Part shown: positions 1 to 64,000 of the stretch, one piece after another | How positions within the stretch are numbered: the first letter of the stretch is position 1 | Layout: each line of letters begins with the position of its first letter | Assembly (NCBI GenBank): GCA_010015805.1 | Contig: ML978125.1 | Span: 1,984,001-2,048,000, forward strand | DNA from: Rhizodiscina lignyota | Taxonomy: Eukaryota | DNA: 64,000 nucleotides | Direction of reading: 5' to 3' | The notes under the pieces: generated by a model | Databases searched by the model: none | What the model was told of the DNA's origin: nothing | Seen by the model: the letters and a program-made list of their open reading frames with translations, nothing else | Translations under genes and position numbers: made by a program

Positions 1-518
1 TTTCCTGTGAGGGGCATCAACACATGATGCGTTTCATTCCACACATGTTCCCTCGTCGTTGCGTTACAAAATCGACAGGTAAAGGTCGCCTCCTTAAACA
101 TAATACCCCAAAATCCATTGAACATAGCATGGCTTACAAGTGATAGAGGAGGCAGAGGGATCCGCCTATGCAGGCGTTCTGGAACGAAGAGCGACGGGGC
201 AAGAGGCTGTTGATAGAGCGACAAGTCAAGAGGTTGTCCAACGAGCGACAGGATAAGAGGCTCCCGATAGAGCGACAGGGCAAGAGGTCGCCGATAGCGT
301 GACTCCACAATATGCGAATCAAGGTCTTCAATGTAACGCTCATAAACCTTATTGCGAAGCTCGGCTGGCAGCCTCGCAAATGGGAAATGTTTTGACGAGG
401 TTTTCGTAGACGACATTTTAGTCACGTCGGTTGAAGAAACAGCAGCGTCCGATTCAAATACTGACCGCCTTCCCTTTTGCTGCTTGCTTCTTTGGGCGGC
501 TATGGCATGCTCGCCCAT
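1..518 (-). CDS. F-box-like (2EXR-type N-terminal motif) hypothetical protein, 3' end runs off the window; paralogue of 737..1705
   Basis: Not in the ORF track because it has no stop in the window. Manual translation from ATG 518 (or ATG 416): MGEHAIAAQ...MSSTKTSSKHFPFARLPAELRNKVYERY...PPLSLVSHAMFNGFWGIMFKEATFTCRF..., open to position 1. F-x-x-LP-x-ELR-N-x-[VI]Y motif. Confidence 0.75.
   Translation of the reverse strand, partial: MGEHAIAAQRSKQQKGRRSVFESDAAVSSTDVTKMSSTKTSSKHFPFARLPAELRNKVYERYIEDLDSHIVESRYRRPLALSLYREPLILSLVGQPLDLSLYQQPLAPSLFVPERLHRRIPLPPLSLVSHAMFNGFWGIMFKEATFTCRFCNATTREHVWNETHHVLMPLTG
189..296. repeat. 4 x 27-bp degenerate in-frame tandem repeat inside the F-box-like gene
   Basis: Units start at 189, 216, 243 and 270, all GAGCGAC-N4-5-AAGAGG-N; on the minus strand they encode YRRPLALSL/YREPLILSL/VGQPLDLSL/YQQPLAPSL. 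Confidence 0.9.
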
Positions 519-736
519 CGTAAGTCGCGAAAAGCAGCCCAAGAAGCCGAAAGAGAACCCGCCGCAAAGGGGTTAGTTAATCACAGGCGGAAAGAGTTTG
601 GTAAGCGTCGGAACCTTTGCACTTTGGTATGCACTCTTGCCTAATGTATGCTAAATTTGTCCAGTGTAGAGCTCGTCAACCTCACTTCCATTCGCCTCAC
701 AAATCCTTTCAATCCTGACCGAGCCTCTTTCTCTGC

Positions 737-1705
737 TCACGTCAGCGTTCCGGAAGCACTGCCGCTGCGACCGATCCTTCCTGTGAGAGTCGTCCAGTAA
801 TCCTCCCACTCCACACCACGGGTGGCGCAATGATGCTCGAGCCATTGTGCGATTGCTTGGTTCGCGGCCGGGATGGGGTAGTTCCACCGAACTGTCACGT
901 CCAGGCGGAATTTCTGCTTGGCCTCGACAATACTCTCAATCAGAGAGCACAGCAAGTCTTGCTGCGTCGGCGCGCCGCTGTTGCCGGGGAAGCTGAACTC
1001 CTTGACATGGCGCGTGAAGAAGTCGCGTAAATCGATGATGATGGTCCGGTTCTTCGGCGGGTCTTCCTTGGGCTCATGAGAATCTCTGGACTTCAGAAGA
1101 TCTCCCTGGAACTTTGTGGGACCTCCCTTGATCTTTGGACGAATCGCTTTAGCACTTGGAGCTTCTTTTTTGCGCGACTCCAGAGGCTCGTTGTACTCAG
1201 ATAAAGCAGAGATCCTAACAACTTCACAGATTCTTTTCAGTATCTCTCGAACGACTCCCGGATAGCTCGCGTCGTCTTGAACTCCTTTAAACGCCACAAC
1301 GTCTATGCTCACTTGCTGGGCTCTTTTGAGACTATTGAGCGTAGTCTGCTGGCGCGAAGAACCGTTGTATAGCGATTCCTGGGTGCTGTGGGTGCTACGC
1401 TCGTACTCAGCGCTTCCAAGGGTGTAAGTGTACCGGCAGTTGAACGTCATCTGGCGAAATATGATGCTCGCGAGCTCACTGGAGACCTGTTTGTTGACGC
1501 GTAGCATTGGAGGGGAAAAGAGCTGTCGCATGAATGAATCGTCGCCGCCGAAAGTACGAAGGACAAGAGATCGTGGGTTGCCGTGTTTTGTACCCCGCAA
1601 CGATATCTCGTGGAGGTAGCACTCATAGATGGCATTGCGAAGCTCAGCTGGGAGGTCAAGGAAGGACTCGATCTTCTGAGGCTCCATGGTCGTTGTCTTC
1701 TCCAT
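737..1705 (-). CDS. F-box-like (2EXR-type motif) hypothetical protein, single exon, 322 aa
   Basis: SFLDLPAELRNAIYE followed by PPMLRVNKQVSSE, a motif pair typical of a large fungal family of F-box-like hypothetical proteins. Confidence 0.75.
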   Translation of the reverse strand: MEKTTTMEPQKIESFLDLPAELRNAIYECYLHEISLRGTKHGNPRSLVLRTFGGDDSFMRQLFSPPMLRVNKQVSSELASIIFRQMTFNCRYTYTLGSAEYERSTHSTQESLYNGSSRQQTTLNSLKRAQQVSIDVVAFKGVQDDASYPGVVREILKRICEVVRISALSEYNEPLESRKKEAPSAKAIRPKIKGGPTKFQGDLLKSRDSHEPKEDPPKNRTIIIDLRDFFTRHVKEFSFPGNSGAPTQQDLLCSLIESIVEAKQKFRLDVTVRWNYPIPAANQAIAQWLEHHCATRGVEWEDYWTTLTGRIGRSGSASGTLT

Positions 1706-2286
1706 CGATGTGCGTATACAGGTTAAGGTTCGAGAGGAATGTGCGAGGATTTTAAACGATTCCTAGGTGTTTGTGGATTGGCTGCGTGATGTGTTTGGTT
1801 TGGTGTTTGGGTTCAAAGTTTTCGAAGTATCACATGCTCCTTCCCGCGTTCCCGTCAAGTCACTGTGAACCTTAAGGCTGACGGCTGGCAGTGGCTCGGC
1901 CCGCATCCCTCCAACCTCCACCGGACTCGAGATATCAAGCCAGAATTCCTTGGAGATCGATGGCCATGTGGCGGTGCTCTTAATCAAGTCCGTTTCCGGA
2001 AGAAAGGCACGAGACTCGGCAACGCGCTGAGAGCCACACTTCTAAAGCAAAAAGAGTGTGTTGGTGGCACTAATGAGATTCAAGGTTTGAATTATGTGGC
2101 CGGTACGTATAAGTGGCGTAAAATAAGAGGCATTTATTTCCTAAATCTCATATTGTTAACTTTTCGCTTCTAAGATGTCTCCCTCATGCGGTTTTCCCTT
2201 GGAATGCAAACCTCGCAAACATGCCACATGGACATGCGCATGCGTAACTCCAATCTATGCGGCCCGACCCATGGAATGCGGCGGAT

Positions 2287-3938
2287 CTAAGATCTTTCTA
2301 ATTCCAGTCCAATCTCATCAATTGCTTTTACCAATCCTTCGACCGTCCCTCTCTTCGTTTGTCCACTAACGACGACCCTGAAGAATTTTCCGTTCTCACC
2401 AGGTGCATAGTCTATTAACCATCCTTTTGGTACCAATCTACCCACTATCTTCGCCGTCAAATTCCCATTATGCTCTTTTTCTAGTCCCAACTTGCCGTCT
2501 TTCGCCCAATAGAAGCAAACTTGCAAACACGGCAGCAGCCTCCTGCTGACTATGACGAAGTTTCCATGCTTCTCAAGCAGATCATGTAGATAGTTTGCCC
2601 TGTCGAACGCACCCTCGATCATGTCCCGGTAGTACCGCGCTCCGTAGTACGTCCAGCCCAAAAACATCTTCAAACTCTCGCCCTTTCGTCCGCACTGCGG
2701 TGTCAAGTCTGCCAGATCGTATATGTCGTCGAAGCTCGGCTCGTTATTCGTATTATGGAAAAGATATCCCGCGGGGAGCGTCATCGCCCTCCAAAACTGC
2801 CGCATGTCCTTGCCCAGCAAGAAGCTACACGTTAGAGGGACACCCAACATCTTATGCGGCGTCACGGCGATACTATCCGCTCTCTGCACACCCTTCAGCC
2901 TGCCTTCTTCGAACGCGAGGCGTTGGCTGAAGACGACAGGGCCGCCCCACGACCCGTCAACATGCATCCAGAGACCATGCTTCTCACAGACGTCCGCGAT
3001 GTCATCGAAGGGATCGAAGCTGCCCATCACCGTCGTGCCGGCTGTAGCATTAACATAGAACGGCGTCTTGCCCTCGCTCTTAGCCTTCTCAATCGCCTCG
3101 TCCAACTTCTCGGCTCTCATCCTGCCGTGCTCGTCCACTTCCACAGCGACCACAGCGCGCGATCCGAATCCGAACATCTGCGCCGCCTTCTCAACACTAT
3201 AGTGCCCATGCGCCGACGTGAACAACACAAACCTCCTGTCTCCGTTACCCTCATCCTTTGTCTCGGGGAACATCACATTCCGCGCGATGACGATGCTCGA
3301 CTGGTTCGACGCGCTGCCGCCAGGCTGGCTGATACCGCCGGCATGAGGGCCAGTGAAGCCAAAGAGCGATGCGAGGTGCCGCGTAGTCGACTTCTCGACG
3401 AGGGTGAGGACAGGCGAGACGGTAAAGACGTGCACGTTCGTGTTGAGAACCGCGAGGAGGAGCTCCGAGAGTAGGCCGACAGCGTTGGTGCTGGCGTACA
3501 ACTTGTCCATGAAGCCCTGGTCCCATGTGTTCACGCTGTACTGCAGCACCGACCTTACCGTCCGTAACAAGCCCACCTTCCCCACGCCATACTCTGGCAG
3601 CTCGAGCTCGTCACGTAATATGTTCTGCAACTTCTGCGGTGGGTGGTATTCTACAAGCGCAGTCCGAGGGGCGTTGCCTGCGATTGCGAGGCCATGGCCG
3701 GACGACTTCGACTCGGCATCGTTGTCCGCTGCGCGAATGAACGGTATTATTTCGTCTAGGAGAGCTTTAAGGAGCTGTACGAGCCATGTAATTAGCTTTG
3801 CGCTTTAAGCACTCAACTGTGGCGTTGCAAAATAGAAGTGATACAGACATCTTCGACCTCGTCCGCTCTGTTCAGTGGGGCATCGACATTCTTCTCGGCA
3901 GCCGAGTATCTGCCATTGGACACGCCATTGGAAGTCAT
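2287..3938 (-). CDS. Group II PLP-dependent decarboxylase (glutamate/cysteine-sulfinate/aspartate decarboxylase-like)
   Basis: Exon 1 from ATG 3938, intron 3775-3848. Motifs HYSVEKAA, ATAGTTVMGSFDP, WMHVDGSWGG and TPHKML (PLP lysine). Confidence 0.9.
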
Positions 3939-4482
3939 CCTACGCTCCAAAATCTACAAAAGAAAAGTTGAAAAAGCAAATGGCACCTTGATCGGGTCTC
4001 AGAATACATTTCAAGAAGCCCATATTTCAACCCGATTCCAACCCAATGGTGACGCAAAGGCGCCATTCCCATTGCACATCATGCCATCCAAACTTTTTCG
4101 ACTAACGGACCAGGGGGCCCACTCCCCTGCCGCTGATCTCCCCCGTCGTAGAGGCTAAATTTGCTCAGCCAGGCGTGCCAGGGTATCAAATGCTGGGGAA
4201 TAAGAGATGGGGCAGTTGTACGGATTGCCGGAGATGGTGAGTAGCGAGGAGTGGGTGCTGAAGAATGGACTAAGATGCAGAAATCGTCGACTTCGCTGTG
4301 TTAAACGTATACGGAGTATGTCAATTTCGACTGTCCTTGTCCATGCTGAGATTTCAATTTCTCAAGCGTGATGCTACTACATTGACATTCAAATTACCCG
4401 CTCTCCTCTTGCTTGCTTAGTATCAACAATTCCCCAATATCACAGGTCTGCCGCCTCAAGCTCATGGTTCTCTTTCAGACCA

Positions 4483-6770
4483 TCATTCCTCCCTCGCTTT
4501 CCCTTTCCCTTTCCCTTTCCCTTTTGAGTCTTCCTCTCCATGACTCTCCCTTCTCTTCTTCTTCTCTTTGTTTTCCTTGTCCTTGGCGTCCCTCGCCTTC
4601 TGCGCAGCGTGCTTCTCCCTAGCCAGCTCAATCGGCGTCTTCTTCTTCCCGCCCACTACCTCTCCAGCACGTCCTGCCTTTGCCGCCGAGCTCGCGGGAG
4701 CCGGACTCCCGACGCCAAATCCGTCCTCAGGGAATCCGATGAAGCCCTCACTGCCCGCGCTCTCTCTGCACTTTGCAACCCACTCACCTCTCCGTCTCCT
4801 CCAAAGGTCCATCTCCCACCTTCGCCATACATGCCTGCCCACGCCTGACTCCCTTAGACTGGCCTCATTCTCCGCCAGCTCTTCGGCGATGCGCTCTCTG
4901 ATGAACGCCAGCCCTCCGGTGCCGTTCCAGATTGCGTCGATGACTCTCGACGCACTCGGGTCGAGCGCCATCGCGCCAATCTGCCCGTAGAAATTCTGGA
5001 TCAGCTTGCGACGGAAAATGACCGTCGCAAACGGGCTCGTGAGCGCGGCTTGTATTACGCGCGACGACGACGGGTCGTGCGCGGCTTTTAGGCTCAGGGT
5101 AGGCGGGAGGCGGAGCATTCCGGTGAAGATGAGCTCGGAAAGGGAGCCGGGGATGGTGAGCATTGTCTGGGCAAGGAGACTGCTGTGCACCTTTTCGGAC
5201 GCTGATTGTGGCGTTGGAATGGACTTGGATGAGGCGGTTGTCGGTGAAGGTGGACCAACGCCAGATGCTTCGGAAGCGTGGCGGCTGTCTGCTAAACGGA
5301 GGAGACGCGCAATGTCGAATCCGTTTGGACCAGTGTAGGCTGCTCCGATGGCGGATGCGAGAGGACTGGTTTCTATTCCGCGTACGCCGCATCTTTCGAT
5401 GAGTGTTTTGACAGGTGCGGTGCGATTCTTTTCCACGAGATTGCTGATCTGTGGGATCATAGCATCAACCGCCTCTTGCAGGTCGTCCTTGCCGAGGCGT
5501 TCGACAATTTTGCAGACAACGTAGCTGGCAATTTCATTTCGAGCAAGGGTTGGTAGTCGCTCCTTAAAGAATTGCCTATAGAGATTTTTGAAGAGCTTGC
5601 CTGGGGCATGTTCGACTATTGCTTCTAGCAGACGAGAGCCAATAGGATCGTAGATGAGTCCGTTGATGAAGGTTGCACTTTCTGATTCCGCAGTGATAGG
5701 GTCATCAGGGAGAAGTTTACGAATTAATGACGTCTCATCTTTGGCGCGTTGCTTCCCGAAATGTGACAGTTCCATTTGTAAAAGTAACTGCAAAACGGGA
5801 TTACCGACTTGATGCGTTGCAAGCGCGCGAAGATAAGTGGTTTCAAGACCAGAGACGCACTCATTGATCAGCTTCTCGAGAGCAGTATAGAAAGAGTCTG
5901 GAACGACGCGCTGTTCGAGGATCAACTCTTGATGTGTGTCAATGCCATTGACAGATATATGCTCCTTCTTTTTGCTTTGCACTTTCTTTCGGGAGGTAGG
6001 GGTCAGGGATTGGCCAGAGAGTACAACCAGAAGAACACGCAACGTATGCGATGCGAATTTGTCCGTCATGAGATACCCAACGTAACCCTCGAGCTCGTTG
6101 ATTGTGTGCAGAAACAGGTTCTCCATCGATTCCACCACTTGGTTTGGATCGCCATTGTCTTGTATAATTGGACCACCGGATGTGAGCTCTTGGGACACGA
6201 GCGGCGCGGATTGTATGAAGAGCGCTTCGCAGCAGTGAGAGGCGAATCGATGTTGGACGAGATGAAGGAAGCTATGGGCCAAATTAGCAGCCACGTTGCT
6301 GAAAGGATGCGAATCACTAACTGTCCGCTGAATTTCTGAAACAGGCCCTTGAGCTGGCCAGGCGATGATAGTAGAATTAACCTCTCTAGTAGCCGCGAAG
6401 AAGACTGGCTGTTAGCCAATCTCAATTCTTTGCCTTCAGCTTCCCGGTATACGTTCGCAAGAAATACACCGCGCTCCTCAGGCCCTTCGAATTGATTCAG
6501 CTCCAGCAAGTCGTCTGCCCTTTTGAAGTATTCCTGCTCCTCCTCATCCAACAGGCCGTAGAAAGGTGTCTCAGCGGGGCCCAATGGTCGATTTGGTGCA
6601 GATGCATCGTGCTCATCGTAGACTTCGGTGCTATGCAGGTACTCCAAACCGCCCTCGTCGGCGTTGAACGGCTTCTGTCGCTTGCGCTGGTGCTCATCGG
6701 CAGCTTCTGCCTCTGCCTTCCGCTTCTTCCTCTCTTGACGCGGGCCGCGCTTCTTGCGCTCGCGAGGCAT
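4483..6770 (-). CDS. NOP9: Nucleolar protein 9 (Pumilio-repeat 18S rRNA maturation factor)
   Basis: MPRERKKRG start, [26 protein letters not shown]; intron 6272-6321 joins [19 protein letters not shown]; further PUF-like repeats ([20 protein letters not shown]). Confidence 0.93.
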
Positions 6771-7724
6771 GTCGTCGACAGATTATTGGATGGAAGGTGT
6801 AGTTTGGATGGACAAGAGGGAGAGGTTGTGTGCCAGGTGTGGCCGGTCCGCGGCCGTGGTAATGGAGCGGCGATCGGGCCCGCATATATACTCCGGATGG
6901 GGAAAAGAGAGGGAGTTTGGGCAGCGCTCGAAATGGTCTGGGGGCGCCAGCACAGGGTAACAGAAGATATTGCGTGGTGTTTGCCAATGCAATGCGGTGC
7001 GAGAGGCGGAGGTGCGCCCGCTACCGAGTATAGTCGATGCGAGGAATGAGCGGGTCAATGCGAGCTTCGTCAGGCCACTTTTGAGTTTGGGCAACGCTGC
7101 TTTGGTAAGGCGAGTAAGGCAGCGTGCATGCAGCTGGACGAGTTGTGGAAAAAACGTGCCAAATTTTCGCGGTGCGCCCTCGCTCGATTGCCGGGGTGAA
7201 GATCTCTGATCAAGATCGGGGCGGTACCCCAGTCCGAGCCAATGAGAGCACCGGTCCATCTCGCACACCCTGCCAGCCGTTGACGTCCCTGCACACCCCC
7301 GATATGCCGCCAGATGCGACGGGGGTGAGCGCCTGTACCGCCACCCACACCACCAATTACCGCCGGCCTCGTTAGATATGGCTTGGTGAGGTGCGCTGCA
7401 CGCCCAGTCACGCCAGCAAGGGAGTTGTGGCACAATTGCCATCCAAGAATGTCTTTGCCATGTGGAGCGCACGTGGCACGGAGGTGACTGGGCAGCCACC
7501 GCACATGTCGACCTGTCCACTCTCCGCAACCACCTACCACTCAACCCGCGCTGCAGCAGCAATCCTCTCCTGCAATTTGCATGACTTCCGCTTTATTGAG
7601 CCACAATCGGGCCACGAGGGCAAGCGAGCTGCAGCTGCAGCAGGCTGAAGACGGCTCGCCTTCTGGAATTCCCTCTCTTCTCACTCCTCTCGTCGTCTCT
7701 TGTTGACCTGTGGAACCGCGCAAC

Positions 7725-10404
7725 ATGCCGGCCGCGCTGGTCGAGCGACCCGGAGCGAGAGACGCTAGAGTCGGGGATTATCTTGACGATAAGCTGCAGA
7801 CCACGGCCGACCTGCAGGACTTGGACGACTTGATCAGCAGCGTCGGACAGCAGCATGAACTGCTCAAGCGTCAGGTATGCCTTCCTTGCCAAGCCTACAA
7901 CGCTCTGCCACACGAGCTGCCATTGACGCTTCGTGTAGCTAGTAGATGCCGAGAAAGACCTCAATGGGGCAAAGACTGCGTATCAGAAGCACTCCACGAG
8001 CATTCAAGCACGTGGAGAGCAGTTTATACGCGACCAAGATGGCATCGACCGCAGACTCCAGATCATCACCCAGTCCGAGACGAGCGATGAGGCGGTGCGG
8101 AAGTTCGAGGCTAGCATGGACAAACTACGCCAGTTAGACATCACAGCAGGTTACGTCGAACTTCTGAAAGAGGTAGACTCGCTAAAGTACGTTGGATCCC
8201 GAGCTCGTATGATGGAGTTCTGACGGCTATATTCTACAGCAACGAATCGCTCTCTAAGCTGGGCACTGCAGATGCAGCCTCACTCGACGCCTATCGCCGC
8301 CTACAGACGCTCAAGACAAGCCTCGGACCCTTGCAAGATGCTGCCGAAGGTGCTGCGCCGCATCTTCTCGATCACATCTCAAATGTGACACGTACTCTGC
8401 ACGACCGCATCCGCTCGGCATTCTCCGCACAAATGGAGTCGGTTCTGAAAAAAGTATACTGGCCACGCGAGGATGCGTCTATCCCGCCTGGCTTGCAGCA
8501 ACAGTGGAACGATAGCGTAAGCAAGCTGCTGGAGCTGCAGATGCCGGAGCTGGAGGCTGCGGAGGCTGCTGCCGACGAGGCTAGAAATGCTGGTGCAGCC
8601 ACCGCACGTGGAGAAGGGCCACGTGGGCTGCTGCCCATGCAGGTCCTCGTGCATTCATTGGAGCTAAAATTCCGATATCACTTTGAGGGAGACAAACCAA
8701 CGAATAGGCTCGATCGGCCCGAGTACTTCCTGCAGTTCGCTACAGAGAATATTCTCAGTACGTACAATGGCTTCATTACCGAATTCGTCCAACCGATTCT
8801 CCTTCGCAAGCTTCGCGGTCGAGTAGGCATGAACCCTGTCTACATTGATGCAACGTCTGCATTCATCACAGCTATCCTACCAATGGTCCGTACGAAAATC
8901 TTCTCGGTTATTCCACGCGTTCAGAATCAGCCACAATTGCTGAGTCACACTATCCATGAGATAATGAAATTCGATTCGACAATCCGAGAGGAATGGGGTT
9001 ACGACGGCGGTTACGGTGAGGATGGATGGAAAGGTCTGGTGTGGGAAGTGCTCGTCCTCAAAGACTGGTTTCCCAAATGGCTCCAGGTTGAGAAGGATTG
9101 TGGGTCTCTGCGTTTTATCAACTCTAGCAATTATATCGCTGACATGCTCTACCACAGTTGCTCTCGCTCGCTATCAGACCATCATCGATGATCCCTTCAC
9201 AGGGGAGCTCGATTTCGACTCCCTTGGCCAGGGCGAAACAAAGCCCACCAAAGCCGCCATCCGTGTCAACGACCTTCTTGAAACAATCACTGACCGCTAC
9301 CGTGATCTACCCTCATTCACACAGAAACTACGCTTTTTAATCGACATTCAAATTTCCATCTTCGACCGCTTCCACTCACGGCTCCATGGCTCTCTCGAAG
9401 CCTACCTGACCATGACGTCCAGTCTCGGCCGAACTGTCCAAGGCATCTCTCGCGAGGAGCAGGAGAAGCTGCAAGGCGTCGCAGGTCTCGACCGTCTCTG
9501 CCGCGTCTACGGCTCTGCAGAGTATCTGGAAAGAATGATGCGCGACTGGAGCGATGACGTCTTCTTCCTCGACCTCTACACCGAGCTGCAAGACCGTGCG
9601 AAAAACCGCCACCGCCGCGGCCAAGCGTCTCGAGCGTTTGCAGGCGATTTGAGCGTCTCGCAGGTCGCTGAGCGCACCTCTGCTGCCGTCGTCTCAGAAG
9701 ACGGCGGGGACGGCGGCGCGCTGTTCGACGAGACTGCCGCGGCGTACAGCCGGCTTCGAGTGCGTAGTGAGGGCATCATCGTTGATGTGCTGCAACATAA
9801 TGTCCGCGAAGCATTGCGTGGGTACCGCTCAATCAATCCGTGGGCGTCGCTCTCGTCTTCGGCTTCGGGCCAGTCCTCAACGACGCCGGAGCTGCAGCCG
9901 CTGCTGGAGCATCTGTCCTCGTCATTGGTCTTCCTACATCGCGCGCTGGGCATAGCACCGCTGAGGAGGATTGCACGACAGATGCTGTTCGCTGTGGATG
10001 AGAGCATATTCCATCACGTCCTGTTCCGACGTAACTTCTCGACGCAGGGAGCGAACCAGCTGAAAATGGACGTCACCGCCATCGTCGGCGTGGTGGAGCG
10101 CAGCCTCGGCGGCGACAGGGGCGTCGATGTCCTCGTCGAGTCTGGCCTGGGTCGTCTGCTCGAGGCCGTGAGGCTCGTCGGCTTGCCTGTCAGGGGCGGT
10201 GGGACCTTTGCCGAGACGGTTGTGGAAGAGGAAGATGTGATGAGTGAGGATGGGAGGAGTGGGCTCGGCCTGTGGCAGGTGGAGAAGAGACTTTTTGCGG
10301 ATAATGAAAGCGCGAGGGGTGTGCTGGAGGAGCTTGGGATGGGGAGGCTGAGCGAGCAGGAGGCCAGGGGCGTGCTGGAGAGGAGGGTAGAGCTTGGCGG
10401 ATAG
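7725..10404 (+). CDS. TIP20: RINT-1/TIP20 family Dsl1 tethering-complex subunit
   Basis: ATG 7725 (RVGDYLDDKLQT); three introns near 7875-7938, 8187-8239 and 9100-9157; FRYHFEGDKPTNRLDRPEYF, LLSHTIHE, KLRFLIDIQI, DWSDDVFFLDL. Confidence 0.9.
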
Positions 10405-11074
10405 ATTTAGAAATGGGGGTGAATATAGGGGTTGGAGGGAGCACTATTCGAGAAGCCTAATGACAACATAGGGGGGAGACTAACAAAATGCGCTTGGTCG
10501 CTCCCCAACTTTATCTCTCATAACCAAAACTACACGTATGTAGGCTGTAGAGTCACGATACACCGTGCCAGCAGCCTACCATTTTATCAATCTCTAGAGT
10601 TCACAGTGCAGCCCTGTCTCATTTTGGGAGGTAACTTCATTCATCGAACCGTGCTCGACGCAACTTTTAGATTGACTATTGATTGACTTTTCTTGTTTGC
10701 TCTGACGCTCTTTTGCGTCTTCTTCAGAACTCGTATGGTGGAACCCGTGCTTCTCGAGCATAGCGAGGTCACGTCGACCCTCTCAGCGTTCTCATATCCC
10801 AGAAACCAGACGCCCATTCCATGCCATTACAATAAAAAGCACTCACTCTCCAGCTGCAGTCAAAGCAACAAAAACCCCAGCTCGTCCCAAAAGGCGCCAA
10901 ACCCACTCTATCCCATACCCAAGGTCATGCAAGCGAGTGTGGAATCTCCCTCAAGCAACGTATATTAACCCCCAAGCCATGCAGGACACAAAAAAGGAAA
11001 GCGGAATCGCGGGATTCCCGTAGCTCTCATCCCTACTGTTCTCGTCGAATCGAAAAGTGCAAAGGGGTCGGTCG

Positions 11075-12734
11075 TCAGCGAATGTCCAGCTGGAACGGCT
11101 TGAAGCGCCCTCCCAACGCCCCACACCTTGGGCATCTCGCGCCCCTTCCCCTCCTCTGCTCCACGCCAATCGCGTCGACGCAGTCCTGGCACAGGCCGCA
11201 GATGCACTCGGTGCACGCGTAGCTCTTCTTCAGCGCCGTGACGCGCTGGCAGCCCGCACAGTATATCTGCACCGGGTGGCTGCTCGTCGGACTGCTGTCG
11301 CTCAGGCCCTGGCTTGGGATGTGGAAGTTTGCGCCGGACATGGCAGAGAGGGAGGAGTCGATTGAGGACTCGACGGAGGGGAAGGGGATGAGGTCCGCGT
11401 TCGGGTCGGTGGTCGCAGTCTGCGGCGGGGGTGTCATTTCGCGCTGCAAGGGGGAGGCGGTGTACGATTGGAGGTGGGAATTCATGTACGGCGGGAGAGA
11501 GGAGCGATTGAACATGTGCGGAGAGGTAGGGGCGGCGACCTGTATTTCGGTCAAGTCAGCGACCAACAGCTCGTAACAAGATGGCTCGTTGTATAGCGGC
11601 GAGTTTACAGGAGTCCTGTCGCGACTGTCCTCGCGCTCCCGAATGTCTTCTTCGGTGGCAGAGGCAGCCGCGTCTATGAGGTCTTCCCAGCGCTTGCCAA
11701 ACACTGCTGCTTGAGGCTCAGCAGAGTATGCTTTGCGGTCGTGCGAGAAGCGCTTGTTCTGCAACTCCTTCGACTTTGTGCGCTCATGTTTCGGCTTGCG
11801 CGCATTTTGTCCTACGGAAGTTTTTCGCGGTCTGTTTGGTTTGACGGGTCGATTGCCAGGGGGGAGGGTGGACGAGCGGCCGGGAGGGGATCTGGCGAGC
11901 GACGACGGCAACAGCTCTCGACGCGGCGCACCGCCCAAGTCGGGGTGAATGTACTGGTCATCGTCGAATATTTGTTCGTCTTCGTTCAAGAGTGGCGCAA
12001 ACCGAGCTCGACGGTTTTTCTTGTACCCCTCGGCATCAGAGAAGGCCTCCTATGTAAGCAAATCGCGTTATCGATAAACCCCTCCTCCAACAAATGGTGG
12101 GATGATTCAAATCGAGCTGCATACCTGCTCAGACTCCCAACCTGGCTCGGCGCGGAAATTATGCAATTGTGCTAGGGCTGCAGCAGCACTCTCGACTGGA
12201 AGTAGAGAGCCTCTCCTGTACTCGTCTGAGGATCGGGGGGTGGTGCCGATGTTGTAGTCGTCAGCGTAGTAAGCTCTGTTCTGGTACGCTGTGATGGATT
12301 AGAGTTCACGCGTGGCATTGGGTGGCGATTGTGTATACCTGAAGGGTCTTGCGAAATGTACGATGAGGACGAGGGCGCAGGAGGAGGTGGGCGTTCAGAT
12401 GGCGGCGTGTTGACCATCAAGTGGAAGCTTTCCTCGGTCGCCGGAAGCTTGGATATGTAGTGCTCAGGATGCGCTCTGCGGATGTGCTCCTGCATCGACC
12501 GATACCGTTTTTCCTATACCGAAATGTCCATGTGAGTTTGTATACTTTGAGAGGTGTGGAGGAGCATGGGATGGCAATCGATTCGGGTCCAGCGAGACAA
12601 AGGAGACTGAGACTCACGCCGAAGCAGCGCTTGCGACAGCTCGAGCCATCGTGATTCTTGAGCGGGCAGACGACGACATTGTTGGCGTCGGAGACGGAGA
12701 ATGAGCTCTGGAGGTTGGAGGATCTCGGCGGCAT
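11075..12734 (-). CDS. Conserved fungal protein with N-terminal C2H2-like motif and C-terminal RING-like zinc finger
   Basis: Multi-exon: MPPRSS...CPLKNHDGSSCRKRC|EKRYRSMQEHIRRAH...KRWEDLIDAAASA...CAGC-x10-CTECICGLCQDC...CPRC. Confidence 0.8.
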
Positions 12735-14417
12735 CTGATGCAACGATGGCTGGCCAGGGTGAGCGCAGGGAGAGGGGGGAGAGGAGCTCTGGCGAGCGGG
12801 TGGGAGCGAGAGGGCGCAATTGAGCAATGTGGGCAGCGTCAATTGAATTTGCAGCGTGTGTGTGGAGTGTCCGCGGACTCTGTGGTGAAGAGAGCAGGGC
12901 GCGGGCTCGAGCTTGCAGTGTTGGTCGAGGTGAAACCTGAGTGTGATGCTAGGGTGGGGTGTGAATGGTGAGGGGCAGCACACGCTGGAGCTTGCTCGAA
13001 GGAAGCTCCAACAAAGGCACAGAGCCCGAAGCTGCCCGGTTTAGCGAACAATTTTCCGCTGGCTGGCCCTTTCTTTTGCAGAGCGCGACATTGCTAAGCT
13101 GAAGGCGCGCGCGGCAGGCCAATTGCGACGCTGGCAAGCTTGCGCCGGCCCAGCTTCAGGAACCATTCCTCCCCTCGCGCTCAGGAACAGCACAGCTCGG
13201 AGGGAGCTTGTCTGCAAACAGCTCTGCGACGTCATTTGGGTGTCCCTTAAAAGCACCGCCATCCCACCCTTCATCCTGTCCTTCTCGAGTCGTCGCAGGA
13301 GGTCACACTCAATGCAGCATTCATCCAAGTCCAGCGCTTGCCCGGTTGAGTGTGCCGGGTACAGGGCAGCGCGAGGGCAGCACGGCACCAGCAGCTCTCC
13401 CCTGTCGTCGAGGTCCAGCTCATGCTGCCAACAGCTGACAGAGATGCTCACAAGCAAGGACCAGCACTGACTCCGCGTCATCGACTGCTTGCGACAATTC
13501 GGCAGAATCGGAGGGCCGATCGACGTCTCGCGCTGGGGTGTGGCATTGGCTGAGTAGAACAGACGGAATGGGACTGGCGCTTCGAGGGCGCCATGTGCCC
13601 GGGTGGGAGGACTGCCAGTCATCGCCAGACCTCTCACATGTTGCTGCCAGTCTATTTTAGTCGGACGTCCTGTCTGTTTTTCCTGTCGCTGGTACTGTTG
13701 TACTCCTCAGCTCCATCGTCGTTCGTCGACCCCGTTCAGAGCGTGCGCCATCCATCCTTTGAGGGAACAGGTCTACCGGAAAAAGCCGTGCCTAGCAAGG
13801 ACAGGCGGCCTGGCAGCATCGTTTCGTCGATCCGGGCGCCGATGTTTCGAGCGATGAAGCAAGAAACAAGCGCGGCTATAGTAGGGCTGTTCGCTAAGAC
13901 TTGATTAGAGACATGCTGGTATAAACAGCTACAGGTGTAACATGAGCAGCAGCGCTTTAAGAGGGTGGCATATGTAGGCGCGCAAAAGGAGCATGTCCAA
14001 GGCCGAGCCTGGAGCCACTGCTCGTGTCGGCCTTCTCTCTGTCGCTGGCGGGCAGCTTCAACCGACGCGACACGGCTCAGGTTGCCCGTTGGTGGCCATG
14101 GCGTCGATAGGGAATCTGACCCATCTCATCCACTCCTCAACTTCACTCCGTCTCTCCCTTTTGCTTCTTTCTGCTTGACTTGATATAGCGAGCCTGTCGC
14201 GCCCTCTTTCAGACTGCGGATTTTCGTGACATGGTGACGCTTGCCTCCACGAGATTTCGCTTTACATTCTATCCATCGACCATGTAATTTTTAGATCTAC
14301 GAGGTCAGTAATTGAATCCTTACCTTTCGTCCTCCAACATGCTAATGGTTAATTTACTGCAGGCTATAATCAGGCCCTTACCTTACCCTTTCGAACGAAA
14401 TACAACCATTTAATGCA

Positions 14418-15572
14418 ATGCCTTTGAGTATCAAATCCATCAACGGCGACACCTGCTTCCTCCTAACCTTTACGCCTCCAATCGCTCCAAGGTCCTCTTC
14501 ACCAGGGCTATTCCCGGGCTCGTTCACCATTCTCGTCGATCCGTGGTTGACTGGTCCTACGCATATCATCAGTCCAGGCTTCTCGACAACGAAGCAATCT
14601 CGACAGCCATGCATAAAATCGCTAGCAGAGCTGGAGGATGAGCTTGATCTGATTTTAGTCTCCCAAGACAAGCCGGACCACTGCAATAAAGCTACGTTGA
14701 AGCAGTTGTCACCCCACACTGCGGCCACTATTGTTTCCACTCCCGTAGCTGCGAAGAAGATCCGATCATGGAACCACTTCGATCGACGGAGCATATCCTC
14801 GTTGCCGAGCTATGATCCCACCAACAGCAACTCTGTCTACCGCATCTCCCTGCACCCTCCATCTCCTCGCGGATCCCCTGGTGAAATTACAATCACTATT
14901 CTTGCACCCAAGTTCGACATGAGCGGCCTTCACAATGCGATCGGCATCACGTACCGCCCGCCTTCCACAGTCTTAAGTCAAAACCACGGCTCTTACATCA
15001 ACCTACCAATGACACCGCCACTGACACCAATGTCACCAACGTTCCAGTCGTCTACACTCTCTCCATCGCCGTATAACAACCGAGAGAAGACTCTCAGTGT
15101 CCTGTATTCCCCGCACGGCGCGCCTTATCCGCTCGTCAAGAGCTGGGCGCAAAACCATCTGGTCAAAGAGGGCGCATTGCCGCTCACTGCATTGATACAT
15201 AGCTTCGACGTCGTCGAGAATCCATGGTACCTGGGCGGCATTATCACCACCGGCTTCCCGGGTGGCTGCGAGATTGCGCGAAATCTGCAGGCAAAGGCAT
15301 GGATTGGTGCACACGACGCAGAGAAAGAGGTCTCCGGTCTGGGCGTGAAGCTGCTGCAGACGAAGAAATTTGGACTCGATGATATCAAGCGACATCTCGA
15401 CGAAAATGGAATTGACGTCTTGGACAATAAGAGCGTGAGCACGGATGATACGAGTGCGAGCTCGGCGAGTAGGAGCATAAGTGGGAGCAGTGGGAGGAGC
15501 AGCGGCAAGAGATCAAGGATGGATGTGGTTGTTCTGGATGTGGGCGAGGAGACGCAGATACCTGCTATGTAA
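14418..15572 (+). CDS. Metallo-beta-lactamase-fold protein with degenerate metal motif
   Basis: ILVDPWL, ILVSQDKPDHCN (position of HxHxDH), LYSPHG, WIGAHD; probable 5'-UTR intron ending at 14361. Confidence 0.75.
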   Translation: MPLSIKSINGDTCFLLTFTPPIAPRSSSPGLFPGSFTILVDPWLTGPTHIISPGFSTTKQSRQPCIKSLAELEDELDLILVSQDKPDHCNKATLKQLSPHTAATIVSTPVAAKKIRSWNHFDRRSISSLPSYDPTNSNSVYRISLHPPSPRGSPGEITITILAPKFDMSGLHNAIGITYRPPSTVLSQNHGSYINLPMTPPLTPMSPTFQSSTLSPSPYNNREKTLSVLYSPHGAPYPLVKSWAQNHLVKEGALPLTALIHSFDVVENPWYLGGIITTGFPGGCEIARNLQAKAWIGAHDAEKEVSGLGVKLLQTKKFGLDDIKRHLDENGIDVLDNKSVSTDDTSASSASRSISGSSGRSSGKRSRMDVVVLDVGEETQIPAM

Positions 15573-15903
15573 GAGTATAGCAGGGTAATGGCCAGTATCA
15601 GGTAATGTCAGTAATGTGACTGGAAGCCACAAGAGTGTAGGCTAGTTATTCTAGCATTCTATCCAATCCCATGCAGCTTTACTTTTTTCGTAATTCCTCC
15701 TCATTCGGAAAGTATGTAGGTTGAGTCACTACTTATTTTGTCTAAACGTTCGTTTCATCGCTATTGGCTCCCCAATTCCAACGGTGAACACCACCATCAA
15801 TTCTGCTTGGAGCCTATCAATCCCAACGGCGATTGATGGTGATGGCCACCAACTACAATAAACTCTTCTCCTTCCCTCTCATCCTTTCGATTTGTTCTAT
15901 ATG

Positions 15904-15978
15904 CAGGAACTTCTGTGTCAGGCACTTTCTCATCGAGATCTTCTTCTTCAGGAGCTTCTGCATCAGGAACTTCAACTT
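15904..15978. repeat. 5 x 15-bp degenerate tandem repeat (CAGGAACTTCTGCAT-like)
   Basis: CAGGAACTTCTGTGT, CAGGCACTTTCTCAT, CGAGATCTTCTTCTT, CAGGAGCTTCTGCAT, CAGGAACTTCAACTT. Confidence 0.75.
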
Positions 15979-16113
15979 CAAAGGTAAGGTTTTAACATAA
16001 GCTTGGATATTCTACTTATACCACTATAAGTTCTAACATTAATGTCGATATTACAGCAATCGCCCTCGTCATCATAACACCATCATCATAATCATCATCT
16101 CATACCCACCACC

Positions 16114-16677
16114 ATGCCCGCAACCCGCCGCACCACCGCCAAAGCGGGCATCACCCTGCCCTCCAAGCCGCCGGTCGAAGACCCGGACAGCATCGGCACC
16201 ATGCGTGCCACCGCAGCCGCCGCCGCCGCCGCCGCCGAGGTCGTCGAGGCCTCCAGACAGGCCGAATACGCGGAGCCGTCGGCGGGCCCAAGCGAGCCTC
16301 GCCCGAAGAAGGAGGCCCCGTGCTGGAAGGCCGGGGACAAGATCGAGAGGCTGCGGCCCAGCAAGGCGGCTTCTGCGAATTGGGCCCCGCAGATGCGGGA
16401 GCAGGAGAGGAAGGAGAAGAGGGAGCAGGCGGAGGAGGATGCTGTGCTGGGCGAGTATGGGTTGCGGTTGTGGGAGAAGAGGTTGGGGACGGAGTTTAAG
16501 CGGCGCGGGGGAGGGCTTTTGGAGGAGAGGCGGGAGGAGTGGGCGAGGCAGACGGCGGCGGAGGCTCTCGTGATGTTGAGCCAGTCGGGAGAGAGGTCGA
16601 GCGTGGAAAATGCGTCGGTGGATGGCTTGCCGACTCTGTGTGCTGCTGCGGAGGAGGTGAAGCGGCGTGACGTGTAG
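16114..16677 (+). CDS. Orphan hypothetical protein, 187 aa, charged/helical
   Basis: ATG in caccATGc context, strongly G/C-ending codons against AT-rich flanks; upstream canonical intron 15984-16056 (GTAAGG..CTAAC..CAG) indicates transcription. Confidence 0.6.
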   Translation: MPATRRTTAKAGITLPSKPPVEDPDSIGTMRATAAAAAAAAEVVEASRQAEYAEPSAGPSEPRPKKEAPCWKAGDKIERLRPSKAASANWAPQMREQERKEKREQAEEDAVLGEYGLRLWEKRLGTEFKRRGGGLLEERREEWARQTAAEALVMLSQSGERSSVENASVDGLPTLCAAAEEVKRRDV

Positions 16678-16801
16678 ATGCTCGGGTGTCGTAGCCAACT
16701 ACAATGAAGTCTTCTCCTTCCTCCTTATTATCCTTTTGATTTTTCTATATACTGTGAATTATGATTCTACTAATCTAAACTTAAGTATGTTTAAGACACT
16801 A

Positions 16802-16839
16802 AGGGCAACAGCAAATTACGAGGGCAACAGCAAATTACG
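16802..16839. repeat. Perfect 2 x 19-bp tandem duplication
   Basis: AGGGCAACAGCAAATTACG at 16802 and 16821. Confidence 0.95.
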
Positions 16840-16896
16840 AACTGTTATATTGAACTTAAGTGTTAGGTCTAATGTGGTTTTTCGACATGCACTGAA

Positions 16897-17012
16897 TAAC
16901 TAGTGGCATAACCGCAAAGGGCCCCCGCCCTTCCTAATAAACTCAGTCAGTCTGGTTTTCCTTACTGTCTTCCCGAATCGAAGAGTTCGATTCCGATTCG
17001 GGGAGCCAGTTA
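16897..17012 (+). ncRNA. Candidate Pol III-transcribed tRNA-like structured RNA (not a canonical tRNA)
   Basis: A-box-like TGGCATAACCG (16904-16914), B-box GTTCGATTC (16985-16993), closing stem TAACTAG/CCAGTTA, 12-bp stem 16969-16980/16994-17005, T4 tracts and T7 at 17044-17050. Confidence 0.5.
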
Positions 17013-17897
17013 GGTTTTGCACTTTTATTTTCCAAATTCACCCTTTTTTTAGCATCTAGATAGGATTTTTCCTTTAAGAGAACACGCGTTGTTTTATTTT
17101 ATTTTTTGGTTGACTTAGCTATATGATTCTTCATTGTTTGGCTCATCGCTGGCGCAGAGCACGTGACATGGCTAGGAGGCTCGGCACCGGATTAACCATA
17201 TTTCTAGCCTTCGGCTGGAAATATCAGTACCTCCCGGTACCGGTACGGAAGTACCCGTATCACGGGGGTTCTGGGTGCTAGCTCGTGGCCAACTATAATA
17301 AAGTCTTCTCCTTCCCTCTTATCCTTTCGATTTTTTCTATAGCAGAACTCGGATTTGCGGGCATCATTCTCCAGGACTTTCCCGGAAAGTCTCTCACTTG
17401 GCATCGCGCAGTATTCTGAGAGGGCATAGATCACAACGTGGAAATGCTCAGCTGAAGAAGGCCGAGAGAGATGGCGAGGAATAGAGATGAGCTCAGAGGA
17501 AGTAGGAGTTGAGAGGAGAGAATTGAAGCTTGGAGTATAGTGATGCTGTAACGGAAGAGGGGTCGTTCAATACCACATAGGTGGTGGGAAGACAATGCCA
17601 ACGCTTTAGCAGACGGTATTTAGTAAGCTGTGTACATTCTCATGCAATCGAAGCATTGCTCTTGCAGAAAGTTCTGTTCCTAGAGTTTATGGTAGTTTGT
17701 CCAAGGCGCAGAGGTGCGACAGAGCGTCTCCCGTGAATTACATACATTGTTGAAAGGCAGTTCAATGGCGCTCGGACTCTCCTTGTTCCCTCTGACCAGA
17801 TGTGCACACTTTCACTTTACCCACATTGAACATGACCTTTTCATTTCCACTCAGTTATCTGCACGCTTGAATATCTCGAATGTTGATACCCCCTTCG

Positions 17898-18989
17898 TTA
17901 TGCAGTTGCTTCAACAGTAGGAGCGGCACCCAACGCCTTCTCAGTCTTCTGCTCCTCAAGCTTTGCCTTCAATGCGGCAAAGTGTCGCTGCATTGCGACC
18001 TTGTTATTCTCATCACCAGTCCTCGCTGGGTACTTCTTCTTCGGCCCTTGGATGATAACATCCTTTAGCGGCTGGTTGAAATACGCAATACTATAACGCT
18101 CTCCAAAGAAGTCGCCTTCCTCAGACGGCGCCTTCACCCTGTGGAATGTCGATTTGAAGCGGTCGTCGCTCCAAGACATGAGACAGTCCCCGATATTGCA
18201 AATAGCCTCGCCCGCTTTGAGATCGACCTTTGTCCATTCATCTCCCAGTCCGAATTCAGTCACTGCCTCTCTTCCAGGACAAATTTCCAGTCCGCTCTGC
18301 CCCTCGCGCTGAAACAAGACGGTGAGGAAACTCCAGTCCGCATGTGCGCCTGCACGATGCCATACAGCTCCGTCGGCCGTTTTCGGAGTCTCAAAATAGT
18401 GCAGCAATCGGCAAACATTCTGTGAGTCCGGTCTTGTGATATCGTGCGCTTTGACGAAGTAGTCGTCAGGGAATCCGAGCCCCCGAGCAATGCACAACAT
18501 CAGCCGGTCTGAGACTTCTTGCATTCGATGCATAAATTGGAGTGATCTCTCCTTGAAGCCAGGCAGATACTCATCCGAGATCCAGATGCCTTTCATGTTG
18601 TCACCGTACTGGAGTTGATATGATTCTTTCTGGTCCGCAGCTCCAGTCGAAGGCCGCACCTGTGACTTGAACTCCCAGCCCACATTGTTGGGGCTCCAAG
18701 GTACGGTTGCCTTTACATCGCTGGGGAGAGCAAAGAACCTTTGAGAGTTGTCGAACATGTCTTCGATTTCCTCGATCGAAATCCCATGATCTGTAATGCT
18801 GAAGAATCCCACATTTTCAGCCGCGTTCACGATCTCAGCCGTGATTTCATCGACTCGACTGTCGAAATCACGAAGAGAGATCTGGGGTAGCGATTAGCAG
18901 GTGCTCTGCACTGTAAGAGACAACTGATGTGAGTGATAGCTTACTTTGGGGATCTTCCGATCGTTGTTGTATCTTGTCTTCTCGCCCAT
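17898..18989 (-). CDS. 2-oxoglutarate/Fe(II)-dependent dioxygenase (IPNS/DIOX_N + 2OG-FeII_Oxy family)
   Basis: ATG 18989, intron 18882-18944; IPKISL, GFFSITDHGI, RLLHY, HAD (HxD), FHRV distal His, RYS 2OG-binding motif. Confidence 0.92.
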
Positions 18990-19521
18990 GATGCCTTGAC
19001 ACGTAAGATGACGCTGAACGTGTCTAATGTCTAGTGCTTGCCAATTGCTTCGTGCGGTTGAGGTTGACACCGTTGGTGGCTCTTAAGGGGAGGAATTGAG
19101 ATATAAGCATCTCAGAATCCGATACGATGGTTCGCCGAAGCTCTGGAACTGCCAGAGATATTACTTGATCGGCAAAGTCCTATCTATCATCGGAAAACGA
19201 CTCTCCATCATCTTTAAGAGTGCAATCCACAAAAGTAAGAAATACATCACGCAATTTCGTGATAAAGGCGTCATCAGGGTGTACTGAAGCAAGGCGCGAG
19301 CCAAATAATTCACCGGCTACGTTCACAGAGGCAGGGGCTGATGAGGGCTCGAAATGGCACATGTGAAGGTAGAACCCTAACCCTAGGTAGCTAACCGCAC
19401 TAGCATCGCGTCACGCGTTCTCTATTGACTCTTCTCAACCTTTATGTCTTCTTCATAAGTCGCAATGTAAAGTTAATCATATGCCTCTGCATTAGGCTTG
19501 TTGATGAGAATCGTTCTGCCG

Positions 19522-21794
19522 ATGATGCCCGAAATTTCGACGCCAGGAGTGAGAAAGCGGCTGGCTTGCACGGCGTGTACCAAGCGGAAGGTAAAATGTG
19601 ACAAGAACCTACCTTGTCGAAATTGCATTCGCAAGTGAGTCGAGGAACCGGGTTGTGTATTGCAGAAGCTGACGGAGCGAAAGAGGTGACAACTGTGTCC
19701 GCGTTGACGATGTCGATGAGCGTATCACGCCTGGAGAATCATTGCGCCAGGACGCTCGTTTAACGGAATCACCACATGAGACTGATCTTTCGCCCGAGAG
19801 ATCTGTAAATGCACTGCGCCGAAAAATTGCAGATCTCGAGAGACAGCTTGAAGCGCACCGGGATGGCCTCCCACATACAACAGAGAGCATGGCCAGACCT
19901 CCTCCAAACGGGAGCGCAGAACTCGAAGATGCTGCTTCTATCCTCGAATATCTTGCTTGGGGGAGAATAAGGACTTCAGATCTCAACGAAAAGATTACTC
20001 GAGAAGCAGCTTTACGACCATCCATACGCACTGACCTCAACGGTGATGGCGGAGATGCAACCAACGAAGCCTTGATTGATGGATTTGATACAAGGAGTGC
20101 TCAGTTGAGTTTTCTCCAGCTACTCCTGCCTAGCCGTCATCAAATTCAACAACTTGTCGACTGGCACATAGAGCGCATATTGTGGTATCACAATTCATTC
20201 TATGCACCAACATTCCGGAGGCAGCTTGAAGATTTCTTCTCCAAACATGCAGGACTCGTCGACCACGACGGATTAAATCTGCTATGGGTTAGTCTTCTTT
20301 TCGCAGTCATGGCTGGTAGCATAGCATATGCATCGAACGACCAGGTCAAACAATGGGGTTTCCAAGGACAGGAACAACGGACTCTCTCGAAGCAATGGTG
20401 TGCTGCGGTAATGACTTGCCTCAACGTAGCCCAATACACCGCGAACCAGTGAGATACCATGCATAGGTCCATGTTATTGTCATACTGATACAGCGAGTTT
20501 TAGTTCCATTCTCAGCGTCCAAGCAATCGTATCATATACAATCGTTGCTCACCTGCTGGGCCAGTCAAACAACCACGCCGTCACGCTCGCAGCTGCAATC
20601 AGGATCGCACAAAGCCTAGGGCTCCACCGTTTGTCCAACGAAGCTTCAGGCAACATCATTGAGTTAGAGACCGGTCGACGGCTGTGGGCACAACTCTGCG
20701 TTCAAGACTGGTTTGGGATTCCTTTCTCAGAGACCTACTTTATCAATCCCCTTTACTCTACCTCTGCAGCACCGCGGAACTGTTATGATGAGGACTTTAC
20801 TACGGTACTAGGTGAATCAATTCCCACGAACATTACTTACTGTCGCCTGCATCATAAGATTGCCTTGTGCATGACGCGCTTACAAGACGAAACAATGGTC
20901 GCAAACACACCATACACAAAGTACGAGGCTGTTCTCAAGTACGACAAGGAGATGCGCGCAATAGCAGCTGCACGACCTTCATGTTTGGCGAGCAACTCAC
21001 CCATTAGCCCGAGCTGGCCTGCCTACATTCCGTGGGCGAGGCGTGCCACTACCGTGAGCACTAGTCATAAGATCATCATGATTCACCGAAATTTCCTAGG
21101 AGCAAGCTTCACCAATCCGGTCTTTTCTTACACCAGGCGGACGTGCATTGCCTCATCCAGAACTATCTTGAAGGAGTTTAAAGCTGCCGCAGAGGAGGAT
21201 GGACCCATCGTATGGACATTCGAAGCATTCGCCATCGCAGCTTCCATTATTCTCTGTCTCGATATTATGCACCGTGGGTTGGGTGAGAAAGACTGCATGG
21301 AAAATCGAAAGCTGGTGGAGGATGGCATTGCAGTGCTTCGGCGGTCACGGGTCAGTGCAGTAGCTTACCGCGGAGTAAGGCTGCTCGATGCGTTGATTGC
21401 TCAGGCCGTGCCAGAAGCACCTTCTACTGACGAGTCTTCATCAAGAAAACGGAAAGCCCGGGAACTTGAGGATCCCTCCAGCAAAACCGCATTCGACTTT
21501 CAAAGATTTGTTAGAGACTTTCGCGGCACTAAGGGCGCGGGAACTGATGTAAGACCAGCGGACGCTGCTGGGCCCCAGAGGCAGACACCTGCACCCGGCG
21601 TTACTTCAAATAGAAGTATAAATAATCCTACGGTACCTGTACCGGAACAGGCGGACTCCTTCGACTTCGATATGGCGACGGATCCAATGTTTCGCGATAC
21701 CATGGCCTTTACTGGCTATTATCCCTCAGATGGCACCGCACCCTCGTTCGAAAACCTACTATTTCTAGCGAACGCTGGCCTCCCCAATTTCTAG
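19522..21794 (+). CDS. Zn(II)2Cys6 fungal transcription factor with middle homology region
   Basis: Exon 1 (absent from the ORF track) RLACTACTKRKVKCDKNLPCRNCIR|..C; introns near 19635-19683 and 20449-20503; AIRIAQSLGLHR, ETGRRLWAQLCVQDW. Confidence 0.92.
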
Positions 21795-22497
21795 TGATTA
21801 CTTAGGAACAGCTGAATTCGGAGATTAGGCGTTCTTGCTACTGTGCTTGAGTGTCCCTTGAAATGCTTCCGGTGCCATGTTGGACTGCTTCAGAAGCTCA
21901 AGGTAAATGGTGTTGGGAGCGTGTAAAAGTCATGGCAGGAGTTCCTACGATATAACGATGCCATGAAATGTACATTATTTTGCAATGCATTCTTCACCTT
22001 CATGCGAGTGTGATCTCGAGTTCTCGTAAATCAATTCCCGTGACGAAGCCCCGTGTACGGAGTACCTAAACAACCACATTTAAGCCGTTCCGCGACGTCA
22101 CCGTGCAACAGTAAATTATTGTTTCTTGCGCACTTTGATCCTGGTTAGTGGTCTATATAAGCATCCTCTGTGTTGCCTCGGACAAATAGCACGCGATCGT
22201 GGCGCTGGCATTGTTTAAGAAACAACGGGGTACCTGCCTGGAGTCGCAACGCGGTGGTTGGCTAGGGCTGAGCACAGGCCGTTCGTGGCCGCGGCTTCGT
22301 GGGGATACACCTCTTCAACACGACTCTGCATCCTACCAGCCTCTTCTCCTGCACACTCCTCAACTCCCTTTCACCGCGCTCCATTTCTTATAACCAAGGT
22401 CGCGCAACGAGAGTCATCGCCGACGCCAACTCATCTTGGGCTGAACCCTCAGCACGACCTTCACACAACACGAACATGCGCAAAGCCAGGTGATCAA

Positions 22498-25400
22498 ATG
22501 GGGTCTACCGTCGTTGACGAGGACACCTCGTCGAGTAGCCAGATGTCGGAATCGCTTCCTTCCGACACTGTCATCACTCATCCACGCTTGGTACCGGTGG
22601 AAGAAGATGGGGATCCCTTCGTTGTCCAACCGGCAACGGCCTCAGGCCGGGTCGTCGAGCCTACTCCGAGGCGCACGATGAGCAAGTTACTCAAGGGCAA
22701 GGAGAAGGAGTGGTCATCAATTGCCGAGAAGAAAGGGCCACTGAGGCTACTGGATCTTCCAGTAGACATCCTTCGCGAGATCATCAATCAGGTAATCTCA
22801 CGCTTCTCCCGAGATGCATATTTTGGAGCAAACAATTGACCACCTCACAGCTTCCTCACACCAACGACCTCACTTCGCTCGCACTATGCCACTCGATCCT
22901 CCATAGTCTCACTATTCCTTGCATTTACTCTCGTTTCGACATCGTTTGGCCAGATACAAATACGCAAACCGAGCCCCGAACAGGCGTCGACGCGCTGACT
23001 TACGGACTCGCAACATTGGTGATGCATGAAGAGGTATTCGGAGAAGCTCCATGGCAACGAGCAAGAGCAGTCGAGCCTCAAACAAATAATGATTCGAAGC
23101 ACCCATATCCTCTGAAACGAAGACGGCGAGGGAACTACTACGCCCAGTACACGAAGAAATTCTCGCTTGGCAATGGACCGCTGGAATATGTGCAAGAGTA
23201 TCTCATCACAAAAGAAGGTGGCAAGATGCTGGGCACACTTGTAGCTCTCGCCGTAGCGCGCATGCGAAATCTAGAGACATTCGTCTGGGACATGCCAACA
23301 GGAGTCCTTCGAGACGTGTGGTTGGCATTGTCTTCACTGGCGGATCGCGACGATGGACAAGACTGCAGGCTTGAGCGGATTTGGATACGATGGCACGACA
23401 ATTCACAATTGGACATGCTGAATGCCGTTCCACCGCCGCCTACCCTCCCGCTCAACAATATCGCTCCTCAGAATGGAGCACATGGGAGTGGAATAGCGAA
23501 TCCACAGCCGGCAGTTATTGTGCAGGCTGCTAGCCAATTTCTCGTATCGCATGTAATGGAGCGGGTAGAGCATCCGACATTCTCCGTCCTTCCACCACTG
23601 AAGAGCTTGAGCGTTCTCGACATCGACGAATTGCCGTATCTAGACGAGATGAGCGTTCTCATAGCCCGCTCCCAGCACCGGCTGAGAGAGCTCCGAATTG
23701 GAATTGCAGGTCAAGCTGAAGATAGAGAATGGGTGCAAGTGTGGGAAGGCGAATCGCTCCAGCAGGTCGATTACACTTCAGACGGCGACTTTCAACCAAA
23801 GATCAGCAATAGCCGCTTAGGAGGTATTCTAGGCATTTTAGTTGGCAGAGTCTACAATATGCGCAACAACTCGAACACTGCCAAGCCGTCGACTAGAATA
23901 CCTCGAAGTCCGGACGAGATCAGACCTCTGAGACCGTCCACAACGAGCATCGATGGCATGATCCAATCTTCTTATGCATCAGAATCTGCAACGAACCTTG
24001 CGAATACGCAGTCATCACCAGGTGCAGCTTCGAGTTCGTCTGAGATCTTTGCTGATGCAGTTAGCCAACAACTGCCCGAATCCTCCTCTTCGGCGGACTC
24101 CGACGAGTCAAATGCAGCGAGCCAATCAAACTTCACACCGAAAGCTGCTGTTTACCCAAATACGCCTGCTCAGAAAGCAATCCCACTTCGCACTCTCCGT
24201 TCAACTCCTAGGGAAGCCCGACTTCGCGGCCCATACCTTGATGGCAAGCTTAAACTGGAGATTCTGGAGTTGGAGCGCGTGCCACTCTGCGTTTCCATAC
24301 TTCAACATGCTATCGACTGGTCTATTCTCAGCTCACTCACCCTTCTCAATTGCCAAAACCACGATCAACTATGGAAAAGTCTGCGCCATATCTACTCCCC
24401 GCTGAAGCCACCTAAATCTCACATGTCTCCTCTAAATGCTGCTTCACCCTACTCTACTCCTCGGCGCACTTCCGTACCGCGCTGCACCGAATACTCTCTC
24501 AATTTGAAGAAGATCCATACAAACACCGCCTCTCTCAGCCTCATCAATTTCATCAAGGACACGCTTCCTCCGAATAGCCTTGAAGTCTTCTTCTTGCAAG
24601 AATCAAGGGTTCCAGCTTCCACGACGGTGCCAATTGAAGCTATCTATCGCGGCGTCGTCAGACGACATCGTACAAGTCTCAAGAAGTTGATGATTGATAG
24701 CAGCGATCCTAGAGGCAGTACGGACTACTCAACCACGAATGCACGATGGAGAAGGTGGATGCTCAACCGAGAGATTATCACTTTCATCACGAGTGGAAGA
24801 ATGCCTGTGTTGCGTGAGCTTGGGTTCACCATCGACTACAAAGACTGGGTAGGGATGTCTGGATTGAATGTTTGATTGCATCAAAAGCTGACTAATTTTT
24901 AGCACTTCTTCCTCCAACACCTACCATCGATCCCCCATGTCCGTTCCATATACATTCCTCATGTGGCAGACCACCCACACGGTTCAAATTCTGACCCACG
25001 TGAACTCGCCCTGCAAATTGTCGATATCGTCGCGCTTCGGCCAGATATTGAGCTCTGCTACGTCGGCATTGCCAGCAAGTGCTTTGAGATCCTTGAAAAC
25101 AAGTCGCACAACTACGATCTGCGCAACAACTCGCCCGATGGTGGAAATTCCAATGATGGCGGCCCTGGTGGACCAGGTGGTGTGAACGGGCTAGGGGGCT
25201 ATCAGGCAGTCCCTGGTGCTGCAGGCAATGAACCTCTTATCCTTGACGAGGAAGATGACGATGCCGATCCGGGCGAAGATGATGATGAGGAAGATGAGAT
25301 GGGCATTGGGGGAATACAAACTGCGGATGATGATGTTACGCAGAGCGAGAGCGAGGAAGAATTTCAAGATGACGATGACGACGAGGAATTTGGCAGTGAT

Positions 25401-25511
25401 GCAGAGGAAGATGGCATCGGTAGAGATCGAGGACCAAAGCTGAGGTTGCGGGAGATTCTCTTCTATGACGACAAGGTGGCTGTCTTTAGGGCGAGACATG
25501 GACGGCTTTGA
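22498..25511 (+). CDS. Conserved fungal F-box domain protein with LRR-like central region and acidic C-terminus
   Basis: LRLLDLPVDILREIINQ|LPHTNDLTSLALC; introns near 22792-22850 and 24849-24902; ends LREILFYDDKVAVFRARHGRL; TATA at about 22155. Confidence 0.85.
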
Positions 25512-26009
25512 GAGCCGCTGTAGCTTTCGCTGCCTTCCTCTTACTGCTTCTGTGCAATTATTTCCGGAAATGGCGTGGATTGCTTCGTTAGCATTCGTTT
25601 CGCTTCTCTATGGCGCGGCAAAGGCAAATGATCGAAAGGTAAGGTAGGCATGTTTCTAGCCTTGCTAGCATCGGGCGTTTCTTCTCATGGTCGCTCTCTG
25701 AGTGGACAAGTATGTAGCTATGAACAGGTACATGAATTAAGCCAATGAATGGATCTTAGTGATCTGCTACGATCTGTGTAAACTTTGTGCTCCCGATGCT
25801 CAAACACGGTCACGTGAGTTGGCGACTACCGCTCGTCGCGTCGGGGGCTTCACTTCAAAGGCAACAACGCCGATAACCAACGAACCTCTTTTACTTTCAT
25901 GCAAGATAGAAATAGAGATTCACAACCGCAGCCATCATTTATTGCCTATGAGGGACAAACGGGTGTAAGAAGTGGTTGAAAGACAACTCCGAAGACGCGC
26001 CATACAACA

Positions 26010-28813
26010 ATGTCAAAGAGCGCGCTTGTCTTCGCCTCAATATTTCCTCAGTCTACGGCCACACATACGACACCTACACCACAAGCAACTCCAGACCTCG
26101 GCTTCACTGTTCCAGGCCAGCCTTTTGGGGGACCTTCACCTCCCAGTCTGCGCCAGACCCAATCTCGGAAGCGAGGCCAAAATCAACCTTCAAGCCAGAC
26201 CGAGGGACTCACTGCAGCACAACATGCTGTGAGGCGTAACCTGGCATGGAGCACAGCTACCCAGTTCTTGAGCCTTCAGGGCGCACCTGTTCCCGGCGGC
26301 CAGGCAAGGCATGCGGATGCAAGGCGGAGCTCGGACGTGCAGGAAGCGCTGGCATGGCTATTGCTCGAAGATGAGGTAGAAGATGAGTCTCAAATGGGAC
26401 TCAAGTGTGTGGGACTTCGAAAAGGAAGCAATGGCCTTCTGAACTGGTATTTTGAAGAAGTGAAGCTGCATTTCTTGGGAACCTTCAAGCCTCAGTTGGA
26501 CGAAGAGATGGGCCGTATCGTAAGTATTTTTTCTCAACCTCCGATTTCTGAAGGCCTTCTAGAGATCTCATGTTTAACGCAGGTGGATGTAACTTCTGCT
26601 TGGGCATCACTAGCAAATATTGCGACAGCTTTTGGAGCGGTGGAGCAAATGTACATGCAACCAGTTACAAACCACATCGCACCAATCCTCGCTGCCGGTG
26701 GAGGAGTGAATGACGAATTGGAACTGCATGATCAGAGCGACACTCCAGCGTCTCGGCTTGTACAGCATTTCGAACGCAATCTGCACACTCTGTTTACGCA
26801 ATCTCTAGACCCGAAAGCCCGCCACAATGCGCTCGCTCTCGTCTTCCGTGACGCAGGCCAAAAGCTCTTCCGACTGGATGCCTCAGCATCTGTGGTAGGA
26901 CAATTGCCTGGACCAGGCTCGGCAAACGATCCTTCTGCAGTTATCAACCAACTGAAAGAGCTACTTCTTGCGCTAAATGAGGTTGGACTCGCCGGCGATG
27001 ATGCCCAGCGCGCTTTCGCAGCCGCTGTTGATAGGTTGATGGACGACTTTGTCGAATCATGGCATGTTAAAGTCGATTGGTACAGGCGATGTTCAGTCAT
27101 GCCCAAATTGAGGAGGTGGGTTGACGAAGGACTAGCAAGATATGTATCGGAGGTGATGTCTTGCATTGGTGAGAATGCGGGGAAACCACTTCAAGGCTTC
27201 TTAAGAGAGCAGACAGTGAGAGGGGAAGAAACCAAGCAATGGTCTGATATGGCTGTTACGCGGCTTGGAAGGGCAAGAGTTGCGAATCTGTTCGATTACG
27301 TGATTCGGTGGGATACCAGCATTGGAGCGATTCTCGATCTCAAGGTACTGGCATTCGACGAGTCTTGGTATGAGATGATAGACTAACTTCAGCTCAGGAA
27401 TACATTGCAACCCCCGGAGCCCGAATTCATCTCAGCACCAACTTCTCCCAACAGCTTCAGCGCCGTTTGTTGCATGCTGGAGCAACGACAATTCAGATTC
27501 TAGACACCTACATATATGTAATCCGGGCATTTAACGAGCTCGATCCAAAGGGTGTCTTGCTGGACCGAGTCTCACGACCCATCCGCCGCTACCTAAAAGA
27601 CCGTGATGATACTACTCGTGTCATTGTTGCTTCTCTGCTGGCGAACTATGACGAGCAACAGAAGGACTTTGAAACAGAACAAAATATCTCTGTGGAGGTT
27701 GCAAAAGAAATGCTGAATCCGATCTCTGATGGGTCTCATGAATATGACCAAGACTTGGACTGGGGCAACATGGCGTGGGTACCTGATCCTCATGATGCAG
27801 GTCCCGATTACAAACGGTCCAAGTCAGAGGATATTCTGTCCTCTTTACTAAGCCTCTACGACAGAGAAGATTTCATAAATGAGTTGAAGAATATCCTTGG
27901 CGATCATTTGCTAAAAAGCAAGAATTCGGAATTCGAGAAAGAGTTTCAACTCCTGGAGCTCTTCAAGATACGACTGGGCGATGACAAACTGCAGGCCTGT
28001 GAGGTCATGTTACATGATGTGGAAGACTCAAAACATATCAACACCGCAATTCACAACGATCCCGTCTACGCGGCAACGACAGTTGCACCGGAGGTCAGCC
28101 TCTCCACGCAAATTCTCTCATCGTACTTCTGGCCGCCTCTGCGCGAGGAATCCTTTGCTGTACCCGCACCTGTGGCTCAGCTTCAGGAAGCGTACGAATC
28201 AGGCTTCCGCGCTTTGAAGGATATGCGGAGATTGAAATGGCTACAGGCTCTCGGACGTGTTGGTGTCGAGCTGGAACTCGAGGACCGGAAAGTCGAGCTG
28301 GAAGTCCTGCCATGGCAAGCAAGCGTGATATATGCCTTCCAAGACGAGGAAGAAGGCACAGATTCGGCTAAAAGAACAGTTTCCGAGCTCGTAGAGACCC
28401 TGGAGATGGACGAAACCCTTGTCCGCCAAGCGGTAGCTTTCTGGATGGGCAAGCTGGTGCTTGAAGAAGTCGCTCCAGATACTTACTCCGTCCTTGAAAT
28501 CCTACCCGCCTCCGCTACTTCGACTTCCGCCCAGGAAGCTGCTGCTGCGGCAGCTGAAGCCGCGGGCAAGGCGGCAGCAGTCAAATCGCCTGAAGACATT
28601 CTCATGGAGAATATGCAGATGTACAGGCAGTTTATTTTGGGCATGTTGACGAACCAAGGGAAGATGGACGTCAAGAGGATGCATATGATGCTCAAGATGG
28701 TGGTTCCTGGGGGCTTTGGGTTCGGGTTGGACGAGCTGAGAACGCTGCTGCAGAGGATGGGCATTGAAGGACTCGTCAACGGTGAAGGCGATAGTTGGAG
28801 TATTGTGAAATGA
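26010..28813 (+). CDS. APC2: Anaphase-promoting complex subunit 2 (cullin-like)
   Basis: LFDYVIRWD, RLLHAGATTIQILDTYI, LDPKGVLLDRVSRPIRRYL, WVPDPHDA, ACEVMLHD, ILSSYFWP, RRLKWLQALG, FILGMLTN; introns 26520-26582 and about 27345-27398. Confidence 0.95.
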
Positions 28814-29212
28814 TGGCTGCTAGAATGACCTGCAATGTTGCCACCGAGCGTTTTGCCCTGCCGGTAAAAGCAAGCGGTCCCCAACACCTAGCAGAATGGT
28901 GGCTGTATCGCTCTGACGGTCCCGATGTTCCGAACGACTCGCCTACGCCATCACAGTCTGAGTCGGGTCCAAGTTCAACTTGGCCTCTATACGTTCGCGG
29001 CACCATCATTGGCAAGCTTGACGATATGGCACCGGACAATGATACCCACATAAACTGCGTGAGCATTGATTCTATACAACATAGATATCCAAACGAAAAA
29101 GCGCGTTTTGCACGCATTGATTTCTAGAATTAGAGCCTGCTATTCTCCTTTGGCGCCGATCGCATATCTATTCATGCAAGTCAGTTTCATGTACCATCAC
29201 TTTCCACAACAC

Positions 29213-31256
29213 TCATATCTCACCTTCTATATTTTGTTTGCCCTTCGCCTCAGCTTCATTAGCTTCGCCGGTATCGTACGAGTACTTGCTAAGCGGTACG
29301 TCCAAATAGTAAGTGATATCGGCCGAGTCGTCGAATTCAATCCTGTGGAATCCGGATCCCAGCCAGCCCCACCGATTTTTACTCCAGTACTCGACATGGT
29401 AGTCCTCCCAGTTGACCTCCTCCAACAAATCCATAAACGCCAGTCGACTACCAGGCCACATCACTACTGGCCCGTCCTTCTTGCCCTGCTTGAACCAGCT
29501 GGTGCAGGGGTCTGCCCAACACGTGCGGGTCAGGTACTTTTGAGAGTGCTCCAAGTAGTCATCGATGGCCGACTGCTTCGGCGAGATGCGCCGGATGTGC
29601 TGCTTCCGCATCTTCTTGACGATCTGGATGAAGTGTTTCGTGAAGGCCGTGAGCAGCGGTAAGATCGAGCCCTGTGCGACGGGCGACCACGGGCCGGAGT
29701 AGAGGAAGAAGTTGGGCACGTTGTGCGCGGCGACGGAGATGTAGCTCTCGGGCGTGTCCTTCCACTTCTCTGCGAGCGGGATGCCGTCGAGGCCGATGAG
29801 TGGGAACTTGGGGCGGTAGGAGGTGTCGAAGCCGGTTGCGCAGATGATGACGTCCACTTCTACCTCGGCGCCGGAGGATGTGACGATGCTGTGTGGTTTG
29901 ATGCACTCGATTTCTTCTGTGAATACTGTTGACTTGTCGCCAATCAGGGCTTCGAGGTAGCCGTTGCCAGGGGTGGGACGCCGGCAACCGACGTTGAAGT
30001 CTTTGGGGATAATAGCATCCATGAGTCGAGTGTTACCGCCCATCTTGGTCTTCATTTCGTGATATGCAAACTGTATGTGATGGTCAGTGACTATACGAGA
30101 TAACAAAAGTGGGTGGAGACATACCGCATTAGCTTCATCTGACTCGTGGCTGTTCCTGAGGACAAGCTTGAATCTCTGGTTGAGCTCCTGCTCCACCATC
30201 TTCCTGTATGCCCGGTACTTCTCAGGATCTCGGCTCCACTCTGCCTTTTGCTCTTCCGAGTCTGGTTACATCGTTGTAAGCTTTGCTGTTCATTGTATAC
30301 ATATACTTGCACTTACAGTCGAAATTGGAACCGCCAGGCCCAGCAAACTTTTGTCCGAATCCCGCCGTGACCCATGTTGCATTCCGCACCCAGTGGTACA
30401 CATGAGAAACCTCGGGGTAAATCGCTGCGAGAGTCTGGACACCGGAGCTTCCAGACCCAATCACGGCTGCTCTTTTGCCCTTCATGTCGTAACTACTGTC
30501 GTAGTTGGCAGTATGGAACATATCGCCCTTGAAGCTCTCAATCCCTTCGATCTTGGGCCACTTCCACTTGTTGACGAAACCTGTTCCATTGAGTAGCACG
30601 TTGCACTCATCGTCCCACTCCTCGCCCTTCCCCTCACCATCCGTCTTCCGTAGCCTGACCTTCCAGACACTCTTCGCTTCATCCCATTCCGCTCCCACAA
30701 TCTCCGTGCTCAGCGTGATCCACTTCATCAGGCCCTCCTCGTCAACAATGCCCTTGAAGTACTCATAGATCTCCTTCGCCGGGCTGTAGTACCGAGTCCA
30801 GTGCGGATTTGGCCGCCATGAAAACGAGTAGCTGGCAGACGGCACGTCACAGGCACAACCAGGATAGCGGTTCTCATACCAGGTGCCGCCGACTGAGGGA
30901 TTCTTGTCGTACACCTGCACCTGGATATCCTCGCCACCAGGGAGGTCGAGCAGATAACGCTCGGTGAAGCTGTGGTGCAGGAAATCTATGCCCGCAGCGC
31001 CCGCGCCGATCATGATGATGCGGAAGGGCGAAGGGGTGTAGTAAGTCGTGGCGTTCGGCTGGCCAACCATATGGTTGGATATCCTGTAGCCCGACGCTGT
31101 TGGGGCGCTCCATTCTGCGTGGTGCACCGGAGTTCTGATTGACGCTTCGTGCGAGCCCAAGTCATTACTGCCTATCTTGAAGTTCTCTGGGATGCCATAG
31201 TGTTCACGCGGCGTCTCCCCCTTCTTCAATGGCTCCTTTGGCGGCTCTGGCATCAT
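29213..31256 (-). CDS. Baeyer-Villiger-type flavoprotein monooxygenase (class B)
   Basis: GAGAAG, GGTWYENRYPGCACD, FKGDMFHTANYD, GSGSSG, GCRR, DVIICATGF, CTSWFK; two introns. Confidence 0.92.
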
Positions 31257-33133
31257 CTTGACGGATTATATCTAATCTCAACAGACTCTATATTAAAGGA
31301 TGACTGGGATTGAGAGAAACTTCAACGCATTGGAAATCTAGAACCCCAAAAGGGAGATGAACGAGGACTGAAACGAAATATATAGAAACGGCCAATAAAT
31401 CAGATCCCCGGAAATAAATACTCAAAGGTATCTCAGTAACTGTCACCCCATGCGGGGCAGCTTCCATGGGACAGCGGGAGAGCGGGAGGGTGGATTCCGC
31501 TGTGGCGGATATGGTGCTGTCCTCGGCAAAGCCGTCGAAGTCTCGGAAAAGTCCAGCTTGGCAATGTCAATTTATCATCTGCAGAATGATGGTGGAGATA
31601 ATGGCATTAACAAGACGATGTATGTGATCCAAAGGGTTCCTGAAGAACCAAGCTGGAGTGTGGCCTCGCTACGATACGGAGTAGTGAGAATTCCTCGTCC
31701 CGTTCTATATTTCAATACAGCAAACCGTTATCTTACCACAGGAATGAAAGGCTTTGTCAGCCCCTCTGGGCGCCATTTCGCGCTAGCACACTAGCTCGCA
31801 ACGCGTGGAGCGCGTCCGCGCTCTCAGCCTCGCCCGTCCAATCATTCCCGTCAAGCGACCTCTTCCCTTCCGCATGCAGTGTATTGCGCTCGAGCCGTCG
31901 CCCTATGGAACAATTATCGATTGTGTACGTTCAGGTCTCCACACTCCTGGTGACGTCTGGATCCAAGGAGTCCCGGCCAAAGGGAGGACTGTGTGAGCTG
32001 TCATCTCTGAAATGCTCGGCGCGCGGGCAGCCCCAGCCACTGCTCATTATACTTCCGTTTTTGTGCAACGCGGCGGCCGTCCCGGCCGACGTTGGCTGTG
32101 GCGTCTTCGGTTTTTGGGTTTCTTTGCTGGGGGCGTAGAGATGGGTTTGCAGATAGGGTTGTTTCAGGTTTCGGATTTTTAGATTTTTATTCTGCTCTGT
32201 ATGGATGTATAACCTTGACGTGTCTCAGGCATCCATAGACCGGAGAATTTGCGCTGCCAATCCGATCGCCTGCGGATCCACTTTGGCAAAACATAGGACA
32301 GCGACAGGCCAGGCATGCTGGGAGGTCTTGGTTGGTCTCTGGGGTGACGGACCAAGCATAGGCTGGAGCTATGACTTAAAATGAGTCTGATATCATCATT
32401 CTTGTAGGATAAGGTTCGGGCTCAGTCTCAGGGGTAGAGGGTGCTATCGTGCAAATTCGATATGATTTCACTAAGGTACACATAAGGTACATTATGTACT
32501 TGCTCGTCGTCCCTTACTTCCTCCCATGACCCACCATGCTCAACACCGATCCCGCATTGATAGTACTTCGAAGAAAGAAAGGAGTCCCTGAATATGGGTA
32601 TGCCATAGGAACATGAAGAACGTCATTAAAATGTATGCACGCTTGCAAGTGTGCATGGCTATTGCCGCCGAAGAGGTTGCTTTTATCGGAAACTGAGAAA
32701 GCATGAACAAAATCCATGTCGAAAGTGTTGTGCTGGCCAATCGTGAGGTTGGCAGATTATCAGGGATGCTGCTGTGTATCGTCGTGAGTCAAAAGAAAAC
32801 AACGAAACCGAAATTTGGAAAACCTTCAAGCGTTGCGGAAGCGATGATCATTAGCGCTTCCGCGTCTCTGTAATGCGTCGATGAGAAGCCGTCGTTTCGA
32901 TGCGAAAGAGCAATTGTCTTGTGTATTCGATCTGTCGATGGGCTTAATGAGTGACTTCGGTGAGATTGTGTCTTCGCACAGGCGTGGGCATTCATCCGCC
33001 TTCGTTAGAATGGAAAAGAGAATCGTTGAGTTAGCCGGAGCTAATAATTCGTTATCACTCTCGAGAGAGGTGAGGTATCGTTCACGAAGAGCAAAAAGGA
33101 GCAATAGCCGAGCGCTCGAGTAAGCGCGTCGGA

Positions 33134-34379
33134 TCATTGAGAGGACACGAGCGCTCCTCCGAGCTCCATGCCCAATCCATGAGCCTTGCCATCTGCCATG
33201 CTAGAGCTCCCTTCAGGCGGCACCAGCGAGTCGAAATTAAGCCGGCGTCGAGCCTCCCTGGCTGCTAATGGCGTTTTCGAAGGCCCTGGGGTCCTCCAAG
33301 CAGCTTGCGCGGGGCTTGGGGTCACATTGACGTAGTCCGCAAAGTTGAAGCCGCTCATGCTCGGAGTTACAGAGCCCAAGCCCAAGAAGTTCGTGGATGC
33401 CCCACCAGGGGTGTTCATCATCGAAGGTGGTAGTGGCGTGGCCTTGGCTGGGGGTGTGGAGGGTGCCTGGATTTGTGGCGTACGAGTGAGAGTGCGCGAT
33501 GGTGTAGGCTGAGCAGGAGAAGGGGATGCAGCAAGAAACATGAGAAGATCTGCTGCTCCTTCCTCGCCACTCGCGTTGTTGTCATGAGAGTTCAGATTCG
33601 AGAACGGCTTCTGTCGAAGATGAGCCGAGCGAGCGCGGTCTGGCGGAGGGGTTCTCGGAGGGGAGGAGTGAATCTGTGGGCCCGTGGATGTTCGGAAGGA
33701 ATGAACGGGAAGGTCGGCATCATCGTCCTCAGAGGACAGCGAAGGATCAACTTCATCCGCAACTGTCGTCTCGGAGACGAAGGACAGGGAGGGAACGTGC
33801 GAGGCAGGGAAGTTGACTGAGTGTCTGTTGTGATAAGCAGGAGACGACGCCGGGAGGTGATACGAGCTCTTCCACGAAGTAGCTTTGGTGTGCTTCGTGC
33901 GGACTTTGGTCCTCATGTGTGAACTAGACGCCGGCCGTTCAGTCTGAAGCTGATATCGAGTACGCTTGTTGTTGAATCCATTGCTGCTGCCAGATCTGCG
34001 GACGTCGTCGGAGAACATGGGAGCCAAGGGTGAAGAGTCGAGGGCGGCTGGATGGAAGCGGTCGGAGACAATGGACGAGGTGTCTGAGGGAGTTGTGTTG
34101 GTCGAGCCACGGCGTTTACGCTTGAGCTCCATGTCAATCTGGGGCTCGAGGCTGTCAATGCTCAGCTTCTCCCAGCCATGCTTGATCTTGACGTTGGCAA
34201 GCGCCAGACGGTTCTGCAGCTGTCTTGTCATCTGGAGAGTGAGAGCATTGTGTCAGCCACAACTACCACATGGTGAGGAAGATGAGACAATTGCTCACCT
34301 TTGAGACTTGAGCACGCCTCAAGACCTTGCTTGCGACCTCATAGTCGGCCTGTTGGTCTAAGCGCTCTGCGGACGCCAT
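33134..34379 (-). CDS. Whi5/Nrm1/Stb1-type G1/S transcription regulator
   Basis: ATG 34379, intron 34232-34298; GTB-like motif LQNRLALANVK(IKHGWE); many S/T-P CDK sites; helix GAADLLMFLAASPSP; C-terminal RRRLNF. Confidence 0.7.
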
Positions 34380-34745
34380 CGTTGGTGTTTCGAGCCAGGA
34401 GGAGGCGGTAGGTGAGGAAAGCGAGGTTGAGAAAGACTTCATGAGAGCCGGTCAATTATGCGAGGGCATAAGCTTGCAGCGTTGGGCGAAGTGTGCGGAA
34501 GTGGAGAAGGAAGTAAGGAGGGGGTCTAAGGTTGAGGTTGAAGTGCGTGCGTGTGAAGCAGACGAGCCGAAGCAACTCTTCAACTTCGCTTCCCGATCGA
34601 CGATCCCGGCAGGGTGAGAGCAAGGAATGGCGGCAGCAGGTGGGCAGCACAGACGCCTTGTTAGTGCTCAATTTGTGTGCTGTTCAGTGCGGGCGGCGTA
34701 GGAAGGCGAGTCATCCCGGGGGCTTGAGAGGTATGTTTAAGTGTT

Positions 34746-35162
34746 ACGCGCTAGCTCCTTTCGGCACTGCTGTATATTACGCGTCTTGATTCTCATTTTC
34801 TTACAGCACGTCCGTGAATACGCGTCAGAACCGAGTGTCTCGTATTCTTTATCCGAGTGCGGAGAGCAACTCCGAACTCTATTTCAACTGGTCCTCGCTG
34901 CGTACAGGATTGACCAAAATGCTCTGCTCCCTGTGCAGTCCAACCTGGCTTCTGCAGTTTTGGCCAACTGGTACTTGGCTTCACCCTCCAAGAGGAAGAG
35001 AATAGAGGCGATGATGCATTCAACTCTTGTAATTGATGTCCTGAACCGCAGCTATTTGGGGTCTTAGAGATTTCCCTGTGCGCCTAGCCCAAAGGGGAAG
35101 CCATCCGCTGCAAATGACGATGGTTCTTCTTGACGCTTTCCAATTAGTGTTGATAGACGCGT
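34746..35162. promoter_or_regulatory. Cluster of MCB (MluI cell-cycle box) elements
   Basis: ACGCGT at 34779, 34820 and 35157, plus ACGCG at 34746, 370-780 bp upstream of the Whi5/Nrm1-like ATG. Confidence 0.5.
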
Positions 35163-35890
35163 GGCGCACGTGCTAGGCGTGCGTTGATCGCGCTGTGGCT
35201 GATGGGCAGTGTGGAAGTGGGTAGTGATGCGCCTCTGCTGTCACCATCCGCAGCAGGCGCCCGCATGGACCCGCTTTCATTTCCGCACGCCAAATGGCCA
35301 TGGCCATGCTGATTTTGCACTTCGCGATAAGAAGAACTCCGACTCCCCAACTGTCACCACCGCCGCACCAGTAAATACTTCCAAGCTGCAAACCCTGCCC
35401 AATCAGCTGCTCGGTGGCAAGCAAGCACGCAGCTTACGAGCACTCCTTCTTCCGCGTCGATCTGCCGCTAAAAGCTGCAGCTCCTGGGTTTCTTTGTCCA
35501 AGGAACGTCGACTGATAAACCTAGCATCTCCCACCTGCAAGCCGCCCACTCGCGACTCAACCCACGGCGGAGTCCACACATCTCCGCCGACTTCCTCACA
35601 GAGCGCCTTTCCAGTCGTTACGATCCTCCGCTGGCCGAATTTGCTCTTTTGTTTGTATATGCCATCTCCCACCAACGCTCGTTGCCCGCACTGCCCGTCC
35701 AACTAAAACCTGGCCCGCAAACACACCAAGCTTGGAACATTCGCTTCACCCAAAGCTTACCAGCTTCTATCTCAGCCGCCGGAAACAAGTACCAGCCAAT
35801 CCTCGCATCGAAACGGAGCCTGACGCTGAAAGAGACGTCACCGTTTTGAAGCTTTAAATCGAAACACAACAAGCTACTCCGGGCGCCAAA

Positions 35891-38381
35891 ATGCCCACGT
35901 TCCTCAAAGGACTGCGTCGATCATCTACGAAATCAAGCAAAAAGGACAACGTCTCTGTATACAAAGAGAAAACAGACAACACATCCGATGGCACCTCATC
36001 TTCGCTAAGCTCCACCAACAATGGGTCAACCAGCCCGCCAGCTTCGGTCCCATCCGATCGTTCCGCATCAGACGTGAAGACCGTCAACAGTGGAAGCTTC
36101 AAAGAGAGTGCAGCTGCCCCGGGAAATAGGCCAACACTTAATTCGCAGAGATACAGCATCTCCGTAAGCTCCATCTACCCTGCCAAATGTCGAGACCGAA
36201 ACTAATATATTATAACGGCAGAGCATGATGTCCAACGGCAATGGAGCGCCTAAGTCTCCTACGTCACCTCTAGCGCCTCGCATCATTTCGGTATCGGAGA
36301 ATTCATGGGTATGTACTCATCTTCTTGTACAGGATATTAATGTTACTAAAACAGTGCTGTGCAGGTTCATCAGAAGATACTTCTGGTTTACGGCCAGATC
36401 GGCGACCCCAACTCGAAGCCGCTGGACGGCACGGTCACCATCTACCATCATCTCGACTCCTTTCCAGCCACGAACTGGCCTGTCTGCGATTCACACTTCA
36501 AAGCACTCGTGCATCTGCAGACCGGCCCGAACAAGTTGCGATTTGACTTTGTTCCCGTCCGCGGATCTGGCAGCACCAGCCCCACCCTCCACACTTCGTG
36601 GCTCACCGTCAACTACCTCCCCTTAAATAACGCCCCACCCATCCAATTGGTCATACTGCTTGCGAAAGACTCTCCAGGCACATTCGACGCTGTTCCACAG
36701 CGTGCCCAGGCGGAGGGCCATTCACTAGACACTGCAATTCGGAAGTTCCGCATGGCTGCCTACTTGTGGCAGGCATTCACTGGCGAGCAAATGTCTCGAG
36801 CGGGGTTCGGCAGGCGATGCTTCCGCTATGAAGAAGAATGGACGGATGGTACTACGAGCATTTCAGATCGGCAGACGGGCAAGATGCGGAACGAAGCCAA
36901 GATCCACGTCATCCGCATGGACAAGACGTTGAAAGACATCAGAGATTTGGACGTTGCTCAGCAGTACTCTGGTGCAAAGAGAAGCGGTGACTTGTACTCG
37001 TGGGCTACTGACGCTGTGAAGGACTACTTCAAGCCAAAGGCCGGCCAGAAACTCTATGTGTCTTGTCTCTATCTCGATTCCCATTGGGACACCAAGGCCA
37101 AAGTCGTTCGCGGTCATGCAGCCCTAGGTGGTGCAAATGACCCAGTTCACCTCGCCATCTTTGGTAGCCACGCTCTTCAGTCATACCCTACGGCCATCGA
37201 GGAGGTCGTGCCAGCGTTTTCGGACTGCACTAAGACGGATACGAGATTTGTTGCGAACGACGCTAACGAGTCCGGCAGCAGCTGGGAAGCGGCCAACATT
37301 GGCATCGGCGCCCACCTCCACGAGACTGGACATCTCCTCGGCTGTCCACATCAGGAGAACGGCGTCATGCTCCGAGATTATGTCAGACTGAACAGGACTT
37401 TCCTGACCCGTGAGCCGTACTCGACGAGGACGAAGCAACCTGGTCAAAGACTCGTCTTGAGGGGAGATGAGTGCGGCTGGCACAGACTGGATTGCTTGCG
37501 ATTCCGCTATCATCCTTGCTTCAGGCTTCCAACGGATCCACCAGTAATAGCCGATGAGTCAGTTCAGGTGTGGACTGTTGAGAATGGCACTGTGCTCGCC
37601 ACTGCCCCAACCGGTATCGCGTTCATCGAGATCTATGGTGAGGGTGACGACGTCTGCCGCGCGTGGAACGAGTACATCGATGGCGTCGGTAATGGAGGCG
37701 GCAATGGACCACCAAAGCAGCTCATGCTGATCGAGAGCGAGCTCAGGAGCAAGTTGCCGGCGGACAAGCAGAAGAAAACGATGAAGATCGAGATCCACTC
37801 GGCAGGCCAGGGCAAGCGCACCATTGACGACTTCGCCAGCCTGACGGGCAAGAACGCGATGGTGAAATTGCCAAATGGTCGTATGGGCTACAGGGGCGCG
37901 AAACTTGGGTTCAGCCAGATGGATGGCACGAAGCATCAGGAGCTGGTCTTGGATAGCGCGACCAAGCAGTCCAAGCTGCTGCTCAGCATCAGAGTGTTTG
38001 CTGGTTATGCGGTCGATGGAATCGAGTTCATCTACGAGGACCGCTCGACGCAGCTATTCGGCAACCGGGGAGGAAGTCCGACCGACTTTGCACTCGACAC
38101 GAGAAAGGGCGAGACGCTCTTGGGATTCTATCTCAGGGCCGGCTTGTGGATCGATGGACTGCAGGTGTGGACCTCTACGGGTCGAAAGAGCCAGATCTTC
38201 GGAAATGCTACTGGTGGCAGCGGGTACGTGGATATTCATTTCGTTTCTAGACTTTGGGTTTGATGTTAACAAGATTCATTACAGGCACACTCTCATCCCT
38301 CCCCGCGGCTACAACATTGTTGGCATTTACGGCTCTTGCGGCCAGTGGCTCGATGGCTTTGGTCTCATCATCAGCAGATGA
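35891..38381 (+). CDS. Putative zinc metallopeptidase (YIL108W-like) with C-terminal jacalin-like domain
   Basis: Four exons; FKALVHLQTGPNKL, FRMAAYLWQAFT, GHAALG, HLHETGHLLGCPH (HExxH); C-terminal DGIEF..FGNRGG..GLWIDGL..GIYGSCGQWLDGFG. Confidence 0.88.
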
Positions 38382-39061
38382 GCGAGTGTGGCTAGAATCT
38401 CAGGATTCTAGCTTTGTGCAGGTGGTTTGCTTCGTAATTTCTTCTGCATTTCCCAAAATGCCCTTGGTACATATGCGTTCTGGATGGCATTGCCCATTTG
38501 TGTCGAGAACGCCGCGGCTCAGCGGAGTAATTCAGTGTATATAGATACCCTCCGCATTCCCCCTCGTTTAGGCAGTGTTTCATGTTCTGGATACGAAAGC
38601 AGGAACATTCATGGCGGCATGGCTTGGTTTGGCTTTTCAATGATGAAGGCCGCCGTGTGCAGGACCAGCCTTCTTTTTCTTTCTTTCTACTTCCTCGGGG
38701 GCACGACTGAAGCAACGATGGGGATCAGGGATAGATTGGACACGAGTTTTCTTGAGTGTCACTTGCATGTTGGGATGATTCCTTCTTCTTTTTTTCCTTT
38801 TTCTAAGAAACAGCTGATCGTTAATAGCGACAGCGCAGGCACAAGCACAATGGTTCACAATAATATTGGGTCGAAATAATATACTTAATCCTGTACACTT
38901 CTTCGACTGCTGCATCGTGACAAGTGAAACAGAGCAGTTCGCATTATGCTTCAATATTGTCTGCGATCCTTGGACTACAGTTGTGTACTCTCCCGTACAC
39001 ATCTTGCAATACCTCCAACGAACATCGTGACGCCCGCCCAATAACCAGCACACATTATTCA

Positions 39062-39985
39062 TTAATCAACGTCTTCCAAACCAAGCTCTTCCGCTTCTCT
39101 TCGATATGCATCGCGATCCCTACCTCGCTGACCTGTCGTCCCGGCCTCATCCTCGATCGCAAAATCAAGGTGTACTTGGATGCTTCGAAGATTCCAATTA
39201 GCCTGGTCCGCGAAGCTCCGTCTAATCGCCTCGACCATATCCTCCTGACTGAAACCGTCTTCGTGGGGGATTCCTGCGGTGTCAGGAAACTCTCTCTGCC
39301 TCCGTCTTCTGGGTTCTTCTGGCGGGGGTGTCGGGGTGGTCTCGGCGGTCGTAGCTGTCTCTCCCTCATGGCTCTGCTCGAGCATGTCCACCACCCTCGC
39401 TGGGGGGAGCCAGACTCCCTGCTCATTCTGCTCAAGCGCAATTGCCACGGCCTGTTCCCCAGCGCATCCCTTCGGGATGTATCCCAGTTGAGGCGCTATC
39501 GCATCTCCCTTCTTCCACGGCGACCTCGGCGCTCCAAGCCATCGACACTTCTCCCTCAACGCGTCATAGTCGCCGCCAATCGCGTGGAGACCGCCGCCAA
39601 GGTGCACGCCCGGAACCTCTCCCTCTCCAGGCTCATCCCGAAGCGCAGGAGCTGCCAGCGGTTCCGCGTCTGGTTTGAGGTCGAAGCGCTCCATTTGCAG
39701 GAATAGCACATATCCAGGCGGCCCTTCGAATGCAGCGGAGGGGCTGAGGCCATGCTCGGAATAGCAGCGCAGGCCGGCCGAGCGTGTATGTCCAGGGCAG
39801 ACTGTATTGCCGCATAGGTACGGGCTGTTGTCTTCACATACGTCTGCGTCTATTTGCATATAGCAGTCGCCGCCGCATCTCGGGAAGTGGGCGCAGCGGA
39901 GAGAGAACTCGTCGACAGGGAATTCGGCGGCCGGGAGTGTGAGATTCTCTATGTGGAACGGTTCGAAGGCAGGGTCTGTTGACAT
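39062..39985 (-). CDS. Orphan acidic protein with Cys/His-rich N-terminus, 307 aa, intronless
   Basis: ATG in caaaATGt context, plausible codon use; CAHFPRCGGDC..C..LCGNTVCPGH..CYSEH. Confidence 0.55.
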   Translation of the reverse strand: MSTDPAFEPFHIENLTLPAAEFPVDEFSLRCAHFPRCGGDCYMQIDADVCEDNSPYLCGNTVCPGHTRSAGLRCYSEHGLSPSAAFEGPPGYVLFLQMERFDLKPDAEPLAAPALRDEPGEGEVPGVHLGGGLHAIGGDYDALREKCRWLGAPRSPWKKGDAIAPQLGYIPKGCAGEQAVAIALEQNEQGVWLPPARVVDMLEQSHEGETATTAETTPTPPPEEPRRRRQREFPDTAGIPHEDGFSQEDMVEAIRRSFADQANWNLRSIQVHLDFAIEDEAGTTGQRGRDRDAYRREAEELGLEDVD

Positions 39986-40689
39986 TTTGTGGAGACTGGT
40001 GCAGTCTTTCAGAGCGAAGTATGTGTGGGATTGCGAGGTTGTAAAAGTTGAGAGATTCCGAACACGCTCTTGATTTGTCCGCAGAGGCCAGCTCAGAATC
40101 TGTCTGTAGAGTCGGTGTGTTGCTTGAGATCAGTGAAATCTGAAATGAAAAGGTTTCGAGGCAGCTATTGTTGACTAGTGACACACAATGACAAAACTCG
40201 GAGTCGGGCGAGCCCAGAAAATAAAATACTGCCCGGCTTAAAATAAACCTAGGCCATGCGCTTCTCATGACATTTCAGAGTCAGGGAGTAGCGCCCTAAG
40301 CGCCCTTCGTTGAGGTTGCACACTTTTCAGGATTCTTTCTTCGACAGAGCGCCCGGCCGGGCGTCATGGGAACGCGTCCTAAGCGCGTTGAACTTACCGC
40401 CGAGCTGTCACACATTTACCCATGTGGCCAGAAGCAAACTACTATGCGATGTCATGGAATAGAGAGATCAACGGAAGGAGATAGTAGGCGAGTTGGCTGA
40501 AGTTCTATATTACCTGCCCATCTCAGAAACCCCAGGAGCGGTCTATTCTATTGCCTTGATGAGAAGTAAGTTCTATGATTCATTCAGTCAATCTCCGTCA
40601 ATACCGAGATGTCTCCTTCGTCATTCACGAACTCGCTGTATGTGAGCTGGCTGAAAACGCAGCAGAAGTAGGTGCCCATCACCTGCAGG

Positions 40690-42963
40690 TTAGCCAGCGG
40701 TGGGACTGTCTCGCGAGAAATTCGCTACCAAAGTGCCAGAATTCATAACTTCAGGCCCGACGCATGCCGCCAACTCCGCAATGATGCCTTTGAGGGATTT
40801 TAGGTCAGTCATTGAGCCACTGTCCCATGACACGATATTCTATGGCACTTGTCAGTACGAGGATTGTGCATCATAGAGATACAAATGAAACGGAGCATTT
40901 CTTACACTTGTCTTCGTAATTGTCGTCGGGGATATCTTGATGTTAATATCGTCAAGATCGATCTGTTGCTCAAGCTCATCGACGCTCATGACACCGGGCA
41001 TACCGCATTCTATAACTGATGCTCCCGCTTGATCGATGTCCGCCACGCTCTGGACAGCAAAGTTGGAATCCGACTCTGCACTGTTTCCGTTCTCTTCATA
41101 CTGATTCGTCATTTGTGTGTCTTTCCCCTCGCTGCCGTCGAGATTTGGACTCGGTGCCGGGCCATTCTGGGTCGCTTTCAAAGCTCTTTCTCTAGACATA
41201 CTGACATACTTCTTCTTTTCCATCAGTTTCGTCGCCTCCTCGTCCAGCCGATCCCAGGCAAAGGTATCCAAATCCAGGAAATACTGAGGTTGATAGTCGC
41301 CTTTATATCGCATCTTCTGGCAGCTGTGAATGTAGTAGCCCATGTAGTAGTAGCTATAAGCAGCCTCAAGTGCCAGGTTTGCCTCGCGAAGCGCACTCAG
41401 TTTACCGAAACTCCACTTCTCAAAGTCGGAGTGGTACATGAAATACACACCGCTAACGCAGTGGGGCAGCAGGTCGAGGACAGCCATTGCAATAAGCCGA
41501 CCATCTAGACGGTAGACTTGATGGTATGAGCCCAGCTTCTTCGTTTTCCCTGTTGAATGGTCGTGTACGGTCTCGCGGATGATTGGCGAGCCACACAGGA
41601 AACGTTTAAAGCTACCTGGAGTTGTTTCTGCCGCAGGTTCGCGATGGACATGCTCTTGATAGTTTTGGAAAAGGACGAACTTCTCCTGGGTGAAGGCGTC
41701 TTCCTCTAACGTGACTTCAAAACGATGTGCTGGTTCTGGAGGAGTGCGAACTTCCGAGTATTCGCTCTCGTGGATCGTCCGAGCCAGATCATATTCGTTG
41801 CGCTGTCGTTTCTTCTCTCTGAGTTGCCTCGTGTTAGATTGCCTCTTAACAACACGGAGAAGCATTCTTACTCCTTCGATATGGGATAGAGCTTTGCAGC
41901 TTCTTTCTGATATTCATCGCCAAGAACAAAGCGGTTCCATTTATTGACTGCTGTCCGCTGGTCTTTTCGCGGTTTAAAGTCCGCAACCGGGATTCTCCTC
42001 TCAGTCAGTACGTCTCGTGACAAGAAGTGATTTGATATACCTTATGGTGTACTGTGCACAACATGATAGCCTGTTATCCGGCTTGTAGAGAAGTGTTCCA
42101 GATCTGGACATACAGCGGGTCAGCGGTAAGTCCCTGCGGCTGCAAATAGCCGGTCAATGCATACCTGCGCCATCCTCGGTCTACAAGTCCTTGGTAGTCG
42201 TCGGCGGTGAGCTTGCTGGAGCGAATGTAATATGATGCGCCTGCAAAATAGAGTCGAGGTCAGATTAAAGTTGGGAGATTTCCTGCATTGAGCGGCTGAA
42301 TGCTTGCAATTCTGCATGTGGTCTAGAACGAGGGATTTTCCACTATGCGATTTCCAAAAAAAATGACGCAAAAGCATATATGGGCGCGGCATGTGCATTA
42401 GACAGCTCGTAGTGCAATTTATGAGACACATGACTGAGGTGAGGTGGTCGGAGGCAGAATGGACGACATCTCACGACAGGTAGTCGATACATCCGAATTG
42501 AGCTTGCAACAACGACGTACTCACGAGGAGTGCGGTGACGTTATAGCAATTGTCATATGCTCAATTGCCCTGCTGGAAGGGGGATGTATCGCATGAGGGC
42601 AGGCTACACCAGTGGCAGGAAGATAGTAAAGCAAGCATGCAGCATAACTAAGGGAAACATGCAACGCACGAGAGTTAGGGGATCGCTGACTTGAATCTGG
42701 ATCTTTGCAATATCCACAGGACGAGGTGTGATAGCCTGTGGTCCATCAGCATTTGTCGGAGGTTCGTCATGCTGTGCGGGAACGGGGAGGGAGGTGACTC
42801 GAGTCACGAAGCGTTCGTGGACGCACGGCGGCCAGCCAGACAACCACGAGGTGAAAGCAAGCAGTCCGAGTGGAGGGTTAGGCCTTTAGAGCAGCCGGGA
42901 AGAGGAAGAGCGTGACATGCACGTACCGATGGGCCTGACAAAAGAAAGTCGCGGGTCCGGCAT
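40690..42963 (-). CDS. ATE1: Arginyl-tRNA--protein transferase (N-degron pathway)
   Basis: Exons: MPDPRLSFVRPIG|YHTSSCGYCK..|ASYY..LVDRGWRR|SGTLLYKP..SCCAQYTIR|..FKRFLCGSP..GSYHQVYRLDGRLIAMAVLDLLP..YYMGYYIHSCQKMRYK..|..LKGIIAELAA. Confidence 0.93.
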
Positions 42964-43918
42964 GGAGAGAGCGGGAGCGCGCGCTGCTGTGATGCAAGTG
43001 CAGGGCGGCGGGAGGACGAGTGCTCAGCACGAGTATTAGCGGCAGAGGCGGCCTCTTACTCAGGGCTTCGCAGCGCTTTTCAGGGTAAGAGGTCGCATGT
43101 CGCCTGTCGATGGGGCGACGTGAGAGATTGTGCGTGGGAAGCGCGGGAAACCTAATGCACGACAGCGGCGTGGTGAGAGGGCGGCGCGAGGGCGAGGAGC
43201 TTCTAAAACATCTTCGAGAAACGCGATCGAAGCGGCGGCGAACAAGACGACGTGAAGCAGACACGCGCTTGGGGAGCAGTCGCCGGTTTTCCGAATGGCG
43301 TCAGAGTGCGGTGAGGTAGGACGCACTCGTAGCTCAGCGCCGTCGTTCCCGAAGTCTCGGAGCGTGCTTGGCTGCTGGCAGGTGGCAGCAGCAGCGTAAC
43401 TGACCAGGCCAACCTGGAAATTTTCGTGCTCAGATCGCCAGATACAGCGCTCTCGCTTGGCCAGGGGCAGCAGGCGACATGGGTGCGGCGTGCGTGCTGC
43501 TCTAGCTTCACCTTTTTTTCCTTCAAAAGACTCCCCACGCTCCCCCAACGTCTGCCATCGTATACTCCTGTCACCATGAAGGCCTCACCCACCAGCAAGC
43601 CCCTCCTCCTCCCATACCCTCAAACGGGTCTCCCGCGGGGTTGATCCAGTCCATCGTCTTGCATCTATTCTCCCTTTCCTCCACCCGCGCTGCCTTCCCC
43701 TTTGGCTCGCTGACCGGTCTTGGGTGGCTTGTTTGTTCAGTGCGGCCACGCGTGTGTTGTTACGCCTAGTCGCCGTCACGGTCGTTCCTTTTTCTTCTTA
43801 TAAGGGCAATTGCCCGTGTGACCGCCTCCAGACCGCCTCCAACGCTCAGAGCTGCCTGAGGTTACGGCAAGGCATTACTCGCAACACCGACGAGACGGCA
43901 CCTTCAAAGTAATCCAGC

Positions 43919-44461
43919 ATGGCGGGCAGTCGGTCAATGGTCTCCAGGACGGGGAGGAATAATCAACGTTAGTTGCTTAATAACATCCCATTGCATCCGC
44001 CTGCCAATCCAGGCTTGCATTAGCCTCCATTGCTGACATGGTGTTCGTCAGGCTACGGCCCGAATGGTGAACGCCTGGTTGCCGGCGTTGTGCCCCTCTC
44101 TGAAGACAAATACTACGTTCTCCTCGTGCAATCGACCCGACGCGGTGCGTGGGTTCTCCCAAAGGGCGGCTGGGAGACTGACGAAGCGACCGCCGCTGAA
44201 GCTGCACAGCGTGAGGCTTGGGAAGAGGCCGGCATCACCTGCCGCATCAACTACGATCTGGGCAAGATTCCTGAGGTGAAAGAGGGCAAAGTCAAAGCCG
44301 AGTACAACTTCTTCGAAGCGACAGTCGAGCGACAAGAATCGCAATGGCCTGAGATGCACAAGAGGCAGCGAATGTGGATGACCTTTGCACAGGCCGAGGC
44401 TGCGCTTGCGGAGCGCCCAGAGCTGCTGGCGGCACTAAGGGCGTGTACGATGAAGCGCTGA
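43919..44461 (+). CDS. DDP1: Diphosphoinositol polyphosphate phosphohydrolase (DIPP/Ddp1/Aps1 Nudix)
   Basis: MAGSRSMVSRTGRNNQR|YGPNGERLVAGVVP, intron 43968-44051; Nudix box PKGGWETDE..AAQREAWEEAG; WPEMHKRQR. Confidence 0.9.
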
Positions 44462-45755
44462 ACATGATCGAGATTGAAAGTAAACAGCATAAGAACGGAA
44501 CCCTAATGGGCGCAGAAGCATCCGAAGACCGCACAGGGCTTATGAGCTACATGACATGGTTTGCATACATGGAAGGCTGGCGATCTGACGATTTCGGGCA
44601 AAGGCATTCTGATACCCGCATCAGGGGCATTGGGCAATCATCCTGGAATTGATGTTTTCGGAGGTCTAATCGTCTTTGCATGCGGTCCTATTGTTCACTT
44701 CGTTCAAACCGATCTGCATTTGTTTCGGCTATGAGAACATTGATTTGACTATAGAAAGTTTGTCATATGCGCGCGCGTTTATGCAGCAGCGCTAAATCGT
44801 ATGCATTTTGGTTTGTCTTCACTCTTCACCAACAGCAAGATACAGCTTCCGTCTGGAATGCTTGTCAACTCAGTTGCCCCTTTTGAGTTCCTCGCTCCAT
44901 CACGAATATAGCTCGCAGAGAACGCTCTCGGATCGGCTGGTCAACCATGATAGGATAGGAGAGCACAGGATACCTTCATGGACCTCGATCATCGAATGCC
45001 GTATTGGGAGCACTACGAACTGAGAGCTCCCTGAGCCCAAGCATCGTCTTCAGTTCATGCATATTATATGGGTTGAGTGCACTTCTGGCAAATACTGTCC
45101 GAGGCATACCAAACCAAGGATTCGGACATGCTCTCGAAAGCATTGAAGAACAAAATTCATTTTTGCTACACGATTTCGACTTAGGCGACTCGACTATTTG
45201 TATTACCCTCGAACTTACAGTGCACGTCATATTGCTTATGTTAGTGTAACACACTATGCCTCATACACCATGTCGAGAGGCGAGAAAACAAGGCATACCA
45301 AAGTTCGATTACTTTTTCTGGAAGCTTACTGTCTACTTTGCGTCTTTCCACTCAAACTCGAACCACATCGTATTCCTGGAGTCTTGTGGCATCCATCCGG
45401 AATACTTCCATTATAAACACGGGCCTCTACTATATCGTTATCATATGCTTCAGATACGCTGTGACGACACTCGTATGGCACTGGATGACTTCTTAAACGC
45501 GAGGTAACGGAGGTCTCGAATCATCAACTTAGTAATTCATACTATCGAAAAATTGTGCTGCCATTACTTTTAATTGTAATTTCAGAATGCCTTCCCGTCC
45601 TTTTCAGTATTAATATTTGTCTGTAATTTAAGTCCAATCATCCAGTCGTGCCTCAATCAATCGTTCAAAGGCCATAATAATCTCGTCAAATCGTCGTCAT
45701 ATCTGGCATTAACTTTTCGTGCCACGATCCTCAATTGGAATCGACCACACTTCGT

Positions 45756-48623
45756 TCATTCAACTTCCTTCCATTCTTTCTTCACCCGATCCAACTCCTC
45801 CTTCACAAAAGCCCGGTCCCACTCCTCTCCCTTCATCATCTTTTCCAGCGTGGCATACGTCTCGTACGTTCCCATTTCCACGGCCTTCCGTTCCCGCACC
45901 TTCTTCGCCAGATATTTCTCATCGTTGTCCGCCACCGCATTCACCCATATTCTGCGCATACGTGGCGAGTACAGCTGGCAGGAGCTTCCCATGCCTCTTG
46001 TCAGGCCATTCTCACGTGGCACTGCCTGCGGCGTGCGTATGAACTGATCCGGTAGCGATACGGAGCTCGTGACAGGGGATGTACGTGTCGATGAGCGGAT
46101 GTGCGGGTTCACCGCCTCATGAAAGCATTTCGAGCAGACTGTAAACTCCGGCACACCAGGGATGAAATGCCAATTCGCACCTCTGGAAAGCTTGTCGCCC
46201 TTGCATGGTGGAAGGTTCTTGGTAATCATCGTCTGCTGCACAAGGTCGGCAAATTGCTTCAGATCCGGGCTCCGCTTCGATCGCCGGGCCATCTCATCGA
46301 TTTCGACCAGTCTATCGAGATATTGAGCAAACGTCGGGGCTCCACGATCTAAAGAACAACAATGCGCCTGTCGTGACACACGCATCAAGCAATCCTTCAG
46401 GCTTGGGAATAGAGCCTCGAGATATCTCCTATCCCTCCCGCAAATATAGAAATCCGGAATGGCATCGTCATTGTGGTCCACGAGTCCGTACCAGCTCATC
46501 TTCACCTCCTCGTCGGCCGGACACTCATCCTCGAAATTTGAGATGGAGCTGACCGCGTATACGAGATCCAAGTCTGGCCGTCGTTGCTTGAGCGTGAGCA
46601 ACCAAGCGAGCCTTACCCACGGCCGCGAGAAGTCACAGCGGATACGCTCGCCTGGCTCGCGAATTGCTCGCACAAAGTATCCATGGAATGGAGTGGGTCC
46701 AACGGTGGTAGCGAGGCACTCTGGACAGATGTTGAACGTTGCATCATTCGTCAAGGTGAACCAATCATCATACTTGGAACTGGATTTGTTTCTCGGACAT
46801 GATGCGGGTGGTGCAGGGACTGGTGTGGTTGGTCGGGAGACAGTGTCTAGACGGGCATCAGTCGGCGAACCGAGAGAAGGCGAGACAGGAGAGCTGAGAC
46901 GGTCGTTCTTCGATTGTGGGACGCCTTCGGTGAGAGTATGGCGGGAGCCGAAAGTGGGACGTTGGAGCGGAGACTTCCTCAGATTTTCAGCTGGCACAGG
47001 TGTTGCTGCCGGAGAACGTGATCGCGGCTCAGGAGCTTGGTTCACTGGAGCAGAAGGGTGGCGGAATTGGTATGCAGCTTCTGATGGCATCAGATGAACT
47101 GCATCATCATCAGGATATGGTAGTGGAGACTTCGACATCCTTGATGGAGAGGGTGAATAAATGTCGATACGAGGGCCTGGTGGTGTGGGAATAGATTCAG
47201 ATCGCATAGAAGAGCTGAGCCTGGATGGTCCTCTAGTCCGATCCTGAGGAAACGTGGCGCGTGACTCGAGCTTCGCATTTACTGCATCAAATAGCGCTAC
47301 TGATGGTATCACATCTCCGGCTACAGATAGAGGAGTAGTTGGCCTTGAGTTTTGTCTTGATCCAGGACGCGATCGACCTTCGCGCGGAGAGGGAGCAACT
47401 TGTGACGGCCCAAGCTTTGGCGATTGAGGAGGAGAGTACGGATATGGCTCCCGTGAAGGCTGCGATGTCACATTTTGCGGAACAGAACGTTGAGCCGATC
47501 CGCTGACACTTGGAGGAGTCAAATTGGCGGTCTGCTCATACGGCAAGGCTGACGAGGGTGTGCGTGGCGGTGCAGTCGGCCTCACGTTATCGGGTGTCGG
47601 AGTAGTTGGCCTTGATGATTGAGGCGAACGCGGCGGCGAATTGAAGCGGCTTCCTCGAAGCTTTGAGATTTTGGCATTGATGCTTTCATCGCTGCTGCTG
47701 TTGGATGTATGCGTGGGGGTTCGAACAGCCTTGCTAGGTAGCTCGGCGTTCGTAAAAGAGTACCGAGAGGAGCGAACCCGAGGCTGCAGCCTTACAGCAG
47801 CCTCGCTCAATTCCAGATCAGACTCATCAGTGAAGAAGATTTTCTTGTCCTCTGGGTAGGCCGAGGACGTCCGCTTGCTAGACACCGGTGATGGCTGATT
47901 TGGAGATGCGGCTCTCGAGCTACGCCTACTTCGCTGTGCTGGCGGCACATGTAAGGCAGAGGCAGTGAGTGGCGTAATAGGTTCCGGTGACAAAAGAAAT
48001 TCTGCAGAGCTGCGGCTGCTTCGGCTTCCCGTTGGACCACTGCTGTATGCATACCGGGAGGGCTCCCGAGTGGCGAACTCCGGAAGTGTGTCCACGTCAG
48101 TGTTGATAGGTGCTGGCGACTTGTCGCGCCAGTTCCTGGTCGATGGGGAGCCTTTTGATCTAGAATGGGCCAATTCGGGTTTCAGCTCTTGTATTTTCTC
48201 CCATTTGGGCCGTTGAACCTCAATCATCAAAGGTTCTTGCCCAATAGTTCCTCGATAGCACACTTCACCGCCATTCTCATCGCTTAGAGGAGACAGTGGA
48301 TTCCACTCTCTTGCCAAACTTTCAATTTCTGTTTCGACATATGGCCGCGGAGGCCACCGCACTCGGCTCCGCACTCTTGGAGCTCGAGGGCTATGTGGTG
48401 ATGAATAAGTGTGTGCTCGTTGGGCGAGGGGTCGGTCTTCGCTTAGGTTATCCAATCTGAGGCTTCGTATGAGAGTCAGCCAACCACCACGAATGTACTT
48501 TGCAGAGCCAATTTATAGGGAAAGGTACCTTGGATACCTCGATCCGGCCTCCCGCGGTCGAATGTAGGATTCATGTCTCGTCGCTTCGTAAGGACGGCGG
48601 GTGTAGAGCGAGGAATAGTCCAT
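45756..48623 (-). CDS. Conserved filamentous-fungal hypothetical protein: long S/P/R-rich disordered region plus Cys-rich C-terminal domain
   Basis: 899-codon ORF; probable exon 1 from ATG 48623 with intron 48457-48537; C-terminal C..W..F.IC..C..CDF modules. Confidence 0.8.
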
Positions 48624-49951
48624 GCACGGCGGAGCGAGTGAAGTGACCCCGGGTAAGGTCAACGTCGAAAGATATGGAATCGACAGTTCAGAAGCAAGAG
48701 AGCCGCCCGGTGCACAGCAGGTAGATATTGAGCGGAGGGGTGGTAACGCAAGGCACAGCAGGAGCCCCGGTCAGCGTTCACCCCACCTTCAGCAGCTTTT
48801 GGACTCGCTTCATGCAGGTGTAAAGAGTCGCTCCCAACATTCACTGGCCCGCCTCGACAAGGAACTCCGGCACGCACCCAGCTACTGCTGGAAATATGTG
48901 CCTAGAATGCAACCCGCTGCTCTTCATTTCAATGCGCGTGAAGTCCGCACAGCCTTCCTCGTATGACAGGCTGACGGTGTTCACCGCTACTTCTCTTTAC
49001 AGTGGCCTGCGCCACGGAAAGACATGCCTTGGCTGCAAGGCCATCTTGAATGCACTCGTTACGTGTACAGTGAGCGACTCTTTCACATGAATTCTCCACA
49101 TTCAAATGTGCCATTGGCGGGCATACCCGAGTTGCGGAGCCTCGAGGAGCAGTTACGCAATATCGAGCGGGTACATACATGGCGTTGGTGTCTGGAGATC
49201 GGGTGTTAGGGAGCTGCTTATATTTGCTCTATCCGGGATAGTCGCACAGCCGCACTTCCAGCCCTCCAACTGCTCTGGTAGCCTTGCTCTTGGTCTACAT
49301 AGTGTACCGTCGGCTTGTAGTTAGCAATTAGAAGGTTGAGGATTGAAGAGGATAGATTATGCATTTTTATGGGCTGCGTCTCTCTGAGCGTGCAATGCTG
49401 GTACTCTAATGTTAAATGTTTGAGATTGGACGTTGAGTGACACAGACCGGATGCTAGGACTCATTGGGCATAGCGTGTAGAGAGCTCCATATTCACTTCT
49501 CAAAGATCGGTTTTACAGTCTTCAGCGGGAATTAACATCTGATTAGTATCGCAAAAGATGATTACTAGATTTAAATGCAACCATGTCGACGGTGTTGCCA
49601 TCGACAATCCTATCCGCAGGACGAATAATCTGTATCTAACCGCAACGGCATTTCGGTGGGAGACTTCTCATGATGCCGCGCAGATGCAGGAGCACAATTG
49701 TTTGCATATGGTCGAAACATGTATCTCTCATGCAAGAAATAGCTCTGCATAAAGAGTTGTTGTTCGGCCACTTACGGAGCTACAGCGCTGGGGAAGCCGA
49801 GTTCACTTCCTCGATGGTCGACCTTGATCGCCGTGGCCTGATGATGCGGGCCATTCGGCAGTGCGCATTTCTTGGCTAACTCGAGCGCCTGGAGAGGAAA
49901 TGTCGTGCGGGATCCAGCATTTGTGGAATTCGACAGGTCTCGCTGAGACGT

Positions 49952-51209
49952 TCACCAAGGATACAGCTTCTCAAGACAGTCAGTGCATGATATCCTCAGT
50001 GCGGACAAGTTCAGGACCAACCTTATTTTCCCACGTCCAGAAAGTCCCGCTGTGTTGAATACCTTTGCTCTGAATTACTTCGATCATTGCTGACACCGAC
50101 TCTTCAGCCGTGATGACACCTTCAACTTCACCGGTAAGGACGTGACCGATGTCTCTCGGGAGGCCGGAAACGTCAATATTAGCCATGTCACTGTCTGCGT
50201 CAGCCTGAGATGTATTCCACATCTGTTACAGATATTTGATGAAAAACTTACGTTGCGACCTCTCCAGGATGCATTGCAAGTATGATTGTATCGTCGTCCT
50301 TCCGCTTCAACTCTGCTGCCATGTGCTACAAGTCAAGATTAGCTTCGCCTCGCTTCAGGCTTCGAGTTCATATTCACACGTACCCGTAACCTAAAAGGAG
50401 ATGAATAAGCTATGTTTGTATGGAATCATGCAGACGGACACTCACATTTGATTCAATGCTGCCTTTGACGCAGCATACGCAGCAAATCTATCACAATTAG
50501 TCTTGCGGCCTCCCTTGTTCAGTGAAAGGAATACTTGCCCATCCTCCATCTCACGGAATTTCTGCGCTGAACCAGAGTCGCTGGACATGAAAACAATTGT
50601 CCCAATGGGGATGTTGGTTTGGAGAAGTTTCTGCGCGGTGATGATCGGTCCAATCGTGTTCGTGTGAAGATGGAACGCGAACTCATCGAATGACCTGTTA
50701 CGCATTCCATTTGTATGAGCACGAGGATGCCAACAAGCTGTATCCGATGGAACTTACACCTCTGTTGCTCTCTACCGTGTGTTAGCTTCGCTAGCTTTCG
50801 CAAAGGCTGGACTTACATTTGGATATCTCAACACGCCAGCATTAATCACAACGTAATCGATAGTAAGATTCGGGACTTGGGCAAGTTCATATACAAAGTT
50901 CTGGTAGAGCATCAGCCATTTGAATCCTTAAGCTGCGTCATACCCTTAGCATGTAGCCCCACTCACCTCAATGCTCTTCTCGCTGAGTACATCACAAATG
51001 AACATCTGGCATCTCCCATGATCCGCCCCTGCTTGCCCCCAGAGTAGTGTCGCATGGTTCGCAAACGGTTGTCGGACTGTCGCAATAATTCTTTCTCCTC
51101 GAGCTATGAGCTGACGCACGAATTCGAGGCCTATTCCCCTACTGGCTCCTATCACTGCCCAAGTCTTGAAATCTTGATCGCTGTATAGAACAGTGGGAAT
51201 TTGATTCAT
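49952..51209 (-). CDS. Short-chain dehydrogenase/reductase (CsgA/C-factor-like), about 8 exons
   Basis: WAVIGASRGIG, NAGV, NTIGP, MSSDSGS, YAASKAAL, MHPGEV, FWTWENK|LYPW*; includes 14-nt and 7-nt microexons. Confidence 0.9.
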
Positions 51210-51564
51210 GACAGATAGAGCAATAGCCACGAATAGTTGTATGCGAAAAAATCTTAAAATACTGTACGCTTCCAACTTTTGAAGGAGAGAAGAGGAGGGG
51301 GGCGATCATCGTTAGCAGTTATCCATGCTGGTTTTTTCCTTGCCCGAGCCGGATTGGCTGCCGAGCAATACGCGACTGACATGACGGTGATAGTGTAAAG
51401 TGAACAGAGATAGACGCAGACAAGCTGATATGAAAACGGACCGAGGAGATTTAAGGTGTCGACGTCGTGTAGCCGAACTTTGGAGGCCTAGATGTCCCAG
51501 CTTTCCTGCGCGAAGGATCCAACACTCAACAGGTTCCGCGTTGATGAAGACCTTTAATTCCCAA

Positions 51565-51592
51565 CCAATCAAGGCTCCTTGAATCATGATGA
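51565..51592 (+). promoter_or_regulatory. Candidate CCAAT-binding complex:HapX bipartite site upstream of cytochrome c
   Basis: CCAAT (51565-69) + 12 nt + AAT (51582-84) fits CSAAT-N12-RWT; overlaps AP-1-like TGAATCA (51580-86). Confidence 0.55.
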
Positions 51593-52018
51593 CGGACATT
51601 CGGAAGCGTCTGCTAAGGAACCCCCTTTGTCGGCGGGCCATATCCGAGGGTTGCTGCGAGATTTTCAAGGAAGAAAGCAGGGTTAAGAAGCTCCCGCACG
51701 AATAGATAGAAGCGTAGCGTGAAGCTTACGAGCCATTACAGCATAGAACTGAACTGTAGACATCATATCCTCATCACACGTCACCCGCAAAATGGGTGTG
51801 TTCCTTACCAAGGAACGCATCGGGTGGACGAGAAGCCACATGTGGCACGTGTGGCAGGGCCGAAAGCTTTTCGGAATCGACACTTCATCGACTTTTTTCT
51901 TCCTCTCAGTCATCTTCAACTTCTAGATCTCCACCCTCAAGCTCTCACTCACTTCTAAATATCTACCGCCGCTCTCTCCCACCCCTCACACACCTCTCAA
52001 CCACCTCTAGCAAACGCA

Positions 52019-52770
52019 ATGGCTGGCTTCGAAGACGGTACGTACAATGCGCCTCATCCCGTTCTCCTTTTGCCGCTTGCGGCCTCTGTCAAGCAGAACT
52101 TTCGGACGCGAGATGGAGCTGCTAATAGCACTCTGGCTACATCATCCTGCTGTCTTCTGTCCTTGAGGATCTGATCGAAGAGCTTTCTGCTTCAGAAGGC
52201 ATTCCCGTTGAACATAGTCTCCTTGCTTCCCGCGACGTGGTTGCTCTCTCCAGCGCTAACTTACCCTTCTACAGGCGACACCAAGAAGGGTGCCAACCTC
52301 TTCAAGGTACGACGGATGCCCCGGCGGTCCTTCAGCGTCAATGCCGCGCTTCCGCTGTCCTCACAAAAGCTGCAGGGTTAGTTTGCTTACACATCAATAG
52401 ACGCGATGCGCACAATGTCACAACCTCAAGGCGGGTGAGGGTAACAAAATCGGTCCCAACTTGCATGGACTGTTCGGCCGCAAGACTGGCCAGGTCGAGG
52501 GCTTCTCCTACACCGACGCGAACAAGTCGAAGGGCATTACCTGGGCAGAGGACACCTTGGTATGTCAACATCTCTCTAGTTATCCCAACTTCCATAATAG
52601 GCAGTAAATACGATTACCGGATAGAGCTTGACGGCTAACCTGTCATGTAGTTTGAGTACCTCGAGAACCCAAAGAAATACATTCCCGGCACGAAGATGGC
52701 GTTCGGTGGCCTCAAGAAGCCCAAGGACCGGAACGACCTGATCACCTTCCTCCGCGAGGAGACGAAATAA
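52019..52770 (+). CDS. cycA: Cytochrome c (4 exons)
   Basis: [40 protein letters not shown]..|[23 protein letters not shown]; CxxCH haem motif; intron 1 52038-52274. Confidence 0.98.
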
Positions 52771-53210
52771 GCGTATTCCGCTTTGAACTCCAACAAACTC
52801 TTCCAACCTCGCCCCCCTCCAACTCCATTTTTACCATTAGAACCAATAGACGTACGATAGGCGAGATGATGGCGGCTGTGGTGGTGGTGTCGCATGCAAG
52901 GGCGACGGAATCCGCAATTGTAGAATATGCCAGTGTGGGTTCGGTGGGATATCTTCGTCCTGCCAAATCATTATTTACTCTCTGCTCTCTTCTGGCTTAG
53001 ATTGGTTTCGTTTGCTCTGTTGCTTTGGCAACATTGTGTAGAAAATGGCATTCTTCTTCGATGGCTCTAACTCTTGTTGTCATCTTGTCACGATCTCAAA
53101 GTCCAATACATTGAGCACAGTTGAAAAAGACGGTTGGTATAAGGTGTTTGTGCATAGTTTTCAATCTCGTTGCCCTACTCTCGCAGACCATTCACGACTA
53201 CCCATAATCC

Positions 53211-53246
53211 AACGGATAGCAATGTGATCGAACGGATAGCAATGTG
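53211..53246. repeat. Tandem duplication with 20-bp period
   Basis: AACGGATAGCAATGTG at 53211 and 53231. Confidence 0.9.
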
Positions 53247-54281
53247 TCCAAGGTCAAGCTCTCAAAAACAGAGTGGCAATGGGACTCCAAATTCCTTCAA
53301 AAGGAAGCAAAGTCTGGAGCGGCTGGAAATCTGCCTTCGAACTGGCGCGGAACACCTTTCGAGGCGCGTGAACCTTGACTGGTCGCAACTTGCAGCTTGA
53401 TCTACCTCCAATCCAGCATCAAGAGCATTCGATGCTTCCCCTGCAGCCGCTGCGGGTGCAGGTGAGATTTGTTTGACGTGAATAGCTGCTTCTATCCGTC
53501 TGCACTGCCTTCAGTTTCAGCATCTTCAGAGAACGTAGTATGCATATTTTGCGTTGGATTCGGTCTCCTGACATACATGAATGTGTTTTGTTAATCACGA
53601 CTTTTATGTATGCAGCATGGATCTGGATGTATATGCGAGCTCATCGGCTTGATTACCACATATGACCCCTTCAATCAAATTTCTCAACTCTGTACCTGCA
53701 AACGGAGAAACCTATGGGCCTCAGCCTTCGCTTCCATCTTAAATATGGGAATTGGGTTCTGTAGCTGAGCTATCGTTTTCGGATTCTTTTCCTTTTGGTG
53801 CTTAAGCTGGGCTTGCTGGCTGAACACGACACGAGAGGAGAGTAGTTGACTTTGGTTCTACGACAAGGAATTGATGGCACGTTGTGATTACCTTTGTAAA
53901 TTAGAAGCGCTGATACATTTATAGCTCTGAGATCCATAGTTTTTCCACTCCAATTTCCAAGCTTGATCGTCGATGCAGTGTTTGATATTCGCCACATGCA
54001 ACACCTATGTAAATTGTGAAGTCCATGACGAAATCAACAACTTGAAATTCCCAGGAATTCTTCAACTCATCTTCTCACTTGCAAAATTGTCGAGAAAGTT
54101 AGGTTTGGTCATGGCATTTTAGTTCCGAATTAACTAATAATTTCTTTTTCTATACCTTCAGAACCCCGCGTTTCCTGAGTACGGCCGTTCTGTCATCAAA
54201 CCAGCACGCGAAGGTTTTACTTTATATCGACGTCAAGTAGTCAAATTTATTATAAACCGGCTTGGTCGGTCAAGGACTGAC

Positions 54282-54946
54282 ATGTTTGTCAACCGCGATA
54301 AGAGCGTGGAGCGGCGCGCCATCGTTAAATACCACGAAGAAACCTTTGAGGAGAAGGCTGTGAAAGAGCAGGCGGCGAGAGTCTTGGAGAGCAATGAGCT
54401 GCTCATCTGGCTCGCTATGAGCAGGAATGAGGTATGCTGTATTTCTTCTATTTCCTCAATCTGCGAATTCCAATCCTTTCTTTTCGATCCGCGTTCGTGT
54501 CGTTTGGCATTCGTACCCCAAGTTGTCCAGCCAGAGACGCGACGCGCTTCACACATAAATTTCACTATCATCTGAGCCATACCATTTGACACTTCTGAAT
54601 GGGCCATTGTACTACTTTCATCAACGCCTGACGCACTTCACAGTCGGTGCCACAGACGCGCCATTATTACGAGCGCCTCCTCGCCGGCTTCTCCCAGGAC
54701 GCCCGCAACGTCGAATGGGAAGATGTGTACGGCCCCGACTCAGAAGATGAAGCGCGCCTAGCGGTGCAAAGTTCGCGAAGCTCACTCGGCAGCAGCAAGT
54801 CGTCCAAGCAGAACTCTACTGCTGCGGGCTCAAGCAAGACCGCCAGCGGTGGCGGCAGTGGAGGCAGAAGCGGAAGCGACTCGAAGAAGAGAGGCAAGTC
54901 GGGAGAGCGCTCTCAGAGGAAGAGAAGGAGCGGTGCTGCTTCGTGA
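54282..54946 (+). CDS. Small fungal hypothetical protein (about 150 aa), basic Ser/Gly-rich tail
   Basis: MFVNRDK..QAARVLESNELLIWLAMSRNE|SVPQTRHYYER..; canonical intron about 54432-54643 joins the two ORFs in frame. Confidence 0.7.
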
Positions 54947-56000
54947 TGCGGCCGCGTGAGGTGATTGTGGTGAAATCGGCAGCTCGAGATCGAGGGACGC
55001 GTAGTGGTAGCGGTGAAGGCGTAACTCGAGCACCTTTCGGTTTTACGACAACTCACGAATTTCGGTTCATAGTCTACGTCAGGGACTAACGTGGGCAATG
55101 CAAGCAAGCAGGATCATGCTCATGGCATGCGGAGCACTGTTGTATATTCAAACTACCATCGGTGCTTCATGTCCAACTCAGCTGATACCGAGCTAATGCA
55201 GCTGAGAAATCCAGATCCGACGAAAGAAGCGTGCAAGCTCGCATGGCTTGCGTGTATCTCTGAATGGGGCCCAGGAGTTATCAGAGTCATGAACTAGAGC
55301 AGCTGGCCTCTTACGACTTCTACCGACCTCCAATAGCAACCTCAGACGTCGTTTCTAGACGCGTCATTCATGGAACAGCTTCTGACTACTGAGTTTGGAA
55401 ATATTTGTATTCAATAAAAACAATGGGCAACCTAACGTCACTTCAAGGGCGACTGGTTTGTTTCTAGCGATATCCAATGTCTTCCGACAGTCCAGGTCTT
55501 TTGATCGCCTGGCCACCTTTCCCCAATCCACTGAAACAGGCCCATATGCACTCGAAGCTCCAGGAATGACCCGAACAGAATACTAGAAGATTTACAATAA
55601 CACCCGTTGGTGCGCAGTGGCAATGGCCAACCTACATTCCTTCCTCCATCCCAACGTCTCTCCACCAAGGCTTCTTCTCCTCCTTCCCATCTCCACCTTT
55701 GACGCCAGTTTCTGGCATTTGGACCATTGCCTCAGCATCTCCCACCTGCCTTCGCTCGCTAACTTCCCAATCACTCTTATCCTTCAACTTCAACTTCATC
55801 GCCCGCCTCGCCATGGCAATGTTGATGTTCATGCTCTGCATCGATCGTTGCGCCAATCCTTGGGCAGGCCGGGTCGAGCCACTGTCGGTGCTGCTTCTGT
55901 CTCTGCTCGTAGTTGAAGCAGTAGAGGTTATGCTTTTGGTGTTATTAACGGAAGAGGCAGCATCACGACCCCGGCTTGCTGCCCTCATGACTGCTGATTG

Positions 56001-57621
56001 CTATTGTAGAGGTTCGGAGGAGGACGAAAGGCGGTTAAGGTGGAGATATACGTCTGTGCCATATCTATCACGCAGTCCCATCAGCATCTGTTCGAAATTG
56101 TAGAACGAGTTTGAAACCGAAAAGATTCTTACCCCTCCATACTGATCAATTTTAGATCCCCGCCGAAATACCGTGCATAAAGCCTACTGATGGGCAATCC
56201 GTACCCAAACCCAGCCATTGGCGCCTTGAAATCGCTCTTGTTGAAATCCGGATCCAGATTCGGTGTCTGGTCTACCGTGGTGTACATGTACGTCCAAACA
56301 AGCGGTATGGCGCTTCTCGGTATACCTCCTCCCTCATCTGATATCTTAATAGTGATATCCTCCTTCCCCTCTGCTACAATGACCTTCGTCACCGGGAACT
56401 CCTCCTTGTCTTGCCCATGTGTCTCCACTACTGCCCGCAAGCTGTTCTTCAAGGTCTCGAAAAGCATATGACTCAGGTGGCCGGGCACATACATGAAATT
56501 GATCTCCGGGTTACACACAAGCTGTACCTTAGGCGCATCGAATAAACCGTAGTGGTCTTCGCAGACAAATCTCGCGTTCTCGATCGCTTCTTGCGCAAGG
56601 TCGCGGACGTTCGTCTTCGTACATATAATGCCAACGTAATTCGGGTCTGAGCGGTGTCGCTGATCGGTGAGAGCGACGTGTTGGCCAATGAGCATACGGA
56701 TACCGATTCGTGACATGTAAAAACGATCGAGGAAGGCCTGTATGTTATTGTCGATCTGCATGCGTTGCCGCTTGCGTTTCCATTCGAGTATACCTTGCGC
56801 TGTATTGCACATTCAGTAAGCTTCTCCTACACAGGTTCCAGATATATCAGTGTAGTAGACATACCAACAGTTGTGACAACGCTATCGTGTCTTCGCTTGA
56901 TTTTCTCTAGCGTCTGCGCGAATTTCATATTGTATGCATTCAGCTCTGGCGGCCAATCTCCTCCGTCGTCTGCGGCTACGTAGTATCTCTTGCTCATGGA
57001 GCTTTTTCTATCTCCATTTCCGTTCTCGTTGCCATTTGCCTTGGTGTCTGACCGGTACTTTCCTTGCGGTATGCTTGGATTGTGGGTTGTCTGGCTGAGT
57101 ATACGAGAATGGCCACTGCTCTGTTTCGCTGGCCTTAGGAGACGCTTGCGGACTTCGGACGTGAGGGAAGGTTTTGGTAAAGTTGTAAGTTCCTGAATTT
57201 ATGAGTCAATCCATAGTGCTGAAAGCGAGAATCGCTACCCTGGTGGATTGTAACGCACCTCGAATGACTGCGCATACCAGTCCTTCACCTTCCTGATGCT
57301 CGGCATCTCATTCAATCCCTCTGGCAGGTCTCCAAGCTCCTGGACTCGATGCGCCAACCGTATTGGTAGTTCCTCAGAGAGGAATTGGCTCGCTCGGAAA
57401 AGAGTTCCTGTTCACCGTAATTGCTCGTTAGCCCTTTCGTCCGAACTCTCTCTCCCCTACCAAATATTCAAAGGCGGGTGAAGGTAGAAGAAATCTCCGA
57501 ACGCACCAGTACTCGGTCTCTCCCCGAACTGAACCATCTGCCTCAAACTCACACCGGTTGCCGGGAAGTTCGCATAGTGGCCGATGGTGTCCATAAGCTT
57601 CTCGGTTGCCTTCCACGACAT
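56001..57621 (-). CDS. Mitochondrial pyruvate dehydrogenase kinase (BCKDK/PDK family)
   Basis: MSWKATEKL..ATGVSLRQMVQFG|..SQFLSEELPIRLAHRVQEL..|..FYMSRIGIRMLIGQH..FETLKNSLRA..ISDEGGGIP..MAGFGYGLPISRLYARYFGGDL..MEG|YGTDVYLHLNRLSSSSEPLQ*. Confidence 0.95.
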
Positions 57622-58782
57622 CTTGACCAGCGATTGTGAGGCCCTGAGGCCTGTGCTGTACGTTCAATCCAGTGTTTGCGGTGGTAGTGTGACTATGAGG
57701 CCGGATTGGAGAGGAAGCGGAAAGGCTATGTCAGACCCCACCGTCTGGCGAGAGCTGGTGCTGTAGATTAGAATGTGGGAATGGATGGATAAAGCGAGGA
57801 GTAGGCTGCGTCACCCGTGGGAACAATGCCCCGGATCCAGAAGAATTGAGGCGATACGGGTGCAGGGGAATGATTGTTGACGGGAGTGCAAATGTGGAAG
57901 TGGTTATGCGCGGGATGGAGTCATATGGACGATTTGGCGGTGCAAGCTTTCGCTGCGGCAGCTGCCCCTCGCAAAAGCCCCGTCCAGCCGTGTCAAAGCT
58001 CTCCCCACACTCGGTTTGCTTAGGTTAACGTTCCTTTGACGGGCAACGGAAAAGCTGAGAGCCTCTTTTCCAAGCTGCGAGCACATGCAGCTTGCCTTGC
58101 CTCGCTGCGAAATTTCCTCTTCGCTCAGCTGACTCTCTCGACACGCTTCACCCCATCGCCCACGCATCGAGGAAAAAGTCACCCCTTCCACAGTATGCTC
58201 ACGGGCCAATTGCCTCTGCGATCGTCACTTGGCCGAGGGGCCCGAGGCTTTTCTGCTTGTTCATGAAACTCGGAAGAACGCGGAGAGCGCCGCTGGCCCG
58301 AGTTTCATGAACGGTCTTCCCCGGGTCCGAACGATACCTTCGGCATGCTATTGTGTTGAAAGCAAATCCATGATGTCAACAGAAATGAAGAACTTTAATT
58401 AGAAGACCATGTGTGGGCGTGATTTAAGGTCTTGTCGAAGCTCTCCTTTTAATCTATCATCCGGGAACGACGCCTTCCGATATGAGTTATTAACGTCGGT
58501 TACATGACACTGGTATGAATGGGTGTAGCGCGAAAAATTATATGTAAGTTTATATTATCGAGTGCACTAGAATAAGACTTGCTGTGGCCGGTCTATTCTC
58601 CATTGTATCCACAGACAAGTCCATTTGGTAGCTTAGTGTGCCGTCAAAAACCATAGATTACCGCGGAGGGATTTTGCTGTACCGTGACGCAGTAGAAAAG
58701 ACGATGATCCGTGTGATAATGTTCTTTTAAGACGCTACACAGGCCCTATCTTAAAGCCGATATACAACAGTGAGAAATATAT

Positions 58783-59700
58783 TTACAGAGTCTCCGTGAG
58801 CAGCTTGTTCATCTTGGCCATCTTCGAGGAAACGCTTAGGTCGATCGTCCGGTCGCCAATCTCAACGATCAGACCGCCTCTGATATCAGGATTAACCTAT
58901 AGATGCGTCAGCTTGATTTACTCCCTCTTCATTCATCTTTGACGTCTATCGTGATGAGATTCTTTTACCTTAGACACAACCTTCAACTTTTTGCCTTGAC
59001 CAACGTAAGACGACTTTGTGACAGCGCTCTCAAGCTTCTGAAGGACCTTGGGCTCCAATGGCTGTAATGTAACAATCAGCTCAATCTATCAATCGTTCCA
59101 CCAGCAATCGTGGAAAACGTACCGCAGCACTTGTCACCGTCAACTCCACCTCACCCCTGTGTGCGCTCACCAGCTCGGCATACTTCTCGCAGACTGCCTT
59201 GAGCGCGTTCAGCCTGTTGTGTTCCGCCAGAGTCCCAAGGAGGTTCTTCATGATGTCCCCTTTGTCCTGAGTGACACCCTTCAGAAGTTCTGCCACGATC
59301 TTCTGCTTGTCGCCGACCGTGAGAGTAGGGGCTGAAAGAACATTCTGGAGCTTGGGGTCCCTCTTGAACAGGCCATTTAGAGATTCGACGCTGCGGGCGG
59401 TGCTGTCGAGGGCGGATGTTTTAGCACTCGCGGTCCACTAAGGTTGCCGGAAGGGTTAGCATTGGGATGAGAAGTCTCAAAAGCGCGATGAAAAGGCCAG
59501 GGAAGCTTCATATACGAGTTCATATACTGAAACTGACGTACCAGAGCAGTGGCATATGTTCCATCGACGCCGTAGAGCTCAACAGGAGGGATCACATCGG
59601 AAGCGGCTGCGGCGTAGCTCCGGAAAACGGTGCGTGGAGCAATTGGCGCACGAGGAGTGGCTATCCGCGCTGCCTGCGCAATGGCTCGGCGGGACAGCAT
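58783..59700 (-). CDS. ATP5: ATP synthase OSCP (subunit 5), mitochondrial
   Basis: Arg-rich presequence, PPVELYGVDGTYATAL|..NLLGTLAEHNRL..HRGEVELTVTSA|..|VNPDIRGGLIVEIGDRTIDLSVSSKM. Confidence 0.96.
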
Positions 59701-60179
59701 ATTTGAAAGGAGTTGAAAGATGGGAGAGGAGTAGAGGAGTGCTTGTCGAGATGGTCTTCCCAAAAGAGCTTCATTGCTGTCAAACCGAAGTTCGGGTTTT
59801 TGGCTTACATAATGTCTTGGCACCAGATCGTCGAAGAGCGCTCAACAGCGGTACTTTGTAGCCTGGCTGAACAAAGTGCAAACTTGAGAATTGAAGAGAG
59901 ATTTTATTTGCAATTGACTAATTATTCTGCCAGAAGGCATCCGGAAGCCCACTTGTCCTCATACCTCATCCGAGGGACAGCCACCGGACAAGACGGCGGA
60001 GGGAGTAAGTAGGGGTAGGGAATATGCGATGAAAGTTTCCATGTTTTGATTACTTATACTCTAATATCACATTTGTGAGTCTTGATAGTGAGTTTTGGGG
60101 TATCGAGAGGTGTGAAAATAGAGCCTTTGCTCGAGCCTCCAAATCCGCCAGCGCACCCATAAAGACTGCAAACTATCAC

Positions 60180-61485
60180 TCAGTCCACATCCCCTTCAGC
60201 TGCTGGCTCCGCTGTCGGTACAGGCGGTGTAGCTTTCGGTGGTCCTCCAGCTTTGGGAGGTGGAGGCACGGCCCCAGATTTCGACGTCGGCGCATGGTCT
60301 TGCTCTTTGCTCTTCATCTCTCCCTCTGCAAAATAATCATCAAAGCCTTTGGACGGTGAAATGTTGTGATGCGCTCTGTGCTTCTTGGCTTTCGAACCTG
60401 CTCCCACTGGCGGCCCTGGAGAGCCAGTCGCTCGTTGAAATGCCAGGTTGGCCGGCACAAGGAAGTCTCCACCTTGTGGAGGACTGGCAATGGTCGCAAC
60501 AGGTTCAGGTGCAGCGAGTGCTTGCTTCTCATCTATGCCTGTGTCGAAGAGCGTTTCGCCTGGAGCTTGCGGTGGTTCGTCGAGAGCCGCAGGGATCCGA
60601 TGGAGAGCGCCGAAACCGAGAATGCAGCCAAGAGCGCCCTGGCCTCCCCAGTTCCGTGATGGAGTTATAGTAACTGGCCGTGTTATGTTGTATTCATGGT
60701 TATACACGAGCAATCGGAGGGGTCTTTCCAGATACTTCGAGAGCAAAGTCAGCAAAACTACTGATGAAGCACTCCATCAACGCTGAAGCCTCGTGGAGAG
60801 GAGAAAGCCATTATTTGTTTTGTGGAGCTGAGATGAAATGGATGCAAAATCCAACTTAGTGAGACGATGAAAAGGATTCTTACATCTTCAACCAGCTCAG
60901 GGAGTCCTGACTCGCCACGCACCAAGCCCTCAGGAGACCCAATTACATAGTCACCGTAAGGCAGTAAACCAGCAACGTCAGCGGGAGAGTTTGCCGTTAC
61001 TTCTAAAATGTGCCAGACATCTTCTGTGGCCGCAAGCGGTGTCCACTGCAATGACAGTCCCAGATTCGGCGGGTCTGTCGGCACAGGAATATAGAGCTCA
61101 CGTATCCTTTGACCCTAATGTTTCAGTTAGCTGTAAGGTTTGAATATCTTGAACTCTCTGGTCAGGCTGACTTTGGCGCTCCAAACACCAAGGCTAATGG
61201 TGTTCCCAGCACAGTTCCGTACTTCTGTCGAGAAGAGGTTCGGGTCTGGACTGTCCTGTGATTGAATTAGCACAACTTTTAGGGATTGGCCATGAAATAA
61301 CCTACTATCGTTCGACCATTGATGCCGATGACGAAATCAAACCATGGTTCTATTTGTATGTCTGCATTCTTGTTGCGAAGCACTTGAAATCCGTAAGCAC
61401 CACGCGTGCTCGACTTCTGAGTCTCGGTAGGGGTATCGGCGTCTAGCCGGGAGATAAATCTGTTCAGGGCGCCAAAGACAGACAT
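60180..61485 (-). CDS. GRH1: GRASP55/65 Golgi reassembly stacking protein
   Basis: MSVFGALNRFISRLD, YGFQVLRN, EPWFDFVIGING, WSAK|GQRIRE, WHILEV..SPADVAGLLPYGDY, WGGQGALGCILGFGALHRIP. Confidence 0.93.
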
Positions 61486-61692
61486 TCAGGCGGTAGTGTT
61501 CGTGATGTCAGGAGATGCTTGAGTTGTTGTCACGTAGCGCGACTGAGAGTTCGCGGAGGAGACTGGGGTGAGACAGTTTAGGGAGGCGTGGGTGGCCCGA
61601 GCTCCATTTAACATTTAAATTTAGGCCGTCACAGTAGACTTTGCATCGATCCCACCCGTAAACATCTAACACCTCCTCACCCAAAATTCAAA

Positions 61693-62647
61693 ATGCAAGA
61701 CGGCGTTGGCGCATATGTAGCGCTCCTTCGTAAGGAATCAGCATTGCGCCCAGTCAGCTTTGAAGATATGCCGGAAAACGTCAGAAAGTGGGTCATCTCC
61801 TTCCAACTTGGGCATTTTCATTTGCTAACAAAGACGTAGGTACTGGTATCACAGATATGACCTTTTCTCCAAGTACGATGAGGGTGTGGAGCTCACGTCC
61901 AACTCCTGGTTCGGAGTCACGCCAGAGGCGGTCGCGGTGTACGCATTTTTGATATCTCATTTCGCAAGCGCCGATACTAAACCTGATTTAGAAAGATTGC
62001 TCAGCACATAGGCGATTCAGTACCACCATCGAAGAAGTTTATCATCGATGCTTTCGCTGGCGCCGGTGGAAACGCCATAGCTTTCGCCCTCTCTGGCCGC
62101 TGGGAGCGAGTCTTCGCTGTGGAAAAAGACCCTGAAGAACTCAAGTGCGCCAAACAGAATGCGAAAGTGTATGGCGTGGAGAAGAAGATATCCTTTGTCA
62201 ATGGAGATTGCTTCAATATCATCAAGAACCGGTATTCGCACATGAGAGAAGAGGCTGTAATTTTTGCAAGTCCGCCATGGGGAGGTACGTACAGTTGCTC
62301 AACCATAATTGAAGGACCAGATTAATTAACGTCTAGCAGGCCCCACATATCAGGCTGAGGATATCTTCGACCTCTCCAAGATGGAGCCTTACACGTTGAA
62401 GAAACTCCACACCAGTTTCTCGAAGTACTTCTCCGAAATGGTCTTCTACCTTCCTCGAACTTCCGATCTGAATCAACTAGCTGCACTGGTAAAAGATGGC
62501 GACCAAATCCAGGCTATCCACTACTGCATGACCGGTTTCAGTAAGGTGAGTATTCTTCAACAAAATTACCGTGTCGGACCTTTGCTTACGACATGCTAGG
62601 CCCTGTGCGCTTATTACGGAGACTTCGCGGACATCCAAAAACCTTGA
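61693..62647 (+). CDS. TGS1: Trimethylguanosine synthase (5 exons)
   Basis: K|YWYHRYDLFSKYDEG..WFGVTPE..IIDAFAGAGGNAIAFA..FASPPWGG|PTY..YLPRTSDLNQL..|ALCAYYG. Confidence 0.93.
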
Positions 62648-63189
62648 TTATGCGGATGTCACACATAATGTGAGCAAATCACCTTACATGGATGTGTCGC
62701 ATCAGAAAGCCTATCTCTTCGAACAACGCATTTTCTGGGACATGTAATGCGCTCACACATCAACTGCTGAGCCGGCCTCGGGGTATCGACGGGAAAAATA
62801 GGGCGAGCATAATTGCATTTGAGAGTCAAAGGGTATCGAGTGAATTGAAGAAGAATGCAGGCACGATGGCAAGCTGTGGGGATGTGGTCTCAAAAAAGGT
62901 GGTACGGTTCCGCCTTCACCTTACTATGGTCTTGCGTAGCATGGTCTGTTTAGGAGAAGCCCTTCATGCAGCGGAAATTCAGCGAAATTCGAATATTCCG
63001 CTGTCCGTTTACTCTCTTGAACCTTGATCGCAGTGATGTTCCAAAATGTGTTCTCGAACAAAGCGAAGTTCTTCCGTCTGGGTGTCAGAGCCATTTGCGT
63101 GAGATGCGCTTTTGAGCAGCGAACGCCTTATATCCAAGACAAGCCCGATAACTGCCTCCAAAAATTACAATTGCTGCCCTCTAACGCTA

Positions 63190-63923
63190 CTAGCCCTCAA
63201 TCGGCTGGATAGGTATGGCGACCTTTGGCACATGCGAATTGGAGCCTGGATCGTGGCCAGCGGCAGTCTGCATCGGCCGGATATGCTCGTCGGTGTAGTC
63301 CGCAAGGTACCAGGACGTCGTCGGGGCGAGGTGCTTGGGCATGTGGTCGTTGCCGTGAGGCACGACAGGGGTAGCGTCCGGACCCGGGTCGACGAGAGGA
63401 CCTGAGTACGGCAGTGTTGCGGTCGCCGTGGCCGCTTGCAGCGAAGTCGAAACAGACCTCGAGACGCTCGTAGTTGGAGGGTCCTGGTGTACGTAGAACG
63501 ACTGGAAGACCGGAATATTGGTCACGTGTGCGACCGCGCCACTCGTGACGGTGACGAACGTCTGTGGAATATGAACGTCACCGCTCTGCCATTGAGGAGT
63601 GGCCCAGGACGCAGATGGTTCAATAGGGTGAGCGGCGCTACTGCTACATTAGTGCCGGAGCCAAGGAGGAGTCTCTGAACGCAAGTGCAAAGTTTGGTAG
63701 AGTGCATTGAAACAATACGAAATCCGTATTGCTTCTGTCGGCGAACAGCGCCAGACAGTTGATTTTTAAAGGCTAAGCAGTCTTCCATAGCTGCTCGACC
63801 ATGGCAGGAAAGCGCGTAATATATTGAAAGAAACATCTTCAATCGGAACTACTCACGCTGGGAGAACAAGTGCTGCAAAAGCAGACGCATAGGCCGTAGC
63901 CTTGGAGATGATTCGACTTTCAT
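63190..63923 (-). CDS. Possible small secreted Thr/Pro-rich protein; start unresolved (frameshifted, or outside the window)
   Basis: Intron 63641-63856 (GTGAGT..CTAAT..CAG) joins the hydrophobic ...ATAYASAFAALVLPA to SAAHPIEP...; the nearest ATG (63923) is out of frame. Confidence 0.4.
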
Positions 63924-64000
63924 ATTGAAGTGTTTGGAGTTGACTAGCTGTTGTAGCTTGTGATGTGTGATGTGGAGTGCGTAGAATGTCTGGCTGAGCT

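Follow-up and report, generated by a model that had tools for sequence, protein, structure and literature searches.

The pyruvate dehydrogenase kinase (PDK) gene of Rhizodiscina lignyota probably gives rise, through programmed stop-codon read-through, to a long isoform of the kinase. Under this proposal, the single stop of the PDK mRNA, UAG in this species, is followed by CAA UCA, a sequence of the CARYYA/CARNBA type that would weaken termination. The majority of ribosomes would terminate there to release the 440-aa kinase, while some would decode the stop as an amino acid and translate 122 further codons, giving a 563-aa isoform. A long PDK isoform is very probable because a leaky context is combined with an in-frame tail that is conserved behind the stop across the class, and the original proposal of a sequence-only reading, that such an isoform arises from a stop made leaky by its CAR-YYA context, is strongly supported by the comparative evidence. 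We infer that read-through is the mechanism by which the stop is bypassed and that the long form would be the minor one.

PDK gene model and the frame beyond its stop

The window, a 64,000-nucleotide stretch of contig ML978125.1 (assembly GCA_010015805.1), contains a PDK gene model on the minus strand with five exons, four GT..AG introns and a single terminal stop (Table 1). Compared with six PDKs annotated in Dothideomycetes, the spliced product has 348–375 of its 440 residues in common, and the PDK/BCKDK architecture of an N-terminal helical domain and a HATPase_c catalytic domain is established through the relatives, with precomputed PF10436 and PF02518 matches on all PDK relatives fused to the conserved C-terminal module of the tail and with the product of one related locus (L076) matching solved PDK1-4 at E values of 1e-73 to 1e-80. 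The peptide encoded by exon 5, YGTDVYLHLNRLSSSSEPLQ, is almost invariant over 74 loci. A Logan contig from DNA run X1 (word depth 152), possibly the source data of the window, is identical to it over positions 54500–58500, and this separate assembly indicates that the TAG is not an assembly slip.

The kinase ends in EPLQ-TAG followed by CAA TCA and an open frame of 122 codons, as originally described, and the 118-aa ORF that had been placed in the same frame does begin there, with an ATG at 55988-55986, 12 nt past the PDK stop. The remaining two sense frames over the extension contain 6 and 7 stops.

Table 1. Positions of the PDK exons, the stops and the parts of the putative extension in the window
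Feature	Position	Strand	Basis or remark
PDK exon 1	57507..57621	-	ATG 57621-57619; next intron GTGCGT...CAG; spliced model
PDK exon 2	57259..57407	-	spliced model
PDK exon 3	56865..57192	-	spliced model
PDK exon 4, catalytic domain	56133..56799	-	spliced model; relatives homologous to solved PDK1-4
PDK exon 5, encodes ...YGTDVYLHLNRLSSSSEPLQ	56004..56064 (56064-56001 with stop)	-	spliced model
Candidate leaky stop TAG, end of short isoform	56001..56003	-	after EPLQ; stop in all 76 junction-carrying loci
3' context CAA TCA GCA GTC ATG AGG G	55982..56000	-	opening hexanucleotide matches both CARYYA and CARNBA
Putative read-through extension, 122 codons (P0001)	55635..56000	-	homologues, in-frame conservation, dN/dS
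Hairpin GGCAGCA/TGCTGCC of the sequence-only reading	55956..55983	-	in predicted fold; neither significant nor conserved
QGLAQR, the window's version of the SQGLTR motif, in variable linker	55845..55862	-	family consensus
Conserved C-terminal module ..AMARRAMKLKLK..WEVSERRQVGDAEAMV..PWWRDVGMEEGM	55635..55841	-	invariant R83, V86, W113
Second stop TAG, end of predicted long isoform (563 aa)	55632..55634	-	sequence

Conservation across the Dothideomycetes

The comparison set comprised 80 related metagenome loci fetched with the module alone as query, of which four end before the junction and 76 carry the PDK/extension junction; including the window, 59 distinct junctions were counted, and as the compared sequences share kinship these and the following counts are of non-independent events. 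A stop is found directly after EPLQ in 76 of the 76 junction loci and a sense codon in none, with the position kept while the identity of the stop varies over the distinct junctions (TGA, 32; TAG, 25; TAA, 2). The frame stays open to the conserved C-terminus (...RRQVGD...PWWRNVGMEEGM) and terminates as ...PWW..MEEG-x-stop in 74 of the 76 loci, the exceptions being L074 and L077. The extension takes 27 distinct lengths from 77 to 141 codons, in frame throughout, such that every indel has kept the frame, and the alternative sense frames over the same 5096 codons hold 299 and 232 stops. Calculated over 80 well-occupied alignment columns, the dN/dS (NG86) of the extension has a median of 0.29 and is below 1 in all 745 usable pairs; both the frame-preserving indels and the low dN/dS had been anticipated for a translated tail. 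The Gln and Pro codons located between the stop and the ATG show synonymous variation only.

Homologues of the extension amount to 73 cluster representatives and 443 small-ORF matches, and the named relatives are exclusively Dothideomycetes, spread over five orders. On this comparative evidence the arrangement of stop and tail is ancestral to the class and has been maintained over it; the codon has stayed a stop, and its 3' context, the frame and the protein sequence of the tail are conserved under purifying selection. The additional in-frame stop (TAA) within the extension of L077 implies that the tail is perhaps dispensable or decaying in some lineages. While a single open frame of 122 codons could by itself occur in a GC-balanced genome, the reading of this frame as a chance ORF in the 3' UTR has a negligible probability, as it is already refuted by the hundreds of homologues, the frame kept over the 27 lengths and the dN/dS.

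Continuity of the mRNA and splicing at the junction

Four intron-free, transcript-like contigs (L018, L019, L037 and L038) are 98–100% identical, introns apart, to genomic loci (L021, L020, L034 and L040, respectively), are colinear over the stop and the entire extension, and continue 166–278 nt past the second stop. In these relatives the mature mRNA carries the stop and the whole extension, the contigs being consensus sequences in which minor spliced or edited mRNA forms could stay hidden.

The colinearity of the four transcript/genome pairs bears on the possibility that alternative splicing in a minor fraction of transcripts excises the stop and links the tail to the kinase, as known from fungal genes with two isoforms. 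Rare isoforms of this kind may escape a contig consensus, the locus L074 appears to produce one, and gene predictors have generated ten spliced fusion models, but the window offers no GT donor 3' of the last intron and 5' of the stop from which the tail frame could be reached, and joining the GAC|GTATAT donor to the neighbouring AGs results in the wrong frame, in agreement with the sequence-only reading. Further, the residues flanking the stop (EPLQ and Q-x-P-V) are conserved as protein, which indicates that both sides are translated and contiguous. NCBI contains ten models in which the module is fused to PDK; each bridges the stop with a different junction, and all ten junctions delete conserved residues. 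Splicing as the general source of the long form is thus very improbable, and read-through is preferred. In L074 itself the leaky context is absent. Its TAG is embedded in tandem 5' splice donors, after which come CTGAC, a sequence resembling a branch site, and an acceptor through which the module is joined in frame, an arrangement that suggests selection for attaching the module to PDK by another route. A candidate micro-intron (GT...AG around the stop in TGA lineages) was rejected: it would be 14 nt long, does not occur in the TAG lineages and would not keep the frame.

Nucleotide context of the stop

The six bases 3' of the stop fit CARNBA in 56 of the 59 distinct junctions and CARYYA in 24, with the CAA TCA of the window matching both. 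Position +9 is an A in 98% of sequences, though the codon encodes R, L or S, and synonymous constraint runs past the hexanucleotide (GTC ATG AGG G) to about +22, with GTC kept in 53, ATG in 49 and AGG in 51 of 58 sequences. The constraint on GTC ATG AGG G is unexplained by a simple context model, and a conserved initiation site would also fit it.

According to PMC4132726, CARYYA drives read-through in TMV and CARNBA does likewise in yeast, and in the CARYYA context UGA or UAG are about equally effective and UAA is much worse, a preference that the stop usage of the relatives matches. The PDK junction resembles these type-I signals in having a single stop directly before CAR-NBA, with no 3' RNA structure needed, and in the near parity of UGA and UAG and the rarity of UAA (for CARYYA, as given in PMC4132726). 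It differs from the type-I systems cited in belonging to a cellular gene of filamentous fungi, in a stop identity that shifts between lineages and in a nucleotide constraint that extends to about +22.

The same constraint could be expected if the tail were a separate small protein initiated at the ATG 12 nt past the stop, either by termination-reinitiation or from a transcript of its own, with its in-frame placement relative to PDK a by-product of fixed spacing. In favour of this, 49 of the 58 distinct sequences have the ATG, GTC ATG AGG is kept at synonymous positions, and gene callers often list a stand-alone ORF of 48–141 aa, some of which NCBI names hypothetical proteins. However, the nine sequences that lack the ATG are under strong purifying selection before the next Met; in the AUG-less locus L058, the 34 codons before its first Met show 11 synonymous and 2 non-synonymous differences from L064 (dN, 0.027; dS, 0.572). 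The Gln and Pro codons 5' of the ATG also behave as coding, read-through, but not initiation, would predict both the CAR triplet and the invariant A found at +9, no synonymous constraint of the reinitiation-element type was seen 5' of the stop, and L074 links the module to PDK through an apparent intron. A separate small protein is accordingly regarded as quite improbable.

RNA structure and editing

The hairpin that the sequence-only reading had proposed as a stimulator of read-through is not supported: the 81-nt stretch containing it folds with an MFE of -15.6, while its shuffles average -16.9 (z = +0.50) and 135 of 200 of them fold as well or better, which places it at chance level, and an alignment of 31 sequences around it has 0 consensus pairs. 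No Rfam match occurs within 55300-56300. RNAalifold applied to positions -150..+40 of 16 intron-free sequences predicted a long-range pairing of the P-M-A-G codons with +9..+21 that consists of nine pairs, all invariant and without covariation, and this pairing is considered a lead only. A stable conserved RNA structure after the stop, of the kind in structure-stimulated read-through (3' stem-loop or pseudoknot), was not found.

The lack of a significant or conserved hairpin at the PDK stop is also relevant to A-to-I stop-loss editing, by which a TAG such as that of the window could be converted to give the long form. In PMC13123824, hundreds of UAG stop-loss edits, one of them in a kinase, are described for Fusarium and Neurospora, with a bias toward hairpin-embedded UAG. 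Against editing of the PDK stop, 34 of the 59 distinct junctions are TGA or TAA, the conserved CARNBA context is no feature of editing, the consensus of L018, L019, L037 and L038 retains TAG, and PDK was not found in four text supplementary files of PMC13123824. An edited stop is very improbable in comparison with a stop that is read through.

Composition and possible role of the tail

The predicted tail consists of four parts. It opens with a short proximal motif, of which the family consensus is Q-R/L-P-V-M-R-D-E-W, and continues with a variable linker that is rich in Ser, Thr and Gly and includes SQGLTR. The third part is a conserved module of ~60 aa, in which a basic helix (A-x-R/K-A-M-K/R-L-K) and the motif E-V/I-S-E-R-R-Q-V-G-D-A-E are present, and the fourth is a C-terminal P-W-W-R/K-N-V-G-M-E-E-G-M. 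The proximal motif of the window (QSAVMRAAS) is degenerate and departs from the family consensus. The low-complexity linker and the WW-containing end noted previously in the window are both seen in the family consensus. For the tail alone, AlphaFold2 returned a mean pLDDT of 58 and predicted a single helix, spanning extension residues 56-68, with the rest at low confidence; applied to the complete read-through product, with an alignment of 50 rows, it returned an uninformative mean pLDDT of 44. A Pfam scan of 74 tail sequences identified no family, and the best ESM Atlas score was 0.77, below a useful level.

In mammalian PDKs the C-terminal tail has a role in dimer cross-over and lipoyl-domain binding. 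The alignment of the fungal kinase to solved PDK2, PDK3 and PDK4 stops at ...LSSSSE (368/407, 379/419 and 354/394, respectively), after which the mammalian chains continue for ~39–40 residues and the fungal short form for only 3–4, such that the extension starts at the position equivalent to the C-terminal tail of mammalian PDK1-4. Unlike the fungal extension, the mammalian tail lies in the coding sequence ahead of the stop, and phmmer of the junction plus tail against PDB detected no similarity to mammalian PDK tails, even at E = 10. As the tail starts where the mammalian tail of ~40 residues starts, it may, with low confidence, be a conditional, mostly disordered docking tail that alters the engagement of the kinase dimer with the PDH complex, a function we infer from position. 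The more specific proposal, that it is the functional counterpart of the mammalian tail, a disordered arm deciding E2/lipoyl engagement that would be tuned by termination and, in at least one lineage, switched by splicing, is conceivable but unlikely.

Discussion

To our knowledge, well-supported conserved fungal read-through genes are few and most of those known add only a three-residue peroxisomal signal; PDK would gain a conserved tail of about 60–140 residues. Fungal metabolic enzymes with dual isoforms and cryptic peroxisomal targeting were reportedly described by Freitag et al. in 2012. Stiebler et al. 2014 (PMC4207609) attribute such cryptic targeting to read-through or alternative splicing, and the PDK gene resembles these cases, as presented there, in that a fungal protein of central metabolism has a conserved functional or potentially functional C-terminal extension behind its stop and in that lineages apparently arrive at one product through either read-through or splicing (see L074). 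The Stiebler cases combine UGA CUA(G) with a short PTS1 tripeptide signal, whereas PDK combines CARNBA with an extension of 77–141 aa, the end of which (...MEEGM) is unlike PTS1; the term ‘pyruvate dehydrogenase’ has 0 occurrences in PMC4207609. A further parallel is the A-to-I editing of DBF2 in Sordariomycetes, in which, as described in PMC13123824, bypass of a stop also adds a largely disordered extension to a kinase with the DNA unchanged; that editing is UAG-specific, hairpin-embedded and sexual-stage-specific, whereas the PDK stop is most commonly TGA and has no hairpin. A full-text literature search returned no description of a read-through PDK tail.

The junction has a direct consequence for annotation, as all ten NCBI PDK models containing the module bridge the stop by invented junctions, and in other genomes the tail is annotated as an orphan hypothetical protein. 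The PDK stop would serve as a model for CARNBA-type read-through in filamentous fungi. The Dothideomycetes are the largest ascomycete class, including many crop pathogens and extremotolerant black yeasts, and PDK gates the entry of carbon into the TCA cycle; the PDK tail would connect termination fidelity to central carbon metabolism in a natural and testable way. If the tail does act as an arm deciding E2/lipoyl engagement, its location behind a leaky stop means that termination efficiency (release-factor state, stress, nutrient status) would set how strongly the PDH complex is switched off, and at least one lineage would have turned the same switch into an alternative-splicing decision.

The PDK gene and the frame beyond its stop

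The pyruvate dehydrogenase kinase (PDK) gene in the window has five exons on the minus strand, separated by four GT..AG introns (99, 66, 65 and 68 nt), and its 440-aa spliced product shares 348–375 of 440 residues with six annotated Dothideomycete PDKs. The last exon ends in ...YGTDVYLHLNRLSSSSEPLQ and TAG, followed by CAA TCA GCA GTC ATG AGG, and the frame then stays open for 122 codons to a second TAG; the other sense frames over this extension contain 6 and 7 stops. A Logan contig from a DNA run (word depth 152), which may be the source data of the window itself, shows no difference from the window over 54500–58500, so the TAG is not an assembly error. All that the sequence-only reading had described here (stop, context, open frame, in-frame ORF and hairpin letters) is present. 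Two adjoining stop-to-stop ORFs that share the PDK strand and lie upstream of the gene are probably parts of one intron-containing gene.

Coordinates of the PDK gene and neighbouring features in the window
Feature	Position	Strand	Remark
PDK exon 1	57621-57507	-	gene model
PDK exon 2	57407-57259	-	gene model
PDK exon 3	57192-56865	-	gene model
PDK exon 4	56799-56133	-	gene model
PDK exon 5, stop included	56064-56001	-	gene model
PDK N-terminus	57621-57590	-	no long presequence evident
PDK stop TAG	56003-56001	-	
GTC ATG AGG G block	55982-55991	-	
Second TAG	55634-55632	-	
Antisense ORF	55570-56103	+	177 aa, stop to stop
Adjoining upstream ORFs	59081-59841	-	118 and 154 aa, stop to stop

Conservation and selection in relatives

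The tail alone served as query for metagenome loci, so its linkage to PDK was not imposed by the search; 107 loci were confirmed from 224 pattern matches, and counts from the best 80 of these, which are phylogenetically related, do not represent independent events. A contig end cuts four of the 80 inside the tail. In all 76 that remain of these best 80 of 107, the PDK C-terminus is followed immediately by the tail, with a stop after ...EPLQ; none of the 76 has a sense codon at that position, and the frame is open to the conserved ...MEEG-x stop in 74. Extension lengths in the same set take 27 distinct values (77–141 codons), all in frame, indicating that many independent indels kept the frame. 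The +1 and +2 frames of 54 distinct tails hold 299 and 232 stops over 5096 codons. Across 59 distinct junction regions, including the window, the stop is TGA in 32, TAG in 25 and TAA in 2; its position is thus kept while its identity drifts, the pattern expected if short and long products are both needed.

Locus L077 (1097–1380) carries, 20 codons into the extension, a second in-frame TAA at a site that reads CAA in its relative L071, and its PDK stop is followed by the non-consensus CAACAA; the second stop may be tail decay, a polymorphism or a sequencing error.

The median pairwise dN/dS (NG86) is 0.29 for 80 well-occupied codon columns, with values below 1 in all 745 pairs with usable dS; the poorly aligned linker is under looser constraint, with a median of 0.73 (86 of 109 pairs below 1). 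Frame-preserving indels and dN/dS below 1, by which the sequence-only reading had proposed to judge the extension, were thus both found. A chance open frame is excluded, and on these comparative grounds the extension is almost certainly translated and under selection as part of the PDK gene.

The tail family and its annotation

Against 1.84 billion cluster representatives the 122-aa tail gave 73 matches at E <= 0.001, every one a small ORF (48–141 aa) and almost all aligned to their own C-terminus; a profile search matched 443 small ORFs, and the matches among longer proteins are ten NCBI PDK models of 473–587 aa. The consensus runs from Q-R/L-P-V-M-R-D-E-W ... S-Q-G-L-T-R in the N-terminal part through L-x-L-A-S-R-A-M-K-L-K-L ... 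R-E-V-S-E-R-R-Q-V-G-D-A-E in the middle to P-W-W-R-N-V-G-M-E-E-G-x at the C-terminal end, and no Pfam family was found in 74 tail sequences scanned. All named matches are Dothideomycetes (Aureobasidium, Friedmanniomyces, Hortaea, Teratosphaeria, Oleoguttula, Dothistroma, Elsinoe, Curvularia, Paraphoma, Pyrenochaeta and Pseudovirgaria), and five genera whose taxonomy was checked represent Dothideales, Mycosphaerellales, Myriangiales, Pleosporales and Acrospermales.

The ten NCBI models (P0002–P0006 and P0080–P0084, from ten Dothideomycetes) each join tail to kinase by a different predicted junction that skips the stop and, on one side of it or on both, loses conserved residues; because the junctions all differ and delete conserved residues, the models are predictor work-arounds. 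Other genomes have the tail annotated as a stand-alone hypothetical protein (e.g., P0024, P0078, P0120, P0141, P0155 and P0159), and together these entries amount to a systematic mis-annotation. The 177-aa ORF antisense to the extension was rejected as a gene and merely shadows the coding frame: in relatives the antisense frame is low in stops but broken in many (38 stops over 5096 codons).

Stop context and RNA structure

The hexanucleotide after the stop is CAACGA in 25 of the 59 junctions, CAATTA in 16, CAGCGA in 7, CAACTA in 5 and CAATCA in 3, the window among them. The yeast-type CARNBA is matched by 56 of the 59 and the TMV-type CARYYA by 24. According to PMC4132726, which names CARYYA as the read-through signal of TMV and CARNBA as that of yeast, UGA and UAG are about equally effective with CARYYA and UAA much less so, a preference that PDK stop usage mirrors. 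Before the stop, third positions are free to vary (major-base frequency 0.29–0.83); just downstream they are unusually fixed, with frequencies of 0.86 (CAA), 0.98 (NNA), 0.93 (GTC), 0.97 (ATG) and 0.88 (AGG). The second codon ends in A in 98% of sequences though it encodes Arg, Leu or Ser, which places the constraint at the nucleotide rather than the amino-acid level.

Conservation at synonymous positions of the GTC ATG AGG G that follows (53, 49 and 51 of 58 distinct sequences) goes beyond the CARNBA model. This constraint, and an ATG in 49 of 58 sequences, would suit a separate protein with that ATG as its start codon, made through reinitiation or from an independent transcript. However, the ATG is absent from the other nine, Gln and Pro codons upstream of it change only synonymously, and CAR..A is a feature of termination rather than initiation contexts; in locus L058, which lacks the ATG, the 34 codons before the first Met show 11 synonymous and 2 non-synonymous differences from L064 (dN 0.027, dS 0.572).

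The proposed stimulatory hairpin GGCAGCA/TGCTGCC forms in the predicted fold but gained no support (z = +0.50; 135 of 200 shuffles fold equally well or better). RNAalifold on 31 sequences found no consensus base pairs within 100 nt downstream of the stop, and Rfam gave no match around it (55300–56300); the conserved element is a linear block of ~20 nt. A long-range pairing of +9..+21 with P-M-A-G codons ~150 nt upstream is a possible lead from the RNAalifold model, beyond the reach of a covariation test because every pair lies in invariant columns. A-to-I stop-loss editing, as in Sordariomycetes, is biased to UAG in hairpins according to PMC13123824; it fits poorly with TGA or TAA at 34 of 59 junctions and with a stop that has no significant or conserved hairpin.

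Transcripts and alternative splicing

In several metagenome loci the complete PDK ORF is free of introns. Four of these (L018, L019, L037 and L038) are 98–100% identical to intron-containing genomic contigs (L021, L020, L034 and L040), from which they differ only in that three or four short introns are missing, and are therefore transcript-derived. They stay colinear with the genomic sequence from the final exon junction to the end of the tail, stop included, retain TAG at the PDK stop in their consensus and extend 166–278 nt beyond the second stop. The main PDK mRNA in these relatives thus keeps the stop and is not polyadenylated ahead of the tail end.

This colinearity speaks against removal of the stop by alternative splicing, as do the residues conserved as protein on both sides of it and the discordant, residue-deleting junctions of the NCBI models; the window has no frame-compatible donor. 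Ribosomal read-through is the likely route to the extension, and the core of the original proposal is supported comparatively by the conserved stop, its CARNBA context, the open frame and the low dN/dS.

In one contig, L074 (560–1060), the PDK stop TAG lies inside tandem 5' splice donors 6 nt apart (CA|GTAGGT|GTAAGT), with no CAR-NBA after it; beyond the donors, a stretch of ~212–218 nt with a branch-like CTGAC ends at a CAG acceptor that would join the module in frame. Unspliced, the module is out of frame, with TAA one codon after the stop; its C-terminal end also differs (..PPRWEEDDV). Read-through in this lineage looks to have been replaced by alternative splicing and, if so, the selected product would be PDK plus module.

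Relation to known systems

Mechanistically the PDK case works like type-I, context-driven read-through, and its biology is similar to that of the dual-isoform metabolic enzymes that Stiebler et al. (PMC4207609) describe in fungi. Unlike those enzymes, it has a CARNBA context instead of UGA CUA and no PTS1 signal, and its extension differs from theirs in size and conservation. It would be a further case of stop-codon read-through, apparently not described before for a fungal PDK: a search of full-text literature covering few subscription journals found no description of read-through or of a stop-bridging extension in one, which is not proof of absence.

Possible role of the extension

No long N-terminal presequence is evident in the fungal PDK when aligned to solved mammalian PDKs; in the product of metagenome locus L076 (residues 1–10), ~9 residues precede the first aligned position (chain positions 17–26). 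At the other end, the fungal kinase aligns with solved PDK1–4 only through ...LSSSSE, beyond which mammalian chains have ~39–40 residues and the fungal short form 3–4, so that the tail sits where mammalian PDKs have their own C-terminal tail, a segment that reaches across to the partner subunit and takes part in binding the lipoyl domain. A search against solved PDKs detected no sequence similarity between the two tails. AlphaFold2 gave a model too poor for use for the full-length read-through product; for the tail alone (mean pLDDT 58, mostly low confidence) it predicted one helix over S-M-N-I-N-I-A-M-A-R-R-A-M, with best confidence at the P-W-W end. The tail is best described, from these models, as a putatively disordered arm with three or four short conserved motifs, for which docking to E2 or the kinase dimer, targeting and turnover are candidate, as yet unproven, functions.
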